The notes beneath the pieces were generated by a model that was not told where the DNA came from, ran no database searches, and saw nothing but the letters and a program-made list of their open reading frames with translations. This document shows, one piece after another, positions 1 to 64,000 of a DNA stretch of 64,000 nt. Positions within the stretch are counted from its first letter, which is position 1. Every line of letters starts with the position of its first letter. Location: assembly GCA_963720545.1 (NCBI GenBank), contig OY970399.1, positions 3,136,001 to 3,200,000 of the forward strand, in the 5' to 3' direction. Source of the stretch: an uncultured Acidobacteriota bacterium. GTDB lineage: Bacteria > Acidobacteriota > Vicinamibacteria > Fen-336. The position numbers and the translations under genes were made by a program.

Positions 1-705
1 GTGATCGCCCTCGCGCCGGCCGTGGAACGGTTCGATCGCATGCCCCGGCGCCTGGAACTCGGAACTCACCGCGGCGCCGTCCGCGGCGGTGACGACACCG
101 TAGACGTATTCGATGTCGGTGAGCCGCCCCCACGTTGCCAGCAAGCGGTCGGCAGGCGTGCCGCCGTCTTCGTTGCTGAAGACGACGGTGTAGCGCAGCC
201 GCGTGCCCGCGGCCACCTGGTCTTCCTCCACGTACATGATGAGCGGCACGTCGCTGAAGCGGCCGATGGTGTCGCGGCGGATGTAAACGAAAGGTGAGTG
301 CGCGAGGCGGCGGCCTTGCGGCGACGCGGAATCGATGGCAGCGAGTTCCAGGCTCTCGACCATCGCCGCCCGGACCTTCCTGGCGCTGCGCGTGCGGTCG
401 ATGCGTACCTCCACCTGGTGCGTGCCGGGCTCGAGGCGTCCCAGCGCGATGCGATAGGGAGCGGGCCGCGCGCCTCGGGTCAGGAACAGGTGCTGCGAAT
501 AGCGGCCATCCACGTTCACCACCAGGGCGGCGGCTTCCTGCCCCTTGCGCTGCCAGTCGCATTCCGCGCACGACGCCGTGATGGTCGCGACTATTTCCGA
601 CTGCGCGGCAAGCGCGAGCGTACGCGTGGCGAGCGCCGCGTCGTCGATTGTGGCCGGGGCCATGGCCGTGGCCGCGGTGACGAAGAGCGATGCGAGGAGC
701 GCCAT
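1..705 (-). CDS. Exported hypothetical protein (3' end runs off window)
   Basis: Manually translated open frame from ATG 705: MALLASLFVTAATAMAPA...YTVVFSNEDGGTPADRLLATWGRLTDIEYVY. Signal-peptide-like N-terminus. Absent from the ORF track because it has no stop in the window. Confidence 0.75.
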   Translation of the reverse strand, partial: MALLASLFVTAATAMAPATIDDAALATRTLALAAQSEIVATITASCAECDWQRKGQEAAALVVNVDGRYSQHLFLTRGARPAPYRIALGRLEPGTHQVEVRIDRTRSARKVRAAMVESLELAAIDSASPQGRRLAHSPFVYIRRDTIGRFSDVPLIMYVEEDQVAAGTRLRYTVVFSNEDGGTPADRLLATWGRLTDIEYVYGVVTAADGAAVSSEFQAPGHAIEPFHGRREGDH

Positions 706-736
706 CGGCGCACGAAGCTATAATGGCCGCGCTCCA

Positions 737-1765
<1,029 letters not shown>

Positions 1766-1774
1766 AATCGGCAG

Positions 1775-1822
1775 TTGACAGGCGAAATGTGCGCGAGTAG
1801 CTTCGCGATTGGAACGTTGCAA
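1775..1822 (+). promoter_or_regulatory. Sigma70-type promoter with adjacent palindromic operator
   Basis: TTGACA (1775-1780), 17 nt, TAGCTT (1798-1803). Near-palindrome TTGGAACGTTGCAA (1809-1822) lies over the expected start site. Confidence 0.65.
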
Positions 1823-1917
1823 GAAAATCACCGTTTCGCCCCCACGCCATCACGAACGCCGGTCAAAGTGACATCGAAGTGCCCGACAGACCGCTCGTAG
1901 TCCGAGGAGGATTTGAG

Positions 1918-4900
1918 ATGAAGCGCATCGTTGCCGCCCTGGGATTGATGCTCGCGCTGGCGCTCCCGGCCATGGCCCAAATCGATCGTGCATCGCTGAC
2001 CGGCACCGTGAAGGATTCGCAGGGCGCGCTCGTCCCCGGCGCCGCGGTGACCGCGACCCACATCGCCACGAACGTTGCTGCGAGGACCCGGAGCAACAAT
2101 TCCGGAAGCTTCCTCATCGTCAACCTGCGCTCGGGGCAATACCTCGTCGAGGTGGAGGCCGCCGGCTTCGAGAAGACCCAACAGTCGGTCATCCTCGACA
2201 CTGGCCAGCGCGGTGCGCTCGACTTCACGGTCGGCGTCAGCGGCGTCAGCGAATCGGTCACCGTCCAGGAAGGCCAGCGCCTGCTGAGCACAACTCAGTC
2301 GAACCTCGGCGCGGTCATCGAGCAGAACGCCGTCGCCAAGCTGCCGCTCGCGATTCGCAACTGGGACGACCTGCTGGCGCTGGTGCCCGGCGTGCAGGGC
2401 GACCGCTTCACCGAACAGGGCGGCGGCACTTCGTTCGGCCGCACCGGCGGCATCAACGTTCACGGCGCGCGTTCGTTGCAGAACAACTTCCTGCTGGACG
2501 GCGTCGACAACAACAGCATCTCCGAGAACGTGCAGGAGCTGACGACCCAGGTGTCGCGCCCCTCGGTCGACGCCATACAGGAGTTCAAGGTAGTAACCAG
2601 CCCGTTCACCGCCGAGTTCGGCCGCTCGCCCGGCGCCGCGGTCAGCGTGGTCACGAAGTCCGGGACCAACGAAATCCACGGCACGGCCTACGACTTCTAT
2701 CGCAATGAGGGCTTCGACTCGAACGACTTCTTCTCGAAGCGCGCCAACCTGCCGAAGCCGCCGAACGACCAGAACCAGTTCGGCGCCAACATCGGCGGCC
2801 CGATCCGCAAAGACCAGGCGTTCTTCTTCGCCGACTACGAAGGCACGCGCATCACTCGTGGCGTCACCCGCATCACCCGCGTGCCCAGCGCGAGCGACCG
2901 CGCCGGCATCTTCTCGACCGCCATCAAGGACCCGGTCACCGGCCTGCCGTTCCCCGGCAACACCATCCCGCAGGACCGCATCGACCCGTTCGCCGCCGGC
3001 ATCCTCGGCCTGGTGCCACTGCCGAACCAGTCGGGCGCCAACAACTTCGCGCGCCAGGCCAACATCGAGGACAACTCCGACCGCTTCCTTTCGCGCCTCG
3101 ACCTGCGCGCGAGCGACAGCGACTCGGTGTTCGCCCGCTACATCTACTCGAATCGCTCCCGCAACATCCCGGGCGCCTTCGACGGCGTCGTCGACGGCAC
3201 CGGCACCTCGGCGTTCGGCAACCAGAAGATCAAGACCAACGCTCTGGTCGCCGGCTGGACGCACATCTTCTCGCCCACCGTCGTCAACGAGTTCCGCTTC
3301 TCGTGGTCGAAGTCGGTGTCGGACGCAGTGCAGCGGCCCTTCGGCCTCGCAACCCCGCCCGAGGCGACCATTCCGGGGGCGATCAACAACCCGGTCGTCG
3401 CGGGCGGCCTGCCGGGCATTACCATCGACGGCTTCTTCGGCGGCTCCGGCCTTGGCCGCATCGGCTCGCCCGACTTCCTGCCGAAGTTCCAGCACACCAA
3501 CCAGTTCGAGTTCATCAACAGCGTCTCGTGGCTGCGCGGCGACCATGCGTTCAAGATCGGCGCCGACATCATCGCGCCGATGAAGAACCAGTACTTCGAC
3601 GTGCCCGCCACCCGCGGCGCGCTGCGCTTTCGCAACTCGTTCACCGGCAACGCGATGGCCGACTACCTGCTGGGCTACGCCTCCGACCTGCAGCTCTCCA
3701 ACGTGTTCGTGGTCGAGCAGCGCCACTGGGCCTCGATGTTCTTCGTACAGGACGACTGGAAGGTGAACGAGAACCTCACCCTGAACCTCGGCCTGCGCTA
3801 CGACTTCATCACCCCGGCGCTCGAGGCGCAGAACCGCCAGACCAACTTCGATCCCGCAGGCACCGGCTCGCTGGTGTTCGCCTCCGACGGCTCGCTCGAG
3901 GAGCGCGGCCTGGTGAAGGCCGACAAGAACAACTTCGCGCCGCGCTTCGGCTTCGTCTACAAGCTCGACGAGAAGACCCTGGTGCGCGGCGGCTTCGGCA
4001 TCTTCTACAACCTGTTCGACCGGGTTGGCAGCGAAGACCAGCTGGCGCTGAACGTCCCCGGCCTGGTCAACAAGCAGCTGACGCAGACGAGCGGCGCGCC
4101 GGTGATGATCCTGCGCAACGGCTTCCCGGCGAACTTCCTCAACCTGCCGAACCTCGATCCCGCGGCCGGCCAGCTGAAGGCGCTGCGCATTCGCGCGGTC
4201 TCCGAGGACGCGCCGAAGACCACGATGAAGCAGGCGAGCATCGGCTTCCAGCGCGAGGTGCTCGACAACGTGGTGCTGTCGCTGGACGGCATCTGGACCA
4301 AGGGTACGAACCTCGGCGCGCTCATCAACCTCAACCAGCCGCTGCCGAACGCGGCCGGCAACAACGCGCTCGGCGCCTTGCCCTACCCCAACTTCGGCTT
4401 CATCGAGTGGCGCACGCAGACCGGGCGCTCGCAGTACAAAGGCATCGACCTCGGTCTCGACAAGCGCTTCGCCGACGGCTACAGCTTCGGCGTCTCGTAC
4501 ACGCTCGGCGACTCGAAGGACAACACCTCCGAGCAGCTCTCCACCCAGGGCTCGAACGCCTTCCCGCAGAACTCGCGCGATTTCGAGGCGTGGTACGGAC
4601 CGAGCGACTACGACGTGCGCCACCGCCTCGCCGTCAACTTCGTGGTCGAGCTGCCGTTCGGCGCGAACAAGAAGTACCTGAACTCCGGTGTCGGCCGAGC
4701 GATCCTCGGCGGCTGGACCGTCTCGGGCATCTTCACCGCCCGGTCCGGACGGCCGTTCACGGTCAACCAGGCCAACAACAACGTCGGCGCCAACATGACC
4801 GGTCTGCCCAATCAGGTTGGCGACCCCGACGGCCCACAGACGGTCGACGAATGGTTCAACAAGGCCGCGTTCCAGGCGGTTACCTCCGGAACCTTCGGCA

Positions 4901-5142
4901 ACGAGGGACGCAACCAGCTGCGCGGGCCGAACTACCGCTCGTTCGACCTGACCTTCTCGCGGCGTTTCGGTTTCAGCGAGCGCGTCGGCGCCACGCTGCG
5001 CCTCGACGTGTTCAACGTCTTCAACCGCACCAACTTCGGCTTGCCGAACCGCAACCTGACCGACCTGGCCACGCTGGGCACGATCACGAGCCTCGGCGGC
5101 GATGCGCGCATCATGCAGGTCTCGGCCCGGCTCCAGTTCTAG
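1918..5142 (+). CDS. TonB-dependent receptor with N-terminal carboxypeptidase-regulatory-like domain (Oar-like)
   Basis: GGAGG RBS, signal peptide, NNFLLDGVDNN, IQEFKV, KSGTNEIHG, QDDWKV..LNLGLRYD, C-terminal Phe. Confidence 0.93.
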   Translation: MKRIVAALGLMLALALPAMAQIDRASLTGTVKDSQGALVPGAAVTATHIATNVAARTRSNNSGSFLIVNLRSGQYLVEVEAAGFEKTQQSVILDTGQRGALDFTVGVSGVSESVTVQEGQRLLSTTQSNLGAVIEQNAVAKLPLAIRNWDDLLALVPGVQGDRFTEQGGGTSFGRTGGINVHGARSLQNNFLLDGVDNNSISENVQELTTQVSRPSVDAIQEFKVVTSPFTAEFGRSPGAAVSVVTKSGTNEIHGTAYDFYRNEGFDSNDFFSKRANLPKPPNDQNQFGANIGGPIRKDQAFFFADYEGTRITRGVTRITRVPSASDRAGIFSTAIKDPVTGLPFPGNTIPQDRIDPFAAGILGLVPLPNQSGANNFARQANIEDNSDRFLSRLDLRASDSDSVFARYIYSNRSRNIPGAFDGVVDGTGTSAFGNQKIKTNALVAGWTHIFSPTVVNEFRFSWSKSVSDAVQRPFGLATPPEATIPGAINNPVVAGGLPGITIDGFFGGSGLGRIGSPDFLPKFQHTNQFEFINSVSWLRGDHAFKIGADIIAPMKNQYFDVPATRGALRFRNSFTGNAMADYLLGYASDLQLSNVFVVEQRHWASMFFVQDDWKVNENLTLNLGLRYDFITPALEAQNRQTNFDPAGTGSLVFASDGSLEERGLVKADKNNFAPRFGFVYKLDEKTLVRGGFGIFYNLFDRVGSEDQLALNVPGLVNKQLTQTSGAPVMILRNGFPANFLNLPNLDPAAGQLKALRIRAVSEDAPKTTMKQASIGFQREVLDNVVLSLDGIWTKGTNLGALINLNQPLPNAAGNNALGALPYPNFGFIEWRTQTGRSQYKGIDLGLDKRFADGYSFGVSYTLGDSKDNTSEQLSTQGSNAFPQNSRDFEAWYGPSDYDVRHRLAVNFVVELPFGANKKYLNSGVGRAILGGWTVSGIFTARSGRPFTVNQANNNVGANMTGLPNQVGDPDGPQTVDEWFNKAAFQAVTSGTFGNEGRNQLRGPNYRSFDLTFSRRFGFSERVGATLRLDVFNVFNRTNFGLPNRNLTDLATLGTITSLGGDARIMQVSARLQF

Positions 5143-5240
5143 GGCTTCACCAGAGCCGTCCACCGCGCCGGCCAGCAGCACCGGGCCGGCGCGTGCGCGC
5201 CTGAATACAACCGTTCATCCCTGACGCAAACGAAAGGCAA

Positions 5241-6152
5241 GTGGCGAGCGTGGCGATGCGTGTCGGCAATGCACCTGTGAGCTGGGCGGTCTACGAGGCC
5301 GACCGCCCGAACCCCCCGTACGCGATGGTCCTCGACCAGATCGCCGCCGCGGGCTACGGCGGCACCGAGCTGGGGCCCTACGGCTACCTGCCGACCGACC
5401 CCGCGGCGCTGCGCGCGGAACTGGCGCAACGCGGCCTCGGCCTCGGTTCGTCGTTTGTGCCGGTATCCCTCGAGTTCGCGGCGAGCCGCGCCGCGGCGGT
5501 GGCGCACGCGCGCGAAGTCGGCGCGCTGCTCGCGAGCCAGGGGGTGAAGGAGCTGATCCTCGCCGACGACGAAGACCAGCACCGCAGCGCTGTCGCCGGC
5601 CGTGTCCAGGGCAGCGACGGCTGGTCGGACGCACAGTGGGCGAACGCGGTGACGACCGTGAACGCCGTCGCGCGCACGCTGCGCGACGAGCTCGGCATGG
5701 GCGTGGTGCTGCACCACCACGCCGGCACCTTCATCGAGACGCCCGATGAGATCGAGCGCTTCCTGAGCGCGACCGATGCCGACACCGTGGGCCTGCTGCT
5801 CGACACCGGCCACCTCGTCTACGGCGGCGGCGACCCGGTGGCGCTGGTGCGCCGCCACGGCGCGCGCATCCGCTACGTGCACCTCAAGGATGCGCGCGGC
5901 GAGGAACTCGCACACATTCGCAGCAGCGACATCGGCATGGCCGACGCCTGGGCGCGCGGTGTCTTCTGCCCGCTGGGCGACGGCGTCGTCGATTTTCCGG
6001 GCGTCATCGAAGGGCTGCGCGGCCACGGCTACGACGGCTGGGTGATCGTCGAGCAGGACGTGGTGCCGGATGCTGCCGGCAAGCTGGTGCCCGAACCGTT
6101 CGCGAGTGCGCGGCGCAGCCGCGCCTACTTGCGCGACGAGCTCGGCCTGTGA
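5241..6152 (+). CDS. Sugar phosphate isomerase/epimerase TIM barrel, myo-inosose-2 dehydratase (IolE)-like
   Basis: GNAPVSW, ELGPYGYLP, HHHAGT, LDTGH, VHLKD, VEQD motifs. Confidence 0.85.
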   Translation: MASVAMRVGNAPVSWAVYEADRPNPPYAMVLDQIAAAGYGGTELGPYGYLPTDPAALRAELAQRGLGLGSSFVPVSLEFAASRAAAVAHAREVGALLASQGVKELILADDEDQHRSAVAGRVQGSDGWSDAQWANAVTTVNAVARTLRDELGMGVVLHHHAGTFIETPDEIERFLSATDADTVGLLLDTGHLVYGGGDPVALVRRHGARIRYVHLKDARGEELAHIRSSDIGMADAWARGVFCPLGDGVVDFPGVIEGLRGHGYDGWVIVEQDVVPDAAGKLVPEPFASARRSRAYLRDELGL

Positions 6153-7249
6153 GCCGGCCGCTGCGCGTCGGTGTCGTCGGCTGCGGCGGCATCGCGCAGA
6201 TGATGCACCTGCCGACGCTTGCCGAACGTCCCGACCTCTTCACCATCGCCGCGCTCGCCGACGTCAGCGCGCAGACGCTGCGGGCGGTCGCGGCGCGCTA
6301 CCCGGCACCGCTGCTGACGCCGGATCCGGAGGCGGTGTTCGCCTCGCCCGAGGTCGAAGCGGTGCTGCTGCTGCACTCCGGCACGCACCACGAAGGCGCC
6401 ATCCGCGCGCTCGCGGCTGGCAAGCACGTGTTCGTGGAGAAGCCGGTGGCTTTCAGCCTCGCCGACACCGAGGCGGTGGCGCTGGCCGCGCGCCGCGCCC
6501 GCGGCACCTTCATGGTGGGCTATCACAAGCGCTACGACCCGGCGTACGGCGCCGCGCGCCGGGCGGTGCGGAGCATGAAGCAGCTGCGCTTCGTGGACGC
6601 GACCATCCTGCATCCCGACGACGGCGCCTACCGCGCTCACCATGCCGTGCTGCCCTGGCGCGCCTGGCGCGAACAGCCCGAAGCGGCGGTGTTTGCCGCC
6701 GCCGCGCGCGACGCGGAGAGAGGGCCCACGGCGGCGGCGATCGCGGCGACCGTGGGGAAGCGCGGCGGCCGCGCGCGGCGCGTCGCCGTGTCGATGCTGT
6801 TCCAGAGCCTCATTCACGACATCAACGCGCTGCGCGGCATCCTCGGCGAACCACTCGAGGTCCTCTCGGCACACACCTGGATGGACGGCATGGCGCAGTC
6901 GTCGCTGACGCGCTTCGCGGGCAATGTGCGCGTGGCGCTCACCTGGATTTATGCGGGCGGGCTCAAGAACTACGACGAGCGCGTGATCTTCGTCGCGCCA
7001 AGCCGCCGCGTCGAGCTGCGCTTCCCGTCGCCCTACCTGCGCAACGCGCCGACGCCGCTCACCATCGAACGCGCCGCCGCCGCTGATGAGCTGGTGGTGG
7101 AGCGCCACACCGTGAGTTACGACGAGGCCTTCCAGCTGGAGCTGCACCACTTCCGCGATTGTGTCCTGCGCCACAAAAAACCGCAGACCGGGATCGAAGA
7201 CGCGCTCGGTGACGCGAAGTGGATAAAGGCCATAGCAACTCGCTTGTAG
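6149..7249 (+). CDS. Gfo/Idh/MocA family oxidoreductase (inositol dehydrogenase-like)
   Basis: VGVVGCGGIA Rossmann motif, GKHVFVEKP. Start overlaps the upstream stop (GTGA). Confidence 0.88.
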   Translation: MSRPLRVGVVGCGGIAQMMHLPTLAERPDLFTIAALADVSAQTLRAVAARYPAPLLTPDPEAVFASPEVEAVLLLHSGTHHEGAIRALAAGKHVFVEKPVAFSLADTEAVALAARRARGTFMVGYHKRYDPAYGAARRAVRSMKQLRFVDATILHPDDGAYRAHHAVLPWRAWREQPEAAVFAAAARDAERGPTAAAIAATVGKRGGRARRVAVSMLFQSLIHDINALRGILGEPLEVLSAHTWMDGMAQSSLTRFAGNVRVALTWIYAGGLKNYDERVIFVAPSRRVELRFPSPYLRNAPTPLTIERAAAADELVVERHTVSYDEAFQLELHHFRDCVLRHKKPQTGIEDALGDAKWIKAIATRL

Positions 7250-7270
7250 CGCGAGCTAGACTGCGCAGCC

Positions 7271-8143
7271 ATGCCGACCGATGCCGCGCTGCTGGCCGAG
7301 GTGCCGTTCTTCGAGCTGCTGAGCGAAGACGAGCGCGTCGAGCTGGCCGCGAGCGCCGAGGTGCTGCGCTTCGAGCCGGGTGAACTGGTGTTTCGCTTCG
7401 GCGATCCGGGCGATTCGCTCTACGTGGTCCGCCATGGAGTCGTCGAGGTGTTCACCAAGGACGACACCGGCCGCCGCATCGTGCTCGAGTCGCCGGGCGC
7501 CGGCGATTTCTTCGGCGAGATCTCGCTGCTCGACAACGGCCCGCGCACCGCGTCGGTGATGGCGGCGAAAACCACCGAAGTGCTGCGCGTCGGCCGCCGT
7601 GAGATCGCACTTTTGCTGGTCAGCCATCCGGGTGCTGCCATGAGTGTGCTGGCTGCAACCGGCCGGCGGCTGCGCAAGACCGCGGACCTGCTGCGCCACA
7701 CGGCGTCGCGCAACGTCAACGCCGAGGCCGAGGACAAGCGCGGCGCGGTGCAGAAGGCCGCCGACTGGATCTCGGAGTTCAGCGGCAGCCTGCCGTTCCT
7801 GTTCCTGCATCTGTGCTGGTTCGGCACGTGGCTCGCCCTCAACACCCGCATCGCGGCGGAGCTCGGCCTGCCGCAGGCGCTCACCGGCTTCGATCCGCCG
7901 CCCTTCGGCCTTTTGACGCTGATCGTGTCGCTCGAGGCGATCATCCTCTCGGTGTTCGTGCTGCTCAGCCAGAACCGGCAGGCCGCGAAGGACCGCGTGC
8001 GCTCCGACGTGGAGTACGAGGTGAACCTCAAGGCGGAGCTCGAGATCGCCCACCTGCACGAGAAGGTGGACCACATGAACAGCGCCATCCTCGAGCGCCT
8101 CTCGACACTGGAGCGCAACGGAGCGAGCGCCAAACCCCGGTAA
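7271..8143 (+). CDS. Cyclic-nucleotide-binding domain + DUF1003 membrane protein
   Basis: GDFFGEISLL..PRTAS cNMP motif. FDPPPFGLLTLIVSLEAI..LLSQNRQ is DUF1003-type. Confidence 0.85.
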   Translation: MPTDAALLAEVPFFELLSEDERVELAASAEVLRFEPGELVFRFGDPGDSLYVVRHGVVEVFTKDDTGRRIVLESPGAGDFFGEISLLDNGPRTASVMAAKTTEVLRVGRREIALLLVSHPGAAMSVLAATGRRLRKTADLLRHTASRNVNAEAEDKRGAVQKAADWISEFSGSLPFLFLHLCWFGTWLALNTRIAAELGLPQALTGFDPPPFGLLTLIVSLEAIILSVFVLLSQNRQAAKDRVRSDVEYEVNLKAELEIAHLHEKVDHMNSAILERLSTLERNGASAKPR

Positions 8144-8291
8144 ATATTGCGCGCGGGCCTTTTTTTCTGGATCTGCGCGCTTGCGCTCGTTACTCTCGGC
8201 TAAACATCGTGCCCGCGTGAGCCGAAGGCTTGCCGCGAGCGAACCTCACACGACGCGTTGACGCGTCCCTCTTCCCTCCGGGAGGGACCCC

Positions 8292-9851
8292 TTGCTTAAT
8301 CCTCGCTACCTCAGCCACTGCCGTAGCTTCGCCTTTGCGGCCGCCGTTGCCTCAGCCTTCGTTCCCTCGACCTCGACACGCGCCCTCGGCGCCGACCAGG
8401 CCGTGCGCGGCGGCGTACAAGGCGCGTGGGGCCCGCGCTACACGCCGCGCGGTCATCACCCCTGGCCGCGGTACCCGCGGCCATTCGACCTGACGCAGCG
8501 CATCCTGCTTTGGAACCAGATCGCGGTCGACGCCAGCGGCTTCGACCACACGCCGCCGGCGCCGGGCGAAACCCGCGTCTTCGGCGAGCAGCTCGGCCCC
8601 GGCCGCTCCGCGCGCGCCATGGCCATCGTCCACATCGCGCTCTTCGACGCGCTCGCGTCGATCACTGGCGGCTATGAAACCTTCACCGGCCTGCGCTCCA
8701 GCCGCTTCGCCTCGCCGGATGCGGCGATCGCGCAAGCGGCACACGACGCGCTCGTCTACGCGTTCCCGTCGCAGGCCGCGGCATTCGACGCGCTGCTCGC
8801 CGAGGACCTCGGCCGGCTGCGCGACGGATGGCGCAAGGCCGAGGGCATCGAAGCGGGCCGCCGCGCCGCCGCGGCGATCGTCGACGACCGCCGCAGCGAC
8901 GGGTCCGACCATCCCGAGCCGCGCCTGGGCGTCGACTGGCAGACGAGCATCGATCCCGGCCACTGGCGCCAGGATCCGATGAGCCTCGGCCCGCTCGCGC
9001 TGGGCGCGCACTGGGCGGAGGTGCGGACGTTCGTGCTGGAGTCGGCCGACCAGTTTCGCGTGCCGCCGCCGCCCGACATGACGAGCCCCGAATACGCCGC
9101 CGCCTACGCGGAGGCGAAGCGCCTGGGCGGCGTGGGCGTCCCGATCACGGCCACCGACCGCACCCCGGAACAGACGCAGATCGGCACCTACTGGGCATAC
9201 GACGGCACGCCCTCGCTGTGCGCGCCGCCGCGACTCTACAACCAGATCACGACCACCATCGCGAAGCAGCGCGGCACCCGCGGTGTCGCACTCGCGCGCC
9301 TGCTGGCGCTTCTCAACGTGTCGCTGGCCGACGCCGGCATCGCCATCTGGGAGTCGAAGTACCACTACGACGTCTGGCGGCCGATCACCGGTATCCGCGA
9401 GTCCGATCCCGGCACGGGCCAGACCGGTATCGGCGACGGCAACCCCGCGACCGGCGGCGATCCCGGCTGGACGCCGCTGGGCGCACCCGCGAGCAACCTG
9501 AGCGGGCCGAACTTCACGCCGCCGTTCCCGACCTATCCGTCCGGCCACGCCGGCTTCGGCGGCGCGCTGTTCGAGGTGCTGCGCCGTTTCTACCGCACCG
9601 ACCGGATCCGCTTCACGTTCACCTCCGACGAGCTGAACGGCGAGACGGTCGGCAACGACGGCCACGTGCGGCCGCTGGTGCCGCGCACCTTCAATTCGCT
9701 GTCACAAGCCGAGGAAGAGAACGGCCAGAGCCGCATCTACCTCGGCATTCACTGGAGCTTCGACAAGGTCGAAGGCATCCGCCAGGGACGGCAGGTGGCC
9801 GACTACGTCTTCGCGCGCACGTTCCGGCCGCGCTGGCCGTTCTTGCGCTGA
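8292..9851 (+). CDS. Vanadium-dependent haloperoxidase (PAP2 superfamily), probably exported
   Basis: Vanadate-binding motifs K-x6-RP (SKYHYDVWRP), YPSGHA, SRIYLGIHW. GGAGG precedes the TTG start. Confidence 0.88.
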   Translation: MLNPRYLSHCRSFAFAAAVASAFVPSTSTRALGADQAVRGGVQGAWGPRYTPRGHHPWPRYPRPFDLTQRILLWNQIAVDASGFDHTPPAPGETRVFGEQLGPGRSARAMAIVHIALFDALASITGGYETFTGLRSSRFASPDAAIAQAAHDALVYAFPSQAAAFDALLAEDLGRLRDGWRKAEGIEAGRRAAAAIVDDRRSDGSDHPEPRLGVDWQTSIDPGHWRQDPMSLGPLALGAHWAEVRTFVLESADQFRVPPPPDMTSPEYAAAYAEAKRLGGVGVPITATDRTPEQTQIGTYWAYDGTPSLCAPPRLYNQITTTIAKQRGTRGVALARLLALLNVSLADAGIAIWESKYHYDVWRPITGIRESDPGTGQTGIGDGNPATGGDPGWTPLGAPASNLSGPNFTPPFPTYPSGHAGFGGALFEVLRRFYRTDRIRFTFTSDELNGETVGNDGHVRPLVPRTFNSLSQAEEENGQSRIYLGIHWSFDKVEGIRQGRQVADYVFARTFRPRWPFLR

Positions 9852-9881
9852 GCTCCCCGGGGAGCCGCCTAGGCGGCTCCC
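9852..9881. terminator. GC-rich palindromes between convergent genes (possible bidirectional terminator)
   Basis: Perfect 22-bp palindrome GGGAGCCGCCTAGGCGGCTCCC (9860-9881). No U-tract. Confidence 0.35.
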
Positions 9882-10753
9882 TCGACCGCCGCATCGATCG
9901 CGGCGGAAACATCCGGTCGATCCGTGCGGAACTGCGCGGCGTTCTTCGGCAGCAGCTTCACGTCGCTGGCGATGCCCAGCAGCGACAGCGTGCGGATGAT
10001 CACCCAGTTGGTGTCGAACTCCCACCACGCGTGGCCATGGCGCGCCGAGCGCTGGAAGGCGTGGTGGTTGTTGTGCCAGCCCTCGCCCCAGGCGAGCAGG
10101 CCGACCCACCAGCAGTTGGTGGAGCCTTCGGGCGTGTTGTAGGTGCGGTAGCCGAAGGTGTGTGCCGCCGAGTTCACGAGCCAGGTGACGTGCACCGTGG
10201 TGACGATGCGCAGGAACACGCCCCAGGCGACGAGGTGGAAGCCGCCCCACGCGTAGAGGGCGAGGCCGACGAGGATGTTCGGCAGGACGTGCACGCGGTT
10301 TGCGATCCGGTGCACGGGGTCGGCGACCATCTCGGGCGCGTAGCGCTTCTCGAGTTCGCGGCGGTCGGTGCCGAGCTCGGTGAAGATCCAGCCCCAGTGC
10401 GCCCACCAGAAGCCGTCCTTCGGCGTGTGCAGGTCCTTCTGCGGGCGGTCCGACATGATGTGGTGGTAGCGGTGCATCGCCACCCACGAAATGGCGCCGC
10501 CTTCGGAGGCGAGCATGCCGCAGAAAGTGCCGAAGTACTCGAACCACTTCGGCACCTTGTAGCCGCGATGGGTGAGCAGGCGATGGAAGGTCACGCCGAT
10601 GCCCATCGAACCGCCGAGCCAGTGGAGGAACAGGAAGACGAAGAGGCCGGTCCACGAGAACTGCGTGAACGCGAACAGTGCGAGGACGTGGACTACTCCG
10701 AAGTAAACGACGTTCACCCATTCGAAGCGGTGTCCGTTCCAGGTCAGGGCCAT
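9869..10753 (-). CDS. Delta-9 type acyl-lipid/acyl-CoA fatty acid desaturase
   Basis: Three His boxes: HRLLTH, HRYHH, HNNHH. Confidence 0.92.
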   Translation of the reverse strand: MALTWNGHRFEWVNVVYFGVVHVLALFAFTQFSWTGLFVFLFLHWLGGSMGIGVTFHRLLTHRGYKVPKWFEYFGTFCGMLASEGGAISWVAMHRYHHIMSDRPQKDLHTPKDGFWWAHWGWIFTELGTDRRELEKRYAPEMVADPVHRIANRVHVLPNILVGLALYAWGGFHLVAWGVFLRIVTTVHVTWLVNSAAHTFGYRTYNTPEGSTNCWWVGLLAWGEGWHNNHHAFQRSARHGHAWWEFDTNWVIIRTLSLLGIASDVKLLPKNAAQFRTDRPDVSAAIDAAVEGAA

Positions 10754-10895
10754 GTCTTCCTTCTTCTCCAGAAACAGCGTGATTGGGACAGGATCGTCAC
10801 AAACGAAGCTAACAGTCCATGGCTCAGTCGTTTGTCAGAGTTGTGTAATACGTGCTCCAACCCACCCGGGGGTGCTAGCATCCCCTAAGTAACTT

Positions 10896-11216
10896 ATGGG
10901 TGAGTTCCTGCCGGGTACCCTCGACATGTTGGTGCTGAAGACGCTGTCGCGCGGCGAAGCGCATGGCTATGCGATAGCGCTCGCGATCCAGCGCGCCTCC
11001 GCCGAGGTCCTGAGCGTCGAGGAGGGGGCGCTCTACCCGGCGCTCCATCGCCTCGAAGTGCGCGGCTTCCTGAAGTCGCGCTGGGGCACGTCCGACAACA
11101 ACCGGCGCGCGAAGTACTACCGCCTCAGCGTCCTGGGCGAGCGCGAGCTGCAGGCGGAGACCGCCTACTGGAGCCGCGTCGCCGCGGCCGTGACGCGCGT
11201 GGTGGAGTCGTCTTGA
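10896..11216 (+). CDS. PadR family transcriptional regulator (acidobacterial type)
   Basis: GTLDMLVL, HGYAI, EEGALYPALHRLE, NNRRAKYY. Confidence 0.93.
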   Translation: MGEFLPGTLDMLVLKTLSRGEAHGYAIALAIQRASAEVLSVEEGALYPALHRLEVRGFLKSRWGTSDNNRRAKYYRLSVLGERELQAETAYWSRVAAAVTRVVESS

Positions 11217-13879
11217 AGCCGCTGCCTGCCGCGAACTCCGTGTGGAACCGGGTACACGCGCTGTTCCGCCGCCGCCGCCTCGCGCGCGACATCGACGACG
11301 AAATGGCCTTCCACCTCGAGATGCGCGAAGCGGCGGCGCGCGCGGCGGGCGAGAGGGAACCGGGCGTCGCCGCGAGGCGCGGCTTCGGCAGCATCGGCGC
11401 GCATTCCGAAGGAGCCCTGGACATGTGGACCTTTCCGTCGCTCGAGAGCATCCTCGCGGACCTGCGCTACGCCGTGCGCTCGCTGGCGCGCGCGCCGCTC
11501 TTCACCACGGTGGCGGTGCTGATGCTGGCGCTCGGCATCGGCGCCAACACCGCCATCTACAGCCTGGTGAACTCGGTCTTCGTGCGCGGGCTGCCGTACC
11601 CCGAGCCGCAGCGGCTGGTGGTCCTGACCGGCAACGTCGAGCGCACCAATGGCGTGGAGCGGCGCGGCGGCTCCTATCCCGACTTCCTCGACTGGCGCGC
11701 GCAGTCGACGAAGTTCGACGACCTCGCGGTCTACGAGGGCACCTCGGGTACGCTGCGCGAGGGCGACGAACCGGAGCGCGTGCAGCTGGAGGTGGTGTCG
11801 CCGCAGTACTTCGACCTGCTCGGCATCCGCCCCGTGGCGGGCCGCATGCTGCAGGCGCAGGACGAAGGGCCGCAGGCGGCGCCGGTGGTGGTGATGAGCA
11901 ACGGACTCTGGCAGCGCCGCTACGGCGCCGACTCCGGGGTCGTCGGCCGCACCGTGCGCTTCGGCCCCGACGTTGTCACCGTCGTGGGCGTGGCGCCACC
12001 CGGGTTCAAGGGGCTGACCGACCAGGCGGAGGCGTGGCTGCCGTATTTCTCCTACGTGGGCGCCGGCACCGACCTCGAGCGCGGCAACCGCAGTTTCCAG
12101 GTGCTGGGCCGGCTGAAGCGGGGAATTGCCGTGAAGGAGGCGCAGGTCGAGATCGACGGCGTCGCCCGCAGCCTCGCCCTCGCGTATCCGGATACCAACG
12201 AGAAGCGCGGCGTCGAAATCAGCCAGTTGTCCACCGAGATCTTCGGCGACCTGCGCACGGCCCTTGCGGTGCTGATGGCGGCCGTCACGCTGGTGCTGCT
12301 CATCGCCTGCACCAACGTCGCGAACCTGCTGATCGCGCGTTCCGAGACGCGCCGCCGCGAGATCGCGGTGCGCGCCGCGCTCGGCGCGGGCCGTTTGCGG
12401 CTGTGGCGCCAGCTCCTGACCGAGAGCCTGGTGCTGAGCATCCTCGGCGCAGCCGCCGGCCTCGCGGTCGCGTTCGTCGCCCTGCGCTGGCTCGTCGCGT
12501 TGAGCCCGGTGACCTTGCCGTCCTTCGTCGTCCCGGGGCTCGATGGCGCGGCCCTCGCCTGGAGCATCGGCCTGGCGCTTCTCTGCGGCACGCTTCTGGG
12601 CCTGGCGCCGGCGAGCCATGCGCGCCCCGAGGTTCTGGGCGAATCGCTGAAGAGCGCCGCGCGCGGCGGCACCGGCGCCGGCTCGCAGCGCACCCGCTCG
12701 CTGCTCGTCGTCGCCGAGGTGTCGCTCGCGGTGATGCTGCTGGTCTCGGCCGGACTCATGATCCGCTCGATGGGCAAGCTGCTCGCCATCGACCCCGGCT
12801 ACGATCCGCAGTCGCTCCTCACCCTGAGCGTCAACATTCCGCGGCTGCCGGCGCCGAGCCCGCAGCCGCCGGACGCGTCGCCGCGGCCGCTCGCGATCCC
12901 GTCGCAGGCGATGCTCGAAAGGCTGCGTGCCATTCCCGGCGTCGCGGCGGCGAGCCTCAGCAGCGACGTGCCCCTGGGAGCGACGAGCAGCGCGGGTTTC
13001 TACACGGCCGAGGGCGACACGTCCACGGGTGCACAGACGGCGCCGCGCGCCTACCTGCACCGGGTCTCGCCGTCCTTCTTCGCCACGCTCGGCATCAAGG
13101 TCAAGGCCGGCCGCGCGATCGAAACCGCCGACGGCCTGGAAGAGCGCAGCGTGGCAGTGGTGAGCGAAAGCCTGGTGAGGCGTTTCTGGCCGAACGAGGA
13201 TGGCCTGGGCAAGCGCATTCGCATCGGCCCGGCGACCCGGCCCTGGATCGAGATCGTCGGCGTCGTCGCGGACGTGAAGTACCGCGGCCTGCCGCGCAAC
13301 CCGACCGCCGACCCCGACGTCTACCTGCCGTTCGCCGATCGCTCCAACCAGGCGCTCATCCTGAGGACGACAGTCGATCCCCAGGGCGTGGTGCCGGCGG
13401 TGCGCGCGGCGCTGCGCGCGGCCGATCCCGGGATCGTCGTCTTCAACGCCGAGACCATGAGCACCCTGGTGGCCGCACAGACGCAGGCGGCGCGCTTCAC
13501 CGGCTGGCTCCTCGGTCTCTTCGCCACCGCCGCGCTCGCGCTCGCCGCGGTCGGCATCTACGGGGTGATGTCGTACCTCGTCACGCTGCGCGAGCGCGAG
13601 TTCGGCATTCGCCTGGCGCTCGGCGCCGGTCGCCGGCAGCTGGTGCGGCTGGTGGCGCAGGAAGGCGCGTGGCTCGTCGGCATCGGCCTCGCCGCCGGCA
13701 GCGCCGCGTCGTTCCTGCTCTATCGGCTGATGCGCAGCCTGCTGTACGAAGTCAGCGCGGTTGACCCGGCCGCCGCCCTGGGCATAGCGGTGCTCGCCGT
13801 CGTCGCGCTCCTCGCGTGCTGCGTGCCGGCCATCCGCGCGTCGCGCACCGATCCAGCGGTGACCCTGCGCGCGGAGTAA
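11213..13879 (+). CDS. Duplicated orphan ABC permease (ADOP, MacB/FtsX-like)
   Basis: DLRYAVRSL, ALGIGANTAI, LLIACTNVANLL, REIAVRAALGA and a second REFGIRLALGA. Coupled to PadR. Confidence 0.92.
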   Translation: MKPLPAANSVWNRVHALFRRRRLARDIDDEMAFHLEMREAAARAAGEREPGVAARRGFGSIGAHSEGALDMWTFPSLESILADLRYAVRSLARAPLFTTVAVLMLALGIGANTAIYSLVNSVFVRGLPYPEPQRLVVLTGNVERTNGVERRGGSYPDFLDWRAQSTKFDDLAVYEGTSGTLREGDEPERVQLEVVSPQYFDLLGIRPVAGRMLQAQDEGPQAAPVVVMSNGLWQRRYGADSGVVGRTVRFGPDVVTVVGVAPPGFKGLTDQAEAWLPYFSYVGAGTDLERGNRSFQVLGRLKRGIAVKEAQVEIDGVARSLALAYPDTNEKRGVEISQLSTEIFGDLRTALAVLMAAVTLVLLIACTNVANLLIARSETRRREIAVRAALGAGRLRLWRQLLTESLVLSILGAAAGLAVAFVALRWLVALSPVTLPSFVVPGLDGAALAWSIGLALLCGTLLGLAPASHARPEVLGESLKSAARGGTGAGSQRTRSLLVVAEVSLAVMLLVSAGLMIRSMGKLLAIDPGYDPQSLLTLSVNIPRLPAPSPQPPDASPRPLAIPSQAMLERLRAIPGVAAASLSSDVPLGATSSAGFYTAEGDTSTGAQTAPRAYLHRVSPSFFATLGIKVKAGRAIETADGLEERSVAVVSESLVRRFWPNEDGLGKRIRIGPATRPWIEIVGVVADVKYRGLPRNPTADPDVYLPFADRSNQALILRTTVDPQGVVPAVRAALRAADPGIVVFNAETMSTLVAAQTQAARFTGWLLGLFATAALALAAVGIYGVMSYLVTLREREFGIRLALGAGRRQLVRLVAQEGAWLVGIGLAAGSAASFLLYRLMRSLLYEVSAVDPAAALGIAVLAVVALLACCVPAIRASRTDPAVTLRAE

Positions 13880-13889
13880 CCTGTCCGGC

Positions 13890-14420
13890 ATGCCGGGTGC
13901 GAGTCAGCGGCAGCTGGCCGAGCGCGCGCTCGATGCACGCGCGTCGCCGGATGCCGACGACGAGGAGACGCGCGAATGGCCCGCGGTGGCGGGGCGGTTG
14001 CGCGCCGCGCGCGAGGGCGCCGGCCTCAGCAACAGCGCGCTGGCGAGCCGGCTGGGAATGACCGTCGAGTCGTACGACGACCTCGAGCGCCGCGACGACG
14101 ACATCTTCACCGTGCCGTCGCTGCGCGATATCGCCCTGCTTGCGCAACTCGTCGGCACCATCCCGCGCCTGATGCTGCTGGGCCCCGAGGCTGCCGCCAC
14201 GAACGAACCGCTGAGCTTCGAGGACGTCATCGCGCTGCTGGCGCAGCGCATGGACACCTCCGGCGAAACCATGGAAGAACTGATTCACGAGATCGGCTGG
14301 GACGTGCGCGAACTGATCCACGACCCCCAGGAACTGTGGAGCTACAGTGTCGAAGGCCTGTACGAGGTGTGCAAGGCGGTCCGTGCCGACTGGGTGGCGG
14401 CCCTTCCCGAGTCGATCTGA
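13890..14420 (+). CDS. Hypothetical protein with XRE-type helix-turn-helix
   Basis: RLRAAREGAGLSNSALASRLGMTVESYDDLE resembles an HTH_XRE motif. Confidence 0.6.
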   Translation: MPGASQRQLAERALDARASPDADDEETREWPAVAGRLRAAREGAGLSNSALASRLGMTVESYDDLERRDDDIFTVPSLRDIALLAQLVGTIPRLMLLGPEAAATNEPLSFEDVIALLAQRMDTSGETMEELIHEIGWDVRELIHDPQELWSYSVEGLYEVCKAVRADWVAALPESI

Positions 14421-14542
14421 GCCGTCCTGCATCACAAACGGCCGGCCGCCGGGCCGGGAGTGACGCCGCTCAGCACCAGGCGGCGCGTCGGCGGATGTAG
14501 CCTCCTGGTGTGGGCGAGCCTGCTGGCTTCACGCTCGAGCCG

Positions 14543-15547
14543 ATGCACCGGCGTTTCCTGACCGCGTGCGCGGTGACTGCCGCCGTCCTGTGCCCGGCTC
14601 CCAGGATCGCCTCGACCCTGCCCTACGACTACTACGTCATCGGCAATCCCGCGGACGTCAAGGCCACGACCCGCTTCGGCATCGCCCTCGTCGGCGGCGG
14701 CAAGGACGTGGACGCCGTCTTCGAGTGGATGAGCGAGCGCGCCGGCGGCGGCGACTTCGTCGTGATCCGCGCCTCGGGCGACGACGCCTACAACGACTAC
14801 GTCGACCACCTCGGGCAGTTCGATTCGGTCGAGACGCTGGTGCTGAAGAACCGCGCCGCCTCCTCCGATCCGTTCGTGCTGGCGAAGATCCGCGGCGCGG
14901 ACGCCTTGTTCATCGCCGGCGGCGACCAGTCGAACTACGTCGAGTACTGGAAGGAAACCCCGGTCGCGAACGCCATCCAGGAGCTCGCGAAGCGCGGCGT
15001 GCCGATCGGCGCCACCAGCGCCGGCACCGCGGTCCTCGGCGAGACCGCGAACGCGGCCCTGCGCGGCTCGACCCGCTCGCGCCAGGCGCTCGCCGACCCG
15101 TACAGCGCCGAGGTCTCGCTCGACCACAACTTCCTGCGCCTGCCGTTCATGGACGAAGTGATGACCGACCAGCACTTCGTCGAGCGCGACCGCATGGGAC
15201 GCACGCTCGCGTTCATGGCGCGCACCGTCGCCGAAGGCTGGCGCGAACGCTCGTGGGCGATTGCCATCGACCGCGAGACGGCCGTGCTGATCGACGACAC
15301 CGGCAAGGCACGGGTGGTGGCGAACGCCGGCCACCGGACGCCGTACGCCTACTTCCTGCGCGGCGGCAAGCCGCAGGTGGTGGCGCCGCGCACGCCGCTC
15401 ACCTACCGCGGCATCGGTGTCGATCGCGCCGCGCCAGGAAGCGAGTTCGACATTCCCACCTGGCGCGGCTCGTACGTGACCTCTTATGAACTCGACGTCG
15501 ACGACGGCGTCATCAAGTCGACGCAGGAAAACGGCGCCCCGTACTAG
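14543..15547 (+). CDS. Cyanophycinase (peptidase S51) with signal peptide
   Basis: LFIAGGDQ, catalytic GATSAG, DQHFVERDRMGR. Alternative GTG start at 14510. Confidence 0.85.
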   Translation: MHRRFLTACAVTAAVLCPAPRIASTLPYDYYVIGNPADVKATTRFGIALVGGGKDVDAVFEWMSERAGGGDFVVIRASGDDAYNDYVDHLGQFDSVETLVLKNRAASSDPFVLAKIRGADALFIAGGDQSNYVEYWKETPVANAIQELAKRGVPIGATSAGTAVLGETANAALRGSTRSRQALADPYSAEVSLDHNFLRLPFMDEVMTDQHFVERDRMGRTLAFMARTVAEGWRERSWAIAIDRETAVLIDDTGKARVVANAGHRTPYAYFLRGGKPQVVAPRTPLTYRGIGVDRAAPGSEFDIPTWRGSYVTSYELDVDDGVIKSTQENGAPY

Positions 15548-15559
15548 CGGGGCTCAGGG

Positions 15560-16453
15560 CTATTCGCAGGCGAAGGCGAACGCCGCCGTGCTGCCGCTGC
15601 CGAGCTGGCGCAGCACTTCGCGGGTGATGCGCAGCTGGTAAGAGCGGATGCGGCGCAGCGCCGCATGGCTCGCGACCGGGATGCGGGCCAGGTATTCCTC
15701 ACCGCCGGGACTCGAGATCCAGTCGTTGCCCGGGAACGCCGCACCGCCGCGGAACAGCGACGGCACGCCCGACACCAGCGGTGTGTACTCCAGGCCAAAC
15801 TGCGCCGCCGCCTGCGTGTAGCCGTCGATGAACTGCTGGTCGGGCACGAACGACTGCAGCGAAAGGTACGCACGGCCGTACTGCGTGTAGCCGCTGCTGT
15901 CGGTCGAGAAGAGCTCGGGGTCGATCTGCCCGACCGCGCGGAACAGGCGCGCCGATTCGGGAATGCCCGGCTGCGCCGCGAAGTTCAGCACCACGTAGTT
16001 CGCCGGGAAGTCGAAGCGCTCCGGCCGCTCGGCATCGAGCAGGAACGCGCTGAACTGCGAGAACACGTAGCCGAGGCTGTCGGTGAGCACGCGGATGTCG
16101 GCTTCACTCGCGGCGTTCGGACCATCGTCCATCACCGTGTAGACGAACGCGGGGTTGGTCGAACCCTGGAAACCGCCGGCGCCGACCTGGAAGCGCGTGT
16201 TGACGCCGTTGACCGTGGTGATGGCACCGGTGCGCGCCAGCGAGGTCATGACACGGTCGACGACGCCGCAGGACAGCACCCGTTCGGCAAACTTCTGCCG
16301 CACCGCAAGCGACTGGTCGTGCAGCAGTGTCGTGTCGAGCACCGCCGGGTTGGCGATGGGCTCGACCGAGCCGAAAGTATCGGCGTGCAACGCCGCGGTG
16401 AACGACAGCGCGGCAGCGGCCGCTCCGGCAAGTACGAACGCATTCCTCTTCAT
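15560..16453 (-). CDS. Exported hypothetical protein
   Basis: Signal peptide MKRNAFVLAGAAAAALSFTAALHA, typical codon usage, no recognised family. Confidence 0.7.
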   Translation of the reverse strand: MKRNAFVLAGAAAAALSFTAALHADTFGSVEPIANPAVLDTTLLHDQSLAVRQKFAERVLSCGVVDRVMTSLARTGAITTVNGVNTRFQVGAGGFQGSTNPAFVYTVMDDGPNAASEADIRVLTDSLGYVFSQFSAFLLDAERPERFDFPANYVVLNFAAQPGIPESARLFRAVGQIDPELFSTDSSGYTQYGRAYLSLQSFVPDQQFIDGYTQAAAQFGLEYTPLVSGVPSLFRGGAAFPGNDWISSPGGEEYLARIPVASHAALRRIRSYQLRITREVLRQLGSGSTAAFAFACE

Positions 16454-16503
16454 TTGAGCGGCGCTCCCATATTTTCTTCCGTGAGGTTGTTCCTGGTCCG
16501 CAA

Positions 16504-16532
16504 TTGCTATCGTCAAGCGCGCCGCGTGTCAA
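16504..16532 (-). promoter_or_regulatory. Sigma70-type promoter for the 16453 gene
   Basis: Minus strand TTGACA (16532-16527), 17 nt, TAGCAA (16509-16504). Confidence 0.5.
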
Positions 16533-16556
16533 GAAAATGCTGACGCGGACGCTCGG

Positions 16557-17429
16557 TTATCGCAGCTGTTGCAGCCAGGTGATGACGGCTTGTTCCAGGG
16601 CGATACGCTTATCGGACCAGGAGTGGTCGGTCGCTTCGTGGCGGGTGGTCACGTGCGCCGTTCCTTTCGCCTGAATGATCGCTTTCACCAGCGCGTCGGA
16701 GTCTGGCGCCAGGCCGTCATCCGAGGTCAGGACCAGCATCGGGACGCGGCCGAGGCCCTCGGCAGCGGGTGCAAACTTCCATTCCGCGGCATGCGCGCGC
16801 ACCTCGTCGGCCATGCTTTCGGCGGTTACGCCGGCGAGCGACTCCATGTCGTCCGCCATGAGCGCCACCAGCCGGTCGCGAGGCTGGGCCGCGGCGATTG
16901 AACCCATGTCGGCGGCGCAGATCAGGATCGCGCCCGCAAGCGCCGTGTCGCGCGCCGCGGTCAGCGCCGTAACCCAACCGCCCATGCTGTGGCCGCCCAG
17001 CACGATGCGCCGGGTGTCGATGCCGAGTCGCTCCGCGTTTTTCGGCTCACGCAGGTAGGCGAGCGCCGCAACCGCGTCCTCCAGGTTGCCGGCGAAACGG
17101 TAGGCGCCCGGGCTGCCCCAGGACCCGCGATAGTTGAAGGTGATCGCGTTCCAGCCCGCGCGTCGCACCGCCTGGGCGAGGTCGAGGTTCTTCTCGTTGC
17201 CGGGGAGGCCGTGCAGCAGCACCAGTGTCGGATGCGCACCGGCGCCCGATGCCAGATACGCGACGCCGTTGATGCTCACTTCGCCCGAGGGAATGTGCAG
17301 CACCTCCATCCGCGCCGGGTGCGCCTTGTCCGCAGGGGGATCGGCGGCAATCGCGCCCTGCGCTTGCTGCGCGGGCGCTGTGCTCGGGAGAAAGGATGCC
17401 GCGAGGAGGAGAGCGAGTGTCATGGTCAT
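16557..17429 (-). CDS. Exported alpha/beta hydrolase
   Basis: LLHGLPG oxyanion motif, nucleophile GHSMGG, C-terminal DHS, signal peptide. Confidence 0.88.
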   Translation of the reverse strand: MTMTLALLLAASFLPSTAPAQQAQGAIAADPPADKAHPARMEVLHIPSGEVSINGVAYLASGAGAHPTLVLLHGLPGNEKNLDLAQAVRRAGWNAITFNYRGSWGSPGAYRFAGNLEDAVAALAYLREPKNAERLGIDTRRIVLGGHSMGGWVTALTAARDTALAGAILICAADMGSIAAAQPRDRLVALMADDMESLAGVTAESMADEVRAHAAEWKFAPAAEGLGRVPMLVLTSDDGLAPDSDALVKAIIQAKGTAHVTTRHEATDHSWSDKRIALEQAVITWLQQLR

Positions 17430-17480
17430 GCGCGAAGACTAGCGCGTCCCGGGAGCCAGGAGCGTCGTAGGATTGGCTCG

Positions 17481-17999
17481 ATGACGAAGAGCGAAGAACT
17501 GCCCTGTCTCGACCTGCTCGAGGCGACTCCCGCGATACTGCGCGGACTCATGACCGGCCTCTCCGATGAAGACGCGCGCTGGAAGCCCGCCGCCGACCGC
17601 TTTTCCGTCGCGGAGGTGCTCGCGCACCTCTCGCACTCGGAGTGGCATTGCTATCGCACGCGCCTCGACAAGTTCCTCGCGGAAGAGATGCCGGAGTTCG
17701 AGTTCGACGACGCGCAGCTGCATCTGGAGCTTTACCGGAACGCCGATCCCGAGGACGAGTTCGCACATTTCGAGGACCAGCGCGAGATCAACGTCGAGCT
17801 GCTGCGCGGGCTTCCGGCCGAGGACGGCCGGCGCAAGGCGAAGCACCCCGCGGTGGGCGAGATCACCCTCGCGCAGATGCTGCACGAATGGGCGTTGCAC
17901 GATCTCGGGCACGTGCGGCAGGTCGCGGAGCTGGTGCGGGCGCGCAAGTACCTGTCGGGCGCCGGTCGCCTGGGCGAGGACTACAAGCTGACGCCCTGA
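17481..17999 (+). CDS. DinB family protein
   Basis: SVAEVLAHL, HPAVGEIT..WALHDLGHVRQ. Confidence 0.85.
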   Translation: MTKSEELPCLDLLEATPAILRGLMTGLSDEDARWKPAADRFSVAEVLAHLSHSEWHCYRTRLDKFLAEEMPEFEFDDAQLHLELYRNADPEDEFAHFEDQREINVELLRGLPAEDGRRKAKHPAVGEITLAQMLHEWALHDLGHVRQVAELVRARKYLSGAGRLGEDYKLTP

Positions 18000-18008
18000 C
18001 CCGCGCGG

Positions 18009-18317
18009 CTACGCGCGGACGAAGGCGGCGGGGCGGCGGGGGCGAAGCGCGCGGACGATGAGGTAGACGCCGCCGGCGAAGGCCAGGATCGGCAGCAGCG
18101 GGATCGCGAGCAGGGCGACGCCGCCGGCGAGCACCGCGAACACCAGGCCGACCAGGCCGACCACCAGGCCGAGGACCCCGGAGAGCACGCCGAAGGCCAG
18201 GCCGAGGACGCTGCCCACCAGGCGGAAGGGCAGCAGGATCAGCTTGAAGACCACGGTCACGGCGAGGATCGGCACGATGAAGAGCGCCAGGAACGCGAGA
18301 AATATGAGCGTCATCAT
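18009..18317 (-). CDS. Small membrane protein
   Basis: Highly hydrophobic 102 aa with an RBS-like GAGAAG upstream. Confidence 0.65.
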
Positions 18318-18384
18318 GTGTCTTCTCTTCGGAGGCTACGGTGCCGTGAAAACAGATGTTCCGTGGAATGAGAGAATCGGCCCC

Positions 18385-20067
<1,683 letters not shown>

Positions 20068-20112
20068 TCGCCATAGCCGACTTCGGCTAGGATGCGCCAC
20101 AGGAGAACCCGC

Positions 20113-21795
20113 ATGAATTTGCGCCTTTGGTGTGCCCTCGCCGTTGCCGCCAGCCTCGGCTTCGCGACCGCGAGCGAGGGCCAGGAGCAGTACGACGTCC
20201 TCATCAAGGGCGGCACTGTCTACGACGGCACCGGCGCCCCCGGGCGCGTTGCCGACGTCGCCGTGAAGGGCGACCGCATCGCCGCGGTGGGCAGCCTCGA
20301 CAAGGCGAAGGCCGCGACCACCATCGACGCCAGGGGCATGGCCGTGGCGCCAGGGTTCATCAACATGCTGTCGTGGTCGGTCGACTCGCTGATCGTCGAC
20401 GGCAAGTCGCAGGGCGAGATCCGGCAGGGCGTCACCACCGAGATCTTCGGCGAAGGCGAGTCGATGGGTCCGTGGAACGAGGCGATGAAGCAGGACCGCC
20501 TCAAGGGCCAGGGCGACGTCAAGTACGCGATCGAGTGGACGACGCTGTCCGAGTACCTGCGTTACATGGAAAAGCGCGGCATCTCGCCCAACGTCGCGTC
20601 CTACATCGGCGCCGCCACCATCCGCGAGAACGTCATCGGCCTCGAGAACAAAGCGCCGACGCCGGCACAGCTCGACGCGATGCGCGCGCTGGTGCGCAAG
20701 GAGATGGAAGACGGCGCGCTCGGCATCGGCTCGTCGCTCATCTACGCGCCCGCGCTGTACGCGACCACCGAAGAGCTGATCGAGCTTTGCAAGGTCGCGG
20801 CGAAATACCAGGGCAAGTACATCTCGCACATGCGCAGCGAAGGCGACCGCCTGGTGGAGGCGGTGGACGAGCTGATCCGCATCAGCAGGGAAGCGGGGCT
20901 GCCGGCCGAGATCTACCACCTGAAGGCGGCGGGCGAATCGAACTGGCCGAAGATGGACACCGTGATCGCCCGCGTCGAGGCGGCGCGCAAGCAGGGCCTG
21001 AAGATCACCGCGGACATGTACACGTACACCGCCGGCGCCACCGGCTTCGACGCGTGCATGCCGCCGTGGGCGCGCGACGGCGGCTACGAGGCGCTGTTCA
21101 AGCGCTTCGACGAGCCGGAAACGCGCGCGCGCATCATCGCCGACATGAAGACCAAGGGCTCCTGGGAAAACCTGTGCCTTTCGGCCGGCAGCACCGACCG
21201 CATCCTGCTGGTCGAGTTCAAGAACGACGCGCTGAAGAAGTACCAGGGCAAGACGCTCACCGAAGTGGCGAAGGACCTGGGCAAGACCGCGGAAGACGCG
21301 ATCCTCGACCTGATGAAGCAGGACCAGACGCGCGTCGGCGTGGTGTTCTTCCTGATGTCGGAAGAAAACGTCAAGAAGCAGATCGCGCTGCCGTGGGTGT
21401 CGTTCGGCTCGGACGCCGCGTCGCTTGCGATCGCCGAACCGTTCACCCGCTCGTCCACGCATCCACGCTCCTACGGCAACTTCTCGCGGCTGCTCGGCAA
21501 GTACGTGCGCGACGAGAAGGTGATTTCGCTGGCCGAGGCGCTGCACCGCCTCAGCGGCCTGCCGGCGACGAACCTCGGGCTCGCCGACCGCGGCGCGCTT
21601 CGCGCCGGCGCCTTCGCCGACGTTGTGGTGTTCGACCCGGCGAAGATCGCCGACCGAGCCACCTTCGACCAGCCGCACCAATACTCGGTGGGCATGAAGG
21701 ACGTGCTTGTGAACGGCGTTCCGGTGCTGAAGGATGGCGAGCACACGGGCGCAAAGCCCGGCCGGGCCCTCTGGGGACCGGGCAAGACCCGCTAA
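20113..21795 (+). CDS. N-acyl-D-amino-acid deacylase family amidohydrolase, exported
   Basis: APGFIN, SHMRSE, YHLK, GSDA, HPRSYGNF, ADVVVFDP motifs; signal peptide. Confidence 0.9.
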   Translation: MNLRLWCALAVAASLGFATASEGQEQYDVLIKGGTVYDGTGAPGRVADVAVKGDRIAAVGSLDKAKAATTIDARGMAVAPGFINMLSWSVDSLIVDGKSQGEIRQGVTTEIFGEGESMGPWNEAMKQDRLKGQGDVKYAIEWTTLSEYLRYMEKRGISPNVASYIGAATIRENVIGLENKAPTPAQLDAMRALVRKEMEDGALGIGSSLIYAPALYATTEELIELCKVAAKYQGKYISHMRSEGDRLVEAVDELIRISREAGLPAEIYHLKAAGESNWPKMDTVIARVEAARKQGLKITADMYTYTAGATGFDACMPPWARDGGYEALFKRFDEPETRARIIADMKTKGSWENLCLSAGSTDRILLVEFKNDALKKYQGKTLTEVAKDLGKTAEDAILDLMKQDQTRVGVVFFLMSEENVKKQIALPWVSFGSDAASLAIAEPFTRSSTHPRSYGNFSRLLGKYVRDEKVISLAEALHRLSGLPATNLGLADRGALRAGAFADVVVFDPAKIADRATFDQPHQYSVGMKDVLVNGVPVLKDGEHTGAKPGRALWGPGKTR

Positions 21796-21814
21796 GGAAC
21801 GACACCGAGCACTC

Positions 21815-22744
21815 GTGGCCAACACCATCGCGATCACCGGGGCAAGCGGGTTCGTCGGGCGACACGTGGTTGCCGCCGCTGCGGCCGCCGGGCTCGACGT
21901 GGTGGGCCTCTATCGCCAGCCGCGCGGCGAAGCCATCATCCGGGACGCCGGCGGCCGGCCGATACAAGTGCACGGCCTGCACGAAGACACACTGGTGCGC
22001 GCCTTCAAGGGCGCGTCCGCCGTCATCCACCTCGCGCAGGTGGGTTCGGAGCGGCCTGAGGCAACCTACGACGGCATCAACGTCAACGGCACGCGCAGCG
22101 TCGTAGACGCGGCGCATCGCGCCGGCGTTCCGGTCTGCTCCTACCTCAGCGGTCTCGGCGTGGCCCACTACGGCATGACCCGCCACTGCACCAACCGCTA
22201 CTTCCTCTCCAAGCTGCAATCGGAGATGCAGCTCTTCAAGTCCGACCTGCGGGTCGCCGTCTTCCGGCCGTCCTACATCATCGGCCCCGGCGGCGAGCTG
22301 GTCTCGCGGCTGCTCCAGCAGATGAGCGCGGGCGAGGTGGAGATGGCGGGCGACGGCGCCACCCGGCTGCAGCCAGTCTCGGTTTTCGACGCCGCCGATG
22401 CGCTGGTCGCCACGGTCACGCGCGAAAATCCGCCTCGCCACACCGTCTACGACCTGGTGGGTCCGCAGCCGGTGTCGTATCTCGAGTTCATCGATCACGT
22501 CGCTTACCTCGCCGCGGGGGCCGGCCGGCCGGCCACGTTCGAGCTGAAGTCGATAACGGTGGAAGCGGCTGAGCAGCAGGCGGCGGAAGGCGGCTATCAA
22601 GGCATGGGGCCGGACAGCCTCGACTGCCTGTTGTGCGACCAGGTCGCCGACTGGCAGCCGCTGGCGCGCCTGCTCGACCGGCCACTGCGCAGCCTGGACG
22701 AAACCGTCGAGAGCGCCATGGCCGTCGTGCCGATGCCGACGTAG
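21815..22744 (+). CDS. NAD-dependent epimerase/dehydratase (extended/atypical SDR)
   Basis: ITGASGFVG, YFLSK, FRPSYIIG. Confidence 0.85.
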   Translation: MANTIAITGASGFVGRHVVAAAAAAGLDVVGLYRQPRGEAIIRDAGGRPIQVHGLHEDTLVRAFKGASAVIHLAQVGSERPEATYDGINVNGTRSVVDAAHRAGVPVCSYLSGLGVAHYGMTRHCTNRYFLSKLQSEMQLFKSDLRVAVFRPSYIIGPGGELVSRLLQQMSAGEVEMAGDGATRLQPVSVFDAADALVATVTRENPPRHTVYDLVGPQPVSYLEFIDHVAYLAAGAGRPATFELKSITVEAAEQQAAEGGYQGMGPDSLDCLLCDQVADWQPLARLLDRPLRSLDETVESAMAVVPMPT

Positions 22745-22762
22745 TAGCCTCGGCCACCCGCA

Positions 22763-23107
22763 ATGAAGCTCGGCATCACCGATAACGTGGACTGCGCGCA
22801 CTTCCTCCCCGGCCACCCCAAGTGCGGGCGGCTGCATGGCCATACGTACAAAGTGGAGGTGGTGATCGAGGCCCCGGCGCCCGCCGGCGGCATGATCGTC
22901 GACTTCGCCGAGCTGAAGGCGAAGACGCGGCAGGTGCTGGAGCAGTACGACCACCGCAACTGGAACGACACGCTCGAGTATCCGTCGGTCGAGAACATCT
23001 GTTCGCTGTTGTGCGCAGGCCTGCGCGCAAAGATCGATTTCCCCTTCGTCTTGCGCGTCTACGAAGGCGCCCTGAAGTGGGCCGAGATGGATAGCCGGGA
23101 AGCCTAA
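22763..23107 (+). CDS. queD: 6-carboxytetrahydropterin synthase
   Basis: AHFLP..CGRLHGHTY, DFAELK, DHRNWN, PSVENI, VYE. Confidence 0.88.
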   Translation: MKLGITDNVDCAHFLPGHPKCGRLHGHTYKVEVVIEAPAPAGGMIVDFAELKAKTRQVLEQYDHRNWNDTLEYPSVENICSLLCAGLRAKIDFPFVLRVYEGALKWAEMDSREA

Positions 23108-23300
23108 TCGACGAATTGGCCGTCTCGTCCCCGCCCAATTCGTCGATTTCCGTTGCCCGCTATCGACGGATTGGCTGGCCGTCCCGATCCAATCCGTCGA
23201 TTTCCTTTGTTCCGTTTCCCTGGCGCTTGCGACAACGTTCGTTGGCTGTCCCCCGAGCGCTTGCGACAACGTTCGTTCCTGCTTCGTTCAGGCGCTTGCG
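23107..23300. repeat. Left arm of REP/BIME-like hairpin array
   Basis: Hairpins ATCGACGRATTGG-N14/15-CCAATYCGTCGAT at 23107-23147 and 23162-23201. 21-mer GCGCTTGCGACAACGTTCGTT at 23223-23243 and 23257-23277. Confidence 0.9.
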
Positions 23301-23330
23301 TCAGCGGTTTTTTGCGCTGCTTCTATTTCT

Positions 23331-23358
23331 GATTAACTGTGTCCGGACACAGTAACAA
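23331..23358. repeat. 28-bp direct repeat copy 1 with 18-bp perfect palindrome core
   Basis: GATTAACTGTGTCCGGACACAGTAACAA; core ACTGTGTCCGGACACAGT at 23336-23353. Confidence 0.92.
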
Positions 23359-23894
23359 TGCATTCACGGAGCAAGCGCGCAGCGGCCGGGGCCATCTTCG
23401 TCGTGGTTGGCGGCCTGTTTCTCCTTTGGCGGGCATGCTGCGCCGGTGTTGCGTGTCGAACGGCGCTTGTGGTCCCCGACCTGCCGCCATATCGGGAAGA
23501 ACTCTCAGCAGCACGATCTGGCAGGCGCATCCACGATGCGAGCGTGCCGCACGCCGTCCCCGCCTATGGGGGCGAGGGCGACGACGTTGAATTCTCGCCC
23601 GACGGAATGTTCGCAGCGGTTTCATTGAGGGCGAGGCTGTACGCCGCCGGGCGCGAGTCGACCCACACGGTCAACGTGTGGGATCGACGCAAAGGCACAC
23701 GCACCGACGTCGTTGCTATTGGCGAAGCTGATCCGGGTTCCGGAGCCTCGCACGACTACAAGTGGTCGCGAGATTCTCGCGCGCTCTTGATCTACGGAAC
23801 AGGAGTGCTGTGGCCGGAATCGGATTGGCGGGAGCTGTGCCTCATTTACTTGCCGGAGACGAGTCAACTGGACCGAATCGAGCCGTGCCGCTGA
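23358..23894 (+). CDS. Membrane-anchored hypothetical protein with TolB/WD40-like blade motifs (cassette cargo)
   Basis: N-terminal TM segment, FSPDG and WSRDS motifs, more A/T-ending codons than neighbours, fills the space between the two direct repeats. Confidence 0.65.
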   Translation: MHSRSKRAAAGAIFVVVGGLFLLWRACCAGVACRTALVVPDLPPYREELSAARSGRRIHDASVPHAVPAYGGEGDDVEFSPDGMFAAVSLRARLYAAGRESTHTVNVWDRRKGTRTDVVAIGEADPGSGASHDYKWSRDSRALLIYGTGVLWPESDWRELCLIYLPETSQLDRIEPCR

Positions 23895-23899
23895 GGGTC

Positions 23900-23927
23900 G
23901 ATTCACTGTGTCCGGACACAGTAGCAA
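23900..23927. repeat. 28-bp direct repeat copy 2 with 18-bp perfect palindrome core
   Basis: GATTCACTGTGTCCGGACACAGTAGCAA; 26/28 identical to copy 1; core at 23905-23922. Confidence 0.92.
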
Positions 23928-23940
23928 CGACCGTTGTCAA

Positions 23941-24185
23941 CAACGAACGTTGTCGCAAGCGCCTGGGAAACGGACAAAAGGAAATCGACGGATTGGGCGG
24001 GGACAGCCAGCCAATTCGTCGATAGCGTAACGACCGTTGTCGCAAGCGCCTGGGAAACGGCCAAAAGGAAATCGACGAATTGGGCGGGGACGAGACAGCC
24101 AATTCGTCGATAGCTGGCAAGCGCCTGGGAAACGGACAAAAGGAAATCGACGGATTGGACGGGGACAGCCAGCCAATCCGTCGAT
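23941..24185. repeat. Right arm of REP/BIME-like hairpin array (three tandem units, inverted relative to the left arm)
   Basis: Units GCAAGCGCCTGGGAAACGGMCAAAAGGAA plus hairpin at 23984-24023, 24071-24111 and 24146-24185; periods 87 and 75 bp. Confidence 0.92.
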
Positions 24186-24187
24186 GA

Positions 24188-25021
24188 TTACGGTTCAGCC
24201 GCTTCCTTGGCGATGAGTTGCGCAAGCGCGGCCATCAGGCGGCGGGTGAGCGGGCCGGGGGCGCCGGTGCCGAGCGTGACGGCGTCGATGGCGACGACCG
24301 GCAGGATTTCGCGCGACACGCTGGTGATGAAGGCTTCGCTCAAGTGCTTCAGGTCGGCGAGGGACACCGGGTGTTCATCGATCGGCAGCACCGTCGCGGC
24401 GACTTCGAGGACGAGGCTGCGGGTGACTCCCTTGAGGACGCGGTCGCCTTCGGTGCGCAGCGTGCCATCGAGGATCGCGAAGAAGTTGCTGCTCAGGCCT
24501 TCCAGGATCTGGCCGTCGCGGTCCGCCATCAAGCCTTCGTGGATGTCCTTGCCCAGCGACTCTCGTGCCGCGTGTGCCGCCGACAGGAAGCGCGTGTCCT
24601 TCGCGTGCGGGTCGTCGCGGTGCAGTTGCACCGTGGCGCAGCGGACTCCCTGCTCATAGAGGGCGGCGTCGAGAGGGGTAAACGGTTCGATGCCGATGAA
24701 GAAACGCTTCGGCGACGGAGAGAAGGTGAGGCGCAGGCGCGACTCGCCGTCGCGGCCGGCCAGCAGATCGGCCAGCGCTCGACGCACGGCCGAGTGGTCG
24801 AGGGTCGCGGGCTGTCCCAGGACCCAGACCGACTCCTCCAGACGGCGCAGGTGCTGGTCGAGGCGCAGGATTCGCGATCCGTCGTAGGTGCGGAAGGTCG
24901 TGTAGGCGCCGGGGGGAAGGAGTTTCGCCGCGGCGTCGACCGAGCACGTTCCGAGGTTGGCCTCGAGCAGTCCAGTCGCGGTCAGCTCGAATGTGCCGCT
25001 TTGTGAATTTCCCTTATACAT
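24188..25021 (-). CDS. Aminotransferase class IV (IlvE/PabC/D-amino-acid aminotransferase family)
   Basis: YTTFRTY, HLRRL, ILEGLSSNFF, LKGVTR, EAFITS. Confidence 0.88.
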   Translation of the reverse strand: MYKGNSQSGTFELTATGLLEANLGTCSVDAAAKLLPPGAYTTFRTYDGSRILRLDQHLRRLEESVWVLGQPATLDHSAVRRALADLLAGRDGESRLRLTFSPSPKRFFIGIEPFTPLDAALYEQGVRCATVQLHRDDPHAKDTRFLSAAHAARESLGKDIHEGLMADRDGQILEGLSSNFFAILDGTLRTEGDRVLKGVTRSLVLEVAATVLPIDEHPVSLADLKHLSEAFITSVSREILPVVAIDAVTLGTGAPGPLTRRLMAALAQLIAKEAAEP

Positions 25022-25054
25022 AAACCCAATAGTAACAACATGTTAGTCGCCATT

Positions 25055-25085
25055 ATTGACAGGAAGGCACTCAAGTTCCTACTCT
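25055..25085 (+). promoter_or_regulatory. Sigma70 promoter overlapped by a HAIR-like HspR operator
   Basis: TTGACA (25056-25061), 18 nt, TACTCT (25080-25085). ATTGACA-N7-ACTCAAG compared with the HAIR consensus CTTGAGT-N7-ACTCAAG. Confidence 0.7.
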
Positions 25086-25098
25086 AGTCGGGTACCCC

Positions 25099-26157
25099 AT
25101 GGCCCACGACGTCGATTATTACGAGCTGCTGAGCGTGCGTCGCTCTGCCAGCGGCACCGAAATCAAGCGGGCTTTCCGCAAGCGCGCACGCCTCTATCAT
25201 CCCGATCTCAACCCCGGCGATCCAGTGGCGGCACAGCGCTTCCAGGCGATCGCGATGGCGTTCGAGATCCTCTCCGATCCCGACCGGCGGCAGCGCTACG
25301 ACCGCGGCGAGAAGACGGTGACGCCGTCGGTGCACAGCCCCAACGTCGAGTTTCACGGCTTCGACTTCGTCGCCGGCGGGCAGGCGCCGGCCGGCAGCAT
25401 CCGCGACCTGTTCAGCGACCATGCCGCGCGCAAGCCGATCAACCGCGGCGACGACATCACGCAGACCGCGCACCTGACGTTCGACGAGGCGTTCCGGGGC
25501 ACGAGCCGCACCCTCGACGTGGTGCGCATGGACCACTGCCCGGCGTGCGAAGGTGCCGGCGAGATCGCGAGCGAGCCGCGGCCCTGTGCCACCTGCAAGG
25601 GGCGCGGGGCACTGCAGGTGAAGCGCGGCCGGCTGGTGTTTTCGCGGCGCTGCGGCTCCTGCGGCGGCACCGGCATGCGCTCGCTCACCACCTGCGGCAG
25701 CTGCGGCGGCGACGGCCGCGTGGTGCGCAGCGAACAGATCGCCCTGCAGGTGCCGCCCGGCACGCGCGGCGGCAGCCGGCTGCGTCTCACCGGCATGGGC
25801 CACGCCGGACTCGGCGGCGCGCCGCCGGGCGACTTCGTGCTGGCGATCGACGTCGCGCCCGATCCGGTGTTTCGCACCGAAGGCGACGACCTGGTAGCCG
25901 CGGTGTCGGTGTCCGCCATCGACGCGGCGCTTGGCGCACGCGTGGACGCGCCCACCCCCGACGGCCCGCTGACGATCGAGATTCCCGCCGGTACGCAGAA
26001 CGCGCAGCGCTTCCGCCTGCGCAAGCGCGGCCTGCCGCGGCCCGGCGACGACGCCCGCGACGACCTGTTCGTCGAGGTGCGGGTGCAGGTGCCGCGGGTC
26101 GTGGACGACCGCTGCCGTGCGCTGCTCGAAGAATTCCGCCGGTTGAACGAGGAGTAG
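25099..26157 (+). CDS. dnaJ: DnaJ family chaperone
   Basis: J domain with HPD, four CxxCxGxG repeats, DnaJ C-terminal domain. Confidence 0.88.
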   Translation: MAHDVDYYELLSVRRSASGTEIKRAFRKRARLYHPDLNPGDPVAAQRFQAIAMAFEILSDPDRRQRYDRGEKTVTPSVHSPNVEFHGFDFVAGGQAPAGSIRDLFSDHAARKPINRGDDITQTAHLTFDEAFRGTSRTLDVVRMDHCPACEGAGEIASEPRPCATCKGRGALQVKRGRLVFSRRCGSCGGTGMRSLTTCGSCGGDGRVVRSEQIALQVPPGTRGGSRLRLTGMGHAGLGGAPPGDFVLAIDVAPDPVFRTEGDDLVAAVSVSAIDAALGARVDAPTPDGPLTIEIPAGTQNAQRFRLRKRGLPRPGDDARDDLFVEVRVQVPRVVDDRCRALLEEFRRLNEE

Positions 26158-26162
26158 CTTCG

Positions 26163-26609
26163 ATGGCAAGGCGACGGCGATCGGCACGGCCGGGCGAGGA
26201 GGCGCCGAACGCGCCGCAGACTGGCGGCAAGTACTTCATGATCAGCGTGGTCTCCAGCCGCTATGACATCCATCCGCAGACGCTGCGCCTCTACGAGCGC
26301 GAGGGCCTGCTGCGCCCGTCGCGCACCGAAGGCAACACCCGGCTCTATTCCGAGGACGACCTCAAGCAGCTGGAGCTGATCCTCAACCTGACGCGCGAAC
26401 TGGGCGTCAACATCGCGGGCGTCGAGATCGTCCTCAACATGCGCCGCAAGATGGAAGAGATGCAGCGCGAGATGAACGAGTTCGTGCAGGTGGTCGAAGG
26501 CGAACTGCGGCGTCCCGACCAGGACGGCTGGCGCGAGCGCTTCGAACAGGCGCTCGTCAAGCTGCCGCCGGGGCCCATCGTGCGCACGCCCGGCCGCACA
26601 GACGAATAG
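26163..26609 (+). CDS. hspR: MerR-family heat-shock repressor HspR-like
   Basis: MISVV..IHPQTLRLYEREGLLRPSRTEGNTRLYS..LGVNIAGVE; directly follows dnaJ. Confidence 0.85.
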   Translation: MARRRRSARPGEEAPNAPQTGGKYFMISVVSSRYDIHPQTLRLYEREGLLRPSRTEGNTRLYSEDDLKQLELILNLTRELGVNIAGVEIVLNMRRKMEEMQREMNEFVQVVEGELRRPDQDGWRERFEQALVKLPPGPIVRTPGRTDE

Positions 26610-26621
26610 AATCGTTTCATC

Positions 26622-27527
26622 ATGGCTATGGCGTCGCGCCCGCGGGCCCGCAAGGCCCGTGCGGGTTCGAAGGAATCGCGCGATGCCGGCCGCGGCGCCG
26701 CCATCGGCGACAGCCTCGCTGCCTACATGCGCGAGATCGCCAAGTTCGAGCCGCTGCCAAGCGACGAAGAGAAAAGCCTCGGCAGGAAGATCCAGGCGGG
26801 CGACGAAGCCGCGCTCAACAAGCTCGTCGAATCGAACCTGCGCTTCGTCGTCTCCTATGCGAAGCGCTACCGGGGCCTGGGCCTCTCGTTCCTCGACCTG
26901 ATCCACGAGGGCAACCTCGGGCTCATCGAGGCGGCGAAGCGCTTCGACCCGGAACGCAACGTGCGCTTCATTTCCTACGCCGTCTGGTGGGTCCGCCAGG
27001 CGATCTTCCACGGCCTCGCCGAGCACAGCCGCATGTTCCGCCTGCCGGAGAAGGTCTCGGGCCAGGTGTCGAAGGTGGGTTCGGTGCGTGACCGGCTGGC
27101 CGCGGAGCTGGAGCGCCAGCCGACCAACGAGGAAGTGGCGAAGGAGGCGGAGCTCACCGAGGCCGACGTCGAGAGGCTGCTGCGCGTGGCGGGCGAGGGG
27201 TTGTCGCTGTCCACCGAGGTGGGCGAGGACGGCAATATGGAGCTTGGCGACCTGATCGAACAGGACACCATCCCGCCGATCGAGATCGAGATGATCCGCG
27301 ACTCGTTCACCCGCCAGATCAAGCAGCTGCTCGAGGTGCTGGACGACAAGGAACGCGAGGTCATGCGCATGCGCTTCGGCCTCGACGGCGAAGACCCGCG
27401 GAACCTGCGCGAGATCGGCGAGTTGCTGGGCCTGTCGCGGGAACGCGTCCGCCAGATCGAAAGCAAGGCGAAGGAGAAGTTGCGCCGCAACGAAACGACC
27501 AAGGGCCTGCGCGGCTACCTGACATAA
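26622..27527 (+). CDS. RNA polymerase sigma-70 factor, RpoD/RpoS-like (short, no region 1.1)
   Basis: NLRFVVSYAKRY, DLIHEGNLGL, SYAVWWVRQAI, LSRERVRQIE. Confidence 0.93.
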   Translation: MAMASRPRARKARAGSKESRDAGRGAAIGDSLAAYMREIAKFEPLPSDEEKSLGRKIQAGDEAALNKLVESNLRFVVSYAKRYRGLGLSFLDLIHEGNLGLIEAAKRFDPERNVRFISYAVWWVRQAIFHGLAEHSRMFRLPEKVSGQVSKVGSVRDRLAAELERQPTNEEVAKEAELTEADVERLLRVAGEGLSLSTEVGEDGNMELGDLIEQDTIPPIEIEMIRDSFTRQIKQLLEVLDDKEREVMRMRFGLDGEDPRNLREIGELLGLSRERVRQIESKAKEKLRRNETTKGLRGYLT

Positions 27528-27531
27528 GCTC

Positions 27532-28308
27532 ATGACCCCCATGTGCGAGGACTGCGGCGGCACCGGCTTCGTCTACGTCGAGCGCAACGGCGTGACCTTC
27601 GCGCAGCCGTGCACCTGCCGGGCGCGCGTGCCGGTGAGCGGCGAGGACGCGTTCCTGAAGCTGACCCGCATCCCGCCGCGCTACCAGCACTGTTCGTTCG
27701 CCAACTTCGAGGCGTTCACCGCGCCGCTCGCCTCGGCGCTCGAGAAGTGCCTGCTGTACTGCTCCGGCTACCCGCACAGCGGCGTCACCGACCAGGGGCT
27801 CGGCCTGCTGATGAGCGGCGACAACGGCGTCGGCAAGACCCACCTGGCGGTGGCGGTGCTGCGCGAGCTGATGCAGAACAGCGGCGCCCGCGGCCAGTTC
27901 TGGGACTTCCACGCGCTGCTGCGCGAGATCCGCAACTCGTACAACCCCGAGACCCGCACCACCGAGCTGCAGGTGCTCGAGCCGGTGGTGGAGGCCGACA
28001 TCCTGCTGCTCGACGACCTCGGCGCGTGGCGCATGACCGACTGGATGGTGGACACGCTCTTCTACATCCTCAACAGTCGCTACATGGCGAAGCGGCCGAC
28101 GCTCATCACCACCAACTTCCAGGACGTCACCGCCGAGGAAGCCGCGCGCAAGGACCCCAACGAGCGCAAGGAGTTCCTGGTGGAGCGCGTCGGCCAGCGG
28201 GTGCGCTCGCGCATCATGGAGATGTGCCTCGTCATCAGGATGAACGGCCAGGACTACCGGCAGGTGCGGCAGACGTCGAACCAGGAGCTGCTGCTGCGGC
28301 GGTCGTGA
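27532..28308 (+). CDS. DnaC/DnaI/IstB-like AAA+ ATPase with N-terminal Zn-binding motif
   Basis: CEDCGGTG...CTC, Walker A GDNGVGKT, Walker B LLLDDLG, ITTN. Confidence 0.85.
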   Translation: MTPMCEDCGGTGFVYVERNGVTFAQPCTCRARVPVSGEDAFLKLTRIPPRYQHCSFANFEAFTAPLASALEKCLLYCSGYPHSGVTDQGLGLLMSGDNGVGKTHLAVAVLRELMQNSGARGQFWDFHALLREIRNSYNPETRTTELQVLEPVVEADILLLDDLGAWRMTDWMVDTLFYILNSRYMAKRPTLITTNFQDVTAEEAARKDPNERKEFLVERVGQRVRSRIMEMCLVIRMNGQDYRQVRQTSNQELLLRRS

Positions 28309-29468
28309 CACCCGACGCCGGATCCGGCCTCGGCCTGTACGTTCACGTCCCGTTCTGCGAAGTGAAGTGCAGCTACTGCCACTTCGCCATCGACCCTGGG
28401 CTGCCCTCGGGCGCGCGGCAGGAGCGCTACGCCGATGCCGTGCTGCTCGAGATGCAGCGGCGCGCTGCCACAGCGCCGCCGCCGCGAGACGGCGCGGCCG
28501 ACACCTTGTATTTCGGCGGCGGGACGCCGTCGCTCCTCGGCGCTCCGCACCTCGGCGCGATGGTGCAGCGGGCCCGCGACCTGTTCGCACTTCGGCCCTC
28601 GGCCGAGGTCACGATCGAAGCCAACCCCAGGGATCTCGACGATGCCGGCTATGCGGCGCTGCGCGCCGCCGGCGCCACCCGCCTCAGCATCGGACTGCAG
28701 CACTTCGATCCCGAGGTGCTGCGCGCGATGGGCCGGGCACATACCGCCGCCGACAACGCGGCGTCGTTCGCGTCGGCACGCCGCGCCGGTTTCGACAACA
28801 TCTCGATAGACCTCATCCTCGGCTGGCCAGGCGAGACCGAGGCGCGCTGGCGGCACACGCTCGAGAGCGCCCTGTCCCTGGCACCCGAGCACGTGAGCCT
28901 CTACATCCTCGAAGTGGACGGCCGCAACGTCCTGGCTCATCAGGAGCGCGCCGGCACCTTGCTGCTGCCCGACGACGACCTGGTGGCCGACCTGTACCTC
29001 GCCGCTGTCGCGCGGCTCGGCGCCGCCGGCATCGCCCGTTACGAGATCTCGAACTTCGCGCGCCCCGGACGCGAGTCGCGGCACAACGCCCGGTACTGGG
29101 CCGATCGCGAGTTCCTCGGCTTCGGGCTCTCGGCCCACAGTTATGTGGCTTTGCGCCGCTCGTGGAACGAGCCGACCTTCGGGCGGTACATGGCTGCGAT
29201 CGACGGCGGCGGAACCGGGGAAGCGGGCGCGCGCGAGCCGAGCGCCAGCGAGCGTCTCGGCGAGGCTCTCTTCACCGGCCTGCGCCGCACTGACGGCATC
29301 GACCTCGCCACCTTCGGCGAGCGCTATGGCGTCGACGTGCTCGCCGCGTATCGCGGCCCGTTCGCGGACGCCTTTGCCGCGGGCCTGCTGGAACACGTGG
29401 ACGGCCGGCTGCGCCTCACCGACAAAGGCGTGCTGCTCTCGAACGAGGTGTTTCAACGTTGCGTTTGA
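28305..29468 (+). CDS. hemW: Radical SAM heme chaperone HemW
   Basis: LYVHVPFCEVKCSYCHF, YFGGGTPS, YEISNFA, HNARYW. Confidence 0.9.
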   Translation: MTPDAGSGLGLYVHVPFCEVKCSYCHFAIDPGLPSGARQERYADAVLLEMQRRAATAPPPRDGAADTLYFGGGTPSLLGAPHLGAMVQRARDLFALRPSAEVTIEANPRDLDDAGYAALRAAGATRLSIGLQHFDPEVLRAMGRAHTAADNAASFASARRAGFDNISIDLILGWPGETEARWRHTLESALSLAPEHVSLYILEVDGRNVLAHQERAGTLLLPDDDLVADLYLAAVARLGAAGIARYEISNFARPGRESRHNARYWADREFLGFGLSAHSYVALRRSWNEPTFGRYMAAIDGGGTGEAGAREPSASERLGEALFTGLRRTDGIDLATFGERYGVDVLAAYRGPFADAFAAGLLEHVDGRLRLTDKGVLLSNEVFQRCV

Positions 29469-29497
29469 GTCGCATACAATTTTCGCCTGACATCCCG

Positions 29498-30829
29498 GTG
29501 CGATTACATCTCTGCCTGATCCTCGCCTTGACGGCCGTCGCCTGCGGCTCGGACCCCGCCGACCAGGAAACGCCGGATGCGGCGCGTGAGACGTCCACGG
29601 CGCCATCGGAATGGCCGATGTACGGGCACGACGCGTCGCGCACCTGCTACAACCCCGACGAACGTGCGATCACGGCCGGCAACCTCGCGAACCTCGCGCA
29701 GCGCTTCACCGCCGACCTCGGCAATGGGCGCGTGCCCTCGTCGAGCGGCCCGGTGGTCGCGGCGGGCCGCGTGTGCACCGGCAGCAGCGTCGCCACGGGA
29801 CCGAACTACTTCTGCTTCGACGCCACCAGCGGCTCGCTTCTGTGGAGCGCCGACCTCGGCCGGCTGCCTCCGGACAAGGCCGATGTCGGCATCGGCTCGA
29901 CAGCGGTCATCGCCTCTGGCGCGCTCGCGATAGGCGGCGGCGACGCCGCCTACTACCTGCTCGACGCCGCCACCGGTGCCGTGCGCTGGCGCCACGAGAT
30001 GGGTGCCGCACCCGACCCGTTCGCCTGGTCGTCGCCGCTCATCGCCAACGGCCGCGTCTACGTCGGCATCTCGGCGCACTATGAAGGCGTCGAAGGCGAG
30101 CTGCGCGCGCTGAACCTCGACGACGGCAGCATCGCGGCGCGCCGCCAGTTCGTGCCGGCGGGGCAGCGCGGCGCCGACATCTGGAATTCGCCGGCCCTCA
30201 GCCCGGACGGCAGCACCGTGCTGGTCGCGACCGGCAACGATTACGGCGGCTACGACGGGCCGTACGGCCGAGCGATGCTCGCGCTCGACCCGCTGACGCT
30301 CGAGGTGCGCGACGTGCGCCAGGAAGCGACGGCAAACCAGGACCTCGACTTCGGCACGACACCCGTCGTCTTCCGCGACGCCGCCGGCCGCGTGCTGGTG
30401 GGCGCCAACAGCAAGAACGGCACCTTCTACGCGTACGCGCTCGGCGCGCTTCACGACGGGCCGGTGTGGACGCGGGTGACGGGGCTGTCTGCCGGCGCCA
30501 TGCCCGGCTACGACCCGAACACCGGCAGCGGCGGCACGCTCTTCATCGTCGGCGACAACGGCTTGCTGTTCGGCGTCGACCCGGCGACCGGCGCCGACCG
30601 CTTCCCGCCGGTAGCGGTCGGTTTCACCACCGGCGGCCTGGCGCTCGCGAACGGCCTGGTGTTCGTCAACGTCGGCGGCGCCCTGCGCATCCTGGCCGCC
30701 GACAGCGGCCGCGTGCTGCGCACCCTGCAGCCGCCGGCGATCGGGCGCAACTTCAGCGGCCCGGCCGTAGCGAACGGCCGTGTCTACTGGGCTGCCGCCG
30801 GCATCCTCAACTCGTGGGGACTGCCGTGA
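29498..30829 (+). CDS. PQQ-like beta-propeller lipoprotein
   Basis: Lipobox LTAVAC, WPMYGHD, repeated D-A-x-T-G-x-x-x-W motifs, WNSPA. Confidence 0.8.
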   Translation: MRLHLCLILALTAVACGSDPADQETPDAARETSTAPSEWPMYGHDASRTCYNPDERAITAGNLANLAQRFTADLGNGRVPSSSGPVVAAGRVCTGSSVATGPNYFCFDATSGSLLWSADLGRLPPDKADVGIGSTAVIASGALAIGGGDAAYYLLDAATGAVRWRHEMGAAPDPFAWSSPLIANGRVYVGISAHYEGVEGELRALNLDDGSIAARRQFVPAGQRGADIWNSPALSPDGSTVLVATGNDYGGYDGPYGRAMLALDPLTLEVRDVRQEATANQDLDFGTTPVVFRDAAGRVLVGANSKNGTFYAYALGALHDGPVWTRVTGLSAGAMPGYDPNTGSGGTLFIVGDNGLLFGVDPATGADRFPPVAVGFTTGGLALANGLVFVNVGGALRILAADSGRVLRTLQPPAIGRNFSGPAVANGRVYWAAAGILNSWGLP

Positions 30830-31320
30830 GCAAGCTGCTGCCGGTCGCTGCGCTCGCGTGCACCCTCTGCGCCTGCGGCGCCGACCCGGAGCCGCTCGCG
30901 ACCACCGCGGACAGCGCCGCGACCACCATGCAGCAAAGCGCGACGTTCGCGATGACGGTGGAGCCGACCGCCTTCAGCGTCGCGGCCGGGACGCCGCCGC
31001 CGCTGAGCGCGGCGTGGAACGTGGTGCTGCGCGAAACCAGCGGCCGCGTCGCCGGCAAGGTGAACTTCATCAACGCCACCATCCGCGACGCCCAGAGCGG
31101 CGCAGTCGCCGAGCCCGGGCACATCGTGCTCGACGCGGCCGCGATCGCCGCCGCTGCCGGCAGCAACCGCATCGCCGCCGGCGGCACGCTCGTGGTGCCC
31201 TTCAGCTTCCGGTTCTCGCTCTGGTCCGGCGGCAAGGCCGCCGTGGTGTCGATCGCCGCCGAATGCGAGGACGACACCGGCGCGGCGCAGACGACACTCG
31301 CCCAGGCCGACCTGCGCTAG
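30826..31320 (+). CDS. Hypothetical lipoprotein
   Basis: GTGA overlap with the upstream gene; lipobox-like LCAC. Confidence 0.6.
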   Translation: MSKLLPVAALACTLCACGADPEPLATTADSAATTMQQSATFAMTVEPTAFSVAAGTPPPLSAAWNVVLRETSGRVAGKVNFINATIRDAQSGAVAEPGHIVLDAAAIAAAAGSNRIAAGGTLVVPFSFRFSLWSGGKAAVVSIAAECEDDTGAAQTTLAQADLR

Positions 31321-31326
31321 CGCCGT

Positions 31327-32283
31327 TCAGCGCGCGGCGTTGCGGTTGCGCAGCCGGCGCAGCGTCAGCTCGACGTCCACCATCAGCGCCTCGGTGGTGT
31401 TGTCGAGGTGGTCGAGGCCGCGGTGGAACTGGGTGTAGTCGGCGTTGCGCGGCTCCTCGGCCTCGATCAGGTTCTCGATGCGCGCCGACCACTCCATGAG
31501 GTTGTGGAGGCTGGCTTCGCCGTGCGAGTCCATGTGCGAGGTTTCGGTGGCACCGAGGTGCAGCCCGCGCAGGAACGCGCCGATCTCGCGGCGACGCTGC
31601 TTGGCGCGGTCGACGACGCTCTGGAAGGTGCGGCGCTGCGTGAGCGACACGCGTGACGGCGGCAGCGCCTCGATGGAACCGGAGTCGAAGCGCTTGGCGA
31701 ACACAGCCGCGATCTTGTCGAGCTCGCCCTTGGCGGGATCGTTCTCCGGATAGCCGCGCTTCGCCAGGATCTCGAGGACGCCGTGGCTCGGGACGGCGTG
31801 CTCGGCGGCGACCGTGCCGCGGAAGAAGTAGTGCACTTCCTCGGCGCTCAGCGGCCCGCCGGCGAGCAGCAGGTCGCCCGGTGTGAGGAACTCGCCGTTC
31901 GGCATGCGCCGCTGGTAAAGCGTGGACCGGCGCGACGCCTTCTTCGAGGCGCCGCCGCGTCCCGCCTTTGTCTTTGGCGAGGGAATCTTCTTGCCTGGGC
32001 CGGCCGGCGCGCCGGGAACGGCGGCCGCTTTTGGCGCCCCCTTGCCTCCTGGCGCCAGCTGCTTCGGAGCGCCCTTGCCGGCAGCCGCGGGCGGCGCGGG
32101 GGCCGGCTTGGCCGAAGCACCCTTCTTCACAGGGACGGCGGGCGCCGGCTTGACGGCAGCCTTCTTCGCGGCGGGCGCCGCCGGCTTCGCCTTGGCCTTC
32201 GGCTGTGGCTTCGCCTTCGCCTTTGCCTTCGCCTTCACGGTGGGCCTGGCCTTGGCCTTGGCTTTGGTCTTGTGGGTCGACAT
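31327..32283 (-). CDS. Hypothetical protein with Lys/Ala/Pro-rich histone-H1-like N-terminus
   Basis: About 115 aa of KAKAKAKPQPKAKAKPAAPAAKK-type low complexity, then an ordered, probably helical domain of about 200 aa. Confidence 0.75.
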   Translation of the reverse strand: MSTHKTKAKAKARPTVKAKAKAKAKPQPKAKAKPAAPAAKKAAVKPAPAVPVKKGASAKPAPAPPAAAGKGAPKQLAPGGKGAPKAAAVPGAPAGPGKKIPSPKTKAGRGGASKKASRRSTLYQRRMPNGEFLTPGDLLLAGGPLSAEEVHYFFRGTVAAEHAVPSHGVLEILAKRGYPENDPAKGELDKIAAVFAKRFDSGSIEALPPSRVSLTQRRTFQSVVDRAKQRRREIGAFLRGLHLGATETSHMDSHGEASLHNLMEWSARIENLIEAEEPRNADYTQFHRGLDHLDNTTEALMVDVELTLRRLRNRNAAR

Positions 32284-32332
32284 CGTTTCTTCTAGTCCTT
32301 TCGCCTGTCTGGTGCGAGGCGGGTTGGGCGCG

Positions 32333-33439
32333 TCAGGGCAGGAACCGTTCCGGGTGCTTGAGCTTCGCGGGCAGGTACTCGTCCATGACGTAGTTGAGGT
32401 CGTGCTTGGCGAAGGCCTGCTGCTCGGCACGCACGCCCATCTTCAGCAGCTGCTCGAAAGCCTTCGCCCACTGCGGAAAGTGCTGGAAGAACGGATCGTT
32501 CTTGAGGGCGTCCTTGGCCCGCTTGATGTCGACGTCCTTCAGCGGATGCGTGGGCAGCTTGTAGTCGATGATGTCCTGCGGCGTCACGCCGAGGAAGCGC
32601 GCCTGCGGCACGCAGAAGTACTCGTTGAGGTGCGCGTTGTTGCCCGAGCCCACCTTCAGTGTGCGGTAGATGTTGGCGATGCCGTACGGATCGCAGTCGA
32701 CGAACACGTACACCGGGATCTTCTTCTCGTCGGCGAGCCGGCGCACGAAACGCCGCACCGCGCGCGTCGGCACGCCCGCCATCGACACCAGGATGCAGTC
32801 GGACGTGTCCCAGAAGCGGTGGCGGTTGAGGCGCTCGAAGATGCCGCCGGTTTCGATGCAGAGGATGAACTTGGCCTTGGTGCGGAAGCCGAGCTCGTCG
32901 ACGGCGGAGGGAATGCCGTAGGCGCCGGAACCGAACTTGGTGCAGTCGATCTCCTGCACCTTGCCGGTGCCCATGTCGCGGTCCACGACCACCAGCTCCC
33001 CGGCCACCAGCCCGCCGTGTTCGTCGGGCGTGAAGTGCAAGAGCTCCTTGTGGACGCCGTAGAACGACTCGATGTCGTCCATGATGGTGTCCGACTCGGA
33101 CTGGTCGTCGCAGCGCGCGTCGTCCCAGTTCTTCGTCTGGTAGTACGCGTCGCGCTTGGTCGCGAAGTCGCCGGTTTCGATGAGCGTCTTCGACAGCGAC
33201 ACCATGCGCAGCGTCTGGGCGAACGTCTTCACGGTCGAAACCGTTAGGGTGCGCTCCTTCTTCTTGCCGGCCATCTCGAAGTGGCCCTTCTTCGCCGTGT
33301 AACGGACGTTCGAGAGGCTGCGCAGCGGGAACTTCATCTCCGGCTTGCCGCCGGCGACGATCTTGTCGTGGATGGTCTGCGAGGACGAGACGATCTTCGA
33401 AACGACGGCGCCCGCCGCGGCGGATTTCGCCTTGGCCAA
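32333..33439 (-). CDS. top6A: DNA topoisomerase VI subunit A (Spo11-like)
   Basis: KRDAYY catalytic Tyr motif, TOPRIM CIET and FVDCDPYG, C-terminal AEQQA; GGAGG 6 nt before TTG 33439. Confidence 0.92.
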   Translation of the reverse strand: MAKAKSAAAGAVVSKIVSSSQTIHDKIVAGGKPEMKFPLRSLSNVRYTAKKGHFEMAGKKKERTLTVSTVKTFAQTLRMVSLSKTLIETGDFATKRDAYYQTKNWDDARCDDQSESDTIMDDIESFYGVHKELLHFTPDEHGGLVAGELVVVDRDMGTGKVQEIDCTKFGSGAYGIPSAVDELGFRTKAKFILCIETGGIFERLNRHRFWDTSDCILVSMAGVPTRAVRRFVRRLADEKKIPVYVFVDCDPYGIANIYRTLKVGSGNNAHLNEYFCVPQARFLGVTPQDIIDYKLPTHPLKDVDIKRAKDALKNDPFFQHFPQWAKAFEQLLKMGVRAEQQAFAKHDLNYVMDEYLPAKLKHPERFLP

Positions 33440-33521
33440 CGACAACCTCCAGCTGATCAGTAACTTGTGGGGTCCGCCGGCCGGCAGGACCGTCGCACAG
33501 AATACCACAAGGCGTGCGGCA

Positions 33522-34463
33522 TCAGGCCAGCCCGGCGCCGTACGTCTTCAGGTACTTCATGCCGGTGTCGCACAGCACGGTGACGATGGTCGCGTCCTTG
33601 CCGAGCTCCTCGCCGAGGCGCAGCGCCGCGATGACGTTGGCCCCGGTGGAGGTGCCGGCGAACAGGCCCTCCTCGCGCGCCAGGCGCAGCGCCATGGCCG
33701 TGGCGTCGGCGGTCGAGACCTGCTCGATGCCGTCGGCGACGGCGTCGTGCCACAGCGGCACGACGAATCCGGCGCCGACGCCGTCGATGCTGTGCGAGCC
33801 CGGCTTGCCGCCGGAGAGAACAGGAGACTCGGCCGGCTCCACGGCGACGACGCGCACGCGTGGGCTGCGGCCGCGCAGGTCTTCGGCGATGCCGCGCAGC
33901 GACGCGGCGGTGCCGACGCTCTGCACGAAGCCGTCCACCTCTTCACCCGTCTGCATCCAGATCTCGTCCGCCATCTGGCGGTAGGCCGACACCTGGTCGG
34001 TGTTGTTCATCTGGTCGGTCCAGAAGGCGCCGCTTTGGGCGGCAACGACGCGCGCCGCCTCGATCATGTCGCGCGTCAGCTTCTCGGTCATGCCGCGGCC
34101 CTCGCTCGGGATGACCTGCAGCTGCGCGCCCAGGATGCGCATGTGGTCGAGCTTCTCTTTCGAGAACGCGTCCGAGGTGACGATGTGCAGCGGATGGCGC
34201 TTCACGGCGCACACCAGCGCCAGCGACACGCCGGTGCTGCCGCCGGTGTACTCGACCACGGCACCGCCCGGCTGCAACCGTCCGTCGTTCTCGCCTGCCT
34301 CGATCATGGCGAGCGCCATGCGGTCCTTCATGCTGCCGGTCGGGTTTTCGCTCTCGAGCTTCAGCAAGATGCGCGCGCCGCTGTGCGGCACGATGTGGCG
34401 CAGCGGCAGCAGCGGGGTGTGGCCGATGCGCTGCAGGATGTCGCTCGGCTGCTGCCGCGCCAC
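33522..34463 (-). CDS. PLP-dependent cysteine synthase family protein (divergent)
   Basis: IGHTPL, KLESENPTGSMKDR, LAREEGLFAGTSTG, DTGMKYL. Confidence 0.88.
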   Translation of the reverse strand: MARQQPSDILQRIGHTPLLPLRHIVPHSGARILLKLESENPTGSMKDRMALAMIEAGENDGRLQPGGAVVEYTGGSTGVSLALVCAVKRHPLHIVTSDAFSKEKLDHMRILGAQLQVIPSEGRGMTEKLTRDMIEAARVVAAQSGAFWTDQMNNTDQVSAYRQMADEIWMQTGEEVDGFVQSVGTAASLRGIAEDLRGRSPRVRVVAVEPAESPVLSGGKPGSHSIDGVGAGFVVPLWHDAVADGIEQVSTADATAMALRLAREEGLFAGTSTGANVIAALRLGEELGKDATIVTVLCDTGMKYLKTYGAGLA

Positions 34464-36230
34464 CTACAGCATCGCCTCGCGGCTGCGCTCCAGCGTGTCG
34501 CGCAGGGTCGCCACCACCTTGCCTTCCTGCTTCTCGGAAAGAGCCAGGATCTCGCGCAGCGCGATGCCGATGTGCGGGATGAACTTGTCGATGTAGCCGC
34601 GCTTCTTCAGCTCGGCGTCGGCGCGGCGCTGGTGGCGGATGTGCGCGCCGAGGCGGCGGCCGACGTCCATGAGGCCGAGGCGCAGCTCCTTCACGATCTC
34701 CGGATAGTGGGCGATCGCCTCCTTCGACTCCGAGGTGAACGGCACCCACACCGAGGCGATGTGGATCATCACCACCATCGGCCCGGAGGGCAGCGCGCCC
34801 TTCGACATCGACAGGCCGTAGGACCGCCAGTCGATCGACAGCGTCGCCTTGGTGATGGCGCACGCCGAGCTCTGGTACTGAAGCGGCACGCGGTTGGCGA
34901 GGCGGTACAGCTCGATGAGCTCGTCGGCGGGCAGCGCGCCGCCGTAGGCGAGGCCGACCTCCACCTGGAACGGGTTGCCGCGGTAGACGGCCGGCGGGCG
35001 CGTCACCGCCTCGAAGTACGCGGCCTGCGGCACGCGCTTGCGCAAGCCCGCGACCACCGCGTCCTCGCCGATGGGCGACAGGCAGTTGGTGGGCGGCGCC
35101 ATGATCTTCACCGACTGGATCGCCTTGTGGATGCGCTCGACGTCCGCCGTCTTCAGGTCGCGCGGCCGCGCCGTGGCGCGCACCTGCGCGAGCTTCACGA
35201 CTTCGCCCACGACCTTGTCGGTGACGCGCGAGAAATCGGCCTTGAGGGCTGCCGACAGCTGCCGCGCCGGGCTGTCCTGGAGCATCCGCATCAGCATGCC
35301 GAGCTCGACTCCGTGCGGGTGCGGCTTGATTTCCTTCGGCTCCTCGGGAAGTTCCTTCACCGCGCGCGCGAAGTGCACCGTGTCCTGGCCGGGCGCCGTG
35401 TAGAAAATCTCGGCGTGCGGGTTCGCGAGCGCCGTCTGCTCGACGTAGTCGTCCACCGAGCGGCGGCCGCGCTTGTAGGTCGCCTGCAGCTCGATCTCGA
35501 CACGGGTGCCGTGCTTCACGTCCCATTCGCGGGTGTCGTCGCGCAGCACCAGCGGCTCGTTCTTGCGCGTGTCGATCGTGATCTCGAAGAGGTGCGCCGG
35601 CCCCTTGCCGCCGGTCTTGCTGGTGATCGTGACCGGCTTGCCGGTGGTGAGCTGCCCGTACATCCCGGCCGCGGAGACGCCGATGCCCTGCTGGCCGCGC
35701 TGCTGCTTCATCGTGTGGAACTTGCTGCCGTAGAGAAGCTTGCCGAACACCCGCGGAATCTGCTTGCGGACGATGCCGGGGCCGTTGTCTTCGACGGCGA
35801 TGCGGAATCGGTCTTCGGCGAGGCCGGTGATCTCGATGCGCAGGGTGGGGAGGATGCCGGCCTCGCTGCAGGCGTCGAGCGAGTTGTCCACGCATTCGCG
35901 CACCGCGGTGAGGAGTGCCTTTTGCGGGTTGTCGAAGCCAAGCAGGTGGCGGTTCTTGACGAAGAACTCCGACACCGAGATCTCACGCTGCTTCATGCCG
36001 AGCGCCTCGGCGGTCATGCGGCGGGGCGGCGCCTGTGGCACTGGCTCGTCGGCGGCGGCGGACGCTTCGACCGGCACGGGAGCGGGGGGGGTCGTCGCTT
36101 CCTTGCGCTTGCGCGGCGCGGCTCTGGCTACCACCGCTGCTTCTTCGGCGGCCTCCAGCGCCTGTTCCTCGAACAGCCCCATTTGCGGCGCAGCACCGCG
36201 CAGCGCACCCGCGCCAGGTCTCTTGCTCAT
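34464..36230 (-). CDS. top6B: DNA topoisomerase VI subunit B
   Basis: ISVSEFF..LLGFD, ECVDNSLDA, EDNGPGI, LYGSKF, RGQQGIG, RLANRVPL, VPFTSESKE. Confidence 0.95.
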   Translation of the reverse strand: MSKRPGAGALRGAAPQMGLFEEQALEAAEEAAVVARAAPRKRKEATTPPAPVPVEASAAADEPVPQAPPRRMTAEALGMKQREISVSEFFVKNRHLLGFDNPQKALLTAVRECVDNSLDACSEAGILPTLRIEITGLAEDRFRIAVEDNGPGIVRKQIPRVFGKLLYGSKFHTMKQQRGQQGIGVSAAGMYGQLTTGKPVTITSKTGGKGPAHLFEITIDTRKNEPLVLRDDTREWDVKHGTRVEIELQATYKRGRRSVDDYVEQTALANPHAEIFYTAPGQDTVHFARAVKELPEEPKEIKPHPHGVELGMLMRMLQDSPARQLSAALKADFSRVTDKVVGEVVKLAQVRATARPRDLKTADVERIHKAIQSVKIMAPPTNCLSPIGEDAVVAGLRKRVPQAAYFEAVTRPPAVYRGNPFQVEVGLAYGGALPADELIELYRLANRVPLQYQSSACAITKATLSIDWRSYGLSMSKGALPSGPMVVMIHIASVWVPFTSESKEAIAHYPEIVKELRLGLMDVGRRLGAHIRHQRRADAELKKRGYIDKFIPHIGIALREILALSEKQEGKVVATLRDTLERSREAML

Positions 36231-36277
36231 GGCTCAGGATAGTAACAGGCGAGAGTGTAGGATCGCGTCCAGGACCC

Positions 36278-37054
36278 ATGCCAGCCGCTGATAAATCTGT
36301 GACTTACGGGAGTTACCTGAAGGTCCCGGAGCTGCTTTCGCTGCAGCAGCTCATGTCCTCGCCGCGCGAGCACGACGAGCCGCTCTTCATCATCATTCAC
36401 CAGGTCTACGAGCTGTGGTTCAAGCTGATGCTGCACGAGGTCGACTCGGCGGCGAAGCACCTGCGCGCCGGCCGTGTGGCCGAAGGAACGCGTCTGCTGC
36501 GGCGGGTGGTCGAGATCCAGCGCGTCCTCATCCAGCAGATCCGGGTGCTCGAGACCATGCGCCCGCAAGACTTCCTCGCTTTCCGCTACCACCTCAATCC
36601 GGCTTCCGGGTTCCAGTCGGTGCAGTTCCGCGAGCTCGAATGCGCGCTGGGGATGCCGGATCCGAAGATCCTCGACCACCTGCGCTGCGCGCCCGACGAG
36701 CGGCAGCGGCTCACCGACCGGCTCGAAGCGCCCGGCCTCAACGGTGTGTTCGACGCGGTGTTGAAGGAGCGCGGGTTCGACCTCGCCAGCGAGGACGCGC
36801 GGCGCGAGTCGTACCGGGCGCTCTATGCGAACGCCGAGGACCATCCCGACCTCAACGCCCTCGCCGAGGTGCTGATGGACATCGACGAGGCGCTGGCGTT
36901 GTGGCGGTTCCACCACGTGCAGATGGTCGAGAGGATGATCGGAGCGAAACCTGGCACCGGAGGCAGCGAGGGGGTCGCCTACCTGGCGACGACCCTGAAA
37001 AAGCGGGCATTTCCCGACCTCTGGCTGGCGCGCACAGGCCTCCAGAGAGCGTGA
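36278..37054 (+). CDS. kynA: Tryptophan 2,3-dioxygenase
   Basis: YGSYL, HDEPLFIIIHQVYELWFK, ASGFQSVQFR, VERMIGAKPGTGGSEG. Confidence 0.92.
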   Translation: MPAADKSVTYGSYLKVPELLSLQQLMSSPREHDEPLFIIIHQVYELWFKLMLHEVDSAAKHLRAGRVAEGTRLLRRVVEIQRVLIQQIRVLETMRPQDFLAFRYHLNPASGFQSVQFRELECALGMPDPKILDHLRCAPDERQRLTDRLEAPGLNGVFDAVLKERGFDLASEDARRESYRALYANAEDHPDLNALAEVLMDIDEALALWRFHHVQMVERMIGAKPGTGGSEGVAYLATTLKKRAFPDLWLARTGLQRA

Positions 37055-37073
37055 ACGTTACACTGTAGGGCTG

Positions 37074-38156
37074 ATGGACGACCGCAACGGGATTCGGGGA
37101 ATCATCCTCGCAGGCAGCTGGGAAGAAAGCTCGTTCGAGGCGCTGCTTCCGCGCCCGCTCGTGCCGGTGGCCCTGACGCCGCTCATTTCGCATGTCTTCG
37201 GCTGGCTGCGCGACGGCGGCATCGCCCACGCCACGGTGTGCGCGAACGGCGCCTCGAAACCGATCCGGGAGTTCGTCGAAAGCGCCTCGGGCGAAAGCCT
37301 CGCGGTCGGGTTTCACCAGGACGAGACTCCGCGCGGCCCCGCCGGCGCCGCCCGCGACGCGGCGCTCGCAAGCGACGGACGCCTGTTCGTCGTCTGCGAC
37401 GCCTCCACCATCCCGGTAGCCGAGATTTCCGACCTGCTCGAAACTCACCTGCGCGCGCGCGCCGCGGTGACGCTGGTGGTGCACGGCGACGTCGCCGCCT
37501 CGCCCTACGAGTCGCGGCCGTGGACGCCCGGCGACATCTACATCTTCGACCGCCGCGTGTTCGACCACGTCGCGGCCAACGGTTTCCAGGACATCAAGGA
37601 AAGCCTCATTCCCAAGCTGCACGCCATGGGCGAAGGTGTCGTAACTCACTTCGTCCCCGGCGCCTGCCCCCGCGTCCTCAACACCGAGAGTTATCTTTCG
37701 GTGAACGCCTGGATGGTGGAGCAAGTGGCAGCCTGGAAGTACACCAAGAGATCTTCGCTCGGCGAGTACCGCGTGCTCGGCCAGGGCCTGCGGCACCCGA
37801 CCGCCGGCATCGACCCGTCCGCGCGCGTCATCGGCCCGGTGCTGCTCGGCCCGGGGGTGTTCGTCGGCCCCGGCGCCACCATCGTCGGCCCGGCGTCGGT
37901 GGGGCCGAACACGCGCATCGAAGCCGACGCGGCACTGTCGCGCAGCGTCGCCTGGAGCCACTGCGTCGTTGGCGCCGGCGCGCTCGTCGACCGCTCGCTG
38001 CTGGTCAATGACGCCGTGGTCAAGCCGGCCGAGACGGTCTACGGCACCGTGCGCCATGCCCAGCGATCGCGCTGGAGCCAGGCGCAGAGGATCCTCCAGT
38101 CCGCCTCGCCCGGCGGCGCCGCGCCGGACGTCGCCCTCAAGCACGTCGAAGCGTGA
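37074..38156 (+). CDS. NDP-sugar pyrophosphorylase-like protein with left-handed beta-helix, degenerate active site
   Basis: GIILAG start, PRPLVPV, ETPRGPAGA, hexapeptide repeats; lacks GxGTR and the PK lysine. Confidence 0.8.
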   Translation: MDDRNGIRGIILAGSWEESSFEALLPRPLVPVALTPLISHVFGWLRDGGIAHATVCANGASKPIREFVESASGESLAVGFHQDETPRGPAGAARDAALASDGRLFVVCDASTIPVAEISDLLETHLRARAAVTLVVHGDVAASPYESRPWTPGDIYIFDRRVFDHVAANGFQDIKESLIPKLHAMGEGVVTHFVPGACPRVLNTESYLSVNAWMVEQVAAWKYTKRSSLGEYRVLGQGLRHPTAGIDPSARVIGPVLLGPGVFVGPGATIVGPASVGPNTRIEADAALSRSVAWSHCVVGAGALVDRSLLVNDAVVKPAETVYGTVRHAQRSRWSQAQRILQSASPGGAAPDVALKHVEA

Positions 38157-39880
38157 AGGTCCATCTCGTCATCATCGACTCGCGCCCCGAATACTTTCGC
38201 GGCGCGGACCGCACCACGTCGCTGGTGCAGATGCCGTTCGGCAGCGGCGACCTGCTCAACCACCTGACCAGCCAGCTGAAGTCGGCGTGCGTGCCCGGGG
38301 TCTCGATCCTGACCGACTTCAACGTGCGCGCCGGCTACGAAGACGCGGTGCGCGCCATTTCGCCGAGCGTCGACAAGATAGTGCCGCTGTCGCGCTTCAG
38401 CCGCTTCCTCGCGGCGCACGAGCCTTCCGACTGGCTGCTGATGATCGACCCGCGCTGCTATCCGTCGGACGGCTACGGCGCCGAGGACCTCGTGGAGGGC
38501 GCCGCCGCCGATCCGCGCTGGGTGCGGCACCTGGTGGCGCTCGAGGACATCGAGAGCGGCGCCAAGGAATTCGTGCAGCTCGATGCCGAGGGCCGGGTGG
38601 CGAAGGTGCAGCGCTACTACGAGGCCGTCACCTGGTCGCTGACCTCCGGGGTCGCGTGCTCGCTGCTGCCGGTGTCGAGCGCCCTCATCATGCAGGAGCT
38701 GCCGTTCTCCTCGCTCCCGGAGCTGCGCAGCGCTCTGGCGGCGCGCGGCGTGCCCTGCCAGGACGTGCCGGTTTCGGGCGGCGTCTACGACCTGAAGGAA
38801 GAGCGCGGCCTGCTCGAGATGGGCCGCGCCTCGGCTGTGGGCCTGTTCGCGCGCGGCGGCGAGGAGTCGGACCGCAGCCCCTCGGCGCACCTCGACGCGG
38901 CGGCGCGCATCGTCGGCCCGGTGGTCATCCAGGAAGAAGTGGCCGTCGATGCGGAGGCGCTCATCCTCGGCCCCACCATCCTCGGCAAGGGGTGCCGCAT
39001 CGGCCGCGGCGCGGTGGTGGCGCAGTCGGTGGTGCCGGCCGGCGCGGTGGTGAAGGACGGCGCCACCTGGCGCCATCGGCTGGTCGTCGGCCTGCCGCCG
39101 CAGGAAGGCGAGCGGCCGCGGCAGCGGCCGTTCCCGGGGGTAATGAGCGGCGTCGGCGTGCGCGTGCTGCACTCGGACGGCCCGCGCAGCAAGAGCATCT
39201 ACCCGGCGGTGAAGCTGGTGGTCGAGTCGTTCCTGGCGCTGACCGCGCTGGTGTTGCTGTCGCCGCTGCTGCTGCTGGTCGCGCTCCTGGTGCGGCTCGG
39301 CTCCAACGGGCCGTCCCTCTACGGCGACAAGCGCGAGGGCATGGGCGGGCAGGTGTTCCGCTGCTGGAAGTTCCGTTCGATGGTGGTGAACGCGCACGCG
39401 CTGCAGCAGAAGCTGCGCGAAGCGAGCAACGTCGACGGGCCGCAGTTCAAGATCGAGAACGACCCGCGGGTGACGCGCCTCGGCGGCATCCTGCGCAAGA
39501 CCAACATCGACGAGCTGCCGCAGCTCATCAACGTCGCGCTCGGGCAGATGAGCTTCGTCGGGCCGCGGCCGTCCCCGTTCCGCGAGAACCAGACCTGCAT
39601 CCCCTGGCGCGAGGGCCGGCTCTCGGTGCGGCCCGGCATCACCGGCCTGTGGCAGATCTGCCGCCGTGACCGCTCCACCGGCGACTTCCACCAGTGGATC
39701 TACTACGACCTGCTGTACGTGCGCCACATGTCGCCGTGGATGGACGTGAAGATCCTCGGCGCAACCTTCATCACCCTGGGCGGAAAACGCAGCGTGCCGC
39801 TCACCTGGATCATCTCGCCGGAGCGGCTGGGAACCGTGACGGCCCATGACGACCTGAGGTCCCAGCCTGCCCGTGCCTGA
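38153..39880 (+). CDS. Priming sugar-phosphate transferase (Bac_transf) fused to a nucleotidyltransferase-like/LbH N-terminus
   Basis: C-terminal KFRSM, DPRVTRLG, DELPQLINV, MSFVGPRP, RPGITGLWQ; hexapeptide repeats upstream. Confidence 0.88.
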   Translation: MKVHLVIIDSRPEYFRGADRTTSLVQMPFGSGDLLNHLTSQLKSACVPGVSILTDFNVRAGYEDAVRAISPSVDKIVPLSRFSRFLAAHEPSDWLLMIDPRCYPSDGYGAEDLVEGAAADPRWVRHLVALEDIESGAKEFVQLDAEGRVAKVQRYYEAVTWSLTSGVACSLLPVSSALIMQELPFSSLPELRSALAARGVPCQDVPVSGGVYDLKEERGLLEMGRASAVGLFARGGEESDRSPSAHLDAAARIVGPVVIQEEVAVDAEALILGPTILGKGCRIGRGAVVAQSVVPAGAVVKDGATWRHRLVVGLPPQEGERPRQRPFPGVMSGVGVRVLHSDGPRSKSIYPAVKLVVESFLALTALVLLSPLLLLVALLVRLGSNGPSLYGDKREGMGGQVFRCWKFRSMVVNAHALQQKLREASNVDGPQFKIENDPRVTRLGGILRKTNIDELPQLINVALGQMSFVGPRPSPFRENQTCIPWREGRLSVRPGITGLWQICRRDRSTGDFHQWIYYDLLYVRHMSPWMDVKILGATFITLGGKRSVPLTWIISPERLGTVTAHDDLRSQPARA

Positions 39881-40970
39881 TACGAACCTGGATGGCTATG
39901 TCGAAACATTGCGCGGCGTCGCCGTGCGCTCGGTGGCGCGCATGTATTCGCCCGGCGACCGCGCCTTCGTCTTCTGCCTGCGCGACAACGACGGCGACGT
40001 CCGGCCGGAGGGGCTGAGCCGCCGCTACACGGCGATCACCCTCATCGGCCTGGCTCGCGAGGACGCGGCGACCGTGCGCGCGGTGCTCGGCGAGCACTCG
40101 CTGGCGCAGGTGTACGAGAAGCTGCTCGAGGATGTCGCGACGCATACGAACCTCGGCGACGTGGCGCTCACGCACTGGGCGGGCACGGCCATCGGCCACG
40201 CGGGCCGGGCGAAGGCGCTGGCGCGCCTCACGCAGCTCGCCCCGCAGCAGGGCGCTCACCACACCGTGGAACTCGCGTGGGTGGTGACGGCTCTCTCGGT
40301 CGACCCGGAAAAGCCGGCGCCAGAGCTGCGCGACGCGGTGGCGAAGCGCCTGGTGACGGCGCAGAACGAGCGGGTTTTCCCGCACCTCATCGGCGGCAAC
40401 GACGGCTTGCGCGCGCATGTCGCGTGCTTCGCCGACCTCGTCTACCCGACGCAGGCACTCGCGCACCATCACCGCGCCACCGGCGACGGCGCGAGCCTCG
40501 CGGCCGCTGCGGCGTGCGGCGACTACATGTGCGACACCCAGGGGCCGGCGGGGCAGTGGTGGTGGCATCACGACCATCGCACCGGCAAGGTGCTCGAGGG
40601 CTACCCGGTCTACGCCGTGCACCAGGACTCGATGGCGCCGATGGCGCTCTTCGACCTGCAGGATGCGACCGGCAGGAACTACGACGCGGCCATCCGCAAG
40701 GGGCTCGCGTGGCTGCGCAGCAGCCCCGAGCTCGACGGCGGCACGCTGCTCGACACCGGCAACGACATCATCTGGCGCAAGGTCGCAAGGCGCGAACCCA
40801 ACAAGCTGTCGCGCTCGCTGCAGGCGGTGGCGAGCGGCGTGCACCAGGGCCTGCGCGTTCCCGGGCTCGACACGCTGTTCCCGCCGGTGACCACCGACCG
40901 CGAGGACCGGCCGTATCACCTCGGCTGGGTGTTCTACGCGTTCCCGCCGAGCCGGCGGCACTTCTCATGA
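39873..40970 (+). CDS. Hypothetical protein of polysaccharide locus (possible alpha/alpha-toroid)
   Basis: Translationally coupled on both sides; FADLVYP, GQWWW, YPVYAVHQDSMAP, RPYHLGW. Confidence 0.7.
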   Translation: MPDTNLDGYVETLRGVAVRSVARMYSPGDRAFVFCLRDNDGDVRPEGLSRRYTAITLIGLAREDAATVRAVLGEHSLAQVYEKLLEDVATHTNLGDVALTHWAGTAIGHAGRAKALARLTQLAPQQGAHHTVELAWVVTALSVDPEKPAPELRDAVAKRLVTAQNERVFPHLIGGNDGLRAHVACFADLVYPTQALAHHHRATGDGASLAAAAACGDYMCDTQGPAGQWWWHHDHRTGKVLEGYPVYAVHQDSMAPMALFDLQDATGRNYDAAIRKGLAWLRSSPELDGGTLLDTGNDIIWRKVARREPNKLSRSLQAVASGVHQGLRVPGLDTLFPPVTTDREDRPYHLGWVFYAFPPSRRHFS

Positions 40971-41761
40971 TCGCGCCTTCCTCGCGCGCGTCGCTGCCGC
41001 TCCCCGGCGGCGGCAGCGTGCCGCTGCGGCGCATCCTCGGCGTGCCGGTCGCGGCCGTAACCATGGCGCAGGCGCTCGACCTGGTGACGGCGGCGATTGC
41101 GACGCGCAAGCGCCTGCAGATCGGCGTCGTCAACGCCGCCAAGGTCGTGAACATGGGCCGCGACGCCTTCCTGCGCGACGACGTGCTGAGCTCCGACGTG
41201 ATCTTCGCCGACGGCATGGCGGTGGTGTGGGCCGGCAAGGTGCTGGGCGAGCCGCTGCCCGAGCGCGTGCCCGGCATCGATTTGATGATGGGCATCATGG
41301 CGCGCGGCAACCAGCGCGGCTGGCGCGTGTTCTTCCTCGGCGCGACCCGCGAGGTGCTCGACGAGGTGCTGGCGCGGGCGCGCGTCGACTTTCCGGGCCT
41401 GGTGGCGGCGGGCTCGCAGGACGGCTACTTCAAGCCAGACGCCGAAGAGGCGGTGGCAGCCGCCATCGCGGCGGCGCGCGCCGACGTCCTGTTCGTCGCC
41501 ATGACCTCGCCGAAGAAGGAGAAGTTCCTGGCGCGCTTCAGCGACGCCATGGGCGTGCCCGTCTGCCACGGCGTCGGCGGCTCCTTCGACGTCTACTCGG
41601 GCAAGGTGCAGCGCGCCCCCGAAGCCTGGCAGCGGCTCGGCATGGAATGGCTTTATCGTGTGAAGCAGGAGCCCGGCCGGCTCTGGCGCCGCTACCTGGT
41701 GACGAACGCGCTGTTCGGCAGGATGCTGGCGGCGGAGTGGCTGCGGCGCCGCACCGGCTAG
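40967..41761 (+). CDS. WecB/TagA/CpsF family glycosyltransferase
   Basis: VNAAK, ADGMAVVW, ERVPGID, AMTSPKKE, GVGGSFD, MEWLYR..EPGRLWRRY. Confidence 0.92.
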   Translation: MIAPSSRASLPLPGGGSVPLRRILGVPVAAVTMAQALDLVTAAIATRKRLQIGVVNAAKVVNMGRDAFLRDDVLSSDVIFADGMAVVWAGKVLGEPLPERVPGIDLMMGIMARGNQRGWRVFFLGATREVLDEVLARARVDFPGLVAAGSQDGYFKPDAEEAVAAAIAAARADVLFVAMTSPKKEKFLARFSDAMGVPVCHGVGGSFDVYSGKVQRAPEAWQRLGMEWLYRVKQEPGRLWRRYLVTNALFGRMLAAEWLRRRTG

Positions 41762-41774
41762 AAGGCCAGGACCA

Positions 41775-43190
41775 ATGATCCGCACGCTGGCGCTGTTCGC
41801 CTACATCCTCGGCTTCTCGGGGTACGCCTACCGGAACTGGTACCTGTCGCTGTGCGCGCTCATCATCCTCAACCCGGTCAACCAGCATCCCGACATGCCC
41901 GATGCGATCCTCGGCATTCCAGGCCTCAGCCCGTGGAACTTCCTGCTGCTGAACGTGGTCATGGCGTGGCTGCTGCAGCGCGGCCGGGAACGCGCGCGCT
42001 TCGATCCGCCGCCGCTGATCGCTGCCCTGTCCTTCTGCTATTTCACGGTGCTGATGGTCGGCTGGCTGCGGATGTACGTGGACATCGCCGACATCGAGGG
42101 CGTCTCGAAACTCGACCTCATCACCGACTGGCTGATCAACAGCATCAAGTGGGTGGTTCCGGGGATCCTGCTGTTCGACGGCGCACGCACCCCCAAACGC
42201 CTGCGCCTCGCGATCCTGACGATCTGCGGGATCTACGTGCTGTTCGCCCTGCAGGTGCTGAAGTGGATGCCGCCGTGGACCATCCTGAACGGCGACGAGC
42301 TGCAGAAGCGCGCGATCAAGCTGATCGAGAAGGAGATGGGCTACAGCCGCGTCAACATGTCGATGATGCTAGCCGGCGGCAGCTGGGCACTTTTGTGCGC
42401 GCGCGAGATCTTCACGGCCAAGCGCGTGCGGCTGCTGGCGTTCGGGCTGTTCCTGATGGTCGGCTTCGCGCAGGCGATGACCGGCGGGCGCATGGGTTAC
42501 GTCACCTGGATCGCGATCGGCGCCATCCTCAGCTTCGTGCGCTGGCGGCGTTACCTGATCCTGGGGCCGGCATTGATCATGGTGATCATCGCCTTCGTGC
42601 CCGCGGTGCGCGACCGCGCCCTCACCGGAGTCCAGGACAGCAACATGTCCGGCGAGGAGGTGCAGGTGAACACCGCCGAGATGACCTCCGATCGCACCAT
42701 CATCTGGCCGGCGGTCATTGAAAAGATCAAGACGGCGCCGGTGGCCGGCTTTGGCCTGATGGCGATGAAGCGCACGGGCCTGTCGCAGGAATTCCACGAC
42801 CTCGAGTTTCCGCACCCGCACAACGCCTACCTCGAGATCCTGCTCGATGCCGGGCTCATCGGGTTCATCCCGGTGGTGGGGTTCTTCCTGGTGGTCTTCT
42901 TCTATTCGGCGCGGCTCTTCATGCGGCCGCGCAACGCCAGCGAGCGTGCGGTGGGCGGCATGACCTTCGCGCTGGTGCTGGCGCTGATCGTCGCCGCGTT
43001 CGGCAGCCAGCATTTCCTGCCGCAGGAAGGCGGGGTGGGCATGTGGTGCGCGATCGGCCTGTGCACGCGGCTCACCGCCGACCGCGCCCGCGCCCGGGTG
43101 CGTGCGCGCCGCGACCGGCTGGCCGGCCGGCACGCGTCGCTGGCGGCGCCGGCGCCGCCGGCAGCGCCGCCGCGGGCAGCCGCGCGTTGA
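41775..43190 (+). CDS. O-antigen ligase / Wzy-like polymerase
   Basis: Multiple TM helices, RTIIW, HPHNAYLEILLDAGLIG. Confidence 0.85.
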   Translation: MIRTLALFAYILGFSGYAYRNWYLSLCALIILNPVNQHPDMPDAILGIPGLSPWNFLLLNVVMAWLLQRGRERARFDPPPLIAALSFCYFTVLMVGWLRMYVDIADIEGVSKLDLITDWLINSIKWVVPGILLFDGARTPKRLRLAILTICGIYVLFALQVLKWMPPWTILNGDELQKRAIKLIEKEMGYSRVNMSMMLAGGSWALLCAREIFTAKRVRLLAFGLFLMVGFAQAMTGGRMGYVTWIAIGAILSFVRWRRYLILGPALIMVIIAFVPAVRDRALTGVQDSNMSGEEVQVNTAEMTSDRTIIWPAVIEKIKTAPVAGFGLMAMKRTGLSQEFHDLEFPHPHNAYLEILLDAGLIGFIPVVGFFLVVFFYSARLFMRPRNASERAVGGMTFALVLALIVAAFGSQHFLPQEGGVGMWCAIGLCTRLTADRARARVRARRDRLAGRHASLAAPAPPAAPPRAAAR

Positions 43191-44162
43191 GGATCCCCTA
43201 CGTCTACCTGCTGGCGGCGAGCCATTCCGGCTCGACGCTCCTCGCCATGCTGCTGAACGCGCATCCCGACCTCGCCACAGTCGGCGAGATCGTCTCGGGC
43301 AGCCACCGCGTGCTCGACGGCTATCGCTGCTCGTGCCGCCGATTGATCGTCGAGTGCCCGTTCTGGGCGCAGCTCAGCGAGCGCATGCGCGCCCGGCATC
43401 CCGCGTTCAACCTCGCCGACTTCGGCATCAGGCTGCAGATGCAACAGCCGTGGTGGGTGGCACGCGCGCTGCGCGCCGAGCACCGCGGTGCCTTCCTCGA
43501 AGGCGTGCGCGACGCGGCGCTCGCCGCCTCGCCCGCGTTTCGCAGCCACATCCGCGTGCAGGAAGAGCGCCTCGCCGACTTCGCGCGCACCGTCCTCGAG
43601 CTGCGCGGCGCGCGCATCCTGGTCGATTCCTCGAAGCTCGCGCACCGGCTGAAATTCGTGCTGCGCATGCCTTCCTTCGACGTCAAGGTGATCCATCTGG
43701 TGCGCGACGGCCGCGCGGTGGCGCTCACTTACATGGACGAGCAGTCGTTCGCCGACGCCGCCGACCCGTCGCTGCGCCGCGGCGGGCGCGGTGCGCAGGC
43801 GGCGGCGCGCGCGATGCCCATGGCGCGCGCGGCGGGCGAATGGCGGCGCGCGGTCGCGGGCGCGACCAACCTGCTCGGCGGCCTGGAGCCGTCGCGCTGG
43901 ACGCGCATCACCTACGAGGACCTGTGCAGCGACACCGACGGCCACGCTCGACAAGGTGTTCCGCTTCATCGGCGTCGACCCGGGCCGCATGCGCCGCGAG
44001 TTCCGCAGCGCCGAGCACCACGTGGTGGGCAACGGCATGCGGCTCGACAGCACCTCCGAGATCCGCCTCGACGAACGCTGGCGCTCGGTGCTGACGGCAC
44101 CCGAGCTGCGCGAGTTCGACGCCGCCGCGGGCGCCGAGAACCAGCGCTTCGGATACCGCTGA
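43187..44162 (+). CDS. Sulfotransferase (1-bp frameshift near 43940)
   Basis: PAPS loop ASHSGSTLL, VDSSK, IHLVRDGR, YEDLC; continues as TLDKVFRFIG...HVVGNGMR..ENQRFGYR in another frame. Confidence 0.8.
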
Positions 44163-44164
44163 AC

Positions 44165-45403
44165 GTGTCCGGCGCCGTCGTGCTGCGCCGCTGGCCGCAT
44201 CCCTATCGCGCGATCCTCGCGATCTGCAGCGACCTCGACGAAACCCCGACGCGCGCCGTCTACGAGGACACCGCGCGCTTCCTCAACACGGCGCAAACCG
44301 TCGGCGCGATGGGGCAGGGCGTCGATCTCGAGGTGGGCAACACCATCTATTTCGACATGCCGAAAGAGCAGTTTTCTTACCGCAATACCGACGATGCCGG
44401 CCGCGCGCGCCTGCACCAGCTCATGCGCAGCGGCCACATCGACGCGTTCCACTCGTTCGGCGACTACGCGACAACGCGCGCCCACGCCGCGCGCGCGCTC
44501 GACGACCTGGTGCGCCACGACTGCACGCTCGGCGTGTGGATCGACCACGCGGTAGCGCCGTCGAACTTCGGCGCCGACATCATGCGCGGCAGCGGCGACG
44601 TGGTAGGGCACGAGGCGTATCACGCCGACCTGACCTGCGGCTTCGGCGTGCGTTATGTCTGGCGCGGCCGGGTCACGAGCGTCATCGGCCAGGACGCGCC
44701 GCGCTCGCTGCAAGGCGTCTTCGACCCGCAGCATCCCGCCGCCTCGCTGCGCACCGTCGCAAAGGAATGGGCCAAGGGTGCCTTGGCGCGCGCCGGCAAC
44801 GCCAAGTACGACATCCACCCGGCGAACGAGGTGCTCCGCCCCGCCAGGCTGCGCGACGGCCGGCAGGTGTTCGAGTTCCTGCGCGCCAACCCCTACTGGG
44901 AATCGGTGACCACCGGCGAGACCGCCGGGGGGTTTGCGGGCGTCGTCACGCGGCGCATGCTCGACACGCTGGTGCGGCGCGGCGGCGTGCAGATTCTCTA
45001 CACGCACCTCGGCAAGATCGCGCGGCTGGACGAGCCTCTCGAGGCGGAGACGCGCGCCGCGCTGCGGCTGCTGCGCGACTACCGCGACGCCGGCGGCATC
45101 CTGGTGACGACCACGCGCCGGGCCCTCGACTTCGCGCGCGCACGCCGCGAGGTCTCGGCGGTGGTGCAGGTGGCGGCGGGCACCTGCGAGGTCGCTCTCA
45201 CCGTACCCACCGAATGGACCGAAGTTTCACCGGACAACCCGCGCAGCATGCTGTGCGGGCTCACCGTGCACGTGCCGAAAGCGGCCGCCTATCGCGTGCT
45301 GATCAACGGCGCGCGCTACGACGGCTTCGCGCAGAACCCGGCCGACGAGACCGGCGAGCGCAGCCTGTCCCTGCCGTGGCCGCGGCTTGCCTGGCCCGGC
45401 TGA
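44165..45403 (+). CDS. Hypothetical protein, polysaccharide-deacetylase-like barrel
   Basis: WPHPYRAILAICSDLD, DAFHSFGD, WIDH, ILYTHL motifs. Confidence 0.65.
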   Translation: MSGAVVLRRWPHPYRAILAICSDLDETPTRAVYEDTARFLNTAQTVGAMGQGVDLEVGNTIYFDMPKEQFSYRNTDDAGRARLHQLMRSGHIDAFHSFGDYATTRAHAARALDDLVRHDCTLGVWIDHAVAPSNFGADIMRGSGDVVGHEAYHADLTCGFGVRYVWRGRVTSVIGQDAPRSLQGVFDPQHPAASLRTVAKEWAKGALARAGNAKYDIHPANEVLRPARLRDGRQVFEFLRANPYWESVTTGETAGGFAGVVTRRMLDTLVRRGGVQILYTHLGKIARLDEPLEAETRAALRLLRDYRDAGGILVTTTRRALDFARARREVSAVVQVAAGTCEVALTVPTEWTEVSPDNPRSMLCGLTVHVPKAAAYRVLINGARYDGFAQNPADETGERSLSLPWPRLAWPG

Positions 45404-45420
45404 GCGCTATACTTCCGCGC

Positions 45421-45597
45421 ATGGCATTCGAGGGCTCCCGCGAGAAACTCGGCATCGTCTCGGAACTCTGGGCGTTCATGAAGATCCGCAAGAAGTGGTG
45501 GCTGGGACCGATCCTGGTGATGATCGCGCTCCTCGGCCTGCTGATCGTCTTCACCCAGGGCACCGCCATTGCGCCCTTCATCTATACGCTCTTCTGA
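45421..45597 (+). CDS. DUF5989 (SxtK-like) small membrane protein
   Basis: ELWAFMKIRKKWWLGPI...APFIYTLF. Confidence 0.85.
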   Translation: MAFEGSREKLGIVSELWAFMKIRKKWWLGPILVMIALLGLLIVFTQGTAIAPFIYTLF

Positions 45598-45602
45598 GCT
45601 AG

Positions 45603-46491
45603 CTACAGCCGCCAGGCGGACGCGACCGCGAAGATCAGGATCGTCAATCCCGCGGTCAGCAGGCTGTTGCGGTCGCGAATTGCGAACGCCACCGGATCGC
45701 CCTCGAGCTTGCCGCGCTTCGCCAGGAACCAGATGCGCAGGATCCAGTAGAGCAGCAGCGGACACATCGTCCACAGGACGTTGACGTTGCGGTAGTAGCG
45801 CCGCACGTCCTCGCCGCTTATGTACATGGCGAGGACCAGCACCGCGAGGAAGCCGCTGGTGGCGCCGCAGGTGAGGATCAGGTCGAGCTCGTCGATGCGG
45901 TAGTTGCGGCCGAGCGCCTGCTGGCCGTTGCCGGCGAGCACCAGCCGCAGCTCGGTGTAGCGCTTGACGAAGGCGAGGCTCAGGAACATGAACATCGAAA
46001 ACGCCAGCAGCCATGCCGAGACGGCCACCTGCGCGGCCTCGCCGCCGGCCAGGATGCGCAGCGTGTAGAGGCTGGCCAGCAGCATGACGTCGAGCAGCAG
46101 CTTGCGCTTGAAGTAGGCGGAGTAGGTGACGGTCGCCACCAGGTAGAGAAGCAGCAGCGCCAGGAACGAACGCGGCAGCTTCCCCAGCAGCGCCACTGCC
46201 GCGGACGCTCGCGAGCAGCAGGACGAAGCCAACGGCGCCGGCGCGCACCGACAGGGCGCCGCTCGCGAACGGCCGGTGCTTCTTGTGCGGATGCTGGCGG
46301 TCGGCCGTCAGGTCGAGGAGGTCGTTCAGCACGTAGCCGCCCGAGGCGACGAGGCAGAAGGCTGCGAAGGCCATGAGCACGGCCGTGACCCTGGCCACGT
46401 CGTAAACGTGGTGGGCGAGGATCAGCGGCACGAAGACCAGCGTGTTCTTCACCCACTGATGAGGCCGGAGCGCTTTCGACCAGGCTCTCGT
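45603..46491 (-). CDS. UbiA family decaprenyl-phosphate phosphoribosyltransferase-like (frameshift near 46205; ACG at expected start)
   Basis: RPHQWVKN, YVLNDLLD..DRQHPHKKHRPFASG, YSAYFKR, FVKRYTE, DPVAFA. Confidence 0.82.
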
Positions 46492-46513
46492 GGCGTTCCT
46501 CCTCGCTGCGGCT

Positions 46514-47598
46514 TCAGGCGCCGTCGACGCGCCTGGCGAAGCGCTCGAACAGGTAGCTGGAATCGTGCGGCCCGGGTGACGCTTCCGGGTGGTACTGTAC
46601 CGCGAACGCGGCGAGATCGTCGTGCGTGAAGCCCTCGAGGCTGCTGTCGTAGAGGCTCACGTGGGTGGCGCGCGCGCCCGCCGCCGCCAGGCTGTTCCCG
46701 TCTACGGCAAAGCCGTGGTTCTGGCTGGTGATCTCGACGCGGCCGGTCTCCCGGTCGAGCACCGGGTGATTGGCGCCGTGGTGGCCGGTCTTCAGTTTGT
46801 AGGTGGTCGCGCCGAGCGCCAGCGCCAGCAGCTGCTGGCCGAGGCAGATGCCGAAGACCGGCAGCCTGCCCAGGACCGAGCGCAGCGTGTCGATGGTGCC
46901 CGAGACCGCCGCGGGGTCGCCCGGCCCGTTGCCCACCAGCAGGCCCGCGGGCTTCAACTCGAGGATCTGGCCGAGCGACGCGTCGCCGCGCAACACGTAG
47001 ACGGCGTTGCCGCGCGCCACGATGTTCTTGACGATCGTCGACTTGATGCCGCAGTCGAGCGCGACCACGGCGCGCCCCAGCGAGGGATCGCCGACCAGGA
47101 AGCCGCCCTCGGGCATGACCTTTACCGCGAGGTTCTGTCCGTCCATGGTGGCAAGGCCGCGGGCGCGCGCCACGATTTCCGTCGCGCTCTCCATCTCGGT
47201 GGTGAGCACGCCGCGCAGCGCGCCCAGCACCCGCAGCCGCCGGGTGAGGGCGCGGGTGTCGATGCCGGTGAGGCCGATGACGCCGTTCTCGCGCAGGTAC
47301 GAATCGAGGTCGCCGGTGGCGCGCTGGTTGCTGACGCGGCGCGACAGCTCCTTCACGACGAAGCCGGAGAGGAAGGTGCCGCGCGACTCGGCGTCCTGCT
47401 GGTTGATGCCGTAGTTGCCGATCTGCGGCGCCGTCATGGTGACGATCTGACCGCAGTAGGACGGGTCGGTGAGGATCTCCTGGTAGCCGGTCATGGCGGT
47501 GTTGAACACCACCTCGCCTTCCGCGGTGCCGGACGCGCCGAAGCCGCGGCCCGTGAACACGCTGCCGTCCTCGAGCCCAAGCCGGCAGATCGCGGCCA

Positions 47599-47599
<1 letters not shown>
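46514..47599 (-). CDS. carA: Carbamoyl-phosphate synthase small subunit
   Basis: GEVVFNTAMTGYQEILTDPSY, NGPGDP, FGICLG, QYHPEASPGPHD. Confidence 0.95.
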
Positions 47600-51105
<3,506 letters not shown>

Positions 51106-51146
51106 GCGGTCCGACGGCCAAGTCTACACGGGTAAGCTGTGCAGCG

Positions 51147-52357
51147 ATGAAAGGCATCTCCGTCGCGTTCTTTCACGGGCTTTGCCGCGCGCTCACGCTC
51201 GCTCAGCGCATGGCCGTGAAAGCCGCCGGCGCAACGAGGCGGCGTCGGCCACCGCCAGACGGGGCGGAAATCCTGCTGACGGCAACCTTTCACTCGGACA
51301 ACTGGATCGGCGCCCACATCCGGCCGCTGGCAGCCTCCGCCGCGGTGAACAGGGTGCGCATCGTCGCCACCCGCACCGTTCCGGATGTCGAGAAAGTCGT
51401 GGCGATCTACCCGCCTGACCTGCTGCGCAAGCTGATCGGCGGCGTCCCCGCGCGCCTCGTGTGGTTCACATGGGAAGCGCTGCGGCGCCCAGCCGACATC
51501 GTCGGCGGCTTCCACCTGCTCTTCAACGGGCTGCTCACGACCGTCCTGGCGAAACTCACCGGAGCGCGTTCTCTCTACTTCTGCGTCGGCGGCGCCGCCG
51601 AAGTCGAAAAGGGCGGGCTGGCCTCGGAGAACCGCGTGTTCACGAGGATGCGCACAGCAGACGTGGTCGTGGAACGGCGCCTGCTCGCCGCCGTTTCCGA
51701 CTTCGACCAGGTCATCACCATGGGCACGGCGGGGAAGCGCTACTTCGAAACGAAGCGCGTGACGAGCCCGATCGCCATCGTCTCCGGCGGCATCGACACG
51801 AAGCGCTTCGAACCATTCACGGGCGAACCCGAATGGGACGTGGTCTTCGTCGGCCGCTTCGCACCCATCAAGCGCCCCGACCTGTTTCTGCGCACCGTCG
51901 CAGAACTGAAAAAACAGCGACCTGCGATCCGCGCCGCGATGCTCGGCGACGGCGTGCTCAAGGCTGATATGGAAGCCCTCGCAAGGGAACTTGGGCTCCA
52001 GGAGGCCGTGACCTTCGCCGGACTGCGCCCGGATGTCGAGCGCTACGTCCGCCGCTCACGCATCTTCGTCAACACCTCCGACTCGGAAGGCCTGCCGCTC
52101 TCGGTGATGGAAGCCATGGCCTGTGGCGTGCCGTGCGTCGTCTCCGACGTCGGCGACATGCGCGACCTGGTGAAGGACGGCGTCAACGGCCACGTCGTCC
52201 CCGGCCGCACGCCCAAGGACTTCGCCGACCGCATCGGGCCCCTGCTGGCCGACCCGACCCGCCTCGCCCAGTTCCGTCTCGCCGCCCGCACCGCCGCCGA
52301 ATCCTGCGAGATACAACGGTCGCCGCCCGCTGGACCGAAATCTTGCGCGACTTCTAG
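51147..52357 (+). CDS. Glycosyltransferase family 4 (frameshift near 52310)
   Basis: VFVGRF..K, SEGLPLSVMEAMACG, SDVG; plausible C-terminus TVAARWTEILRDF* in another frame. Confidence 0.87.
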
Positions 52358-53553
52358 CGGGTCGGGATTTCGATTGTGCGGGTGTAGTAGCCGAGGTCGA
52401 GGCGGCGGGTGCGCAGGCCGGGGGCGCGGATGGCGAGGGCGATCTGGTAGCGGCCTAGGGTCTTTGGCTTGAAGGTGTGGGACCAGAGGGTCCATGGTGC
52501 TTCCGGGCTGCGGTCGACGGTATCTACGGCTTCGAACTTTGCTTCGGGGGTGAAGCGGATGCGTAGTGCGCCGTTCGGGATGCGGCCGCCCCACTGGACG
52601 CCGGTGATCCGGTAGGAAACTGAGCCTGCGGTCGAGCGCATGACGTCGACGCGCACCGCGACAGCGGCGGGATCGATTGTGGCGGGCTCGAAGTCCTTCG
52701 CGAACTGCGGGCCTTCGGGGCGGCGGCCGGATGCGATGAGGGCGCGGTCGCGTGAGTTCGTTGGTTGGTGGGTGCGGCCGGCGTATTCGCGCATCTGGCT
52801 GGTGGCCGGGGCGTCGTCGGCGACGAGTTCGATCGCGTTCACCCACTTGATGGCCGTGCAGGCGTACCAGCCGGGCATCACCAGGCGCAGCGGCGCGCCG
52901 TGGTCGCGACTGAGCGGCTCGCCGTTCATCGTGGTGGCCAGGAATGCTTTCGCCCTGCGCAGCTCGTCGCGGCTGAAGATCCAGCTGGCGCCGGCGGTCG
53001 AGCCGGCGTCGAGTGCTGCGTGCTCGTCGTAGCCGCTCACCAACACGCGCATTGCGCCTTGCGGCCGGGCGGGTTCGAGGATGGAATCCAGCGGTACCCC
53101 GGTGAAACGGGCGGCGCTGATGAAGCCGAAGCGGGCACCCACCGAGTTGCCTGCGCATTCGAGCAGGTGCGTGCCTTGCGGCACTGCCTTGCGCTGCAGG
53201 TCGGCGATTCCCAAGTGCTGCGGCTTTGCGACCAAGCCGGTGATGTTCACCGTCCAGGTGCTGGCTGCGGGCAGGTCTTCCGGTGCTCCGGTGCGGATGA
53301 AGAACTGTTCGCTGCCGGTTACGAGGGTGCCGGGCGTGAGTGCTTGCAGGTCGAGCGCGCGGCGTTGTCCGAGTCCCGCGCCGATGCTTGTGCCGGTGGG
53401 GAACGCGCCGTCGTCAACGAAGGGCACGATGCCCACTTTGCGTTCATTGGCGCGGGCCGCGAAGCCGTGGGCGAGCGCTGCGTCGACCGGCGTGAGGAAA
53501 GCAGCGAGTGCCGTCGCCGAGGTTTCGAGAAATGCGCGCCGCGAACCCGTCAA
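52354..53553 (-). CDS. Molybdopterin-dependent oxidoreductase (sulfite oxidase family), Tat-exported
   Basis: SRRAFL Tat motif, FFIR, LECAGN, MNGEPL..HGAPLRL..PGWY..KW; alternative ATG at 53571. Confidence 0.85.
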   Translation of the reverse strand: MTGSRRAFLETSATALAAFLTPVDAALAHGFAARANERKVGIVPFVDDGAFPTGTSIGAGLGQRRALDLQALTPGTLVTGSEQFFIRTGAPEDLPAASTWTVNITGLVAKPQHLGIADLQRKAVPQGTHLLECAGNSVGARFGFISAARFTGVPLDSILEPARPQGAMRVLVSGYDEHAALDAGSTAGASWIFSRDELRRAKAFLATTMNGEPLSRDHGAPLRLVMPGWYACTAIKWVNAIELVADDAPATSQMREYAGRTHQPTNSRDRALIASGRRPEGPQFAKDFEPATIDPAAVAVRVDVMRSTAGSVSYRITGVQWGGRIPNGALRIRFTPEAKFEAVDTVDRSPEAPWTLWSHTFKPKTLGRYQIALAIRAPGLRTRRLDLGYYTRTIEIPTR

Positions 53554-53557
53554 ATGC

Positions 53558-53575
53558 CGCGATGCTAGCATCGCG
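53558..53575. promoter_or_regulatory. Palindromic bidirectional extended -10 promoter
   Basis: CGCGATGCTAGCATCGCG gives TGcTAGCAT on both strands, each 8 nt from an in-frame start (GTG 53580, TTG 53553). Confidence 0.55.
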
Positions 53576-53579
53576 ATCC

Positions 53580-55121
53580 GTGGCATCCCCGGTCTTGCTC
53601 GCGCTGCTGCTCGCTTCCGCGGTGCGCTTTCCCAACTCCGGCGCGGCTGCCGCGCAGCCCGCATTCCTGCGCGGCGTGGAGGCGCTCCACAACTTCCAGT
53701 ACGAGGACGCCGTCGAGGCGTTTCGCGAGGCTCAGGGCAACGACCGCGGCTTTGCCATGGCGTACTGGGGCGAGGCGATGGCCTGCAACCAGACGCTGTG
53801 GCTCAACCAGGATGCCGACGCCGCGCGCGCGGCGCTCGCACGGCTTGCGCCGACACCTCAGGCGCGGCTGGCTCTGGCGCCGACCGAGCGCGAGCAGGGC
53901 TACCTGCGGGCCATCGAGGCGCTGTACGGACCGGGCGAGCGCGCAGCGCGCGATCGTGCCTATGGCGAGTCGATGCGCGAGCTGGCTGGCACGTATCCGG
54001 CCGACCTCGAGGCACGGGCATTCCTCGCACTGGCGCTCATGGGCACCGCGGCGCGCAGTCCGGCTCTCCTTGGCGATGCGGGCGACGATCAACACCAGCA
54101 TGCGCTCGTTGGCAGCGCCGTGCAGCGAGAAGCGGCGGCGATCCTTCGCTCGGTCCTCGCCCTTCGCCCCGACCACCCCGGGGCGCTGCACTACCTGATC
54201 CATGATTACGACGATCCTGCGCACGCGCGCCTGGCGCTGCCCGCGGCGCGCGCCTACGCGAAGGTGGCGCCCGGATCGAGCCACGCGCTGCACATGCCGG
54301 CGCACATCTTTGTGCAGCTCGGCATGTGGCATGACGCGGCTGCCGCCGACCAGGCGTCCTTCGACGCTTCCGATGCATGGGTGAAACGCAAGGCTCTTGG
54401 CATCGCCATGCGCGACTATCACAGTCTCTCGTGGCTTCTTTACGAATCCCTCCAGTTGGGGCGCTTCGCCATGGCGCGCTCGACACTCGACACGATGCAG
54501 TCGGCGGTGAGCGCGTCTGGCGGCGCACCGCGATTGAAGGCGCTTTTCTCCGACATGCGTTCGCGCTACGTGATCGAGGCGCGCGCCTTCGACGATCTGG
54601 CCGGCGCGCGCAGCTTCGACACCAACGGCGAGCTGTTCGCCATCGGCATGAGCGCCGTCGCGCGGCGCGATGCGGGCAGCGCCGATGTTGCCCTCGCCGA
54701 GCTCAAGCGGCGCACAGGCGGCGGGCAGCGCCTCGACATCGCGGTGATGGCGAACGAGCTTGGCGGGCTGCGCGCGCATGCCAATGGGCGGGCGGACGAG
54801 GCGCGCGCGCTACTTGGCGAAGCCGTCAGGCTGGAGCTGCAGCTGCCGCCGCCGCTGGGCCTGCCGCAGCCGGTCAAGCCGGCCGCGGAGTTGTACGCAG
54901 AGACGCTCCTGGCGCTGGGCCAGCCGCGCCTCGCCGCGGCCCAGTTCGAGCGTGCGCTGCAGCGCTGGCCGAACCGCTCGCTTTCGCTCCTTGGCCTGGC
55001 GCGCGCGCGCGCCGCTGCGGGCGAGCGCGTTGCCGCGCGGCGCGCGTATCAACGGTTCCTCGCGAACTGGAGCGGCGCCGACGGGTCGCTGCCCGAACTC
55101 CGGGAGGCGCGCGCTTACTAG
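53580..55121 (+). CDS. Exported TPR-repeat protein
   Basis: FLRGVEALHNF, AMAYWGEAM, HPGALHYLIH, HALHMPAHIF. Confidence 0.8.
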   Translation: MASPVLLALLLASAVRFPNSGAAAAQPAFLRGVEALHNFQYEDAVEAFREAQGNDRGFAMAYWGEAMACNQTLWLNQDADAARAALARLAPTPQARLALAPTEREQGYLRAIEALYGPGERAARDRAYGESMRELAGTYPADLEARAFLALALMGTAARSPALLGDAGDDQHQHALVGSAVQREAAAILRSVLALRPDHPGALHYLIHDYDDPAHARLALPAARAYAKVAPGSSHALHMPAHIFVQLGMWHDAAAADQASFDASDAWVKRKALGIAMRDYHSLSWLLYESLQLGRFAMARSTLDTMQSAVSASGGAPRLKALFSDMRSRYVIEARAFDDLAGARSFDTNGELFAIGMSAVARRDAGSADVALAELKRRTGGGQRLDIAVMANELGGLRAHANGRADEARALLGEAVRLELQLPPPLGLPQPVKPAAELYAETLLALGQPRLAAAQFERALQRWPNRSLSLLGLARARAAAGERVAARRAYQRFLANWSGADGSLPELREARAY

Positions 55122-55128
55122 CGCCTGC

Positions 55129-57797
55129 TCAGCGACGAGCTCCGGCCGGTTCGCGGAATGGCTCGCGCCGGCGGTACAGGGCGAGCCGCTTGTCGATGTC
55201 GGCGGCGAGCGCGGCCGAGCCGTTGGCCGCGGCCAGCGCGGATGCTTCGGCGGCGGCCGCCGCCGCGCGCTCGAACTGGCTGTTCGCCGCGTAGGCTGCT
55301 GCGAGCGTGTCGAGGATGACGGGCTCGCGCCGGCCGCTTTGCTGCGCCGCGCCTTCGGCAAGCGTGAGCGCGCGCGCCGGGTTGCGAACCTTCGGGTTGT
55401 CGTGGGTCGCGAGGATCCAGGCGGTCTCGTTCATCGGCACCGCCCATTCCGGTCGCAGTCGCAGCGCGGCTTCGAATTGCACAACGGCCGCCTCGCGCTG
55501 ACCTTCGGTGCGCAGGGCGAGCCCAAGATTGTTGTGCGCTTCCGCATCGTCCGGCGCGAGGCGCAGCGCCGCGCGAAACTCCGCCGCCGCCGCCGCCATT
55601 CGGCCTTGCGCGCCGAGCACGCTGCCGAGGCCGTTATGCGCTGCGGCCAGTTGCGGATCGAGGGCGAAGGCGCGGCGGTAGTGGCCAGCCGCTCGTCGAG
55701 GCGTCCTTGCTGCTTCCGCGCACGCGCCAGGTTGTAGTGCGCGCTCGCCAGTCCGGGTGCCAGCCGCACGGCCGCCTCGAAGTGCGCCAGCGCCTCTTCG
55801 CTGCGCCCTTTTTCGCGAAGCGCAACGCCCAGTCGGTCGTGCAGCTCCGCGTTGTCGGGCCGCGCCGCCAGGGCGCGCTGCAGCGGCGGCAAAGCCTCGT
55901 CCCACTGCGCCTGCGCCGCCAGTGCCGAGCCGAGGTAGGCGTTCGCCTCGGGCGCATCGGGATCGAGCGCCAGCGCGCGGCGATAGGCGGCAACAGCTTC
56001 GGCAAGCTTGCCTTGCTTCGCCAGCACGAAGCCGAGCTCGGTGGCGGCGCGGGCGTCCTCAGGCACATCGGAGCTTGCCGTGCCGAGCAGCCTTGCCGCC
56101 TCGTCGGCCTGTCCGTTCGCGGCCAGCGCATGGCCCAGCAGCAGCCGTGTCTCGGGCGAGTCGGGTTCGAGCGCCAGCGCAGCGCGAAAATGCACGACGG
56201 CTGCGGTGTTTTCGCCGCGCGCGGCGAATACACCGGCGAGCTGCAGCTGGGCGCGGACGTTTTGCGGCCCCACCGCGACCGCCTGCTGCGCTGCGCGCAA
56301 GGCGGCGTCGAGATTGCCGGCGGCCGCGGCGATCTTCGACATCTGCAAATGGCAGTCGGCGAAGCCAGGACGCTCGTGCAGCATCTCCGCGCACAGCGCA
56401 CGCGCTTCCGGATACTGCTTCTCCTCGACCAGCTTGTTGAGGCGCTGGTCCTTGCGGAAGAACCCGATCAGGTCCTTGGGATCGTCCTTGCTGCGGTCGA
56501 ACCGGGTGCTTGCGCGCCGTCGCCGCGCCCCAGGTAGCCCAGCGCTTCGAGGCGTTCGCGCGCCTCGGTGTCGAGGGACGCCGGCTTGGACGCTGGTGCG
56601 CGGCCGCCTGCCGCCAGCATCTTCACGAGCGCCTGGGAGAGGGCATCGGCGCGGGCGGGATCGCGCTGCAGGAGGTTCACCTTCTCGCCGGGATCGGCAC
56701 GCAGGTCGTAAAGCTCGGGACGCGAGGTTTCGATGTACTTCCAGCCGTTGTCGATGACGCCGAGCAGCGAGCTGGCGCCGTAGTAGCGCGTCGGCGTGAC
56801 GGTCTCCGCATAGAGGGTGCGCGGGCCGCCGTCGCCGCCGCGCCCCGCAAGCCAGGGGGAGAGGTCGAGGCCCTGCACGCCGGGCGGCACTGCGGCGCCA
56901 GCCTGCGCGAGGATCGTTGGCATGATGTCGATGAGGCTGACGGGAAGGGCGACGCGCCGCGGCGCCGGGAGCCCTCCGGGCGGCCGCATGATGAGCGGCA
57001 CGCGCAGGGCGCCTTCGTAGATGAAGAAGCCGTGGTTCAGCTCGCCATGTTCGCCGAGCATCTCGCCGTGGTCGCCGGTGAGGACGATGAGGGTGTCGTC
57101 GTAGAGCCCGAGCGCACGCAGCTTGTCGAGCACCTGTCCGACGCAGCGATCGACGAACGCGACCTCACCGGCATAAGGATCGTCGCGCCATTGCGAGGCG
57201 AACGGCTCGGGGGGCTCGTAGGGATCGTGCGGGTCGTAGAAGTGAACGAACAGGAAGAACGGCTCGCGCTTGTGGGCATCGAGCCATTCGCCGGCGACGC
57301 GGGCGGTCTCGCCGCCCTTGCGTTCGCTCAGGTCGCCGATCTTGTGGACAGCCTGGAAGCGGTCGTCGTAGCTGTCGAAGCCCTGGCTCGTACCGAAACG
57401 GCGGTCGAGGACGAAGCTGCTGACGACGGCGCCGGTGCGCAGGCCCTTCGCAGCCAGGCTGCGCGCCAGCGTGGCGCTGCCTTCCGGCAAGCCGGTTCAG
57501 CAAGTTGTCGCGCAGGCCGTGCGTCGGAGGTAACGTGCCGGTGAGCATCGAGACGTGCGCCGGCAGCGTCATCGGCACCGGCGTGTGCACGTTTTCGAAC
57601 AGCACGCCCGCGTGCGCCAGCGCGTCGATGTTCGGCGTGGCCGCGCGCGCGAAGCCGTAGGCGCCGAGGTGGTCGGCGCGCAGCGTGTCGATGCTGATGA
57701 GCACGACGTTGCGGACGCTGCGGCGCGGGTGGCCGCAGGTCGCGACCACCCAACATGCGGCAAGGCCAGCGGCGAGAAGCGCGAGGCGCCTGGACAC
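55129..57797 (-). CDS. Sulfatase-like hydrolase/transferase with C-terminal TPR repeats (three frameshifts: about 57490, 56510, 55690)
   Basis: NVVLISIDTLRAD, TLPAHVSMLTG, HFYDPH, GDHGE, ELYDL..DPGE, then TPRs spread over successive frames. Confidence 0.8.
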
Positions 57798-57859
57798 GCC
57801 CGATCCTAGCAGGCGGCTCGCCGGCGCGAGCCGCCTCGATTGCCGCCCATATGCGCGGC

Positions 57860-60800
57860 CTAGAAGGCGAAGCGCAGCGTCAACTGCAACAGGCGCGGGA
57901 AGCCGCGGGTCGCGGTGATGGTGCCGAACGAGGACGACCCGAAAGCGGTGTCAGGTCCGTTGAACTGCGTGTTGTTGAACAGGTTGATCACCTCGAAGCG
58001 CACCATCACTTCCTTGCTGCCGCCGATCGGCTCGATCTTCTGCACCGCGATGTCGGTCTGCGTCTTGAACGGCGTGCGCACCCGGGTGTCGGTGCGCGGC
58101 GCGTTGCCGAAGGTGAATGCCGGCGCCAGCGACCAGGCGTCGGGGTTGAACCAGTTGGCGATGCACTCGCATTCCGGATCGTAGTGACTGTCGGTGTTGC
58201 CGGAAGTCTTCGGGTCGGTGCCGGTGAGGTTCGGACGCTGCTGCCGCCGAACAGGCCGGAGTTGTTGTTCGACTGGATGATCGCCACCGGGAAGCCGCGT
58301 CTGTAGGTAGCCGACGCCGGTGACCGCCCAGCCGCCGAGCAGCACGCGCGCCAAGCCCGGCTCGGAAAGGTGCGACTTGTTCCTGCCGAACGGCAGCTCG
58401 CCGGTGCAGCGCGAAGTTGAGCCGGTGCGGCTGCTCGGTGACCGACGGCGAGTATTCGCTCTCGACGTCGTAGCTGTTGACCGGGCGGTTGCGGCTGGTG
58501 CTGTTGTTGCTGAACTGGTTCAGCTCGCCGAAGATGTTGTTCTTGTTGCGGCTCCAGGTGTAGTTGATGCGGCCGCCCCAGCCGTTCACGATCGGCCGCT
58601 CGAGCCGCAGCACGATCGAGTGATACTGCGCGCGCCCGCCGCTGACCTGGGCGGCGAGGAGGTCGCCGAACTGCGGATACGGCCGCAGCAGCTGGCCGCG
58701 CGCGATCGTGGGCTGGTCGGCGAACGCGCCGAACGCCGGGTTGCCGAAGAACGGGTTCGGCACCTGGTCGAGCAGCGCCGCGCCGAGGGACTGGTACTTC
58801 GGGTCGAGCTGGTTGATGTTGAGGGTCGCGTCGTCGTTGCCGCCGAGGCCGAGCCGCCGCGAGGTGGCGCCGATGTAGCCGATGCCCGCGACGATGCTGC
58901 CCGGGGAACTCGCGCTGCAGGTCGAGCGAATACTGGTGCACGTAGGCCGACTTGCGGAACTGATCGACGAAGTGCGACGGCGCCGCCCGCGCCGGTGAGG
59001 ATGCCGCCGGCGCTGCCCGTCGGCTGTTCGATGCCGTTCGGGAACGGGTTCACGATGCTGCAGCCGGCGCACGGCGTGAGGCCGCCGTTGGTGGAGCCGA
59101 TGAGGTCGGTGACCTGCGTGAACCCGCGCGTGCCGAGGCTGGTGCTGCTGATGCCCGGGTACTGGTGCGGCGCCCAGAACAGGCCGTAGCCGCCGCGCAC
59201 GACGGTCTTCGGGTCCGAGCGACCAGGCGACGCCGACGCGCGGCGCGAACTTCGTCTTCGACGGATCGCTCTGGTGCGTCTGATAGCCGTCGACGCCGGC
59301 GTACATCGAGGCCGCCGCGCAGGTCGAGCGCCGGGCACCTGCACCGGCCAGGCCCCGTCGCGATCGAAGCCCGACGGTGAGGCGGTTGTCCTTCTCCTGC
59401 AGGCCCTGCTCGAACTCGTAGCGCAGGCCGACGTTGACGGTCAGGTTGGAGTTGACGCGGAAGTCGTCCTGCACGTAACCCGCGTAGTAGTTGATGAACG
59501 CGTCGGTCGGCGCCGACACGCGTGATCGAGCCGGTCGAGGGATAGCCGAGCAGGAAGGCGGCGAGCGCGTACGGGTTGCTGGTTGTCGGCGTTCAGCGGA
59601 TCGGCGCTCGTAAACTGGCCGTCGAAGAAGAAGCGGCCGCTCGACTGGCTGGGGTTGAAGTTGCGCGCGCCGATCTGGCGATAGTCGACGCACCGACCTT
59701 GACGGTGTGCCGGCCCAGCAGCTTCGACACGGAGGCGTTCGCGTCCTACGAGTAGTAGGTGAGTGCGTTGATCGGGCGCTCGCCGAACATGTAGCCGTTG
59801 TAGTCGGTGCCGTAGGAGCCGATCGCGAAGTACGGGAACTTCTTCACCGGCACCTGGCTGACGAAGCTCGGCGAGAAGCCGAGCGTGCCGGGGTCGAAGC
59901 CCGCCACCGGCACGCAGTCGTCGACGAAGCTGGTGAAGCCGAAGCGCACGTGCGCGGCGGTCGTCTGGTTGGGCGTGATGGTGTTGTTGATCGCAACCGC
60001 GTGCACCGTGCGATAGAGCGCACCGTCGCCGGGATCGGCGTGGTTGGCGCCGATGTCCTGCGTCACGCCGTCCTTCAGATACGAGCGCGGCTGCGGCTCG
60101 ACCGAGTGGTAGTACGCGTACATCGCCGAGCGTGCGGAAGTTCTCGCTCCAGATCTGATCGAGCTTCGGTGAGTGATCGTCTTCGAGTTGTCGACCAGCT
60201 GCGAGCTCGCCTGGCCGGCCTCCGGCCAGTACTGCCGCATGGCGAGCGCCACCGGGTTGAAGCGGTCGGCGGGGATGATGTTGCCCGGGAACGGGCGTGC
60301 GCATGAACTGGCCGGGATTGTTGGGGTCGGGGCGCGTCGTGAGCGGGTCGTAGACGGTGATGCCGCTTTGCGAGAAGTCGCCGCCGAGCTCGCGCGCCGT
60401 CGGCGGCGCGCACGCCCGAGTCGTCGATGGTGTTGCTCTTGTAGCCTTCCGCCGACGCCAAGAAGAAGGTCTTGTTCTTGACGATCGGGCCGCCGAAGGA
60501 GCCGCCGTACAGGTAGAAGTAGGTGTCGGGCTTGTCGCAGGAGCCGGTGCCGGCCTCGCACGCCTTGCGCGCGAAGTACGACAAGGACCGCGTCGATGCC
60601 GGCCGGTTCTGGCCGACGCAGGCTGCCGTGCCACGACGTTGGATCCCGACTTGCCGGTCATGTTGAAGACGCCGCCGCCGGTGCGGCCCATCTCGGCGTC
60701 GTAGGTGGTGACCTGCACCTTCACTTCTTCCACCGCCTCGATCGACGGGATGATGGTGGCGCGGTTGCGCAGGTCGACGATCGCGACGCCGTCGAGGGTG

Positions 60801-61383
60801 TAGTTGTTGCCGCGCCGCGGCCCGCCGCCGAGCGACAGCAGCGAGGAGTTGGTCTGGTCCTGCTGGCGCACGAACTGCGGATCGCCGCTATGGGTGACGC
60901 CCGGGGTGATCGTCGCGAGGAAGAACGGGTTGCGGCCGGCGGTGGGCAGCGTCTGCGATGGTCTTGTTCATCGAGCAGTGCTGCCGACCGACGCGTTCGA
61001 CGTCTCGATCGCGACTCCGCCGCCCTCGACCGTGACTTCTTCCGAGAGTTCGCCGACCTCGAGCGTCACGTCCATGGTGATGAACTGCTGGGTGCCGATG
61101 CGCATGTTCTTGCGGTCGATCGTCTTGAAGCCCTGCATGGTGACCTTCACCGTGTAGATGCCCGGTTCCACCTGCACGAACGCGTACTCGCCGTCCGCGT
61201 TGGTGAGCGCACTGCGGGTGCGTGCCGTTCGCTTCGTTCAGCAGGTTCACGTGCACACCGGGCACGACACCGCCAGAGTCACGAACTGCGCCGCGCAGCC
61301 CGCCGTGATACGTCTGCGCCAGCAAGGGTACGGCTGCCAGTAAAAGTCAAAGCCGTGATGAGCGCGTTTCGAGGATTCGCCAT
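57860..61383 (-). pseudogene. TonB-dependent receptor (Oar-like) broken by more than ten frame changes and an in-frame TAG; pseudogene or sequencing error
   Basis: GGAGG + ATG 61383; fragments NNYTLDGV, VEEVKV, YVQDDFRV..VGLRYE, RLLQLTLRFAF lie in different frames. Confidence 0.8.
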
Positions 61384-61500
61384 GAGGGGACCTCCGCCGT
61401 CTGTGCGTCTACTGCGACCTCAACGTCGTGAAAATATGTGAACTATACGCCGCTGCCAGGATTTACAACCCTGCCGATACTGACTTGCGTGAACTTGAAC

Positions 61501-61533
61501 AAAAAAATCCCGGCCTCAGGCTGGCCGGGTTTT
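61501..61533 (-). terminator. Rho-independent terminator downstream of wecB
   Basis: CCCGGCC/GGCCGGG stem flanked by A7 (U-tract on the minus strand) and T4. Confidence 0.75.
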
Positions 61534-61555
61534 GATGCGCCTGACGAAAAACGGT

Positions 61556-62650
61556 TCAGCGCGTGACGAAGGCGTCGATTTCGGCGGCGACTCGTTCGCC
61601 GGCGTGGCCGTCCCATGAGGGAATGTCACTGCCTTTGGGCCAGGTGCCGCTGAGGATTTCTTCGACGCCGCGGCGGACCGCATCGATGTCGTTGCCGACG
61701 AGGCGGTTGGTGCCGAGTTCCACGGTGACCGGGCGCTCGGTGTTGTCGCGCAGCGTGAGACAGGGGACCTTGAGGACGCTGCTCTCTTCCTGGATTCCGC
61801 CCGAGTCTGTGAAGACTACGGCGGAGTCGGCGAGCAGCGACAGGTTGTCGATGTAGGGCAGCGGGTCGAGGCACAGAAGCGGCATAGCGAGCTTCGAGCC
61901 GAGGCCGTTCTTTTCGGCCGATGCGCGGGTGCGGGGGTGGACGGGAAAGACGAGGGGCAGCTTTGCGCTCAACTCCTGCATCAGGTCGAGCAGGCGGCCG
62001 AGGACCTTCGGGTCGTCCACGTTCGAGGGGCGGTGCAGGGTGACGAGGCCAAACTTGCCGCGTTCGAGGCCGAGCTTCGCCGCGGCGTTACGGGCTCGGG
62101 CGGCGGGCAGCTGCTTCATCAGCGTGTCGATCATGACGTTGCCGACGTAGCGGACCTTGGCGCCGTCCACGCCTTCCTTCTCGAGGTTGCGCATGCCCGC
62201 AGGCTCCGACACCAGCAGCAGGCCGCAGATGGCATCGGTGAGCAGGCGGTTGATCTCTTCGGGCATGGTGCGGTCGAAGCTGCGCAGTCCGGCTTCGACG
62301 TGCACCGCGGGAATGCCGAGCTTCACCGCCGCGAGCGCGCAGGCGACCGTGCTGTTGACGTCGCCGAACACCACCGTCGCCGCCGGCCGGCTGGCGAGGA
62401 TGTGGCTCTCGTACCGCTCGAGGATGCGCGCGGTCTGCGCGCCGTGGCTGCCCGAACCAACGTCGAGGTGCACGTCGGGCTTCGGGATGCCGAGCTCGGT
62501 GAAGAACACGTCGTTCATCGCCGGGTCGTAGTGCTGTCCGGTGTGCACGATGCGGAACGCCGGGCTCTTGCGAGCCTGTAGCGCGTGCACCACCGGCGCC
62601 AGCTTCATGAAGTTGGGACGCGCTCCGGCAACGAGATCGATCGGTGGCAT
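61556..62650 (-). CDS. wecB: UDP-N-acetylglucosamine 2-epimerase (non-hydrolysing)
   Basis: GARPNFMK, HTGQHYD, GDVNST, HVEAGLRS, PEEINR, DSGGIQEE, TERP. Confidence 0.95.
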   Translation of the reverse strand: MPPIDLVAGARPNFMKLAPVVHALQARKSPAFRIVHTGQHYDPAMNDVFFTELGIPKPDVHLDVGSGSHGAQTARILERYESHILASRPAATVVFGDVNSTVACALAAVKLGIPAVHVEAGLRSFDRTMPEEINRLLTDAICGLLLVSEPAGMRNLEKEGVDGAKVRYVGNVMIDTLMKQLPAARARNAAAKLGLERGKFGLVTLHRPSNVDDPKVLGRLLDLMQELSAKLPLVFPVHPRTRASAEKNGLGSKLAMPLLCLDPLPYIDNLSLLADSAVVFTDSGGIQEESSVLKVPCLTLRDNTERPVTVELGTNRLVGNDIDAVRRGVEEILSGTWPKGSDIPSWDGHAGERVAAEIDAFVTR

Positions 62651-62726
62651 GATGAGTGGCTCTTTGGTGGGGAAAGCGATCAGTGGTGGAACTTAGCACG
62701 CGCACCGAAGCCGGGCCGATGGCACT

Positions 62727-64000
62727 GTGAGGCCCGTCGCATGGTACGGCGCGCGCCTGCGCGCGATGCGGCCGGCGGAGGTGTCGTGGCGCATAGCGCA
62801 GCGCCTCAGCGAACGCCGGCGGCGCCGCGACCACTCGCCTTCTGCTTCTCTGCTGCCGGGCCTGGCTGAAGCTGCTGCTGCACTCCGCCTTCTTGCCTCG
62901 GGTGGTCCCACGCGCGACGCACGCTTCTTTGGCGTGTCTTTTCCTTATCCGGGGTCCGAATCGATCGACTGGTCGCGCGACTACAAGAACGGCGTCAGCG
63001 CGCCGCTGCGCTTCTACGCCGACCTCGACTACCGCGACGAGCGGGAAGTCGGCGACAGCAAGTACACCTGGGAGCTGAACCGCCACCAGTTCCTGCTGCC
63101 GTGGGCGCTCGAATACCGAAAGACCGGTGACGAGACGGCGGCGGCGGCGGTCGCGAGCGTCGTCCTCGACTGGATCGCACGCAACCCGCGTTATCTCGGC
63201 ATCAACTGGATCAGCGCGCTCGAGCACGCGCTGCGCATCCTCAACTGGGGAATCGCCTTCGACCTGTGCCGCGGTTCGGCGGCGGTCGAACGTTCTCTGC
63301 CATTCGTGACGGCTGCGGTCGCCGAGAAGGCGCTGTTCATTCGCGACACGCTGTCGCTGCACTCGTCGGCGAACAACCACCTGATGGGCGAGCTCATTGG
63401 CCTGCTGGCCGGGGCCGCCTACTTTCCGGACGCCGCGGGCGTTTCGGCTTTCGGCCGCTTTGCGCGCACCGAGGTGATGCGCGAGGCGGCGAAGCAGAAC
63501 CACGCCGACGGCGTCAACCGCGAACAGGCGATCTACTACCACCATTACACGACCGAATACATCCTCACGGCGGAGAGGTTGTGCCAGCGCACCGGCGAGC
63601 CGCTCGGCGTTGACGTGCAACAGCTGGCGCATCGTATGCTGGCGTTCATCCACGCCATGACCGACGATTCAGGCCAGCCGTTCGAGATCGGCGACCGCGA
63701 CGACGGTTCGGTCACAGGCCTCAATCTCGGCAGCGGGGTGTCGGTGTTCGAATCACTCCTCTGGACCGCGGCCGTGCACTTCCAGGATGGCGACTGCGGC
63801 GCCCACGCGGCGCGCATCGCCGCCCGCTCAGGTCGCGAAGCGGTGCCCGATGCGCGCACAGCCTACTGGTATCCCGACACGGCGCCGGCGCTCGCCGCTG
63901 GTCGTTCGCCCCGCCGGCACTTCTTTCCGGACGGCGGCTACTTCCTCTCCACGGACGAGGGCCATTCGCTGCTCTTCAAGGCGAGCCCGTTCGGCTATCC
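62727..64000 (+). CDS. Heparinase II/III / alginate-lyase-like protein (runs off window)
   Basis: Manual translation from GTG 62727: IDWSRDY, DSKYTWELNRHQ, WIARNP..GINW, SSANNHL, DGVNREQ, IGDRDDG. Confidence 0.82.
   Translation, partial: MRPVAWYGARLRAMRPAEVSWRIAQRLSERRRRRDHSPSASLLPGLAEAAAALRLLASGGPTRDARFFGVSFPYPGSESIDWSRDYKNGVSAPLRFYADLDYRDEREVGDSKYTWELNRHQFLLPWALEYRKTGDETAAAAVASVVLDWIARNPRYLGINWISALEHALRILNWGIAFDLCRGSAAVERSLPFVTAAVAEKALFIRDTLSLHSSANNHLMGELIGLLAGAAYFPDAAGVSAFGRFARTEVMREAAKQNHADGVNREQAIYYHHYTTEYILTAERLCQRTGEPLGVDVQQLAHRMLAFIHAMTDDSGQPFEIGDRDDGSVTGLNLGSGVSVFESLLWTAAVHFQDGDCGAHAARIAARSGREAVPDARTAYWYPDTAPALAAGRSPRRHFFPDGGYFLSTDEGHSLLFKASPFGY

Follow-up and report, generated by a model that had tools for sequence, protein, structure and literature searches.

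The spacer between a queD (PTPS-family) gene (22763–23107, plus strand) and a convergent class IV aminotransferase gene (24188–25021, minus strand), the left and right host borders of the locus, holds a single open reading frame placed between two copies of a palindromic repeat. The original prediction, made on the window (the whole stretch of 64,000 nucleotides analysed here), saw in this arrangement a possible undescribed site-specific gene-capture system with a recombinase or transposase encoded elsewhere. The locus raises the question of what the palindrome is, which enzyme belongs to it, and how the gene came to lie between its two copies.

The bracketed unit and its cargo gene

The two 28-bp direct repeats proclaimed in the original prediction are real: they occupy positions 23331–23358 and 23900–23927 on the plus strand, lie 569 bp apart and agree at 26 of 28 bases. 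Each contains a perfect, CG-centred 18-bp palindrome (palindrome A; copy 1 at 23336–23353, copy 2 at 23905–23922), a predicted docking site of the DUF222-HNH protein discussed below, and the window contains these 2 matches to the 18-mer against 0.01 expected in shuffled sequence. The 10 flanking bases of the 28-mer are less informative than they appear, because 5 of the 253 pairs of identical 18-mers in the genome, including the pair around the cargo ORF, reach 26/28. The cargo ORF itself (23358–23894, plus strand) encodes 178 amino acids with a hydrophobic N-terminal segment. Its boundaries are those described originally, with the ATG 4 nt past the first palindrome, so that the left repeat shares one base, the A, with the start codon, and the TGA 10 nt before the second. 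The unit had also been said to leave no room for a promoter, and no sigma-70-type promoter was detected between 23000 and 24300; nor does the unit carry a nuclease gene.

The unit is centred within inverted arrays of other repeats (23107–23312 and 23941–24185). The outer part of the left arm consists of two B hairpins with 13-bp stems (23107–23201), the first of which overlaps the queD stop codon, followed by three C-type modules (family D4; 23218–23312). Three C+B modules (23941–24185), inverted relative to the left arm, end 2 nt from the aminotransferase stop codon. The pairing of queD with the aminotransferase gene is kept in 9 of 11 relatives, and the comparison of this interval showed that the whole 1.08-kb insert is missing there: the gap measures at most 29 bp in seven of the nine and 211 and 1173 bp in the other two, against 1080 bp here. 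In relative G022 (L005) the spacer houses an unrelated secreted collagen-like, cysteine-rich gene; thus, the queD-aminotransferase spacer accepts insertions.

An empty allele with one palindrome and no ORF, which the original prediction had envisaged, exists in one metagenome contig. This contig (173 nt, depth 2.4) comes from one of four sequencing runs and joins position 23356 to 24029; the same run also covers the cargo ORF. Its left 100 nt are unique in the genome except for stretches of 24–26 nt. As a single contig in repeat-rich DNA, the empty allele is compatible with insertion as well as with deletion. The circle junction of the 569-bp unit, also anticipated, was not found in the four sequencing runs among the matches listed.

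The cargo gene has a GC3 of 0.70, compared with 0.84–0.90 in four neighbour genes, which bears out the weaker GC bias of its codons; this value lies under the 1st percentile of the genome (0.735, codon-based gene calling). Searches of Pfam and NCBIfam assigned it no family. Five database proteins match the product, one of them being itself, and a homologue at 69% apparently represents the same locus in a sister strain, because its C-terminal tail is translated through the palindrome. Among seven homologues from metagenomes, three have attC on both sides (one as a member of a four-site attC array), in another two the beginning of a downstream attC is visible by eye, and two have none; the palindrome is absent from all seven loci. 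A true homologue was present in 1 of 150 relatives (G356, L235), where it is the first cassette behind the integrase IntI (461 bits) in a complete integron; the attC of this cassette is split by an IS110 element. The cargo ORF was thus rightly taken for a mobile cassette-type gene. Because its homologues are attC-flanked and one lies behind IntI, the gene is, as judged by sequence comparison, from the integron cassette pool, with its leader and attC lost at this locus.

A palindrome dispersed through the genome

The site recurs throughout the genome, as foreseen, with 23 exact 18-mers and 70 matches within 3 mismatches. Copies and variants number about 80, mostly intergenic and in REP-like mosaics; 69 of the 73 A-type sites lie outside called genes, and sites are present in all ten tenths of the genome. 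Two main variants differ by a compensatory pair, and there is a third. Spacers between convergent genes make up 23 of 52 site-bearing spacers, compared with 60 of 538 other long spacers. The palindrome folds into a 7-bp stem, no Rfam family reaches its cut-off on it, the flanking bases differ among sites, and the 18-mer has no GTAG or CGTC foot. Flanking homology is shared on one arm by 104 site pairs and on both arms by 7, with 31 of 81 sites unique on both sides (counts taken with no control run). Homology between sites mostly stops at the palindrome, a pattern that either a joint or a minute inserted unit should leave. Beside clpB, a 1.3-kb mosaic (contig C1 of this genome, G000, 2621885–2623100; L018) contains ten palindromes and tandem modules.

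Most sites are solitary, and the multi-cassette arrays of alternating site and ORF that had been suggested were found neither in this genome nor in five Elusimicrobiota genomes. Brackets of one to three genes number 8, versus 2.6–3.2 expected by permutation (p 0.002–0.01), and single-gene brackets 3, versus about 1 (p 0.06–0.10). Codon-atypical genes fill four of the eight bracketed units and ordinary genes the other four; housekeeping genes, e.g. proC, are also bracketed. Genome-wide, genes adjacent to sites are no more foreign than genes adjoining other spacers, and this overall lack of enrichment does not bear out a dedicated cassette system. The clearest further cargo unit (G000 C1 2887340–2889805; L174) comprises an FAD-binding oxidoreductase gene and an LCM-type methyltransferase gene, both codon-atypical, flanked by direct repeats of about 70 bp centred on a variant palindrome. 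At G000 C1 2580890–2582070 (L016), two sites within inverted D-type arms enclose three small ORFs, of which one weakly matches ribbon-helix-helix antitoxins, and an empty version of this foldback is found at 2088065. A single-gene bracket similar to the one studied here occurs in relative G007 (L208).

A DUF222-like/HNH nuclease family accompanying the palindrome

As to the enzyme supposed to be encoded elsewhere, a candidate does exist, although it is an HNH nuclease, and no recombinase or transposase accompanies the site. Its gene is present in four copies (G000 C1, near 84.3, 1210.5, 1269.8 and 3585.1 kb), the first of which has an internal stop and the second of which (1210480–1211853) encodes 457 amino acids. 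In the protein, a floppy linker joins a DUF222-like region at the N-terminus to an HNH domain at the C-terminus, and all four genes carry the palindrome, either upstream, in frame within the linker, or at the 3' end. The HNH domain matches PF01844 above the cut-off, with its catalytic and zinc motif intact and a fold matching HNH nucleases. DUF222 (PF02720) is matched below the cut-off by three of the four copies and above it by two homologues, and 35 of 62 N-domains match at E ≤ 0.1. Three degenerate D-type modules lie directly upstream of the broken HNH copy (G000 C1 83950–84300); the repeat mosaic may therefore derive partly from HNH elements.

The link between gene and palindrome extends to other genomes. 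In 40 relatives the exact 18-mer occurs ten times, in three genomes, with nine occurrences inside family genes and the tenth 32 nt from a contig end. Thirty homologous loci were fetched by protein, and 25 remained once two loci of the genome itself and three weak partial matches had been dropped. The perfect motif is present at 16 of these 25 and, with one mismatch, at 18, against 0 of 11 control queD loci; the motif had been derived in part from these same loci, and related genomes do not count as independent. A motif-free scan returned 17 of the 25 family loci, versus 1.3 expected, and 1 of 11 and 1 of 9 loci in control sets. At the homologous loci the variable palindrome bases change on both arms together, i.e. 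in a compensatory manner, and the peptide encoded by the site, retained in 105 of 120 homologues, covaries as DNA symmetry requires. Moreover, palindrome variants follow protein clades; covariation of the recognition helix with the site was not significant over 2–3 independent contrasts.

Across genome contigs there are at least 94 palindrome loci (after removal of 6 duplicate rows), with Elusimicrobiota and Acidobacteriota as the main groups and some overlap with the relatives; among the matches listed, 31 of the 94 have a family gene around them or no more than 500 nt away, and the remaining 63 have none. In relative G025, the nine perfect palindromes among the matches listed are all within family genes. 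The family gene was found in 5 of 5 Elusimicrobiota genomes with repeated sites and was missing in 4 of 5 genomes from other groups in which the 18-mer occurs just once; the fifth, from Polyangiales, has 36 family matches, with the motif at 2 of 20 loci. In a distant DUF222 clade, 12 of 25 loci contain a palindrome of another kind; within the phylum, 8 of 14 genomes with two or more copies have a family match, compared with 11 of 286 others, kin not being independent. Three near-identical viral contigs (L231–L233) contain the 18-mer once each, as does L230, with no family gene nearby. In Elusimicrobiota (L070, L101, L164–L166, L173) the palindrome is found 25–39 nt ahead of the N-domain, flanked by a -10-like box on one side and the start codon on the other, a position that would be that of an autoregulatory operator. 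In many family genes (upstream regions L033–L062) a TATAAT-like box precedes the start codon by about 10 nt, which suggests leaderless transcripts.

The predicted fold of the N-terminal domain resembles the DNA-binding domains of ParB, KorB and Noc, with scores (Raf1 6.3, Foldseek E about 1) that are moderate by the standard of helical domains, and neither the structure model nor the Pfam scan revealed a CTPase domain. This N-domain is predicted to be a ParB-type helix-turn-helix that would bind the palindrome as a dimer. Since the palindrome is scattered genome-wide and also lies in or beside nuclease genes, it is likely the binding site at which the DUF222-like/HNH protein docks and probably the entry point of the cargo, which was probably inserted at one palindrome, leaving a copy on each side. 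The explanation that we favour, and hold to be fairly probable, is that of a nuclease with its cognate palindrome, whose free, REP-like copies act as joints that occasionally take in cargo. The tethered HNH domain would nick or cut DNA where the protein is bound or close by, and the ends would be joined there by host repair. Such joining would carry free palindromes into spacers past stop codons and rearrange the repeat modules alongside; now and then it would capture passing DNA, for example a cassette that had been excised and had lost its attC. Capture would then be an occasional by-product, not an ordered array. Weighing against this explanation are the moderate fold scores, the low identity of the G000 palindrome to parS and NBS, the scarcity of the motif in the Polyangiales genome, the genomes that have a single 18-mer and no family gene, the lack of foreign-gene enrichment beside sites and the four brackets filled by ordinary genes.

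Competing explanations and known systems

If the palindrome were instead the true recombination site of a dedicated cassette system, with the unit cycling as a 569-bp circle through the DUF222-HNH protein or an unrecognised recombinase, the flush, promoter-less single-gene layout, the one-site empty allele, the second and third units (at 2887340 and 2580942 in G000), the excess of brackets of up to three genes and the similar bracket in G007 would all follow, and the 28-mer can be read as 11-6-11. We regard this as quite unlikely. Arrays are missing here and in the five Elusimicrobiota genomes, no circle junction appeared among the matches listed, and single-gene brackets are in only borderline excess. 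The genome has just two tyrosine recombinases, neither of them IntI nor adjacent to a site; the symmetric core confers no direction; and HNH nucleases are cutting enzymes not known to religate DNA. Bracketing by chance is likewise unlikely. The cassette gene would have arrived by illegitimate recombination and the two palindromes independently, the empty contig reflecting a later repeat deletion or another locus. About 56 spacers hold a site, for which about one single-gene bracket is expected, and the bracketed housekeeping genes, the frequency of 26/28 flank identity and the unenriched foreign genes agree with such an origin; however, the ORF has been stripped of its leader and attC precisely, with edges only 4 and 10 nt away from the sites, it is central in an inverted array within a spacer that is otherwise mostly 29 bp or shorter, and the left part of the empty contig is nearly unique.

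It is very improbable that the palindrome acts as a hairpin in RNA or DNA, or as the operator of a host regulator, having been spread by other means and simply accumulated in floppy linkers of the HNH genes. Against it stand the confinement of the listed G025 palindromes to family genes, the site just before the N-domain in Elusimicrobiota, the tracking of protein clades by the variants and the lack of an Rfam family at cut-off. Moreover, two parS sites of the genome, one of them canonical, lie elsewhere, at 2.24 Mb (G000 C1 2240896–2240951, 39 bp apart); they are distinct from the palindrome and adjoin no palindrome or HNH gene. The 7-bp stem, the enrichment in convergent spacers, as in terminator-like REPs, and the 63 of 94 listed sites remote from family genes are what a hairpin or operator would show.

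Our favoured reading, a nuclease with dispersed cognate joints, also has to be placed among known systems. The site had been said to match neither attC (an R'' RYYYAAC ... R' GTTRRRY bulged hairpin) nor the dif layout of XerC/XerD, whose arms have the inner bases ATAA/TTAT, and this holds. The 28-mer does split as 11-6-11, but its inner bases are TGTG/CACA, and 80 dispersed copies do not fit a dif or pdif module. The unit resembles integron cassettes in its promoter-less single-gene layout and in its cargo, whose homologues are attC-flanked, one directly behind IntI. An integron cassette at this locus was rejected, as there is no attC, IntI or array, and the bounding perfect palindromes have no R boxes or bulges. 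In this one-contig, 95% complete genome the best match to the integron integrase model TIGR02249 is 79 bits against a cut-off of 265, and a profile built from eight attC sites of homologous cassettes has a best E of 0.09, with none near a palindrome site. The recombinases expected beside the site did not materialise: both tyrosine recombinases lie far from any site, and the genome has no match to the HUH/RAYT models PF01797 and NF047646 or to the IS110 recombinase (PF02371), nor was a reverse transcriptase found in it. Of the gene-capture system initially proposed, the mobile gene, the recurring site, a candidate enzyme encoded elsewhere and the empty allele therefore stand, while the recombinase or transposase and the arrays do not.

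REP, REPIN and BIME elements with their RAYT (TnpA-REP), as well as REPtrons and TIRtrons, are systems in which palindromes flank a cognate DNA-processing gene (PMC3733652). The present case shares with them short spacer palindromes downstream of genes, mosaic clusters and copies flanking the cognate gene. It differs in that it has no HUH tyrosine transposase and no GTAG/CGTC foot, its partner is a DUF222-HNH protein, and its 18-mer palindrome has no spacer and also occurs in frame inside the partner gene; the available part of the account in PMC3733652 does not mention HNH. Thus, the system works like REP/RAYT yet belongs neither with it nor with integrons or dif modules. DNA-binding domains of ParB, KorB and Noc bind palindromes (PMC7383237), and the predicted N-domain fold and the perfect 16–18-bp palindromes, suited to a dimer, recall ParB-parS, Noc-NBS and KorB-OB. 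The site of the distant DUF222 clade is 12/16 identical to parS and NBS, whereas the G000 palindrome matches them at 4/16 and 6/16. Unlike ParB and Noc, the partner protein lacks the CTPase domain, ends in HNH and is multi-copy and patchy, its sites are genome-wide and not clustered at the origin, and the genome has its separate canonical parS pair. With the REP13E12 family it shares DUF222 matches in the N-domain, a C-terminal HNH and multiple copies, but it represents a shorter, diverged clade whose G000 copies fall below the Pfam cut-off. The available text of PMC10589994 names REP13E12/HNH/DUF222 as a repeat class only, and in the parts available of that paper and PMC3592412 the family is named with no function, palindrome or cargo. 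The literature searched listed no paper on the pairing of DUF222-HNH with a palindrome.

A bolder version, which we offer tentatively and would sooner doubt than accept, is that DUF222-HNH proteins are ParB-derived, site-docking nucleases driving integrase-free capture. Palindromes would act as programmable joints for the insertion and removal of repeat modules, of foreign genes (attC-stripped cassettes among them) and of the nuclease gene itself, and the locus would be a filled joint beside its empty allele.

DUF222-HNH (REP13E12-like) proteins form a large multi-copy family for which the literature searched describes no mechanism. With a cognate palindrome the substrate is defined, which opens binding, cutting and mobility to direct tests. 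Should free sites accept cargo, REP-like repeats would have a second class of enzyme behind them besides RAYT, and integron cassette genes a way of becoming fixed in integron-free chromosomes. The paired protein and site variants would constitute a natural set of site-specific nucleases.
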